From a virus (lineage: Duplodnaviria; Heunggongvirae; Uroviricota; Caudoviricetes), in IMG/VR virus record IMGVR_UViG_2778261249_000003, positions 1 through 5,172 of that record: DNA of 5,172 nucleotides. One strand, given 5' to 3'. Position numbers and translations under genes: made by a program. Below the pieces are notes generated by a model. The model had not been told where the DNA came from, did no database searches, and was given only the letters and a program-made list of their open reading frames with translations. How positions within the stretch are numbered: the first letter of the stretch is position 1; the number at the start of each line of letters is the position of its first letter. Of this stretch, positions 1 to 5,172 are shown in pieces.

Positions 1-534
1 CTGCGTATTCAGCAGGCGTTTGAAGGTTTAAGCGTCGCCGGGTCGGTGGGGGCCTATCAGTATCATGGTCGCAGTGCCGACGGGCGTGTCGCGGATATTT
101 CTGTCACCAGTCCGTCTCCGGCCTGCGTCACCATCTCTGTGCTGTCACGTGAAAATAACGGTGTGGCATCCGAAGACCTGCTGGCGGTGGTGCGCAACGC
201 CCTTAATGGTGAGGACGTCAGACCGGTGGCCGACCGTGTGACCGTGCAGTCTGCCGTCATCGTTGAATACCAGATAAATGCCACGCTTTACCTTTATCCT
301 GGCCCCGAAAGCGAACCCATTCGCGCTGCCGCCGTGAAAAAATTGGAAGCGTATATCACGGCACAGCACCGGCTGGGGCGCGACATCCGACTGTCTGCCA
401 TTTATGCCGCTTTGCATGTGGAAGGCGTGCAGCGTGTCGAACTGGCTGCACCGCTGGCCGACATCGTGCTCAACAATACGCAGGCGTCTTTCTGTACCGA
501 ATACAGCGTCGTGACCGGAGGCTCGGATGAGTGA
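1..534 (+). CDS. J: Baseplate assembly protein J, C-terminal part (5' end lies outside the window)
   Basis: Frame 1 is open from nt 1 with no stop until TGA at 532-534; the ORF track's start at 46 is an internal GTG. Sits directly upstream of the tail protein I homolog and overlaps its start (ATGAGTGA at 527-534), the J-I-H order of P2-like tail clusters. Assignment rests on synteny and recalled similarity, not a search. Confidence 0.8.
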   Translation: MRIQQAFEGLSVAGSVGAYQYHGRSADGRVADISVTSPSPACVTISVLSRENNGVASEDLLAVVRNALNGEDVRPVADRVTVQSAVIVEYQINATLYLYPGPESEPIRAAAVKKLEAYITAQHRLGRDIRLSAIYAALHVEGVQRVELAAPLADIVLNNTQASFCTEYSVVTGGSDE

Positions 535-1138
535 TTCGCGACTGCTGCCGACCGGCTCATCACCGCTTGAAGTCGCTGCCGCAAAAGCCTGTGCGGAAAT
601 TGAAAAAACGCCGGTCAGTATTCGTAAGCTGTGGAACCCGGACACCTGCCCGGCAAATCTGCTGCCGTGGCTGGCGTGGTCATTTTCGGTTGACCGCTGG
701 GATGATAAGTGGCCGGAAGCGACAAAACGCGCTGTTATCCGCGATGCGTATTTCATTCACTGCCATAAGGGCACTATAGGCGCAATCCGGCGTGTGGTGG
801 AGCCGCTCGGCTATCTGATTGAGGTGAGGGAGTGGTGGCAGCTCAACGAGGAGCCGGGGACGTTCCGCATCGTTGTTGGCGTGCTTGAGCAGGGTATTAC
901 CGAGGAAATGTATCAGGAGCTGGAGCGCCTCGTTACTGATGCAAAACCGGCAAGCCGCCATCTGACGGGACTGGCTATCAGTTTAAGTACAACCGGCAAC
1001 ATTTTTGCCGGTGCGGGATGCTATCACGGCGACGCCCTGACGGTTTATCCCTACACCCCGGAGGCCATTATTGTCGGAGGGGATTATTTCCCGGCCTCGG
1101 CCATTCATTTAATTGATAACCTGAGAGTAAACGCATGA
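527..1138 (+). CDS. I: Phage tail (baseplate) protein I
   Basis: 203-aa ORF starting MSDSRLLPTGSSPLEVAAAKA. GGAGG at 517-521 lies 5 nt upstream of ATG 527. Start overlaps the J stop and the stop (1136-1138) overlaps the H start (ATGA at 1135-1138). Position between J and the tail fiber gene. Confidence 0.88.
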   Translation: MSDSRLLPTGSSPLEVAAAKACAEIEKTPVSIRKLWNPDTCPANLLPWLAWSFSVDRWDDKWPEATKRAVIRDAYFIHCHKGTIGAIRRVVEPLGYLIEVREWWQLNEEPGTFRIVVGVLEQGITEEMYQELERLVTDAKPASRHLTGLAISLSTTGNIFAGAGCYHGDALTVYPYTPEAIIVGGDYFPASAIHLIDNLRVNA

Positions 1139-2502
1139 CAGTGAAATACTACGCCATTCTGACTAATCAGGGCGCGGCACGGCTGGCTAACGCGACGATG
1201 CTCGGCAGTAAGCTGAATCTGACGCAAATGGCCGTTGGTGATGCGAATGGTGTCTTGCCGACACCAGACCCGGCACAGACAAAACTGATTAATCAGAAAC
1301 GCATTGCACCGCTGAATCTTCTGAGTGTTGACCCGAACAACCAGAGCCAGATTATTGCGGAGCAAATCATCCCTGAGAACGAGGGCGGATTCTGGATCCG
1401 TGAGATTGGGCTTTATGATGATGAAGGCGTACTCATTGCGGTGGCGAACTGCCCGGAAACGTACAAACCGCAGTTGCAGGAAGGCAGTGGTCGTACCCAG
1501 ACTATCCGCATGATTCTGGTTGTCACGAATACCGAAGCTATTACGCTGAAAATCGACCCATCGGTGGTACTGGCGACCCGTAAATACGTGGATGATGAAG
1601 TCCTGGAATTAAGGCTGTATGTGGATGAACAGATGAGAAACCACATTGCCGCACAGGATCCTCATACCCAGTATGCACAGAAACATAATCCGACATTTAC
1701 CGGAGAACCAAAAGCGCCGACGCCTGCCGCAGGAAATAACACCACGCGGATTGCGACCACTGAGTTTGTTCAGGCCGCTATTACCGCTCTGATTAACGGT
1801 GCGCCAGCCACGCTGGACACACTGAAAGAAATTGCCGCAGCCATTAACAATGACCCGAAATTCAGCACCACCATTAACAATGCGCTGGCACTGAAAGCTC
1901 CGCTGTCGAGTCCCGCACTTACCGGAACGCCAACAGCACCTACTGCGGCACAGTCGGTCAACAATACACAGATTGCCACCACGGCTTTTGTGAAATCAGC
2001 AATTGCGGCAATGGTGGGTTCTGCCCCTGCGGCACTGGATACACTGAATGAACTGGCGGCGGCGCTGGGGAATGACCCTAACTTTTCAACAACAGTGCTT
2101 AATGCACTGGCAGGCAAACAACCGCTGGACAATACGCTGACTAATTTGAGTGGAAAGGATGTTGCTGGTCTTCTCGCATACCTTGGTTTGGGAGAAGCGG
2201 CAAAACGGAATGTGGGAACAGGGGAAAATCAGATACCTAGTATGTCAGAATGGACATCTGGGACAGGATGGAATAGAGACCCGTCGGGGAGAATAATACA
2301 GCGGGGATTTGCTATGACATCAAGTCAAACTAACATTTTATTCCCGATACCATTTCCGTATGACGATTTCGAAGTTATCGTTTGTGCAGCAGATACAGGA
2401 GCAAATAAAGGGGCCGTAAATGTGTTGCGAAAATCGAGGCAGGGGTTTTCTGTTTCACAGGTTGGAAGTATGCCAGTCGCATACAGATGGATAGCGGGGT
2501 GA
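1135..2502 (+). CDS. H: Tail fiber protein H: constant N-terminal shaft (aa 1-350) plus the currently expressed variable C-terminal tip (aa 351-455)
   Basis: 455-aa ORF. N-terminus (MTVKYYAILTNQGAARLA...MAVGDANG...GGFWIREIGLYDDEGVLIAVAN) is typical of P2/Mu-type tail fiber N-terminal domains. Contains two tandem ~75-aa repeats in the shaft. The left 26-bp crossover site lies in-frame at 2171-2196 (codons L-L-A-Y-L-G-L-G-E). Sequence downstream of the site is AT-richer. Confidence 0.9.
   Translation: MTVKYYAILTNQGAARLANATMLGSKLNLTQMAVGDANGVLPTPDPAQTKLINQKRIAPLNLLSVDPNNQSQIIAEQIIPENEGGFWIREIGLYDDEGVLIAVANCPETYKPQLQEGSGRTQTIRMILVVTNTEAITLKIDPSVVLATRKYVDDEVLELRLYVDEQMRNHIAAQDPHTQYAQKHNPTFTGEPKAPTPAAGNNTTRIATTEFVQAAITALINGAPATLDTLKEIAAAINNDPKFSTTINNALALKAPLSSPALTGTPTAPTAAQSVNNTQIATTAFVKSAIAAMVGSAPAALDTLNELAAALGNDPNFSTTVLNALAGKQPLDNTLTNLSGKDVAGLLAYLGLGEAAKRNVGTGENQIPSMSEWTSGTGWNRDPSGRIIQRGFAMTSSQTNILFPIPFPYDDFEVIVCAADTGANKGAVNVLRKSRQGFSVSQVGSMPVAYRWIAG
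2171..2196. other. Left crossover site for DNA inversion (gix/cix/pix-like, 26 bp): TTCTCGCATACC-TT-GGTTTGGGAGAA
   Basis: Two 12-bp half-sites around a 2-bp core (TT at 2183-2184). The right half-site GGTTTGGGAGAA is the exact reverse complement of the left half-site of the 3954-3979 site. Perfect 15-bp inverted repeat: 2183-2197 TTGGTTTGGGAGAAG versus 3953-3967 CTTCTCCCAAACCAA. Half-sites fit the TTnTCnnAAACC-type pattern of Hin/Gin-family sites. Confidence 0.85.
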
Positions 2503-2507
2503 TTGAA

Positions 2508-2945
2508 ATGTATAAATTTGATCCAAAGAATGCATTATTCTATCCTGCCGCGTCAATTTCCGATTATAAATTGAGCGAAGATGAAATCGCCACATTCACT
2601 GATATTAGCGAGGAGGATGCAACCGAGTTTTTAGGATTCCCGCCGACTGGAAAAATCAGAGGGTCGGACGGTTATGGCAATCCTGCATGGGTTGAAATAC
2701 CTCCACCATCACATGAGGAACTTATTGAACAGGCCGAATCAGAGAGGCAATTATTGATTAACCATGCCAACGAATACATGAACAGTAAACAATGGCCTGG
2801 TAAAGCGGCTATTGGTCGTCTGAATGGTGAGGAACTGGCGCAATATAATTTGTGGCTGGATTATCTGAACGCACTGGAACTGGTTGATACCTCCAGTGCG
2901 CCAGATATTGAATGGCCTACGCCTCCGGCAGTTCAGGCCAGATGA
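2508..2945 (+). CDS. Tail fiber assembly (chaperone) protein, expressed orientation
   Basis: ORF ending ...LAQYNLWLDYLNALELVDTSSAPDIEWPTPPAVQAR, the conserved C-terminal motif of phage tail-fiber assembly proteins. ATG 2508 is preceded by GGGG at 2496-2499 (8-nt spacer) and follows the H stop (2500-2502). An in-frame ATG at 2487 would overlap H by 16 nt and has no obvious SD, so the start is ambiguous between 2487 and 2508. Confidence 0.8.
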   Translation: MYKFDPKNALFYPAASISDYKLSEDEIATFTDISEEDATEFLGFPPTGKIRGSDGYGNPAWVEIPPPSHEELIEQAESERQLLINHANEYMNSKQWPGKAAIGRLNGEELAQYNLWLDYLNALELVDTSSAPDIEWPTPPAVQAR

Positions 2946-3510
2946 CATCCGGCGCGGTGCTGGTATCTGTTGCCGTCACCGCGTCAATGTAATCCAGCAC
3001 AGCGTTAAGTCGGGTGGTTTCTGCCTGCGTCAGTTTACGTCCGGCCTGCAATTTCAGTTGAATCAGACTGATGGAAGCCATTGCAGTATCAATCAGCGAC
3101 TGGCGCTGTGCTTCTGCTGCATCTACTGCGGCGCTATGCTGTGCCTCAGTATCTGTCACCCATTTCTCACCATCCCATTTATCGTATGGCGTTAACGGTG
3201 AAAGCGTGACATAACCGTCTTTGATGGCACCGATATAATCCACTGTAACAGCTGCGCCATTTTCGATTGAGTAAACAGTCTCATTGCGGTGGTCTTCTTC
3301 ATGGCTCCATCCCTTACCCGTAAATACTGCCACTTTCCCCGGAATGTATTCGCCCGGGTCAATACCAGTGGAACAGGCGGGCATACTTACGCCAGTATTA
3401 ATATATTCATCAGACCAGCCCGTATACTCAGATGTTTCAGCATCATAATAAAAACAACGCATATCGCCCGGCACTGTAGCCAGCCCATTTTCATCAAAAA
3501 CAGGTTTCAT
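2917..3510 (-). CDS. Tail fiber assembly (chaperone) protein, alternate copy (Tfa') inside the invertible segment
   Basis: 197-aa minus-strand ORF with C-terminus ...LNAVLDYIDAVTATDTSTAPDVIWPELPEA, the same motif as the + strand chaperone, but an unrelated N-terminal half. Its ATG (3508-3510) overlaps the stop of the upstream minus-strand fiber cassette (TAATG). GAGGG lies about 9 nt upstream on the minus strand. Its 3' end overlaps the + strand chaperone gene by 29 bp (2917-2945). Confidence 0.85.
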   Translation of the reverse strand: MKPVFDENGLATVPGDMRCFYYDAETSEYTGWSDEYINTGVSMPACSTGIDPGEYIPGKVAVFTGKGWSHEEDHRNETVYSIENGAAVTVDYIGAIKDGYVTLSPLTPYDKWDGEKWVTDTEAQHSAAVDAAEAQRQSLIDTAMASISLIQLKLQAGRKLTQAETTRLNAVLDYIDAVTATDTSTAPDVIWPELPEA

Positions 3511-4007
3511 TATTTAGCCCTCACCAGAAAGTTAAATGCAATATTTCGCGGTCTGACAGCAACAAAATTCACACCATCACCCACAGAGTTACTGGTGAAA
3601 TTAAATCGTGAAAATCCTGGCTGATTTCCGGCGATGCCATCATGAAAGTTAATTGCGTGTCCCGCACCTCCGCCTATATTCCCGGCAAACTGAGAAAAGT
3701 TTGTAGCTTCCTGCCAGCTTAATAATTCGCGACCACCATCGGCACCTCGCCCGTCATCCCAGATACGAATGAAATCACCGCGGGCTTCAGGTAATACCAG
3801 TGAAGGAAACACTTTCGCCAGCACAGGGTAATCAGAGGCAGAAAATTTCGCCCCGTTGAACTTCAAAAACACCATACTGGACCAGCTGTCGATTACAGTA
3901 TTTGGCATTGCAGCGGACGGCCAGAAGAACGGAACGCCAATAGCTGGAGCACCTTCTCCCAAACCAACGTTTATGAAAATGCAGAGATAACGGGCAAGTG
4001 GCATCAT
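3510..4007 (-). CDS. Silent alternative tail fiber C-terminal cassette (Sv'-like; tail-collar-type receptor-binding tip), not joined to a fiber N-terminus in this orientation
   Basis: Minus-strand ORF, 165 aa as drawn from a Met-Met at 4007. The right crossover site (3954-3979) lies within it, encoding G-L-G-E in the same codon phase as the left site in H. The downstream 151 aa (GAPAIGVPFFWPS...LPEARGDFIRIWDDGRGADGGRELLSWQ...) carry a motif recalled as the phage tail-collar domain. Functional extent after inversion would be 3510..3966 fused to H codons 1-350. Confidence 0.75.
   Translation of the reverse strand: MMPLARYLCIFINVGLGEGAPAIGVPFFWPSAAMPNTVIDSWSSMVFLKFNGAKFSASDYPVLAKVFPSLVLPEARGDFIRIWDDGRGADGGRELLSWQEATNFSQFAGNIGGGAGHAINFHDGIAGNQPGFSRFNFTSNSVGDGVNFVAVRPRNIAFNFLVRAK
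3954..3979. other. Right crossover site for DNA inversion (26 bp): TTCTCCCAAACC-AA-CGTTTATGAAAA, inverted relative to the left site
   Basis: Core AA at 3966-3967 is TT on the minus strand. The reverse complement TTTTCATAAACG-TT-GGTTTGGGAGAA matches the left site in its core and entire right half. Located 55 bp upstream of the invertase start codon. Confidence 0.85.
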
Positions 4008-4034
4008 CTCCGGTTTTTATTCAGGGGGATGCTC

Positions 4035-4628
4035 ATGCTTATTGGCTATGTACGCGTGTCAACAAATGACCAGAACACGGAATTGCAGCGTAACGCGCTG
4101 GAGTGCGCAGGATGTGAGCTGATTTTTGAGGATAAAATCAGCGGCACGAAGTCCGACAGGCCGGGGCTGAAAAAACTGCTCAGAACATTATCGGAAGGTG
4201 ACACTCTGGTTGTCTGGAAGCTGGACCGGCTGGGGCGTAGTATGCGGCATCTGGTCATTCTGGTTGAGGAGCTGCGCGAACGCGGCATTAATTTTCGCAG
4301 CCTGACGGATGCCATTGATACCAGTACGCCGATGGGGCGTTTTTTCTTTCATGTGATGGGTGCCCTGGCTGAAATGGAACGAGAGCTCATTGTCGAGCGG
4401 ACTCGGGCCGGGCTGGAAGCGGCCAGAGCCAAAGGTCGTATTGGTGGCAGACGTCCTAAACTCACCGCGAGTGAGTGGGAGCAGGCCGGGCGTTTGCTGG
4501 CTGCAGGGGAGTCACGTCAACGCGTGGCACTGATTTTTGATATTGGTCTGTCCACGCTCTATAAAAAATTTCCCTCATCAGCGACAAAGAATAAATTGTG
4601 TCATCCCTTAGCCAACCGGGACAAATAG
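4035..4628 (+). CDS. Serine-recombinase DNA invertase (Gin/Cin/Pin/Hin family)
   Basis: Translation MLIGYVRVSTNDQNTELQRNAL...LVVWKLDRLGRS...GINFRSLTDAIDTSTPMGRFFFHVMGALAEMERELIVERT...RIGGRRPKL... has the resolvase/invertase catalytic domain with the nucleophilic Ser at codon 9 (TCA 4059-4061) and a C-terminal HTH region. AGGGGG at 4023-4028 lies 6 nt upstream of ATG 4035. The ORF-track start at 4029 would leave no spacer after that SD. The gene lies immediately outside the right crossover site, as in the Gin/Cin/Pin arrangement. Confidence 0.93.
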   Translation: MLIGYVRVSTNDQNTELQRNALECAGCELIFEDKISGTKSDRPGLKKLLRTLSEGDTLVVWKLDRLGRSMRHLVILVEELRERGINFRSLTDAIDTSTPMGRFFFHVMGALAEMERELIVERTRAGLEAARAKGRIGGRRPKLTASEWEQAGRLLAAGESRQRVALIFDIGLSTLYKKFPSSATKNKLCHPLANRDK

Positions 4629-4687
4629 CCTGACATCTCCGGCACAACTGAAAATACCACTCACCCATTAACCACGGAGTTGAACGG

Positions 4688-5172
4688 ATGAGTGACTATC
4701 ATCACGGCGTGCAGGTGCTGGAGATTAACGACGGCACCCGCGTCATTTCCACCGTATCCACTGCCATTGTCGGCATGGTCTGCACGGCCAGCGATGCGGA
4801 TGCGGAAACCTTCCCCCTCAATAAACCGGTGCTGATTACCAATGTGCAGAGCGCAATTGCAAAGGCCGGTAAAAAAGGCACGCTGGCGGCATCGTTGCAG
4901 GCCATCGCCGACCAGTCAAAACCGGTCACCGTTGTCGTGCGTGTGGAAGACGGCACCGGCGACGATGAAGAAACGAAACTCGCGCAGACCGTGTCCAATA
5001 TCATCGGCACCACCGACGAAAACGGCCAGTACACCGGACTGAAAGCCCTGCTGGCGGCGGAGTCGGTAACCGGTGTTAAACCGCGTATTCTCGGAGTGCC
5101 GGGACTGGATACCAAAGAGGTGGCTGTTGCACTGGCATCAGTCTGTCAGAAGCTGCGCGCTTTCGGGTATAT
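4688..5172 (+). CDS. FI: Tail sheath protein FI, N-terminal part (3' end lies outside the window)
   Basis: ATG at 4688 preceded by GGAG at 4676-4679 (8-nt spacer). Frame is open to the window end (161 codons, no stop); the six-frame track omits it for lack of a stop. Translation [54 protein letters not shown]... matches my recollection of the P2 FI sheath N-terminus. Confidence 0.88.

Follow-up and report, generated by a model that had tools for sequence, protein, structure and literature searches.

Tail-fibre switches driven by DNA inversion have already been demonstrated in the e14 prophage and in P2-like prophages (PMC4272514). In clonal cultures of Escherichia coli K-12, the e14 segment is found in the forward orientation in approximately 51% of cases (PMC4272514). 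Goldberg et al. (2014, PMC4272514) also measured inversion in the P2-like prophages of EPEC E2348/69, again using clonal cultures; there, as in e14, it takes place at repeats nearly the same as those described here, and sequencing and PCR revealed that both orientations coexist (PMC4272514). Invertible fibre switches have moreover been noted as common in the Z/fun hotspot of P2 (bioRxiv 10.1101/2024.10.15.618418).

The locus analysed here lies in a window of 5,172 nucleotides from the virus record IMGVR_UViG_2778261249_000003. It is a cassette of the e14/Pin type that occupies the variable hotspot (Z/fun) of a P2-like prophage. The first-pass annotation had proposed a host-range switch of a known class, and the e14 and P2-like precedents (PMC4272514) agree with that classification. 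With a probability of roughly 0.9, we assign the locus to the Pin-type, Fis/enhancer-dependent serine invertase systems, situated in the tail-fibre region of an E. coli prophage that is P2-like (Peduovirus). In the proposed mechanism, dimers of the invertase (encoded at 4035–4628) would bind two 26-bp sites at 2171–2196 and 3954–3979 and, with host Fis on an enhancer in the 5′ end of the invertase gene, would make staggered cuts at the TT/AA core; strand rotation and religation would then flip the 1,781-bp segment. In the window, the constant part of the fibre gene H runs on into tip A, with chaperone A next in order; inversion joins it in frame to tip B, with chaperone B downstream. Since the orientation determines which tip is joined to H, the virions of one lysogen population would carry either receptor-binding tip.

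Crossover sites and inversion of the segment

The left crossover site (pixL-like; 2171–2196) is located inside gene H and has the sequence TTCTCGCATACC TT GGTTTGGGAGAA, with the TT core at 2183–2184. The right site (pixR-like; 3954–3979) has the sequence TTCTCCCAAACC AA CGTTTATGAAAA, with the AA core at 3966–3967. Both are 26 bp long, composed of two 12-bp half-sites and a 2-bp core, and they are inverted with respect to each other, so that the TT and AA cores are identical when the sites are aligned in inverted orientation. The core-to-core distance is 1,781 bp. The 27-nt arms of the inverted repeat (2171–2197 and 3953–3979) are 81% complementary (22/27) and include a perfect 15-bp core (2183–2197 and 3953–3967), a perfect repeat of this length being obtained by chance in 3 of 200 dinucleotide-preserving shuffles. 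The first-pass annotation had described both this geometry, with a spacing of about 1.78 kb, and the perfect repeat, and both descriptions are borne out.

When the sequence was scanned for TTNTCNNAAACCNNGGTTTNNGANAA, the consensus of the family, with at most three mismatches allowed, exactly these two sites were found, with one mismatch each, compared with 0.01 expected by chance, and two hits were obtained in none of 200 shuffled sequences. The sites align with known crossover sites of the pix, gix and cix types, an alignment on which the earlier proposal had depended, and together with the sites of the Mu and P1 systems they have a common consensus, TTNTCNNAAACC-NN-GGTTTNNGANAA. The right site agrees with that of e14 at all 26 positions and with that of an EPEC P2-like locus at 25 of 26, and the left site matches the left site of e14 at 23 of 26 positions. 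No third crossover site, such as would characterize a shufflon of the kind seen in the three-repeat EPEC P2-like locus, was detected by the consensus scan or by a looser regular expression. A pseudo-site at 3489–3514 and the right site's outer half have a 12-nt inverted repeat in common; the pseudo-site is attributed to chance because its two halves are shifted by one base against each other and it has a CA core.

The window form of the region is a 100% match to E. coli E5, 64.1 and GPEC1258, and the form inverted in silico is a 100% match to E. coli E7 and APEC17 over 2,491 nt. The blocks of the alignment overlap over precisely the 15 bp of the repeat, which places the breakpoints inside it. 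The occurrence of both orientations at 100% identity, together with breakpoints in the repeat, indicates that the DNA between the sites does invert, as judged from the comparison of these five complete E. coli genomes, and supports the earlier suggestion that the switch is likely to be active. Among relatives of 89–95% identity with a coverage of at least 80%, the window orientation is present in 12 genomes and the inverted one in 6, both counts including the 100% matches named above. The opposite orientations occur in different strains, with flanks that differ by 0.4–0.9%; clonality of E5 and E7, which would date the flip, was ruled out by the identity of their flanks (99.1–99.6%). The locus provides a clean worked example of how the comparison of complete genomes alone can confirm an inversion.

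The sequence by itself places the breakpoint only within the 15-bp perfect repeat, a position that would also be consistent with RecA-dependent recombination between inverted repeats, or with an assembly error, instead of a site-specific reaction. Efficient RecA recombination in E. coli usually needs roughly 23–27 bp, and the 15 bp of perfect identity (22/27 overall) fall below this length. Moreover, the repeat corresponds exactly to the core plus the inner half-site of a canonical invertase site, and five independent complete assemblies agree, so that an origin by RecA or by misassembly is barely credible. It is also very unlikely, although slightly less so, that the locus is a frozen relic whose parts look intact but which no longer inverts, its two orientations having been fixed long ago in separate lineages. 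The genomes of opposite orientation are not clonal, as the flanks of E5 and E7 indicate, and to this extent they would fit such a history. However, the 2.49-kb region is 100% identical in the five genomes despite their opposite orientations, which argues for a recent flip. The invertase, the sites and the predicted enhancer carry no lesion, in keeping with the earlier statement that every component is intact, and homologous loci flip at measurable frequency in single colonies (PMC4272514). We therefore favour a recent, site-specific inversion by a functional switch.

Fibre tips and their chaperones

The tail-fibre gene H (1135–2502, plus strand) encodes an N-terminal domain that belongs to the Pfam family Phage_tail_fib (E = 1.3e-62) and a Gp53-like_C tip. 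Its constant N-terminal part, of the P2 gpH type, is encoded at 1135–2170 (plus strand) and is common to both fibre forms; residues 184–340 of H share 78% identity with P1 S. In the window orientation, H is fused to tip A (2197–2502, plus strand), which comprises 101 amino acids and matches Gp53-like_C with an E value of 4e-7. Tip A has a 100% match in CP019275.1 and is 40–48% identical to the tips of other P2-like invertible cassettes. Tip B (3510–3953, minus strand; 147 amino acids) is a promoterless alternative, silent in the window orientation. According to Pfam it is Collar-like, and the two tips are unrelated to each other. Tip B shares 95–98% identity with the expressed fibre tips of the lambdoid phages mEp043, mEp213 and 500465-2. 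No similarity was detected between tips A and B and the fibre tips and chaperones of Mu and P1.

Inversion in silico joins tip B to H in frame, replacing the 455-residue H with an open reading frame of 501 residues (H′), which is likewise open in E. coli E7. PGAP splits this fused fibre of E7 into two “incomplete” pieces and labels the silent tip of E5 a pseudogene, although the reading frame is intact in each case; automated annotation gives parts of the cassette the wrong labels.

The two tail-fibre assembly chaperone genes both belong to the Caudo_TAP family. Chaperone A (2508–2945, plus strand; 145 amino acids; E = 4e-31) is predicted to be expressed together with tip A, and chaperone B (2917–3510, minus strand; 197 amino acids; E = 3e-27) after inversion. 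The genes are convergent, with 3′ ends that overlap by 29 nt, and the ATG of chaperone B overlaps the stop codon of tip B by 1 nt. The C-terminal 78 residues of chaperone A share 67% identity with e14 TfaP, and chaperone B is 64% identical to e14 TfaE. Two alternative tips and two convergent chaperone genes between the sites, as read in the first-pass annotation, are thus confirmed, and in both orientations a constant fibre N-terminus is combined with an alternative C-terminus that is followed by its own Caudo_TAP chaperone gene. By analogy with other fibre switches, receptor specificity, and with it the host range, would be expected to change between the orientations. Host-range prediction or engineering of the prophage must consider both of them.

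Invertase gene and predicted enhancer

The serine DNA invertase of the Pin/Gin/Cin/Hin group (4035–4628, plus strand; 197 amino acids) is encoded outside the invertible segment, with its start codon 55 bp past the right site, and thus just beyond that site, where it had been placed before. It is composed of a Resolvase domain (Pfam, E = 3e-52) and an HTH_7 domain (E = 1e-12), matches the Gin structures 3uj3 and 4m6f (E = 1e-94), and is 87% identical to PinE, 79% to Cin, 77% to Gin and 80–81% to the EPEC invertases. The catalytic residues are kept, with S9, R7, D64, R65 and R68 invariant with Pin, Gin and Cin. In Hin, the residues contacting Fis or the enhancer that are specific to invertases are K47, R48 and K51, and Q151, R154 and L155 (PMC3798978). 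The invertase of this locus has K46, K47 and R50 as well as Q150, R153 and L154, of which the last three are also invariant in Pin, Gin and Cin. With its numbering offset by one residue from that of Hin, the product of 4035–4628 keeps the Fis/enhancer-contact residues of Din-family invertases.

A recombinational enhancer is predicted at 4053–4124, inside the 5′ end of the invertase gene. This stretch corresponds without gaps to nucleotides 19–90 of cin, annotated in the P1 record as the Cin enhancer. It contains Fis-like 15-mers at 4057–4071 and 4105–4119, with centres 48 bp apart; a 48-bp spacing rule for Fis sites was reportedly put forward by Johnson, Glasgow and Simon in 1987. In gin, cin and pinE the motifs recur at matching positions; conservation of the region does not constitute independent evidence for the predicted enhancer, because the conserved catalytic motif is encoded there as well. 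The centre of the first motif is approximately 98 bp from the right core, the corresponding enhancer-to-site distance in the native hin locus being approximately 100 bp (PMC3798978). Motif and position together suggest that Fis binds here and that inversion would be Fis dependent. In a simple scan for sigma-70-like promoters, none was found between the right site and the invertase start codon; overall, promoter-like hits were as numerous as expected from shuffled sequences.

The linked invertase might nevertheless be dispensable or secondary, with inversion mainly carried out in trans by the enzyme of another resident prophage, for instance e14 Pin or a Mu-like Gin. Gin, Cin, Pin and Hin cross-complement one another, the crossover sites are identical or nearly identical to those of e14, and many E. 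coli genomes contain several related loci (matching places per genome: median 2, maximum 13). A further precedent is the invertase of the P2-like phage Fels-2, which acts on the Salmonella hin locus (Kutsukake 2006, ref 43 in PMC4272514). However, the linked invertase is intact, with all catalytic and Fis-contact residues kept, and its gene occupies the canonical cis position, with the predicted enhancer approximately 98 bp from the site. We consider a predominantly trans-acting enzyme improbable, and the flip is probably catalysed by the linked invertase rather than by another resident one; the effect of the switch is unchanged in either case.

The last codons of the invertase reading frame, which terminates within the late promoter pF of P2, overlap the binding site of the activator Ogr. 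Ogr binding might affect the 3′ end of the invertase gene, and through the overlap the expression of the invertase, or read-through, might become linked to the activation of late genes; if such coupling were true, flipping would be biased at prophage induction. Separately, the centre of the segment, 421 bp that are 91% conserved, could serve as a homologous-recombination hub between e14-like and P2-like elements, at which half-cassettes consisting of a tip and a chaperone N-terminus could be swapped. Both proposals are speculative and we regard them as doubtful.

Comparison with known inversion systems

The switch is real but ordinary, given its close relationship to the e14/Pin switch of E. 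coli K-12. As a discovery it matters little, since Din-family fibre switches are textbook material and were already known from this location.

The G segment of Mu with Gin and the C segment of P1 with Cin resemble the locus in having a constant fibre N-terminus, a choice of two C-termini with a separate chaperone for each, and an invertase encoded outside the segment; their enhancer, like the one predicted here, is placed within the 5′ end of that gene. However, their segments are larger (3 kb in Mu and 4.2 kb in P1) and their variable parts longer, the core dinucleotide of Mu is TC/GA, and their tips and chaperones have no detectable similarity to those described here. The EPEC loci share with the window a P2-like tail module, an invertase gene flanked by the fibre cassette on one side and the sheath gene on the other, a Gp53-like tip and two convergent tfa genes. 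Their tip sequences differ from those of the window; one EPEC locus sits in a truncated prophage, and the other has three sites and four variants in a shufflon-like arrangement, whereas exactly two sites are present here.

Compared with e14, a defective lambdoid element, the host element here is a complete P2-like myovirus prophage. Its tip A is unrelated to StfP, its tip B shares just 40% identity with StfE′, and its invertase has a 13-residue C-terminal extension that reaches into the P2 pF promoter region. The gene order, by contrast, is the same in both (fibre, tfa, tfa′, silent tip, invertase), the two chaperone genes have the same 29-nt antisense overlap, the central 421 bp of the segment are 91% identical in DNA, and the chaperones are 64–67% identical. 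The Gin/Cin/Pin-type architecture recognized in the first-pass annotation is supported by these comparisons, which point, at the level of sequence, to Pin/e14 of E. coli K-12, and not to Gin or Cin, as the closest relative of the locus.

Tail module and invertible segment

The window comes from a P2-like (Peduovirus) prophage and represents its tail module, with the end part of the baseplate gene J (46–534), gene I (527–1138), the fibre gene H (1135–2502), two convergent tail-fibre assembly genes that both encode Caudo_TAP proteins (chaperone A, 2508–2945, plus strand; chaperone B, 2917–3510, minus strand), a promoterless fibre tip (tip B, 3510–3953, minus strand), a serine recombinase gene (the invertase, 4035–4628) and the start of the sheath gene FI (4688 onward). 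This map agrees with the first-pass annotation, which had placed two convergent chaperone genes and alternative tips between the crossover sites and the invertase just outside the right one. The nearest phage records are P2-like phages with a 'DNA invertase' (for example pro483, S164 and 'P2' from O157:H43 T22), and in Escherichia coli E5 and E7 this element is found as a P2-like prophage that looks complete and adjoins ogrK and fieF. Homology to canonical P2 resumes at 4608, within the annotated pF (Ogr) activator-binding site, and the cassette therefore occupies the G / Z-fun / FI interval. The G+C content is 44–50% over the invertible segment (2100–3900) and 55–58% in J and I, which belong to the P2 backbone; this difference fits a horizontally acquired cassette.

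Exchange at the site cores in silico preserves the H reading frame, giving a fibre of 455 residues with tip A (window orientation) or 501 residues with tip B (inverted). Chaperone A starts 5 nt after tip A, and the ATG of chaperone B shares one base with the tip B stop codon. Tip A, which ends in a Gp53-like domain, is matched at 100% identity by a tip in CP019275.1 and at 40–48% by tips of other P2-like invertible cassettes. Tip B shows a weak Collar match and is 95–98% identical to expressed fibre tips of the lambdoid phages mEp043 and mEp213 and the P2-like phage 500465-2. A mechanical open reading frame (ORF) of the silent tip spans 3510–4007 (165 residues), with its ATG beyond the right site (3980–4007); this start is probably spurious, and nothing in the fused fibre corresponds to the residues it adds at the N terminus (MMPLARYLC...).

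The chaperone genes share 29 nt at their 3' ends (2917–2945), as they do in e14, the E. coli K-12 prophage encoding the PinE invertase, and in the loci of enteropathogenic strain E2348/69 (EPEC). The central 421 bp of the segment (2778–3198) are 91% identical to e14 and both tips are diverged or replaced, making the segment a mosaic with a conserved core, which could mediate cassette exchange. Residues 184–340 of constant H (1684–2154) contain, in duplicate, a unit of about 56 residues (T.IATT.FV..AI.A..G.AP..LDTL.E.AAA..NDP.FSTT..NALA.K.PL) and share 78% identity with fibre protein S of P1, a trace left by the exchange of fibre genes between P1-like and P2-like phages.

Crossover sites, invertase and predicted enhancer

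The top inverted repeat returned by the repeat finder has arms at 2171–2197 and 3953–3979 (27 nt, 81% complementary), with a perfect 15-bp portion at 2183–2197 and 3953–3967. By itself the 15-bp repeat is only suggestive, because 3 of 200 dinucleotide-preserving shuffles also produce one. The family consensus TTNTCNNAAACCNNGGTTTNNGANAA, scanned with up to three mismatches tolerated, matches exactly two places (expectation 0.01), each with one mismatch: the left site (2171–2196; TTCTCGCATACC TT GGTTTGGGAGAA) and the right site (3954–3979; TTCTCCCAAACC AA CGTTTATGAAAA). Repeat arms and scan thus bear out the earlier proposal of two inverted 26-bp sites sharing a perfect 15-bp repeat. That repeat joins the core dinucleotide to the inner half-site plus one extra base; identity does not extend outward beyond the core, as would be expected from recombination there. 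Where tip B meets chaperone B, a site-like sequence (3486–3514; TTTCATCAAAAA CA GGTTTCATTATT) has a 12-nt inverted repeat (I10 in the repeat listing) in common with the right site's outer half. This sequence is off register by one base, its core is CA, and it is probably a chance match or a decayed site.

The invertase shares 87% identity with PinE, 77% with Gin of Mu and 79% with Cin of P1, matches Gin crystal structures (E = 1e-94) and conserves S9, R7, D64, R65 and R68. It also carries basic helix-B residues (K46, K47 and R50) and helix-1 residues (Q150, R153 and L154) whose counterparts in Hin of Salmonella are specific to Fis/enhancer-dependent invertases (PMC3798978). Relative to PinE it has a 13-residue C-terminal extension, which lies within 4574–4628. 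Given where P2 homology resumes, its stop codon (4626–4628) is P2 backbone sequence and its ORF overlaps the sheath operon's late promoter; the TGT-N12-CCA spacing found in P2 is retained in the pF-site region (4597–4619).

A gapless alignment of the 5' ends of the window invertase gene, gin, cin and pinE places two Fis-like 15-mers at gene nucleotides 23–37 and 71–85 in all four; the Cin enhancer is annotated at cin nucleotides 19–90 in the P1 record. The window motifs (4057–4071, TGTCAACAAATGACC; 4105–4119, GCGCAGGATGTGAGC) are 48 bp apart centre to centre, equal to the Fis-site spacing of the Hin enhancer. Conservation of this predicted enhancer is not independent proof of function, since the same stretch encodes the catalytic motif. 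The right core lies about 98 bp from the first Fis-like centre, and the corresponding distance at the native hin locus is about 100 bp (PMC3798978).

Orientation in E. coli genomes

Positions 2185–3965 were inverted in silico and 5,426 complete E. coli genomes were searched. The inverted form is matched at 100.0% in one piece of 2,491 nt in E7 and APEC17, and the window form at 100.0% in 64.1, E5 and GPEC1258. Relatives of 89–95% identity likewise occur in both orientations, 12 genomes being window-type and 6 inverted (coverage of at least 80%; each count includes the 100% matches). Alignment of the window with E7 gives blocks 1–2197 (+), 2183–3970 (−) and 3953–5172 (+), which overlap by exactly the 15-bp repeat, and the fused 501-residue ORF of E7 is open. 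RecA recombination or an assembly artefact, to which the two forms might otherwise be ascribed, is the least probable origin considered here, and a frozen relic is very improbable. Flanks of E5 and E7 are 99.1–99.6% identical, so these strains are not clonal; these orientation data are evidence of recent flipping in the lineage, not within one culture. To that extent they support the suggestion that the switch is likely active.

The 2.49-kb switch region (1811–4300) is 100% identical in five genomes; between E5 and E7, surrounding prophage and chromosome differ by 0.4–0.9%. PGAP/RefSeq annotates the intact 501-residue fibre of E7 (locus L001, 17325–18830) as two 'incomplete' pseudogene pieces, and the silent tip of E5 (locus L002, 19700–20161) as a pseudogene without an N-terminus. 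Such artefacts of annotation are typical of invertible segments.

Ordinary Din-family inversion is the best-supported explanation, with a probability of roughly 90%. Invertase dimers would bind the two sites, with Fis on the enhancer within the invertase gene; after staggered cuts at the TT/AA core, the subunits would rotate and the strands be religated, flipping the segment and exchanging the tip-and-chaperone pair expressed from the P2 late V operon. Because the core is non-palindromic, only inversion is possible, not deletion. The reaction is presumably Fis-dependent and driven in cis by the linked invertase rather than another resident one; catalysis mainly in trans by such an enzyme is unlikely, and is compatible with Din-family inversion. 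The two orientations may differ in host range.

Relation to known invertible loci

The gene order of e14 (stfP, tfaP, tfaE, stfE', pinE) is that of the window. Its sites are CTCTCGAAAACC TT GGTTTGGGAGAA and TTCTCCCAAACC AA CGTTTATGAAAA; the window right site is therefore identical and the left site departs from its e14 counterpart at three outer positions, and the sites do align with known ones. The P1 cixR site (TTATCCAATACC), which is functional, has the A-to-T change of the left outer half-site (ATACC) as well. For e14 and two P2-like prophage loci of EPEC E2348/69, paired-end sequencing and PCR of clonal cultures showed the two orientations side by side (Goldberg et al. 2014, PMC4272514). 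The repeats reported there (Table S1) are AAACCTTGGTTTGGGAGAAGG for e14 (51% forward) and TTGTTTGGGAGAAG for the EPEC P2-like locus (93% forward), and that of the window is TTGGTTTGGGAGAAG. The EPEC loci share the window layout, their invertases are 80–81% identical to that of the window, and one EPEC right site is identical to the window right site at 25 of 26 positions. A DNA invertase is frequent at the Z/fun hotspot of P2-like phages, with inversion of adjoining genes (2024 preprint, 10.1101/2024.10.15.618418). Such systems, their location in P2-like prophages and near-identical sites have thus been described before, with experimental validation of homologous loci; only the particular tip pair is specific to this allele.

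Follow-up and report, generated by a model that had tools for sequence, protein, structure and literature searches.

The 5,172-nt stretch of DNA analysed here (hereafter the window) spans the tail-fibre region of a P2-like (Peduovirus) Escherichia coli prophage that appears intact and in which an invertible cassette of the e14 P-segment type replaces the single H/G fibre-chaperone pair of P2. The two alternative fibre tips of this cassette are not homologous, and the cassette is a mosaic, in which each block made of the globular part of a tip and the N-terminal domain of its own Tfa chaperone is an exchangeable module. Taken as a whole, a two-tip switch of the e14 type in a P2-like prophage, with non-homologous tips and a mosaic cassette, is in our view very probably the correct account of this region. 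The genes run in the order J, I, H, tfa, tfa', tip', invertase and sheath, and the features of the cassette are as follows:

1135 to 2196, plus strand: constant part of the tail fibre (P2 gpH-like, 354 aa), within the ORF at 1135-2502
2171 to 2196, either strand: left 26-bp crossover site, TTCTCGCATACC-TT-GGTTTGGGAGAA, recognized by inverted repeat I1, its half-sites and the central dinucleotide
2184 to 3966, either strand: invertible segment, 1,783 bp between the central dinucleotides, delimited by in-silico inversion and by comparison with E. coli E7
2197 to 2502, plus strand: tip A, expressed, 101 aa and stop, a Gp53-like_C lectin-like beta-sandwich and predicted receptor-binding domain
2508 to 2945, plus strand: tfaA, chaperone cognate to tip A, 145 aa (PF02413 Caudo_TAP, 108 bits; phrog_188)
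2917 to 3510, minus strand: tfaB, chaperone cognate to tip B, 197 aa (PF02413, 95.7 bits; phrog_105)
3510 to 3953, minus strand: tip B, silent, 147 aa and stop, a divergent tail-collar domain
3954 to 3979, either strand: right 26-bp crossover site, in reverse complement TTTTCATAAACG-TT-GGTTTGGGAGAA
3968 to 4007, minus strand: short leader MMPLARYLCIFINV, outside the segment and followed by the site-encoded GLGE, within the ORF at 3510-4007
4035 to 4628, plus strand: Pin/Gin-family serine DNA invertase (Pfam Resolvase and HTH_7)

Tip lengths (101 and 147 aa) are counted after the shared GLGE hinge.

The invertase combines the Resolvase (PF00239, 177 bits) and HTH_7 (PF02796, 48.4 bits) domains and is 87% identical to PinE of e14 and 80% identical to Gin of phage Mu. 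The crossover sites are inverted relative to each other with a matching central dinucleotide (TT/AA), and a 15-nt core, TTGGTTTGGGAGAAG, is found exactly at both of them (2183-2197 on the plus strand and 3953-3967 on the minus strand), with no match in any of 200 shuffles run as a control. The interval 2197-3966 singled out in the original prediction corresponds to the invertible segment that these sites delimit. The constant part of the fibre contains the Phage_tail_fib domain (PF12571, fibre residues 1-150, 210.7 bits), and the left crossover site supplies its final hinge, ...LAYLGLGE. Inversion in silico keeps the reading frame, such that the first 354 residues of the fibre are the same in both orientations and its length changes from 455 aa as sequenced to 501 aa when flipped. 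Judged from sequence, the recombinase, the sites, the frames, the chaperones and the occurrence of both orientations place the segment among the tail-fibre switches of the Din family (Hin/Gin/Cin/Pin).

Both orientations are found in nature. E. coli E7 harbors a near-identical prophage with the segment flipped and with an intact ORF for the same 501 residues, and its sequence is collinear with the window inverted in silico (99.79% over 5,172 nt, no gaps). The orientation of the window is seen in E5, 64.1 and GPEC1258, while in APEC17 and E7 the segment lies on the opposite strand with its coordinates unchanged, the flip relative to the flanks having been confirmed for E7. The whole segment is also present, at 99.9% identity, in a prophage that is not of the P2 type. 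Inversion has been demonstrated experimentally in P2-like prophages of EPEC and in e14 (PMC4272514), and invertases and fibre swapping have been described at the Z/fun hotspot of P2 (bioRxiv 10.1101/2024.10.15.618418).

The arrangement with two unrelated tips is real but of a known kind, as typified by the P segment of e14 in E. coli K-12 (stfP/ycfK, tfaP, tfaE, stfE and pinE). The two cassettes share an identical 15-nt core (PMC12529663), a layout of tip, tfa, convergent tfa', tip' and invertase with overlapping tfa 3' ends, and the same pairing of folds, with StfP ending in a gp53-like domain (E 2e-10) and stfE encoding a collar tip (E 5.9e-51). The segment measures 1,783 bp here versus 1,797 bp in e14 (PMC12529663). 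They differ in that the cassette of the window belongs to an apparently intact P2-type tail module with a 354-aa P2 gpH-like shaft, whereas e14 is defective and has a short constant part; moreover, tip A is only distantly related to the gp53-like tip of e14. Escherichia phage pro483 (Peduovirus pro483) shares the gene order and likewise has an expressed tip of the gp53-like kind and a silent tip of the collar kind, and its backbone is 96-97% identical to the window at 1-1887 and 3951-5172. However, both of its tip modules differ, with tip A being 41.7% identical and DNA homology being lost at 2238-2681 and 3199-3950. Switches depending on Din-family serine invertases are also seen in the G segment of phage Mu (S/U, S'/U' and Gin) and the C segment of P1, the details used here being those of Mu. 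Like the cassette of the window, Mu has a constant fibre N-terminus with alternative C-termini, each with a Tfa-type chaperone of its own directly after it, but its variable parts are about 320-335 aa long as against 101 and 147 aa.

In tip A, a conserved linker, AAKRNVGTGENQIP, precedes a domain that is recovered by the Gp53-like_C profile (PF21882) with 36 bits for the tip alone and 30.9 bits for the full fibre, against a gathering threshold of 24.9; the match covers profile positions 1-81 of 84, and all 36 aligned relatives match the same profile. The peptides quoted earlier for the expressed tip, AAKRNVGTGENQIPSMSEW... and FPIPFPYDDFEV, are indeed located at the C-terminus of the 455-aa fibre ORF (1135-2502). 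The tip A family profile matches the fibres of the R2 and R1 pyocins and gp53 of AP22 (about E 1e-7), and the AlphaFold2 monomer model is all-beta and confident throughout (pLDDT 87.7). Tip A has the beta-sandwich fold of AP22 gp53 (4MTM) and of the foot of the R-pyocin fibres (6CL6, 6CT8, 6CXB), at an identity of about 20%, and is predicted to trimerise and to bind a receptor, probably a carbohydrate. Unlike those proteins, it comes into use through a DNA switch and has a Caudo_TAP chaperone for its assembly. The searches recovered just 10 close proteins, the next relatives being at most 53% identical. Its C-terminus may be slightly truncated, because it is the shortest member of the family and ends in WIAG, where its relatives have WIAIGx.

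The silent tip had been assigned to the tail-collar domain, and the segments on which this was based, GVPFFWPS and LPEARGDFIRIWDDGRGADGGRELLSWQ, are found in the minus-strand ORF at 3510-4007. The assignment fails on Pfam alone, where the Collar profile (PF07484) matches only residues 28-62 with 16.6 bits against a gathering threshold of 24, and is upheld by the family profile. The low score is probably due to a 9-residue insertion in the collar half of tip B relative to T4 gp37 and gp12. Collar is matched by 24 of the 30 aligned tip B relatives (best E 8e-17), and a precomputed match is absent in relatives that are at least 80% identical and present in those at 40-75% identity. Tip B matches PHROG families 3100 (E 2e-50) and 523 (E 3e-41). 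Its family profile recovers the T4 gp37 tip (2XGF, E 1.9e-24) in two stretches, namely the N-terminal half and ...NIAFNYIVR, as well as 9CUY (E 6.7e-19) and gp12 (1OCY, 1PDI and 5IV5, E 3e-5 to 3e-4), and the single sequence reaches 2XGF at E 0.0095. The structural model has a mean pLDDT of 57.8, being confident at residues 1-61 and 139-147 and below 50 at 62-138, in the insert presumed to bind the receptor; Foldseek returns 2XGF as its best match (probability 0.94), and the confident part includes a helix and matches the gp37 collar. Tip B is homologous to the T4 gp37/gp12 collar (PF07484), including the closing C-terminal strand. The split collar that they share comprises an N-terminal half of the form G-PxxWP...NG..F....YP.L......LPD.RG, followed in tip B by a distal insert of about 55 aa and the closing strand RPRNIAFNFLVRAK (RPRNIAFNFLVRA versus KNIAFNYIVR in T4 gp37). 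The needle of T4 gp37 is known for its His-x-His metal-binding motifs; in contrast, the short distal insert of tip B reads without any His-x-His motif.

Both tfaA and tfaB encode tail-fibre assembly proteins of the Caudo_TAP family, scoring well above the PF02413 cut-off of 22.1 bits; the start of tfaA at 2508 is taken from the RefSeq annotation of an identical locus. Each tfa lies directly downstream of its own tip, with the stop codon of tip B overlapping the start of tfaB (TAATG), and the two genes are convergent, with a 29-bp overlap of their 3' ends. The similarity of TfaA and TfaB is confined to their last 87 aa (33% identity, E 4e-13), and TfaA has a specific N-terminal domain and a conserved C-terminal one. 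Across the fetched loci, 148 collar tips had a TfaB-type N-domain behind them and 21 gp53 tips had one of the TfaA type, with no cross-pairings, although these counts overstate the statistical support because the loci are not independent, many being near-identical prophages. This pairing agrees with the Tfa model as summarized in PMC9608196 (citing North et al. 2019), in which the variable N-domain binds the fibre and the conserved C-domain trimerises. Each tip moves with the fibre-binding N-terminal domain of a chaperone of its own class, the trimerising C-terminal domains being homologous.

Module A, consisting of the globular part of tip A and the N-terminal domain of its chaperone, spans about 2238-2681, and module B spans 3199-3950; they are present in 20 and 786, respectively, of 5,426 complete E. 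coli genomes. Module A is at least 95% identical in all 20 carrier genomes and at least 99% identical in most (20 of 25 records). Among 80 cassettes with tip B, the region 2900-3970 is common to about 65 and the region 2301-2600 to just 2, while four of the six cassettes with tip A have another collar tip, their homology to the window stopping at 3198. Collar-family tips with a gp53-like partner were recovered from 63 fetched loci (54 viral contigs and 9 genomes) with 45 distinct partner tips, and e14 of K-12, phage pro483 and 53 of 80 related viral contigs likewise combine a gp53-like tip with a collar tip. Two unrelated folds in one cassette are no peculiarity but the usual state of this cassette family. 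The conserved hinge and linker, along with the conserved C-terminal domains of the Tfa proteins, are probably the recombination joints, and a rare gp53-type module is here combined with a very common collar-type one.

That the tips are structurally unrelated, as originally proposed, is borne out by the lack of any similarity between them in BLASTP, by a probability of 0.8% when their family profiles are aligned with hhalign, by the absence of a shared Pfam or PHROG family and by the different PDB structures that they match; the two receptor-binding families between which the switch was thought to toggle are Gp53-like_C and a T4 gp37/gp12-type collar with an inserted distal region. Alternatively, they could be highly diverged homologs of one fold, with the switch varying surface loops only. 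Such same-family alternatives exist in this class of switches, because the distal domains of Mu S and S' are homologous (36% identity over the last ~77 residues, E 1e-9), and both tips of the window use Caudo_TAP chaperones. However, the profile, PDB and PHROG differences, and the contrast between an all-beta tip A and a helix in the confident part of tip B, make this exceedingly improbable, and we count it as refuted barring an experimental structure of tip B with a gp53-like beta-sandwich. Given the homology of its S and S' ends, Mu toggles within one distal-domain family and the cassette here between two unrelated ones; neither Mu tip matches the gp53-like or collar profiles. A further reading, which builds on the earlier suggestion that the expressed tip may have been acquired horizontally, is that tip A alone is foreign, a recent horizontal import of low GC content, and that tip B is the native P2 tip. 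The hand-counted 42-45% GC at 2221-2400 is reproduced by computation (45.0, 41.7 and 43.3%), and the 57-60% given for the constant fibre region and J holds for J (58.5%) but not for the constant fibre region (51.9%, 60-nt lines 45-58%); I and the sheath gene have 55.7% and 57.5-58.0%. In favor of import, tip A has a GC of 46.2%, and at third codon positions it falls to 37.6%, compared with 52.5% in the constant region (p = 0.009); both module A and its close homologs are rare. Yet tip B (48.5%, Fisher p = 0.55; third-position GC 42.9%, p = 0.43) and the N-terminal region of tfaB (46.2%) are similarly low, so that tip A is not significantly AT-richer than tip B. The GC argument is non-discriminating because tip B is equally AT-rich, and base composition does not mark one tip as foreign relative to the other. 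Furthermore, module B is also swapped, with homology breakpoints on both sides, and the whole cassette moves between unrelated prophages. Neither tip is native to P2, because the P2 gpH tip fits neither profile, and it resembles instead the distal domain of Mu S. Hence, tip A belongs to a rare swapped-in module, as horizontal acquisition would have it (2 of 80 cassettes, 20 of 5,426 genomes), but acquisition is not confined to it, the silent module at 3199-3950 being exchanged likewise; import of tip A alone is unlikely.

Two further readings concern what the cassette is for and whether it still works. The leader supplies the promoter-distal tip with its own ATG, resulting in a complete ORF of 165 aa as sequenced and of 119 aa when flipped, and proteins of 119 aa (leader and tip A) and 164 aa (leader and tip B) are plentiful in databases. 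The cassette might therefore mainly or additionally serve the host, in which case the silent tip, made together with the leader MMPLARYLCIFINVGLGE as a small free protein, would mask a surface receptor and block other phages. There is a precedent in e14, where the short protein created by inversion, StfE2, contains a gp53-like domain and reportedly keeps T2 from adsorbing (PMC12529663); the window has the same crossover core and an invertase of the same family. However, the short ORF as sequenced has the collar tip rather than the gp53-like domain implicated in the host-defence role reported for e14. A search for promoters reading into the short ORF returned nothing promoter-like above chance, and GGAG lies just 0-3 nt from the ATGs, a distance ill suited to a ribosome-binding site. 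Because all tail genes visible in the 5.2-kb window are intact, fibre switching is the simpler role, and we regard the host-serving one as improbable. That tip A is a decayed remnant, leaving the switch effectively frozen with a non-functional fibre in one orientation, is less probable still. Relative to the WIAIGx consensus, tip A is about 2-3 residues short at its C-terminus, and parts of these fibres are labelled pseudogenes in RefSeq, but those labels are artefacts that arose in annotating promoter-less or fused ORFs. Moreover, the tip A ORF is intact with near-complete coverage of PF21882 and a confident model, module A is conserved in all 20 of its carriers, and both orientations are found in near-identical prophages.

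In the two-tip switch that we favor, the Pin-family invertase would recombine the two 26-bp sites within the fibre coding sequence, where they encode the hinge LGLGE. In the sequenced orientation the 354-aa constant shaft is joined to tip A, with tfaA being co-transcribed, whereas in the flipped orientation the same shaft is in frame with tip B and has tfaB downstream. Should the segment invert actively in this strain, and should either fibre assemble as a trimer of distinct receptor specificity, the host range would change, and the likely consequence would be a lysogen population releasing two types of virions that differ in their receptor specificities.

The fibre-tip region of this P2-like Escherichia coli prophage is built around an invertible segment (2184-3966) delimited by the central dinucleotides of two 26-bp crossover sites. 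The ORF map and Pfam searches define the following genes in and around it:

46-534: end of the gene for baseplate protein J
527-1138: tail protein I
1135-2502: tail fibre of 455 aa with a P2 gpH-type N-terminal domain (PF12571)
2487-2945 (ORF; likely start 2508), plus strand: tfaA, a tail-fibre assembly gene
2917-3510, minus strand: tfaB, a second assembly gene
3510-4007, minus strand: fibre-tip ORF, made up of a leader and the silent tip (tip B)
4035-4628: serine invertase with Resolvase and HTH_7 domains (Pfam)
from about 4688: start of the sheath gene

The corresponding place in P2 holds H, G and the Z/fun hotspot, at which invertases and fibre swapping have been described (bioRxiv 10.1101/2024.10.15.618418). 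Outside the fibre tips, the DNA of the window is 96-97% identical to that of Escherichia phage pro483 and of other Peduovirus prophages. The central 2 kb (2100-4100) is 100% identical in the complete genomes of the poultry strains E. coli 64.1, E5 and GPEC1258, with E5 matching the whole window at 99.8% identity. Tip and chaperone genes are tightly coupled on both sides of the segment: the stop codon of tip B overlaps the start of tfaB (TAATG, minus strand, 3508-3512), and the ATG of tfaA (2508) lies 5 nt downstream of the fibre stop (2500-2502). The 3' ends of tfaA (plus strand) and tfaB (minus strand) overlap convergently by 29 bp (2917-2945), so that the final codons of both chaperones are written on opposite strands of the same DNA; such a convergent tfa/tfa' overlap is also seen in pro483 and in the e14 element (tfaP/tfaE).

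The longest inverted repeat of the window pairs 2171-2197 with 3953-3979. The left crossover site reads TTCTCGCATACC-TT-GGTTTGGGAGAA, and the right one, taken on the opposite strand, TTTTCATAAACG-TT-GGTTTGGGAGAA; their 15-nt core occurs exactly twice, in inverted orientation, was recovered in none of 200 shuffles and is identical to that of the e14 P-segment repeats (PMC12529663). Inversion of 2184-3966 in silico preserves the reading frame, joining residues 1-354 (ending in LAYLGLGE) to 147 new residues in a fibre of 501 aa. In E. coli E7 this prophage sits at the same place in the chromosome and has its segment inverted. Aligned with the window as inverted in silico, it matches at 99.79% with no gap across the full 5,172 nt, and it encodes exactly this 501-aa protein; E5 has the segment in the orientation of the window. 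The adjacent invertase is 87% identical to PinE and 80% identical to Gin, and experiments have demonstrated inversion both in P2-like prophages and in e14 (PMC4272514). On this evidence the switch is real.

The two tips that it exchanges were originally predicted to be structurally unrelated, with a tail-collar motif confined to the silent one. BLASTP finds no similarity between them, a profile-profile comparison of the two family alignments gives a probability of just 0.8%, no Pfam or PHROG family is common to both, and their PDB matches are different entries. Thus no search places them in one domain family, and their derivation from unrelated families is upheld. As single-sequence searches against the PDB were too weak on their own for both tips (E 0.1 to 4MTM for the expressed tip, E 0.0095 to 2XGF for the silent one), family profiles were needed for each.

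The expressed tip (tip A; 2197-2502, plus strand) belongs to PF21882, Gp53-like_C (36 bits against a cut-off of 24.9). A word-indexed protein search returned only 10 close relatives, and its alignment therefore required an exhaustive search of representatives, which found 176 related clusters. All of these apart from its own show at most 68% identity over the matched stretches, and most show less than 55%. The resulting 36-member alignment, every member of which matches PF21882, displays a globular part that varies, preceded by a conserved linker, AAKRNVGTGxNQIPDM. Among solved structures the family profile recovers only the R2/R1 pyocin fibres, AP22 gp53 and the short tail fibre gp92 (E 1e-7 to 3e-6), and AlphaFold2 yields a confident, all-beta model of tip A (pLDDT 87.7, pTM 0.73), the fold being lectin-like.

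The tail-collar call on the silent tip (3510-3953, minus strand) proved correct through its family profile; it is not derivable from Pfam alone, where the Collar match reaches 16.6 bits (cut-off 24) and is limited to residues 28-62. Matches of this tip to PHROG families with the annotation tail fibre or tail collar fibre have E-values of 2e-50 and 3e-41. In an alignment of 30 species-diverse relatives, 24 of which match Pfam Collar, the N-terminal half and the closing strand, RPRNIAFNYIVRA, are conserved, and the insert between them, 40-80 residues long, is hypervariable. The corresponding profile matches the T4 gp37 tip (2XGF; E 1.9e-24) in two stretches that fit the split collar, as well as another short tail fibre (6.7e-19) and T4 gp12. 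The monomer model agrees in part: the collar portion (residues 1-61 and 139-147) is confident, and the best Foldseek match is again 2XGF (E 3e-3, probability 0.94), with TM-scores that are not meaningful because residues 62-138, the insert, are unreliable (pLDDT below 50). Direct reading of the insert reveals no His-x-His motifs. The weak Collar score of tip B is probably explained by nine extra residues within the N-terminal collar half, where it reads NTVIDSWSSMVF against TGWLKC in relatives. This insertion (3870-3910 of the window, tip B residues about 18-29) is shared with close relatives, the canonical form being PTGWLKCNG. In some relatives the collar half is canonical and the distal insert almost the same as that of tip B, which indicates recombination even within the tip.

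Chaperone class goes with tip class. Both TfaA and TfaB belong to Caudo_TAP, and they are alike only in their last 87 residues (33% identity). Across all fetched loci a collar tip is followed by a TfaB-type N-domain 148 times and a gp53-like tip by a TfaA-type N-domain 21 times, with no cross-pairing among the callable loci; the remaining loci are too diverged or cut off to call, and the loci are not independent samples. This pattern fits the published model of Tfa proteins, in which the fibre is bound by a variable N-terminal domain and trimerisation depends on conserved C-terminal helices (PMC9608196, summarising North et al. 2019). It is well supported, then, that the two tips available to the switch come from unrelated families and that the chaperone of each has an N-domain of the matching class.

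The original prediction also described the expressed tip as markedly AT-richer than the constant fibre region and J and as possibly acquired horizontally. Base composition was computed for the genes and for the segment as a whole.

GC content of regions of the window, overall and at third codon positions
Constant fibre: 51.9%; third positions 52.5%
Tip A: 46.2%; third positions 37.6%
Tip B: 48.5%; third positions 42.9%
J: 58.5%; third positions 63.2%
I: 55.7%; third positions 60.3%
Whole invertible segment: 47.3%; third positions not applicable
Rest of window: 54.6%; third positions not applicable

The local GC counts at 2221-2400 behind that description were accurate, but the comparison with other regions was wrong. 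Tip A differs only marginally from the constant fibre (p = 0.09; third positions p = 0.009), and both tips differ from J (p < 0.003 each). GC is low in both tips and in the N-terminal half of each chaperone gene; the C-terminal half is clearly GC-richer in tfaB (54.5%) and slightly so in tfaA (47.7%). Tip A and tip B do not differ significantly from each other (p = 0.55; third positions p = 0.43), and composition was rejected as a marker of foreignness for tip A alone. The compositional argument is thus partly wrong, and the expressed tip is not singled out by it.

The distribution of the tips and their flanks was compared as well. Relative to pro483, homology breaks off over 2238-2681 and 3199-3950; the hinge and 2682-3198, coding for the C-terminal domains of both chaperones, retain it. 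The exchange joints are probably located in the hinge or linker (about 2197-2240) and in the conserved Tfa C-domain (about 2680-3198). Among 80 viral contigs selected for a tip-B-like tip, DNA identity to the window of at least 90% is found in about 65 over 2900-3970 and in only 2 over 2301-2600. The partner tip in this set is a convergent gp53-like tip in 53 contigs and a second collar in 3; 9 have none detectable, and 15 contigs are too short. When viral contigs and species-diverse genome loci are taken together, 63 loci with a gp53-like partner hold 45 distinct partner sequences, just two of which are at least 90% identical to tip A. Conversely, all six viral contigs carrying tip A have a collar partner, which is a different collar tip in four, where homology to the window ends at 3198. 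Module A (2238-2681) is present in 20 of 5,426 complete E. coli genomes and module B (3199-3950) in 786. Both tips are thus mobile modules, the expressed one simply being rarer; horizontal acquisition holds, and applies to both modules rather than to the expressed tip alone. The copies of module A are at least 95% identical, and at least 99% in most records, and the module may have spread recently in avian E. coli lineages. Most of the 12 genomes listed from the total of 20 come from poultry or other birds.

The segment also travels as a whole. E. coli E423 carries it at 99.9% identity in a different, non-P2 prophage beside dusA, with ymfQ, gp47-like and gp46-like baseplate genes. The invertase there shares only 53% identity; hence the cassette passes from one tail module to another, unrelated one and operates with more than one Din-family invertase. 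A further viral contig, IMGVR_UViG_2698536484_000010, has two copies of tip A in opposite orientation and a collar tip, adjoining an invertase (3501-3803, plus; 5129-5620, plus; 6643-6945, minus). This arrangement suggests a multi-segment, shufflon-like cassette, comparable to that described in an EPEC P2-like prophage (PMC4272514).

Among known systems the closest relative is the P segment of e14 in E. coli K-12, with the same crossover core, invertase family and layout. Its tips are likewise paired: stfE encodes a collar tip, and StfP ends in a gp53-like domain. A description of the gp53-like domain in an e14 inversion product has been published (PMC12529663). The same pairing is seen in pro483. 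Mu differs in that the variable parts of S and S' are much longer and their distal ends are homologous to each other (36% identity, E 1e-9), a domain also carried by P2 gpH; as neither tip profile matches them, P2 gpH and Mu S/S' were rejected as carriers of either tip type. PMC9942202 holds nothing on invertible cassettes. Since K-12 e14 and most relatives of the cassette have the same pairing, the gp53-like/collar combination is the norm for this family and opens no new question.

In RefSeq one half of this locus is already named 'gp53-like domain-containing protein' and the other, in relatives, 'phage tail-collar fiber domain-containing protein'. The flipped fibre of E7 (3828-5333 of the fetched locus) is entered there as two incomplete pseudogene pieces; the DNA holds one intact 501-aa ORF. 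The silent tip of E5 is likewise labelled a pseudogene. Fibres with tip B in Mu/e14-like prophages are called 'integrase' in RefSeq/nr (WP_113414962.1; 4328-5074 of the E423 locus), which looks like a propagated misannotation of collar-tip tail fibres.

The promoter-distal tip is a complete small ORF with its own ATG and an 18-residue leader, MMPLARYLCIFINVGLGE (3968-4007, minus strand). Leader and tip B make up 165 aa in the orientation of the window (3510-4007, minus strand), and leader and tip A 119 aa in the flipped state; databases contain many entries of both forms, in clusters of hundreds of members. These ORFs are analogous to StfE and StfE2 of e14, and a phage-blocking, receptor-masking role has been reported for StfE2 (PMC12529663). 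A promoter and terminator scan of 2000-4750 gave nothing above chance, and so argues neither way on whether the silent ORF is expressed independently; no good ribosome-binding site was found for it. By analogy with the claim made for StfE2, the ORF might be expressed in lysogens as a free receptor-masking protein, which we regard as improbable. If it were, a single inversion would alter the phage's receptor specificity together with a free protein that has the other fold and masks receptors, and this protein would shield the host against other phages, as StfE2 is reported to do.

When host range is predicted from prophage sequence, it is useful to know that the fold recorded as the fibre depends on the orientation in the assembly, the other half of the switch often being wrongly named a pseudogene or even an 'integrase'. 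For the engineering of P2-type particles and tailocins, the exchangeable units are delimited as a tip together with its Tfa N-domain. More generally, this class of switch can supply two receptor-binding domains without common ancestry, each with a matched chaperone domain, whereas that of Mu supplies two variants of one domain.

Follow-up and report, generated by a model that had tools for sequence, protein, structure and literature searches.

Tail-fibre end of an Escherichia coli P2-like prophage with a highly probable Gin/Cin/Pin/Fin-type inversion switch beside FI

The mechanism by which the Hin invertase acts with Fis and a recombinational enhancer has been described, as have its 26-bp hix sites (PMC3798978). 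Closer to the locus considered here is the prophage Fels-2, for which PMC3535392 (citing Kutsukake 2006) reports a Fin invertase and a 2.7-kb invertible segment, and states that Fin is experimentally active and is also able to invert the H segment. Inversions have been seen by sequencing in P2-like prophages of EPEC (PMC4272514), and a 2024 preprint notes that this P2 hotspot often houses an invertase, adjacent genes being inverted (bioRxiv 10.1101/2024.10.15.618418). Invertases and tail fibres are not mentioned in Rousset et al. 2022 or in the 2026 NAR paper on P2/P4 hotspots. A tail-fibre inversion switch beside FI in P2-like prophages is already known, and the present example has little significance as a discovery, the switch being documented in Fels-2/Fin, in EPEC P2-like prophages and in hotspot surveys.

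Here, we describe a 5,172-nt stretch of DNA (the window) that is very probably the tail-fibre end of an E. coli P2-like (genus Peduovirus) prophage carrying an inversion switch of the Gin/Cin/Pin/Fin type. The gene order across the window is J (C-terminus), I, H, a chaperone, an inverted second chaperone, a second H 3' end, an invertase and FI. The individual features, with window coordinates and strand, are as follows.

46-534, plus strand: baseplate gene J, 3' portion, forming the upstream flank; Pfam Baseplate_J, E=1.7e-17; 97-99% aa identity to P2, pro483 and STYP1
527-1138, plus strand: gene I (baseplate/tail protein); Pfam Tail_P2_I, E=5e-56
1135-2184, plus strand: constant part of H (codons 1-350, up to the crossover); Pfam Phage_tail_fib (tail-collar fibre) N-terminal domain, E=1e-62
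2171-2196, no strand: left 26-bp crossover site, cixL-like, TTCTCGCATACC-TT-GGTTTGGGAGAA, centre 2183-2184; inverted repeat inside H
2185-2502, plus strand: variable 3' end of H, Sv, expressed in the window orientation, 105 aa; Pfam Gp53-like_C, E=4e-7
2487-2945, plus strand: expressed tail-fibre assembly chaperone, 152 aa; Pfam Caudo_TAP, E=5e-31; PHROG 188
2917-3510, minus strand: silent alternative chaperone, 197 aa; Pfam Caudo_TAP, E=3e-27; PHROG 105
3510-3965, minus strand: silent alternative H 3' end, Sv', 151 aa; PHROG 3100 tail fibre, E=2e-52; 98% aa identity to 500465-2
3954-3979, no strand: right 26-bp crossover site, cixR-like, TTCTCCCAAACC-AA-CGTTTATGAAAA, centre 3966-3967; inverted repeat just upstream of the invertase gene
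4035-4628, plus strand: Gin/Cin-type serine DNA invertase, 197 aa; PF00239, E=3e-52; HTH_7, E=1e-12 (residues 140-183)
4053-4124, no strand: putative recombinational (Fis) enhancer within the 5' end of the invertase gene, proposed from position and homology only
4593-4687, plus strand: pF late promoter region with a predicted Ogr-type activator site, TGT-N12-CCA, by similarity to P2
4688-5172, plus strand: tail-sheath gene FI, 5' portion, forming the downstream flank (ATG at 4688); PHROG 23 tail sheath; 98-100% aa identity to FI of P2, pro483 and STYP1

The P2-type synteny that the first-pass annotation had claimed for the flanks (J, I, H, chaperone ... FI) is borne out by the order of the Pfam domains and by aa identities to P2 of 97% for J, 88% for the N-terminus of I and 98% for the N-terminus of FI (4688-5170). 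Its placement of Z/fun between G and FI in P2 agrees with NC_001895, in which the annotated order is J, I, H, G, a terminator, fun(Z) on the minus strand, the pF activator site and FI. The corresponding interval of the window (2946-4687) had been said to hold the second half of an invertible segment and an invertase gene, and we indeed found there a Caudo_TAP chaperone and a tail-fibre C-terminus, both on the minus strand, followed by a serine invertase. The region singled out in that annotation starts at 2184, in the centre of the left crossover site, and ends at 4687, the base preceding the FI ATG. A search of the window proteins against NCBIfam returned zero passing families; close relatives with an annotation exist for each of the ORFs.

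In the window orientation, H extends from 1135 to 2502. Its constant part shares 98-99% aa identity with P2-T22 and 500465-2 but only 51-53% with P2, and the attached Sv end recurs with 100% identity in the E423 prophage, against 42-56% elsewhere. The E423 annotation labels its fibre gene 'integrase', an error put down to the inversion. The two chaperone genes are convergent, with a 29-nt overlap, and the silent one has 96% aa identity to its 500465-2 counterpart, which sits in the expressed orientation there. Computed inversion joins Sv' to H codon 350 in frame to give an H' of 501 aa, and the H gene is in frame in both orientations of the segment. The coding content of the invertible segment consists of tail-fibre tip and chaperone pairs, with no other gene, and its GC content is 47%, as against 56-58% in the flanks.

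The two crossover sites share a central TT, which reads AA in the right site as the reverse complement, and they lie in inverted orientation as in Din systems. The left site is 100% conserved in five other phages (pro483, T22, 500465-2, Cartapus and KP12). A chance origin of this 26-27-nt inverted repeat was considered and ruled out, because the sites are conserved and flipped isoforms occur naturally. Specifically, strains E7 and APEC17 carry the flipped isoform, at 100.0% identity across 2351 nt, and strains 64.1, E5 and GPEC1258 carry the window orientation, also at 100.0% identity; these natural orientations come from different strains, not from one culture, and represent population-level rather than biochemical evidence. 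When flipped in silico, the whole window aligned gap-free along all 5172 nt with E. coli strain E7, at 11 mismatches, and an inversion computed at 2184/2185 and 3965/3966 gives exactly the E7 and APEC17 junctions. In the strain E7 annotation the H gene is split into two pseudogene fragments, a result of inversion. Sequence comparison indicates that the segment inverts at the predicted crossover; for this particular strain, ongoing inversion and its rate are presumed. That the switch is instead a frozen relic, in which inversion no longer occurs, is extremely unlikely. Decay does happen in this lineage, as the frameshifted P2-T22 invertase attests, but the invertase ORF is intact here and contains the catalytic-serine motif YVRVST, the two sites carry the same central TT, and prophages differing at just 11 of 5172 aligned positions are found in both orientations with exact junctions.

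The invertase itself matches Gin (3UJ3) over residues 1-182 (E=1.2e-94) and the Hin DNA-binding domain (1HCR) over residues 139-188, and it is 79-80% aa identical to P1 Cin and Mu Gin. Its catalytic nucleophile motif reads MLIGYVRVST (Ser9), with Ala at the serine position in the crystallised 3UJ3 mutant. Judged by its catalytic domain, its HTH and the accompanying 26-bp inverted sites, the enzyme is a small serine recombinase of the Din (Gin/Cin/Pin/Hin/Fin) subclass. At 197 aa it exceeds the usual ~185-195 because of an 11-aa tail from pF DNA: the tblastn match to Cin stops at residue 186, beyond which the pF promoter supplies 11 further codons. An ATG at 4029 is unlikely as the start, since it overlaps a GGGGG ribosome-binding site. 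Within the window, neither a simple sigma-70 promoter scan for the invertase nor a terminator scan between chaperone and FI gave a candidate above shuffle expectation. Din systems have a Fis-bound enhancer in cis, roughly 100 bp from one of the sites. The putative enhancer at 4053-4124 aligns with the annotated P1 enhancer (cin nt 19-90) and lies 86 nt from the cixR centre, its conservation being inseparable from constraint on the N-terminal coding sequence.

With respect to mechanism, we propose that the 197-aa serine invertase would recombine the 26-bp inverted sites at 2171-2196 (in H) and 3954-3979 (upstream of its own gene). The resulting inversion of a 1.78-kb segment would exchange the last 105 codons of H and the 152-aa chaperone for 151 codons and the 197-aa chaperone, such that a lysogen population may give rise to virions with either of two receptor-binding tips, with a likely consequence for host range. 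By analogy with Hin, Gin and Cin, the reaction would be expected to require host Fis, acting from the putative enhancer at the start of the invertase gene. We consider it very improbable that inversion chiefly benefits the lysogen, for instance by turning on a prophage product against adsorption of other phages. A precedent of this kind is offered by PinQ/PinR in E. coli cryptic prophages, as reported in PMC12529663, yet both halves of the present segment are canonical tip and chaperone pairs, in frame with an intact H and part of an apparently complete tail cluster, and the segment encodes nothing besides.

Turning to the relationship with P2, blastn homology ends at ~963 inside gene I and returns at 4608 in the pF promoter, and it follows from this loss that the I C-terminus, the entire H and the chaperone are also of non-P2 type. 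Gene I is itself mosaic near 963: its N-terminal 145 aa are P2-type and its C-terminal 58 aa are not, the latter showing 50% aa identity to P2, 98-100% to pro483/T22 and 86% to 500465-2. On the other side, 4608-4688 is 98% identical to P2 (96-98% in the FI-side flank), a stretch that takes in the P2 transcription start and, of the activator site annotated there, the right part. The TGT-N12-CCA activator site in the window is the same as in P2, and the invertase ORF runs into it, so that the two overlap. A hairpin terminator upstream of pF is present in the empty-slot phages STYP1 and MDG45 and absent in the window; by hairpin scan, P2 retains only its right arm and T-tract.

These observations bear on the first-pass suggestion of a modular insertion or exchange at a known hotspot of P2-like phages. 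The hotspot part stands, the position being that of P2 Z/fun and the hotspot being recognised in the literature. As to insertion or exchange, the slot does turn over and the cassettes are mobile, but the difference is not a discrete insert between G and FI, as non-homology runs from ~963 to 4607. Hotspot cargo would be a discrete insert with the usual junctions, leaving H, G and the hairpin intact, and would have a non-virion function such as defence or lysogenic conversion. Here we found the 963-4608 gap, no hairpin and a left site within H, and what the slot holds is a tail-fibre tip with a chaperone, together with the invertase responsible for switching.

One account of this arrangement is the recent gain of a discrete module, comprising half the segment and the invertase, in the Z/fun slot of a P2-type phage whose H-G pair was plain. 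Near-identical Peduovirus backbones, with J and FI at 97-100% aa, do exhibit three slot states, namely empty (STYP1), Z/fun (P2) and the inversion module (window), which implies recent slot turnover, and the low GC of the segment relative to its flanks points the same way. We nonetheless regard this account as improbable. Relative to P2 and STYP1, the differing block begins within gene I and takes in all of H and the chaperone; the downstream half alone cannot make a switch, the left site being inside H; invertase identity parallels backbone identity over four genera; the right junction is unlike that of Z/fun; and neither a flanking duplication nor a mobile-element signature was seen.

The parallel between invertase and backbone deserves further comment. 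The invertases of pro483 and T22 are 98% aa identical to that of the window, with J/FI at 99-100%; those of Fels-2, Cartapus and KP12 are at 85-86%, with J/FI at 64-66%; and that of 500465-2 is at 76%, with J at 53%. This ranking covers eight loci only, and its signal is shallow in a Din family so compressed that Mu Gin and P1 Cin still reach 79-80%. The first-pass annotation had expected invertase and cassettes alike to depart from the phylogeny of the structural genes; the invertase goes against this expectation, its identities ranking with theirs, whereas the cassettes are discordant. It looks as though the invertase has been in the family for a long time, with loss in P2 being as plausible as gain here. 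It is quite possible, although we would stop short of calling it probable, that the module is ancestral or old in the Peduoviridae, that the second cassette and the invertase disappeared from phages such as P2, STYP1 and the 186-like Yersinia phages, and that the space became a cargo hotspot, occupied by Z/fun in P2. In four genera (Peduovirus, Felsduovirus, Elveevirus and Gemsvirus) the module lies directly 3' of the tail-fibre genes, invertase identity declines together with J/FI identity, and Fels-2 and Cartapus also have an activator site, TGT-N12-ACA, after the invertase stop. Against an ancestral module stand the small sample, the conservation of Din enzymes, which lets horizontal transfer among enterobacterial phages mimic congruence, and the loci of the invertase-less P2, STYP1 and MDG45, in which remnants were sought and neither cix-like sites nor invertase fragments were found.

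The cassettes behave differently from the invertase. The segment 2183-3967 (1785 nt) recurs with 0 mismatches in a prophage that is integrated at dusA and has tail genes of Mu type. The invertase of that prophage is 51-54% identical to that of the window, its flanks have no detectable similarity, and the identity of the segment starts and stops at the central TT/AA of the two sites. On these alignments, the invertible cassettes clearly pass horizontally between unrelated phages, independent of the backbone, with breakpoints at the crossover sites. The region as a whole is a mosaic comprising at least four separately assorting modules, namely the P2-type backbone (J, I N-terminus and pF-FI), the I C-terminus with the H constant part, the invertible cassettes and the invertase.

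The coincidence of the boundaries of identity with the crossover dinucleotides is directly observed. As to the catalytic route, we raise tentatively the possibility that phage types swap a self-contained segment exactly at these dinucleotides, in a natural recombinase-mediated cassette exchange by Din invertases. Din invertases normally need strict intramolecular topology, and for that reason exchange catalysed by them would be unexpected. Homologous recombination, or selection on conserved half-sites, would provide an alternative route. Exchange at inversion sites is reportedly an old idea, due to Sandmeier, Iida and Arber in the 1990s, and may also form part of Nilsson et al. 2004 (MBE).

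In a survey by megablast, with a coverage threshold, of a redundant collection of 5426 complete E. coli genomes, pF and FI were present in 1681, the invertase-pF-FI junction in 550 and the P2 Z/fun-side junction in only 13. The inversion layout, which had been described before, is the common one; P2 is the exception. Canonical P2 accordingly makes a poor reference here, the invertase layout being ~40x commoner than Z/fun in complete E. coli genomes. A 1.78-kb inversion between assemblies of such prophages is biological rather than an assembly error, and prediction of host range for P2-like prophages needs both fibre tips.

Among known loci, that of P2 is equivalent in position, with Z/fun placed equally relative to pF and FI, between the chaperone gene and pF/FI. 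It differs in cargo, holding an unrelated, AT-rich insert of 2.25 kb that encodes fun(Z) on the minus strand, and in H and G, which belong to another type and have no cix sites. The Mu G segment with Gin and the P1 C segment with Cin share with the window 26-bp inverted sites and an alternative S/U-type tip and chaperone pair, and in P1 an enhancer is annotated in the 5' end of cin. Both phages have unrelated backbones and larger segments (about 3 and 4.2 kb), however, and in P1, taking the constant part of the fibre gene as reference, cin is at the other side of the segment.

The layout of the window is found in pro483, P2-T22, Cartapus, KP12, 500465-2 and Fels-2. In Fels-2 (Salmonella Typhimurium LT2) the order is J, I, H, G, G' (inverted), H' (inverted), invertase, FI and FII, its invertase is 86% aa identical to that of the window, and FI is preceded, downstream of the invertase stop, by an activator-type site. 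It belongs to another genus, with a backbone at ~66% aa and cassettes that are not alike, and its invertase ends before the activator site, whereas the window ORF runs over it. The variable cassettes of the Escherichia phages pro483, S164, P2-T22 ('Peduovirus magyaro') and Salmonella phage MET_P1_103_31 are at 39-65% aa, and P2-T22 differs further in its frameshifted invertase and an atypical right site. The invertases of these four, which are of the same genus, are 97-98% aa identical to that of the window, including the 11-codon extension, and pro483 and P2-T22 match the window at 93-100% aa over J, I, the H constant part and FI, with crossover sites and an invertase-pF junction as in the window.

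Annotation of the window by ORF listing combined with Pfam and PHROG scans gave the following layout:

46-534, + strand, C-terminus of J
527-1138, + strand, I
1135-2502, + strand, H (455 aa)
2487-2945, + strand, Caudo_TAP chaperone
2917-3510, - strand, second Caudo_TAP chaperone
3510-3965, - strand, second tail-fiber C-terminus
4035-4628, + strand, serine recombinase
from the ATG at 4688, + strand, N-terminus of FI

The recombinase start is 4029 in the ORF list; judged from the GGGGG ribosome-binding site and from all homologues, the probable start is instead the ATG at 4035. The interval of 2184-4687 assigned to the inversion module by the first-pass annotation is accurate, as 2184 is the crossover center and 4687 the last base before FI. 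The chaperone genes converge, with an overlap of 29 nt (2917-2945), and an 18-nt inverted repeat (2855-2872 and 2981-2998) corresponds to their homologous 3′ ends.

The sole long inverted repeat in the window pairs 2171-2197 with 3953-3979. The 26-bp crossover sites at these positions, cixL on the left (TTCTCGCATACC-TT-GGTTTGGGAGAA) and cixR on the right (TTCTCCCAAACC-AA-CGTTTATGAAAA), possess identical inner half-sites and matching central dinucleotides. Inversion of 2185-3965 in silico preserves the reading frame and generates a 501-aa fusion (H′), followed by its own chaperone through a TAATG stop/start overlap. A 2351-nt query carrying the flipped segment matched E. coli E7 and APEC17 in a single piece at 100.0% identity, and the unflipped query matched E. 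coli strains 64.1, E5, and GPEC1258, also at 100.0%. The E7 locus aligned with the whole flipped window over 5172 nt with 11 mismatches and 0 gaps. These matches indicate that the switch is real and that flipping has occurred in nature. The annotation of the E7 prophage, which is in the flipped orientation, splits H into two partial pseudogenes (1736-3241 of locus L012).

With respect to the invertase, the protein aligns with Gin (PDB 3UJ3) across residues 1-182 (E=1e-94), contains the YVRVST serine motif, and shares 79-80% identity with P1 Cin and Mu Gin. In an alignment, the annotated P1 enhancer (cin nt 19-90) matches window 4053-4124. This segment is 86 nt away from the center of cixR, a spacing that resembles the ~100 bp of Hin (PMC3798978). 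By analogy, we infer that the switch would depend on Fis and on this candidate enhancer. The window evidently carries a functional tail-fiber inversion system of the Gin/Cin/Pin/Fin type. In P2-T22 (locus L002), the invertase gene (5629-6200) carries a small frame-shifting deletion and is annotated as 164 aa, and the right site (5532-5573) is a perfect copy of cixL in inverted orientation, extended by 4 nt from the constant region of H and then followed by the usual outer half-site; the switch of this phage looks to be decaying or rearranged.

The P2 reference record has the order J, I, H, G, terminator, fun(Z) on the opposite strand, pF (the late promoter, annotated with its activator site and transcription start), and FI, in agreement with the P2 gene order given in the first-pass annotation. 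Its placement of the exchange between G and FI, however, proved too narrow. In a blastn comparison of the window with the P2 stretch, extended homology at high identity was confined to 334-963 (89%) and 4608-5172 (96%), with two further weak partial matches (67-73%) within H. As proteins, the I C-terminus and H share only 50-53% identity with P2, as compared to 88-98% for J, the I N-terminus, and FI. Taken together, these patterns define the block exchanged relative to P2 as 964-4607, which takes in the C-terminal part of I and the complete H gene together with the chaperone gene, the second cassette, and the invertase gene. A mosaic junction is visible inside gene I, at window ~963.

Segment-by-segment identities across phages show that the region consists of independent modules. 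The backbone (J, I N-terminus, and FI) is 97-100% identical in amino acid sequence to pro483, T22, STYP1, and P2 (88% for the I N-terminus of P2). Its identity drops to 64-66% for Fels-2, Cartapus, and KP12, and J is 53% identical to that of 500465-2. The invertase gives 98%, 85-86%, and 76% in the same phage order, and it appears to follow the backbone. The I C-terminus and the constant part of H, in contrast, are 86-99% identical to 500465-2 although its backbone is distant, and only ~50% to P2 and STYP1 although their backbone is near-identical. Identity over the last 58 aa of I varies together with that over the H N-terminus (98-100% in pro483/T22, 86% in 500465-2, 50% in P2/STYP1), which suggests that the I C-terminal domain is matched to the fiber that it anchors. 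For the silent alternatives Sv′ and chaperone′, identity is 96-98% to 500465-2, in which they have the expressed orientation, and only 39-64% to pro483 and T22. Relative to 500465-2, the half-cassette breakpoint lies within window 2855-2998. The observation in the first-pass annotation is confirmed, and its interpretation as a modular insertion or exchange is partly supported: the cassette identities support cassette exchange, whereas for the invertase, which appears to follow the backbone, a recent and discrete insertion is not supported.

The most interesting by-product of this analysis is base-pair-precise sharing of the cassette with an unrelated prophage type. The whole invertible segment (window 2183-3967) is present with 0 mismatches in E. 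coli E423 (NZ_CM173464.1; 5001-6785 of locus L010), within a dusA-integrated prophage whose tail genes are of Mu type and whose invertase has only 51-54% amino acid identity to that of the window. The limits of identity are exactly the central dinucleotides of both crossover sites, and no similarity was detectable between the flanks of the E423 prophage and those of the window. Cassette exchange is accordingly well supported, and the sharing fits old proposals of inversion sites as module boundaries. The E423 fiber gene (L010 6328-7074) is labeled 'integrase'.

In terms of the slot before pF and FI, 128-138 nt come after the chaperone gene in STYP1 (whose backbone is 99% identical) and in the 186-like Yersinia phage MDG45, and these include a strong hairpin terminator immediately upstream of pF. 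Of this hairpin, P2 has kept no more than the right arm and the T-tract, which lie downstream of the 2.25-kb Z/fun insert, and the hairpin is missing in the window, pro483, and T22. In these last three, the invertase ORF runs 11 codons past its Cin/Gin-homologous end, and this extension (LCHPLANRDK tail; window 4593-4628) crosses the pF activator site, TTGTGTCATCCCTTAGCCAACC, which is TGT-N12-CCA as in P2; the TAG stop (4626-4628) lies inside promoter DNA 98% identical to P2 pF. The invertases of Fels-2 and Cartapus, in contrast, end before a TGT-N12-ACA site. By this hairpin and ORF comparison, the three states of the slot differ in their junctions. The invertase-less loci (P2, STYP1, and MDG45) contained no cix-like sites or invertase remnants, and gain and loss are therefore alike compatible.

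Among 5426 complete E. coli genomes, with a match requiring at least 80% coverage of the query, P2-type pF with the FI 5′ end was found in 1681, a 600-nt query over the invertase-pF-FI junction in 550, and the equivalent query over the Z/fun-side junction of P2 in 13. Annotations of pro483 and P2-T22 (Peduovirus) show the genes as H, chaperone, inverted chaperone′, inverted H′, invertase, FI, and the same arrangement is recorded for Cartapus (Elveevirus), KP12, and Fels-2 (Felsduovirus). Clone OM835953 of KP12 is listed under Vequintavirinae, yet its locus is P2-like. In 500465-2 (Gemsvirus; L004 6947-8064), by contrast, tail tube and tape-measure genes on the opposite strand come after the invertase in place of FI, which indicates that the invertase travels with the fiber genes rather than with FI and that the fiber-invertase module is not bound to the G-FI slot. 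The Z/fun hotspot has been described as often holding a DNA invertase with adjacent genes inverted (preprint, bioRxiv 10.1101/2024.10.15.618418), and inversions have been found by sequencing in P2-like prophages of EPEC (PMC4272514). For Fels-2, the invertase Fin and its invertible segment of 2.7 kb are known from experiments, according to a passage in PMC3535392 citing Kutsukake 2006. The position and layout of the window switch are already described for P2-like prophages.

Follow-up and report, generated by a model that had tools for sequence, protein, structure and literature searches.

Invertible tail fibre cassettes have been described in the G segment of Mu (S/U, S'/U', Gin) and the C segment of P1 (Cin). 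Both follow the same logic, with a constant 5' part of the fibre gene, two alternative tips that each have their own Caudo_TAP chaperone gene, the two pairs arranged tail to tail, and an adjacent serine invertase gene. The e14 P segment of E. coli K-12 (stfP-tfaP / tfaE-stfE, PinE) lies in an element that is annotated in K-12 as a cryptic prophage with an stfE pseudogene. For the chaperones themselves, the model for Mu Tfa (gpU; structure cited as PDB 5YVQ) proposes that a non-conserved N-terminal domain binds the fibre tip and a conserved C-terminal domain drives oligomerisation (North et al., 2019, Nat Microbiol 4:1645, as summarised in PMC9608196).

We analysed a stretch of 5,172 bp (the window) that matched, at 100% identity, a prophage in the chromosome of E. 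coli strain 64.1 and of two further poultry isolates. The RefSeq annotation of the identical strain 64.1 sequence showed a P2-type tail module consisting of baseplate proteins V, W, J and I, a fibre, two tail fibre assembly proteins, a partial fibre, a recombinase, sheath, tube, and more tail genes. The RefSeq calls agreed with our own ORF list and Pfam scan for the window. In gene order the window matched the e14 P segment. However, e14 is a decayed element, whereas the window cassette is placed in a tail module that appears complete in the strain 64.1 annotation (V, W, J, I, H ... FI, FII, E, T). The two convergent chaperone genes very probably form the middle of an invertible host-range cassette of the Pin type, similar to the e14 P segment and carried by a P2-like prophage of E. 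coli, and we extend the same confidence to the chaperone roles proposed below and to the overlap of the two genes as a compact dual-coding junction.

This arrangement is a textbook Pin/Gin/Cin-type host-range switch and is already known. We therefore give it little weight as a discovery, since the switch is textbook, the overlap stands in the K-12 annotation, and the division of the chaperone domains has been published. The first-pass annotation of this DNA described the two chaperone genes and their overlap; beyond it, we find that an invertase-driven switch has this pair at its core and that the overlap is conserved, and already annotated, in the e14 P-segment family.

The invertible cassette and its orientations

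The gpI gene (527-1138, from the ORF list and Pfam) is followed by the tail fibre gene H (1135-2502, + strand), which RefSeq names "phage tail protein" and which encodes 455 aa in the present orientation. H consists of a constant part (1135-2183) and a variable tip, Hv (2184-2502). Pfam placed a Phage_tail_fib domain (E 1e-62) at the N-terminus of the protein and Gp53-like_C at the tip. The gene tfa (2508-2945, + strand, 145 aa), encoding the putative assembly protein for Hv, starts with ATG at 2508, 5 nt past the H stop, and ends with TGA at 2943-2945. On the - strand, tfa' (2917-3510, 197 aa), encoding the putative assembly protein for the alternative tip Hv', starts with ATG at 3510-3508 and ends with TAG at 2919-2917. 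Hv' itself (3510-3966, - strand) is a silent alternative C-terminal fibre tip that matched PHROG tail fibre families (E 2e-52), and its stop codon (3512-3510) overlaps the tfa' start as TAATG. Each chaperone gene thus lies on the same strand as its tip and directly downstream of it, tfa after H and tfa' coupled to Hv'. Next to the silent tip is a gene for a serine DNA invertase of the Pin/Gin/Cin/Hin type (4035-4628, + strand) with Pfam Resolvase (E 3e-52) and HTH_7 matches and 87% identity to e14 PinE; a second in-frame ATG is possible at 4029. The sheath gene starts 3' of the invertase gene within the window, as judged from our ORF list and Pfam.

The chaperone pair is bracketed by an inverted repeat of 27 nt (2171-2197 and 3953-3979). 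Within it we read two 26-bp crossover sites. The left site (2171-2196, TTCTCGCATACC TT GGTTTGGGAGAA, central dinucleotide at 2183-2184) lies inside H, and the right site (3954-3979, TTCTCCCAAACC AA CGTTTATGAAAA) has its central dinucleotide at 3966-3967. Both sites have the 12+2+12 nt layout of the Hin/Gin type and are inverted relative to each other. The PinQ paper (PMC12529663) quotes the e14 P-segment site as CCTTCTCCCAAACCAA, and the inner half-site of the window sites equals the site given there, with the crossover half-site CTTCTCCCAAACCAA being the same in e14 and the window. The invertible segment is 1,783 bp long in the window and 1,797 bp in e14 (PMC12529663), while the Mu and P1 segments are longer, at 3 to 4.2 kb. 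The first 106 nt of the invertase gene showed a mean column identity of 88% in comparison with cin, gin, and pinE; this 5' part is conserved at the DNA level between the window and Mu/P1 and covers the stretch annotated as the enhancer in P1. A Fis-dependent recombinational enhancer may lie here, but the stretch is coding sequence as well.

In-silico inversion of 2184-3966 joined the constant part of H in frame to Hv', giving a 501-aa H' followed by TAATG-coupled tfa'. The same prophage was found in nature in both orientations, one way in isolates 64.1, E5, and GPEC1258 and the other way in E7, APEC17, and E423. The inverted natural isolates matched window positions 2183-3970 exactly, and the E7 sequence showed 0 mismatches to the predicted H' gene; E7 and APEC17 carry the same prophage with the segment inverted. 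Of the 56 related loci for which the invertase alone had served as query, 29 had the orientation of the window and 25 the opposite one. In strain E7 the H' gene is annotated by PGAP as two pseudogene fragments. We considered whether H' is broken there and rejected this, because the ORF is intact and the split is an annotation artefact.

On this sequence evidence the region is an active-type host-range switch. In the mechanism that we propose, the adjacent serine invertase would recombine the two 26-bp sites and flip the 1,783 bp between them, so that the constant 5' part of H is joined to one of two 3' tips, Hv (+) or Hv' (-), each followed by its own assembly chaperone gene, tfa or tfa'. The tip/chaperone pair facing the late operon would be expressed and the other pair would be silent. 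Transcription of the late operon would read in sense only the pair that faces the constant part of H, and the overlapping genes are therefore probably alternates that are not co-expressed. A promoter and terminator scan of 2000-4700 returned sites that were not above those in shuffled sequence, with no sign in this interval of a central terminator or of a promoter reading into the silent cassette.

Domain organisation of the two chaperones

Both chaperones were assigned to Caudo_TAP (PF02413), with 108.2 bits for Tfa (E 4e-31) and 95.7 bits for Tfa' (E 3e-27) against a curated cut-off of 22.1 bits. In PHROG they matched different tail fibre assembly families, 188 for Tfa and 105 for Tfa'. BLASTP between the two proteins gave 33% identity over the C-terminal 87 aa (E 3e-13). 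A profile-profile comparison with hhalign, using profiles built from 46 and 41 homologues, gave E 5e-18 at a probability of 99%, with the match confined to residues 60-143 of Tfa and 116-197 of Tfa' (82 columns). The shared C-terminus that had been noticed from the sequence alone is thus far above chance, and the motif LDY(L/I)(N/D)A....DTS.APD(I/V).WP..P was present in both chaperones. The N-terminal halves had been called unrelated, and this also held, as neither BLASTP nor hhalign found any similarity between the N-terminal parts and their predicted secondary structures differ.

AlphaFold models of both proteins (pLDDT 93.8 each) showed a common C-terminal arrangement of a long helix, a short helix, a long helix, and an extended tail. 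The predicted N-terminal domains differ, being alpha/beta in Tfa (residues 1-63) and all-beta in Tfa' (residues 1-119). Approximate domain boundaries were 1-63 and 60-140 in Tfa and 1-119 and 116-197 in Tfa'. Mu Tfa likewise has two modules, a non-conserved N-terminal and a conserved helical C-terminal domain according to the summary in PMC9608196, and this division was mirrored by our hhalign results and AF2 models. However, the predicted all-beta N domain of Tfa' differs from Mu Tfa, and Mu U' was not significantly similar to Tfa' in BLASTP (E 0.25). A sequence search of the PDB with both chaperones gave chance matches only (E >= 0.25), and a Foldseek search of the PDB with both models gave nothing with E below 0.9. 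The Mu Tfa entry was recovered by neither the models nor the sequences, and the searches gave no significant match to a solved structure. Structural equivalence to Mu Tfa is thus not supported by these searches.

TfaE of e14 was 64% identical to Tfa' overall, with 99% identity over the C-terminal 93 aa and only about 40% in the N part. The last 37 aa of TfaP and Tfa were nearly identical, and there was no alignment N-terminal of residue 68. The StfP tip and the N part of TfaP are of a different type from Hv and the N part of Tfa in the window.

We propose that each chaperone combines a variable N domain matched to its tip with a conserved helical C domain that has a common role. The matching of the N domain to its own tip is inferred from their co-variation across loci and from Mu, and the C domain would have a common oligomerisation or assembly role. 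The first-pass annotation had suggested just such a tip-specific N-terminal half and a C-terminus of common function. This suggestion is supported, in that it fits the Mu Tfa model, the comparison of 63 loci described below, and the AlphaFold models.

A different view would take one chaperone gene, or else the silent tip, for a remnant in decay and the overlap for a deletion accident in a defective prophage. The partner Tfa was truncated in two of 71 loci (L034 and L036), and e14 is itself cryptic with its stfE pseudogene, both of which are in keeping with decay. However, neither ORF was disrupted in the window, almost all of 141 loci had both intact, and both proteins gave confident AF2 models. 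Diversity at codon position 3 was well above that at positions 1 and 2 in both genes, which indicates purifying selection. The natural inverted isolates carry an intact H'-tfa' operon, and the surrounding P2-type tail module appears complete. Taken with the weight of this evidence, the remnant explanation is exceedingly improbable. Shorter partner proteins of 131 and 136 aa were considered as truncated pseudogenes and rejected; they are intact Tfa variants of another type with the 29-bp overlap.

The 29-bp junction

The two chaperone genes overlap tail to tail by 29 bp (2917-2945, both strands). The ends at 2945 for tfa and 2917 for tfa' had been read correctly in the first-pass annotation, and RefSeq/PGAP gives the same overlap in strain 64.1. 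Its further statement that the centre of the segment codes on both strands was right as to the dual coding at 2917-2945, but the midpoint of the segment is at about 3075, and so the overlap lies off its geometric centre. The overlap encodes (P)TPPAVQAR-stop on the + strand and (V)IWPELPEA-stop on the - strand. The codons are phased such that the third position of each gene is the second position of the other, so that no site in the overlap is free to vary. The last five residues of Tfa (AVQAR) lie outside the Pfam domain match, and therefore the two domain-coding regions share only about 8 bp.

Among usable loci fetched with Tfa, the overlap was exactly 29 bp in 85 of 85, and its DNA was identical in 72 of them. 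Among the loci fetched with the invertase, 56 of 63 showed the 29-bp overlap, and the remainder had junctions of +3, +4, -14 or -20 bp or a disrupted pair. The overlap was also 29 bp in phage pro483, in the Klebsiella phage KP12 contig, and in K-12 e14 (tfaP 1208132-1208545, tfaE 1208517-1209119), where it is identical to that of the window. The K-12 annotation and many phage records already show it, and it is an ordinary feature of the e14 P-segment family. Our survey adds that among enterobacterial Pin-type cassettes the 29-bp junction predominates and hardly varies.

One locus (L107) carried the same Tfa type beside another partner, and there Tfa ended in ...WPTPPGK-stop with an overlap of 20 bp. 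From this Tfa ending it follows that the AVQAR tail is the antisense of the partner's IWPEL codons read to the next stop. The survey thus also adds that the residues past WPxxP are simply antisense of the partner gene. We propose that the two genes abut so closely that each takes its last codons and stop from the antisense strand of the other, and that the overlap would be a compact, dual-coding and hence nearly invariant junction, inherited with a conserved core of 519 bp.

Nucleotide diversity was 0.012 in the overlap compared with 0.155 and 0.069 in the flanking core. It stayed low for about 60 bp past the overlap into tfa' (2946-3009), and dual coding alone does not account for the low diversity of that stretch, which may reflect recent spread, gene conversion, or extra constraint. 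With a single one of the two genes read in sense in either orientation, no regulatory role has to be assumed for the overlap, and such a role is not supported.

The Mu and P1 cassettes differ from the window at this point. Their U and U' genes are 28 bp apart without overlap, and the spacer holds a perfect hairpin (AAGGCCCG-ATAG-CGGGCCTT) with A/T runs on either side, which resembles a bidirectional terminator, whereas no canonical terminator was found in the window. The overlap and its surroundings could on this account function at the regulatory or RNA level. A terminator or 3'-end stabiliser in place of the intergenic terminator of Mu/P1 would then be supplied by a hairpin (2870-2900) or by the two homologous C-terminal coding regions, which together make a long imperfect palindrome. 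We judge this reading very improbable. The putative hairpin has a 9-bp stem (CGCACTGGA / TCCAGTGCG, 2870-2878 with 2892-2900) and lies within tfa; in the - strand RNA it follows the tfa' stop at a distance of 16 nt. The - strand RNA of 2840-2950, just past that stop, gave a more stable fold than every shuffled sequence (z = -3.9), and e14 P-segment-type cassettes are without the spacer hairpin that Mu/P1 carry. The stem was mostly maintained across loci, with paired synonymous changes in a few loci (C-G to T-A in 7), and the low diversity that continues past the overlap would also be in line with such a function.

However, neither hairpin is followed by a U-run, and the terminator scan found 4 candidates where 2.6 were expected from shuffled sequence. 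In the stem variant seen most often (52 loci), the - strand RNA has a C-A mismatch within the stem. With 71 distinct central sequences as input, RNAalifold gave stable folds on both strands with a covariation term of about zero, the sequences being too similar to test structure. The stem lies within the codons of the conserved ALELVDTSSAP motif, and selection on the protein can account for its conservation. For the 2870-2900 hairpin, a role as terminator or stabiliser is possible but unsupported. The more specific proposal that e14-type segments lost a bidirectional terminator like that of Mu/P1, and that the late fibre transcript, whichever way the segment points, is terminated or stabilised by the coding-embedded hairpin and the palindrome, we hold to be very improbable. 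If it were true, a nearly invariant centre of about 180 bp would be under selection at the RNA level together with double selection at the protein level.

Cassette exchange around the conserved core

The overlap is part of a conserved core of 519 bp (2680-3198), made up of the two convergent C-terminal domain coding regions and the junction between them. The core was present at 85% nucleotide identity or more in 110-135 of 165 related loci. The flanks matched far fewer of the 165, with 4 for the block of Hv and the Tfa N part and about 24 for the block of the Tfa' N part and Hv'. The megablast matches to Klebsiella and E. coli phages covered the core block only. The P2-like phages pro483 and KP12 (the latter a Klebsiella phage contig) shared the order of the tail module and the position of the invertase with the window. 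However, their tips and chaperone N parts were of other types, and their DNA matched only at the core (2682-3198) and in the crossover-site/invertase region.

In the 63 loci compared, identity over the last 85 aa was 84-100% for both chaperones, against 25-41% for the N parts and 25-44% for the fibre tips. Tip and N part were replaced mostly together, with a Spearman rho of 0.80 between them on the + side. The left and right cassettes changed independently of each other; locus L009 had the same + side as the window and a different - side, and L019 and L042 showed the reverse. The pattern suggests that tip and N-domain cassettes have been exchanged between phages around the fixed 519-bp core, and it agrees with the modular model that has been published for Tfa (North et al., 2019).

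The same observations bear on a stronger proposal, in which the core including the overlap is kept as a homologous-recombination hinge for the exchange of tip and N-domain cassettes and the tight junction has been selected and not merely tolerated. The core boundaries were sharp, near 2680 and 3198, and common to about 100 loci. The core was at least 90% identical in nucleotides between E. coli and Klebsiella phages while the flanks were 25-40% identical in protein, and together with the independent replacement of the two sides this is what a hinge would give. However, tail-fibre genes are well documented to evolve as mosaics, and such evolution would passively give the same pattern wherever a domain is conserved. 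Junctions of +3, +4, -14, -20 or +28 bp serve other convergent Tfa pairs, and so the 29-bp junction is not required. We consider selection for a hinge unlikely, and we prefer the reading in which the junction is a compact dual-coding one that has been inherited with the core.

With the junction read in this way, the survey adds the 519-bp core as the fixed frame for the exchange of tip and N-domain cassettes. For engineering of P2-like phages or tailocins, this would mean that a tip is swapped with the N part of its Tfa (to about residue 58 of Tfa or about residue 104 of Tfa') and that the junction is left as is. The co-variation of tip and N part was imperfect in places, with loci L062, L072, and L078 sharing the Tfa' N part and differing in a 190-bp sub-block of the tip.

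Sequence around the convergent gene ends

The nucleotide diversity was very low (0.02-0.03) across the ~60 bp that follow the overlap of the convergent chaperone genes tfa and tfa' (window 2946-3009). Dual coding cannot account for this low diversity, because this interval codes for Tfa' alone (LNAVLDYIDAVTATDTSTAPD). On the other side of the overlap, a perfect stem of 9 bp (CGCACTGGA/TCCAGTGCG) was located at window 2870-2900, within tfa and a short distance 3' of the stop codon of tfa', which is encoded on the opposite strand. Folding of the - strand RNA at this hairpin gave z = -3.9. The stem was largely retained between loci, and seven of them showed a paired synonymous change from C-G to T-A. 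No U-run followed the hairpin, and no covariation was measurable in the stem across the loci.

The counterparts of the two genes in Mu and P1, the convergent U and U', are separated by a gap of 28 bp (L003 3004-3031 in Mu and L004 7320-7347 in P1). Bordered on each side by A/T runs, this spacer forms a perfect hairpin (AAGGCCCG-ATAG-CGGGCCTT) and looks like a bidirectional terminator. In contrast, e14-type segments showed no counterpart of the Mu/P1 hairpin.

An exact 33-mer across the overlap was also present in a 314-bp low-coverage contig (NZ_VLXZ01000124.1) from an assembly of Alkalicoccobacillus porphyridii (Bacillota), which is almost certainly enterobacterial contamination.

Tfa' N-terminal part and fibre tip

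The precomputed annotation of Tfa' homologues (window 2920-3510, - strand) contained a second Pfam family, PF28596, beside PF02413, and PF28596 is presumably the all-beta N-terminal domain of Tfa'. Three related loci (L062, L072, and L078) matched the window in the N-terminal part of Tfa' (94%) and at the two ends of the Hv' tip, while a sub-block of ~190 bp within the tip (equivalent to window 3552-3744) was replaced. Changes in the tip and in the chaperone N-terminal domain are therefore not always coupled.

In a few loci (L034 and L036, with L159 of the same type), the partner Tfa was truncated to 54 aa and another Tfa-like ORF was found 214 bp away, which suggests local rearrangement or decay of the silent cassette.

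Fibre gene annotation and alternative starts

The inverted-form fibre gene of E. coli strain E7 (L002 4328-5833, NZ_CP104523) is annotated in RefSeq as two 'incomplete' pseudogene fragments. The ORF was nevertheless intact at 501 aa, and it was identical to that of the window inverted in silico. The RefSeq call probably reflects an artefact that arises when invertible fibre genes are annotated by homology. The shaft of the fibre H (window 1690-2130) carries a motif of ~80 aa in two tandem copies, the first with ...TRIATTEFVQAAI..APATLDTLKEIAAAINNDPKFSTT... and the second with ...TQIATTAFVKSAI..APAALDTLNELAAALGNDPNFSTT....

Further in-frame ATG codons were found slightly 5' of two annotated starts: at 4029 for the invertase gene (annotated 4035; window 4029-4037), and at 2487 for tfa (annotated 2508; window 2487-2510), where the start would overlap the 3' end of H.

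Follow-up and report, generated by a model that had tools for sequence, protein, structure and literature searches.

Site-specific inversion of the Gin/Cin/Pin type, probably assisted by Fis, very likely swaps the receptor-binding tip of the tail-fibre protein H in a P2-like phage; we put the probability of this reading at about 0.93. The window, by which we mean the whole stretch of DNA analysed here (5172 bp), contains a split fibre gene. ORFs of 455 and 501 aa, the first read in the window as it stands and the second after inversion, run in frame across a crossover site and use alternative 3' parts encoded on opposite strands. The invertible segment extends from position 2185 to 3965 (1781 bp, ~1.78 kb) and has two states, both of which are found in sequenced Escherichia coli genomes. 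The mechanism, which is the textbook switch of G, C and P segments, and, effectively, the exact sequence in both states are already known. The locus serves mainly as a clean positive control, in which a programmed inversion and its protein product were reconstructed from raw sequence and confirmed to the residue by public genomes.

The tail-fibre region of a complete P2-like prophage

The element that carries the locus is a complete P2-like (Peduovirus) prophage of E. coli, and the window corresponds to its tail-fibre region. The gene order, J-I-H-G(tfa)...FI inside a prophage with P2-type genes, is that of a P2-type (Peduoviridae) tail module. Over its whole length, the window is 99.8% identical to prophages of the poultry isolates E5, 64.1 and GPEC1258. 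Portal, terminase, capsid, lysis, tail and ogr genes are all present in the near-identical prophage of E5. A tailocin was considered as the source of the locus and rejected, given the portal, terminase, capsid, lysis and ogr genes of that prophage. In megablast searches, the constant parts of the window show 96–97% nucleotide identity to phages pro483 and S164 and to the P2-like phage of O157:H43 T22 (KC618326), in each of which a DNA invertase is annotated at the matching position. The features of the window are as follows (coordinates, strand, description).

1..534 (+), baseplate gene J, 3' part (P2 gpJ-like), constant; Pfam Baseplate_J, 1.7e-17; annotated in E5 as baseplate assembly protein
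527..1138 (+), tail protein I (P2 gpI-like), constant; Pfam Tail_P2_I, 5.3e-56
1135-2502 (+), tail-fibre gene H, whole, 455 aa
1135..2184 (+), constant part of H, residues 1-350; Pfam Phage_tail_fib N-terminal, 1.3e-62
2171..2196 (+), left crossover site (pix/cix-like), 26 bp, TTCTCGCATACC TT GGTTTGGGAGAA; core 2183-2184
2185..2502 (+), current fibre tip, 105 aa, gp53-like C-terminal domain; Pfam Gp53-like_C, 4.1e-07; PHROG tail fibre families
2508..2945 (+), chaperone (tail-fibre assembly) of the current tip, 145 aa; Pfam Caudo_TAP, 4.2e-31; PHROG 188, 6e-53
2917..3510 (-), chaperone (tail-fibre assembly) of the alternative tip, 197 aa; Pfam Caudo_TAP, 3.2e-27; 64% identity to e14 TfaE
3510..3965 (-), silent alternative tip, 151 aa, tail-collar type; PHROG 3100 tail fibre, 1.9e-52; PHROG 523 tail collar fibre, 1.4e-41
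3510-4007 (-), ORF from 4007 to 3510, 165 aa, consisting of the leader and the silent tip
3954..3979 (+), right crossover site, 26 bp, TTCTCCCAAACC AA CGTTTATGAAAA; core 3966-3967
3966..4007 (-), leader, 14 codons, MMPLARYLCIFINV; outside the segment, start of a short ORF that reads on into the silent tip, whichever of the two that is
4035..4628 (+), serine DNA invertase of the Gin/Cin/Pin/Hin family, 197 aa, catalytic Ser9; Pfam Resolvase, 3.1e-52, and HTH_7, 1e-12
4053..4124 (+), probable recombinational enhancer (Fis sites) within the 5' end of the invertase gene; homology to the P1 cin enhancer
4688..5172 (+), tail sheath gene FI, 5' part, constant; Pfam Gp18_domIII_N, 3.6e-14; annotated as phage tail sheath protein

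The constant part of H (1135..2184) lies outside the invertible segment and is the same in the E5 and E7 orientations. Each of the alternative tips is followed by its own Caudo_TAP (U/Tfa) gene, at 2508-2945 on the plus strand and at 2917-3510 on the minus strand, respectively, and these two chaperone genes overlap tail to tail by 29 bp. In the sequence TAATG at 3508-3512, the silent tip ends and its 197-aa chaperone gene begins with overlapping stop and start codons, so that the two would be co-translated after inversion. The G+C content is 44–50% inside the segment versus 52–60% in the flanks, which fits imported cassettes. The late promoter for H is presumably located upstream of the window, as in P2. 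For the invertase gene, a simple scan of 2400-4750 gave no sigma-70-like promoter, and promoter and terminator hits were no more numerous than in shuffled sequence.

Crossover sites and the reconstructed fusion gene

The two 26-bp sites, each an imperfect 12-bp dyad about a 2-bp core, are inverted relative to each other and have matching cores, TT in the left site and AA (reverse complement TT) in the right one. No inverted repeat in the window is longer than that formed by the two sites (2171-2197/3953-3979, 27 nt, 81% complementary), and the stretch that is exactly identical between them is ~15 bp long (TTGGTTTGGGAGAAG). A search with a degenerate 12-2-12 pattern returned only 2 matches in the window versus 0.00 expected from 200 shuffles, a comparison that overstates independence because the pattern was built from these sites. 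Extra crossover sites were absent from the window even with 3 mismatches allowed, as were half-sites beyond those in the two sites. The presence of two sites only points to the simple two-state version of such switches. Multi-inversion systems and shufflons, exemplified by p15B Min, R64 Rci and the three-site prophage of enteropathogenic E. coli (EPEC), were rejected on the same ground, and also because the recombinase is of the serine rather than the tyrosine type.

A preliminary description of this DNA had proposed that the silent cassette is matched in phase to the fibre gene, and the codons at both sites agree with it. Codons 346-354 of H (2170-2196) encode L-L-A-Y-L-G-L-G-E, and the core TT at 2183-2184 takes positions 2-3 of codon 350 (CTT, 2182-2184). 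Across the right site, the minus-strand ORF encodes I-F-I-N-V-G-L-G-E, and the core TT (plus-strand AA, 3966-3967) again takes positions 2-3, here of a GTT codon. With the core at these codon positions in both frames, the fibre gene stays open whichever way the segment lies. Inverting 2183-3967, 2184-3966 or 2185-3965 in silico yields one and the same ORF of 501 aa, in which residues 1-350 of H are followed by 151 residues (...AYLGLGEGAPAIGVPFFWPS...FLVRAK) that replace the 105-aa tip; this 151-residue part reads GLGEGAPAIGVPFFWPS...FLVRAK. The continuous fibre of 350 + 151 residues that had been predicted is hence open on re-translation, and it is intact in the genomes of E7 and APEC17. When the fusion was inspected for a stop codon or a frameshift, and real isolates for an ORF that is not continuous, the 501 residues proved to be uninterrupted in E7, APEC17 and B7A.

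The phase match had been taken as strong evidence for a functional module. It is real and functional, but it is not special to this locus, being conserved throughout the family that comprises the Mu G, P1 C and e14 P segments. The peptides encoded at the sites are FIQNLGLQE in Mu S, IIQNLGLQE in Mu S', VIQYLGLRE in P1 S, ALENLGLGE in e14 StfP and IFINVGLGE in e14 StfE, with the core at positions 2-3 of the Leu or Val codon. The match is thus inherited with the site across the family and represents the standard design of such systems. The extent of the cassette also needs adjustment. It had been placed at 3510-4007, of which 3510-3965 indeed moves, but 3966-4007 (14 codons) lies outside the invertible segment; the leader bases would stay where they are and would not join the fibre.

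Both orientations occur in public genomes

To look for the inverted state, complete genomes of E. coli were searched with a probe of 601 bp that extends across the expected fusion junction. The probe matched E7 and APEC17 at 100% over its full length, and the un-inverted junction, as in the window, was found with a 100% match in E5, 64.1 and GPEC1258. The window inverted in silico aligns with E7 and APEC17 without gaps at 99.79% over 5172 bp. By contrast, the un-inverted window aligns with E7 in three blocks, and the breakpoints between them, 2183-2197 and 3953-3970, are the two crossover sites. Exact copies of the 501-aa protein are recorded on 113 contigs of the public protein collection, and exact copies of the 455-aa form on 124. 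Both states exist in nature, at roughly equal frequencies, as a reversible switch should produce.

In the five independent assemblies of the inverted form that we examined, the 197-aa assembly gene comes after the 501-aa gene, with the 145-aa assembly gene on the opposite strand; a 118-aa gp53-like ORF was called in three of them and an adjacent recombinase gene in four. In E7, the ORF composed of the leader and the now silent gp53-like tip is annotated as a gp53-like domain protein, and the gene call for it in the public collection has 118 aa. Outside the flip, the two forms differ by ~0.2%, and the prophage begins at identical chromosomal coordinates in E5 and E7. The invertase accession WP_000905097.1 is common to the annotations of E5, E7 and APEC17. 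From such orientation differences between near-identical prophages of different isolates, we infer that this lysogen switches; the rate of switching is likewise an inference. PGAP, the annotation pipeline of NCBI, breaks the 501-aa gene of the inverted state, although intact, into two pseudogenes marked 'partial', which matters for the annotation of prophages.

Alternative tips and their chaperones

The silent tip is 95–98% identical to the fibre tips of phages 500465-2, 606R2 and mEp213, which comprise a P2-like, a Mu-like and a lambdoid phage, and 41% identical to StfE of e14. Its match to Pfam Collar is below threshold (16.3 versus 24 bits), and a sequence search against solved structures gave only a marginal match, to the collar region of T4 gp37 (E 0.0098). 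The identity of the silent tip as a fibre part is therefore drawn from its PHROG matches and from the homologous phage fibres. The same structure search returned no match for the 197-aa chaperone.

A diverged copy of the cassette in B7A allowed substitutions to be compared. Five synonymous and three non-synonymous differences were counted in the silent tip (pN/pS 0.19, from small counts), versus 22 synonymous and seven non-synonymous in the 197-aa chaperone (pN/pS 0.10, likewise from small counts). The excess of synonymous changes in the tip and its chaperone would fit maintained function. Together with the occurrence of the inverted form in real genomes, where its ORF is intact, this excess lends support to the earlier view of the cassette as a functional alternative module.

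The invertase and its probable enhancer

The protein encoded at 4035..4628 aligns end to end with the crystallised Gin of Mu (PDB 3uj3, 1.2e-94; also 4m6f) and is 87% identical to PinE of e14, 80% to Mu Gin and 79% to P1 Cin. It has the composition of a small serine recombinase, namely, a resolvase catalytic domain with an N-terminal serine (Ser9, in MLIGYVRVS) and a C-terminal helix-turn-helix. In Hin, residues Gln151, Arg154 and Leu155 contact Fis and the enhancer, and they are conserved in invertases but not in resolvases (PMC3798978). The helix EWEQAGRLLA of the present invertase is the same as that of Gin in the PDB alignment and probably contains the equivalent residues, the Hin numbering having been mapped by our own reading.

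Positions 4053-4124 correspond by homology to a part of cin, nucleotides 19-90, that the P1 record (NC_005856) labels 'enhancer of Cin-mediated C-segment inversion'. The region includes two blocks that are invariant or nearly so across the window, pinE, cin and gin. Two 15-mers of the G-N13-C kind bound by Fis, at 4056-4070 and at 4105-4119 (the latter read by eye), are candidate sites. Their centres are 49 bp apart, and the spacing of the Fis sites in Hin is 48 bp. Positions 4128-4142, considered as the second Fis site, were dropped because their distance of 72 bp from the first does not fit this spacing, and were replaced by the conserved block 4105-4119. The distance from the centre of the first candidate to the right-site core is 96 bp; in Hin, the proximal Fis site is ~100 bp from hixL, the hix site itself being 26 bp long (PMC3798978). 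By homology, 4053-4124 is probably a recombinational enhancer with Fis sites.

Proposed mechanism and alternative explanations

The constant part of H, located to the left of the segment, supplies the start codon and the shaft to both fibre forms, the segment itself offering two tip-chaperone pairs that face each other. In the mechanism that we propose, the invertase (4035-4628) would bind the two 26-bp sites as dimers, and host Fis, bound to the enhancer in the 5' coding region of the invertase gene, would probably assist. Staggered cuts at the 2-bp TT core would be followed by rotation of the half-sites through 180 degrees and by religation. Form 1 is the 455-aa fibre with the gp53-like tip, followed by the 145-aa chaperone, and form 2 the 501-aa fibre with the collar-type tip, followed by the 197-aa chaperone. 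A population of lysogens would release two kinds of virions with different receptor specificity and, by extension, different host ranges. The locus is also relevant for predicting the host range of phages from poultry-associated E. coli.

The main selected role of the switch might instead be defence of the host: in one orientation, the leader (ATG at 4007) and the silent tip would together block the adsorption of other phages. Such an effect has been reported for e14. According to Kirigo et al. 2025, inversion there creates StfE2, composed of the stfE leader and a gp53-like C-terminus, which prevents T2 and other phages from adsorbing (PMC12529663). The leader in the window is homologous to the start of e14 stfE (MPFACYFFIFINVGLGE versus MMPLARYLCIFINVGLGE), with ~80% nucleotide identity over the region from the site to the invertase gene, and the ORF of 119 aa that results from inversion has a C-terminal domain of the gp53-like type, which belongs to the Pfam family described for StfE2. 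Nevertheless, we consider defence unlikely as the main role. The present prophage is complete and apparently functional rather than a cryptic remnant, so that a fibre switch has an obvious use. Furthermore, the recombination site dictates most of the leader sequence, the leader ORF showed no promoter and no ribosome-binding site at a good distance, and identity between the gp53-like tip and the C-terminus of e14 StfP is no more than 27%. There is similarly little reason to expect that the 'silent' cassette is not fully silent, that is, that the inverted state makes a 119-aa gp53-like protein equivalent to StfE2. If the prophage does make this protein, the fibre switch of an intact P2-like phage would at the same time give the lysogen phase-variable superinfection exclusion or defence. 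A role in defence and a role in host range are not mutually exclusive.

Two further explanations dispense with an active switch. The observed orientations could have been fixed long ago in separate lineages, leaving a frozen and inoperative relic in this prophage, and it is true that the orientation differences are observed between isolates only. Yet the invertase ORF is intact, retains the catalytic serine and is annotated under the same accession in E5, E7 and APEC17, and its sites match functional pix and cix sites. The ~0.2% divergence outside the flip, the shared prophage start coordinates of E5 and E7 and the nearly even numbers of the fibre forms (113 versus 124 contigs) also argue for a working switch, making a relic very improbable. 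Even less credence, to the point of being negligible, is due to general (RecA) homologous recombination between the repeats or to an assembly artefact. Inverted repeats can recombine in principle, and assemblers sometimes mis-orient segments flanked by repeats. However, an identical stretch of ~15 bp is far below efficient RecA substrates and does not confuse assemblers, a dedicated invertase with matching sites adjoins the segment, and many complete assemblies made independently contain the inverted form.

Comparison with known inversion systems

The closest relative of the present system is the P segment of e14, a cryptic prophage of E. coli K-12 (stfP-tfaP/tfaE-stfE, pinE), with which it shares gene order and orientation. 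The chaperone genes of e14 also overlap by 29 bp tail to tail. The e14 site that adjoins pinE is identical to the right site of the window in all 26 bp, and the left site is similar to other sites of the pix and cix type. The segments are similar in length, 1781 bp here versus 1797 bp in e14, and PinE-mediated inversion of the P segment has been quantified by qPCR (PMC12529663). By contrast, e14 is a defective remnant in which the fibre is reduced to a stub (StfP, 209 aa), whereas the window belongs to a complete P2-like prophage with a constant fibre part of 350 aa. The current gp53-like tip and the StfP C-terminus are also divergent, with an identity of only 27%.

The G segment of Mu (Sc with Sv/U or Sv'/U', gin) and the C segment of P1 (cin) share the overall design: the constant part of the fibre lies outside the segment, two opposed tip-chaperone pairs lie inside and the invertase gene is adjacent. 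As in the window, the sites of Mu and P1 are of the 12-2-12 type, with the core at codon positions 2-3 and the (L/V)GLxE motif. The core is TT here, in P1 and in e14, but TC in Mu. An enhancer at the 5' end of the invertase gene is common to the Mu and P1 systems and, by homology, probably to the present one. The differences concern size and context. The segments of Mu (3 kb) and P1 (4.2 kb) contain far longer variable parts, and the host phages are Mu-like and P1-like rather than P2-like.

Within P2-like phages, fibre invertases accompany the same module, J-I-H-tfa/tfa'-tip'-invertase-FI, in pro483, the O157:H43 T22 phage (KC618326), S164 and prophages of EPEC E2348/69. The tips of pro483 are 37% and 47% identical to the two tips of the window and represent different cassettes. 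A Fin invertase of the Salmonella prophage Fels-2 was reportedly described by Kutsukake in 2006. Literature searches on pro483 and on invertases of Peduoviridae gave nothing useful. One of the P2-like prophages of EPEC E2348/69 has three sites and undergoes multi-inversion, versus two sites here. In the fibre segments of EPEC P2-like prophages, inversion within single cultures was demonstrated by sequencing and PCR (PMC4272514). To the pool of exchangeable cassettes that circulates among P2-like, Mu-like, P1-like and lambdoid phages of enterobacteria, the present locus adds one tip pair, combining a gp53-like with a collar-type tip.

Fibre gene and its annotation

In genomes with the inverted orientation, the fibre gene joins the constant part to the tip that is silent in the window:

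L001 (E. coli E7) 2252-3757, inverted-state fibre gene, also found in L003 (APEC17) and L004 (B7A); equals window 1135-2184 plus inverted 3510-3965

RefSeq/PGAP splits this gene into two pseudogene pieces of 390 nt and 468 nt, both labelled 'incomplete; partial in the middle of a contig'. Despite these calls, the 501-aa fibre ORF is intact, and the protein has its own GenBank entries (ASJ36301.1 and others). The pseudogene calls are an annotation artefact linked to the invertible state.

The constant shaft contains a ~74-aa unit in two tandem copies, NPTFTGEPKAPTPA...ATTEFVQAAI...LDTLKEIAAAINNDPKFSTT and SPALTGTPTAPTA...ATTAFVKSAI...LDTLNELAAALGNDPNFSTT, which we take to be an ordinary fibre-shaft repeat:

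1689-1943, repeat D2, spacing 222 nt

G+C content is 44-50% over the invertible segment (window 2100-3900) versus 52-60% in the genes on either side (baseplate, invertase and sheath), consistent with horizontal exchange of the tip and chaperone cassettes.

Comparison with related invertible systems

Three further features lie within or next to the segment, and another at the end of the invertase:

2917-2945, 29-bp overlap of the 3' ends of the convergent tail-fibre assembly genes
2855-2872 / 2981-2998, inverted repeat
3966-4007 (-), short leader ORF, MMPLARYLCIFINV
4575-4628 (+), invertase C-terminal extension of ~15 residues, ...SSATKNKLCHPLANRDK

The invertase extension, which ends within 60 bp of the start of the sheath gene, does not align to Gin (193 aa), Cin (186 aa) or PinE (184 aa). 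The inverted repeat mirrors the homology between the C-termini of the assembly genes (LDYL/I..A). Their 29-bp overlap is the same in pro483 (L006 3070-3098) and in tfaP/tfaE of e14 (L008 3518-3546). The leader ORF starts outside the invertible segment, with GGAG directly 5' of ATGATG (a poor spacing), and in either orientation reads into the tip that is then silent, yielding an ORF of 165 aa now and 119 aa once the segment is inverted. The leader shows homology to the beginning of e14 stfE (L008 4620-4656), whose inversion product, StfE2, has been reported to block phage adsorption (PMC12529663).

Follow-up and report, generated by a model that had tools for sequence, protein, structure and literature searches.

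The closest described relatives of the locus reported here are the DNA inversion systems of Hin, Gin, Cin and Pin. In the hin system, the two Fis sites are reported to lie 47 bp apart between centers and the proximal one about 100 bp away from hixL, and this short loop limits further rotations (PMC3798978). The sequences ATTTA and TAATG occur between the hin Fis sites, in a segment that faces helix B of Hin. Lys47, Arg/Lys48 and Lys/Arg51 of helix B face the enhancer spacer and set Fis/enhancer-dependent invertases apart from resolvases, and Gln151, Arg154 and Leu155 of the DNA-binding domain, which touches Fis, likewise separate the two groups (PMC3798978). Characteristic features of a Fis core are Y-R steps at +/-3/4 and a terminal G/C; a G/C-containing center, a missing G at -7 and a G at -8 are unfavorable for high-affinity binding (PMC4784862). 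Phase-variable inversion in P2-like E. coli prophages was demonstrated by sequencing in EPEC E2348/69 (PMC4272514). Fels-2, with its invertase Fin, is a further P2-like prophage with an invertible tail-fiber locus, and the reports on these two loci leave the enhancer unmapped.

We analyzed a 5,172-bp stretch of DNA (referred to as the window), which is the tail-fiber end of a P2-like E. coli prophage. The window matches chromosomes of poultry isolates, for example E. coli E5 (NZ_CP104521), over its full length at 99.8% identity. Of 5426 complete E. coli genomes, 3902 contain partial matches; the number of matching places per genome has a median of 2 and reaches 13. The locus is a member of the Pin/Gin class of Din systems situated in a P2-type tail operon; it belongs to a well-understood system and does not depart from the known kind. 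Its genes are as follows.

1-534: 3' end of the baseplate J gene (Pfam Baseplate_J)
527-1138: gpI (Pfam Tail_P2_I)
1135-2502: gpH tail fiber (Pfam Phage_tail_fib), with the constant part at 1135-2182
2508-2945, plus strand: tail-fiber assembly protein (chaperone) 1 (Caudo_TAP is among the Pfam matches in the window)
2917-3510, minus strand: tail-fiber assembly protein 2 (Pfam)
3510-4007, minus strand: open reading frame with no Pfam match
4035-4628, plus strand, stop codon included: DNA invertase, a small serine recombinase of the Gin/Pin/Cin/Hin type, 197 amino acids (Pfam and homology)
4596-4624, plus strand: activator-binding site of the P2 late promoter PF (by alignment to P2 AF063097, 17555-17583)
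from 4688: 5' part of the sheath gene FI (Pfam sheath protein)

The order J - I - H - (G) - PF promoter - FI is that of a P2-type (Peduoviridae) tail module. P2 backbone sequence extends from ~4596 onward, and the PF activator site and the start of FI are nearly identical to those of P2. The two assembly genes at 2508-2945 and 2917-3510 are convergent, and their 3' ends overlap by 29 nt (2917-2945) in the middle of the invertible segment. The PF activator site maps to 4596-4624 and thus shares bases with the end of the invertase coding sequence; the backbone carrying this annotated Ogr/activator-binding site covers the final 11 codons and the stop codon (4596-4628). The C-terminal tail of the invertase starts past residue ~181, at the point of divergence from Gin and Cin, and owing to this overlap its end is encoded by a promoter element. 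Homologous invertases adjoin gpH-like genes in Fels-2 and in phage pro483; the invertase region of pro483 is 96.7% identical to the window at the nucleotide level, and phages of the Fels-2 type carry remoter homologues.

The first-pass annotation had described a serine-recombinase catalytic region with the serine at codon 9, and this is borne out by both domain and alignment evidence. The protein has the architecture of a small serine recombinase, namely an N-terminal catalytic domain containing Ser9 (Pfam Resolvase, residues 3-135, E 3e-52) followed by a C-terminal helix-turn-helix (HTH_7, residues 138-181, E 1e-12); in the NCBIfam search of the protein no model reached its cut-off. The closest solved structures are those of Mu Gin (3UJ3/4M6F, E 1e-94), and protein identity is 76% with Gin, 79% with Cin and 63% with Hin. 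The codon of the catalytic serine (TCA, 4059-4061, plus strand) falls in an invariant column and aligns with catalytic Ser10 of Hin; S9, R7, R65 and R68 are all invariant columns with Hin, Gin and Cin. The reading frame is unbroken, and every invariant residue of the catalytic domain is present. RefSeq makes an identical 594-nt coding sequence call in a prophage at 99.9% identity. An alternative ATG exists at 4029, but every relative aligns on 4035, and that start is preceded by a GGGGGA Shine-Dalgarno sequence at 4024-4029.

Residues that distinguish Fis-dependent invertases are also in place. Aligned to K47, R48 and K51 of Hin, the window protein has K46, K47 and R50, and aligned to Q151, R154 and L155 it has Q150, R153 and L154. 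Residue 114 of the invertase is Met. This is the position of the Gin change M114V, which makes that enzyme Fis-independent. The Hin change H107Y is activating (PMC4817059), and the corresponding position of the window protein is occupied by the wild-type residue, His106. With wild-type residues at the activating positions and with the residues that contact Fis, the invertase looks like a regulated wild type and not an enhancer-independent form.

The longest inverted repeat in the window, 2171-2197 / 3953-3979, resolves to two 26-bp sites that delimit the invertible segment.

2171-2196: left crossover site, 26 bp, TTCTCGCATACC-TT-GGTTTGGGAGAA, core dinucleotide 2183-2184, inside the tail-fiber gene
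3954-3979: right crossover site, 26 bp, reverse complement TTTTCATAAACG-TT-GGTTTGGGAGAA, core dinucleotide 3966-3967
2183-3967: invertible segment, 1785 bp
2183-2502 and 2508-2945, plus strand: parts of the segment in the present orientation
2917-3510 and 3510-3967, minus strand: the alternative parts of the segment

The two sites form an inverted pair with imperfect 12-bp half-sites and a TT core common to both (on opposite strands), and they agree with the half-site consensus of the family at 18 of 20 positions. The segment holds two alternative tail-fiber C-termini, each with its own assembly chaperone. As initially described, the invertase lies outside the segment: the right site ends at 3979, exactly 55 bp (3980-4034) before the ATG at 4035, and the gene reads away from the segment.

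The arrangement closely resembles that of e14. Two E. coli loci (L005 and L006, ~1.2 Mb), which we take to be e14, carry an invertase 87% identical to that of the window, the same site and a 67-nt spacing. The P segment of e14 measures 1797 bp as compared with 1785 bp here, and like the window segment it contains two tail-fiber ends and two chaperones, with the invertase outside and pointing away. PMC12529663 prints its crossover repeat as TTGGTTTGGGAGAAGG, which is identical to window 2183-2198. Whereas e14 is a lambdoid remnant, the cassette in the window belongs to a P2-type tail operon (J, I, H ... FI) that seems complete, and the C-terminal tail of its invertase is longer than that of Pin, running into the P2 PF promoter region. 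Mu has the same layout, with the invertase downstream of the segment and 67 nt from crossover center to start codon (68 nt in the window), and differs in phage type and in the variable parts of the tail fiber. The hin gene, in contrast, lies within its own segment and switches a flagellin promoter, whereas the window invertase is outside and switches the coding end of a tail fiber. Two Salmonella loci (L084 and L085) encode an identical Hin protein with the flagellin gene on opposite sides of hin, and are thus the two orientations of the H segment in different assemblies.

The segment does invert between the two sites, and both orientations exist in nature. When 2183-3967 is inverted in silico, the constant part of gpH joins the minus-strand reading frame in frame, giving an alternative fiber of 501 amino acids. 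E. coli E7 (NZ_CP104523) and APEC17 both contain the right junction predicted for this inverted form, with 100% identity over 500 nt, and the native junction is present in E. coli E5 and others. The E7 locus aligns to the window in three blocks, 1-2197 (plus, 99.9%), 2183-3970 (minus, 99.9%) and 3953-5172 (plus, 99.3%); the ends of these blocks place the breakpoints within the two crossover sites. That a 99.9% identical prophage exists in exactly the predicted inverted form argues that the switch works. Among E. coli genomes the native junction was counted 248 times and the inverted one 8 times, which is not a ratio of orientations, since the two queries hold different variable fiber ends. In seven related loci from draft genomes (L007, L016, L017, L018, L021, L023 and L033) the contig breaks off 66-92 nt upstream of the invertase, that is, at the site, which is consistent with the effect expected from mixed orientations in the sequenced culture.

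In E7, RefSeq splits the tail-fiber gene (L086:1418-2923) into two partial pseudogene pieces. The DNA over the block corresponding to window 1-2197, which includes the constant part of the fiber gene, is free of gaps and has just 3 mismatches, and the pseudogene call is probably an annotation artefact of the alternative fiber fusion.

The first-pass annotation expected a Fis-dependent enhancer in the 5' coding region of the invertase. An enhancer is annotated at nt 19-90 of cin in the P1 record and at nt 19-86 in the P7 record, and across this stretch the window aligns base for base and without gaps with cin of P1 and P7, gin of Mu and hin of Salmonella. Identity to P1 is 81% over the enhancer stretch and 69% over the remainder of the gene. 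The corresponding features in the window are listed below.

4053-4124: predicted recombinational enhancer, by homology to P1 cin nt 19-90
4057-4071: proximal Fis core-like 15-mer TGTCAACAAATGACC, center 4064 (register +/-1 nt), aligning with hin TGTCAACAATTGACC
4072-4104: enhancer spacer, variable in sequence and fixed in length
4105-4119: distal Fis core-like 15-mer GCGCAGGATGTGAGC, center 4112, aligning with hin GTGCAAATTGTGACC

The expectation was therefore correct as to the 5' end of the gene, the enhancer occupying nt 19-90 and not nt 100-200, and the candidate string singled out around 4056-4080 overlaps the proximal core. The gap-free alignment to Gin, Hin and Cin that had been proposed as a check places both Fis-like sites at the family spacing: their centers are 48 bp apart, with 47 bp between the central base pairs, so that the hin spacing matches that of the window if the published 47 bp is read as intervening base pairs. 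The ATTTA and TAATG of hin align to the enhancer spacer of the window. The two putative Fis sites, ~48 bp center to center, are thus recognized at the sequence level.

Both cores match the family consensus exactly. The distal core is an exact match to GNNYRNNNNNYRNNC, is identical to that of P1 cin and agrees with Mu gin at 13 of 15 positions; the proximal core agrees with P1 cin at 14 of 15. In the proximal core the Y-R steps at +/-3/4 and the C at +7 are found in 31 of 31 family members. The proximal dyad is GTCAA-N3-TTGAC in hin, and the aligned arms in the window are GTCAA and ATGAC; the proximal register could be one base off, as it rests on dyad symmetry and spacing and not on a footprint. 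Some features would not favor tight binding. The center of the distal core contains G/C (GGATG), as it does in gin and cin, whereas the center in hin is A/T-rich (AAATT), and the proximal core has no G at -7 and a G at -8, both of which it shares with hin.

The Fis sites of hin are homologous in position and equal in spacing to those of the window, and the two proteins share the Fis-contact residues and the basic residues of helix B. From the crossover center (3966/3967) to the proximal core center the distance in the window is ~97 bp, as compared with a site-enhancer loop of ~106 bp in Hin. In P1, cin lies upstream of its segment and cixL is at the 3' end of cin, which separates the enhancer from the closest site by ~500 bp. 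Experimental tests exist for the Mu enhancer, whereas that of the window is predicted from its sequence.

Across the family, the distance from crossover center to start codon is 58, 67/68 or 77/78 nt, with 121 and 129 nt in two loci, in a survey covering loci L003-L035 and L084, a small sample in which each spacing class may be one clade. Measured as far as the proximal Fis site, the classes become ~87, 97 or 107 bp, and these steps of ~10 bp suggest one fixed helical face for site and enhancer.

This interval was also proposed to hold the invertase promoter (3980-4034), possibly overlapping the right crossover site. The sigma-70 consensus scan of 3800-4750 found no promoter on the plus strand, and a looser scan gave weak candidates only. 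There is nevertheless a conserved element in the proposed interval.

3999-4007, plus strand: conserved TGGCATCAT (block TGGCAT(N)(N)T), candidate extended -10 of the invertase promoter

In the window, TGGCAT precedes the start codon by 35-36 nt. The same holds for 8 of 9 relatives whose site-to-start spacing is 67/68 nt, among them Mu, where it is at the same upstream position. The block fits an extended -10 (TGnCATnnT) in which the key A and T are conserved. With a -35 element at ~3976-3984, the promoter would reach into the crossover site and cover its outer 4 bp, which makes autoregulation conceivable. Conservation of the block thus hints that 3999-4007 might be the invertase promoter and that it might be autoregulated through the overlap with the crossover site. 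Other signals in the vicinity are terminator-like hairpins at 4271, 4326 and 4511, all within coding sequence.

The same block resembles a sigma-54 -24/-12 element, TGGCAT-N7-GC. Its GC is present in the 8 TGGCAT relatives (L003-L005, L008, L012, L013, L018 and L022), and L033, a Mixta locus whose spacing is of the 77-nt class, carries a perfect TGGCAC-N5-TTGCT. Compared with its relatives, the window shows a 1-nt insertion, and GG replaces GC (region 3999-4016). An unlikely reading of these patterns is that the family is under constraints that have gone unrecognized, short-loop Din systems being locked to a helical face and TGGCAT-N7-GC being a promoter of sigma-54 type rather than a weak sigma-70 promoter. 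If true, a sigma-54-type promoter would be an unsuspected regulatory input to inversion.

Fis motifs are degenerate, and their occurrence in the window is not significant by itself. A two-site pattern has 1 match (4060-4119) as compared with 0.88 expected per window in shuffled sequence, and a single-core pattern has 12 matches as compared with 23.7 expected. The Fis scan suggested for the 5' region thus returned one pair at the right place, but at a frequency expected by chance. The motif is too degenerate for a scan of the matrix type to settle the question of the enhancer, and the scan was rejected as evidence for it.

We therefore turn to synonymous variation among homologous genes. Relatives were collected from 80 genomic loci, and the test was carried out on 30 distinct coding sequences with at least 70% protein identity. 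For each of 180 codon columns, we counted pairs with the same amino acid and different codons and normalized the result by the gene-wide value for that amino acid; 135 of the 180 columns were usable. The five most constrained of these 135 are codons 25, 9, 12, 11 and 26, all within the cores. The lowest independent four-codon windows are codons 9-12 (4059-4070), the lowest in the gene, and 24-27 (4104-4115), and the spacer codons 14-23 between them are unconstrained (synonymous ratio 1.1). For the core set defined beforehand from the hin alignment (codons 8-12 and 24-28), the mean ratio is 0.42 as compared with 1.04 elsewhere (Mann-Whitney p = 1.4e-6), and the predicted placement of the two-block mask is the lowest of 130 possible along the gene. 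The sequences share descent, and comparison of columns within one alignment controls for kinship in part only. Pairwise identities show the same pattern: between the window and P1 the cores are 93% identical, the spacer 67% and the remaining gene 69%, and between the window and Mu the cores are 90% identical, with 67-70% for the spacer and 69-70% for the remaining gene in the two phages.

The constraint is limited to two patches, each of ~12 bp, at a distance of 48 bp; it points to selection on the DNA itself, and this is the signature that would be expected of two protein-binding sites laid over coding sequence. With an enhancer predicted by homology at 4053-4124 and two cores under synonymous constraint, the expectation of an enhancer in the 5' coding region is upheld.

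The islands might instead serve another function of the DNA or RNA in which Fis has no part, such as mRNA structure, translation start, an accessory site for the invertase, or an internal or antisense promoter. Synonymous constraint is common at the 5' ends of genes, and codon 4 is constrained too; the Fis motif match is not significant by itself, and the sole promoter-like match near the enhancer is on the minus strand (4216-4187). That match, however, is outside both islands; the second island (codons 25-27) is 70-80 nt into the gene, beyond the unconstrained spacer; and both islands coincide with the annotated enhancer sites of cin and the aligned sites of hin. We consider such a function improbable as the explanation of the islands.

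Both cores, with Y-R steps and terminal G/C, are kept in 30 of 31 family members, hin included. The sole member without them is an invertase from Rosenbergiella sp. YN46 (L026:2501-2600), which has TATCGACGAGCGATC / AAGCTGGTTGCGATT at the corresponding positions. It is 77% identical to the window protein, and 58 nt upstream of it lies a crossover site of very good quality; this invertase may work independently of an enhancer, or its enhancer may be located elsewhere.

A more distant, GC-rich recombinase of the transposon type (64% identical; L038-L083) encodes nearly the same peptide (VSTQDQN vs VSTNDQN) with other codons, and lacks both Fis cores. Its copies are nearly all identical, for which reason it served the synonymous test as a qualitative contrast only and not as a negative control. 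In 32 loci it is nucleotide-identical over the 540 nt compared, and these loci span distant genera, among them Thauera, Acidovorax, Yersinia, Pantoea and Psychrobacter. We presume it to be a mobile element that has spread widely.

Least probable of all is that the enhancer is an inherited relic beside an inactive or Fis-free invertase, the two orientations having arisen otherwise or through an invertase acting in trans: Din invertases cross-complement, as PinE, PinQ and PinR each invert the e14 P segment with the same repeat (PMC12529663), many E. coli genomes carry several such genes, as the counts of matching places given above show, and the promoter region has the 1-nt insertion noted above, but the reading frame is intact with its invariant catalytic residues and wild type at the known activating positions, the cores are the exact family consensus, and the breakpoints of the inverted form in E7 fall exactly in the cognate sites.

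With its gene, its two sites, an enhancer homologous to those of cin, gin and hin, cores selected at the DNA level, Fis-contact residues and both orientations present in nature, we read the locus as a working Din-family inversion switch of a P2-like E. coli prophage, equipped with a two-site Fis enhancer, and put the probability of this reading at roughly 0.85. By analogy with Hin, Gin and Cin, from which Fis binding, Fis dependence and the geometry of the invertasome are inferred, such a switch would operate as follows. Dimers of the invertase would bind the 26-bp sites at 2171-2196 and 3954-3979, and dimers of host Fis would bind 4057-4071 and 4105-4119, bending the DNA. At a branch of supercoiled DNA, both invertase-bound sites would come together with the enhancer to form the invertasome, in which Fis would activate tetramer formation and double-strand cleavage. 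One 180-degree rotation of subunits followed by religation would leave 2183-3967 flipped, and the short loop of ~97 bp would limit further rotations, as in hin. Each such event would exchange the C-terminal receptor-binding part of the tail fiber together with its chaperone.

As a discovery, the locus carries little weight; the expectation of the first-pass annotation was right, and the system is of a familiar type. Its enhancer can now be placed at 4053-4124, within a prophage invertase that RefSeq names just "recombinase family protein". Enhancer and coding sequence share the same bases here, and recoding or codon-optimizing the first 30 codons would therefore probably cripple inversion. The locus probably also leads to broken assemblies and, in genome annotation, to pseudogene calls. 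For the prophage itself, it makes the specificity of the tail fiber phase-variable.
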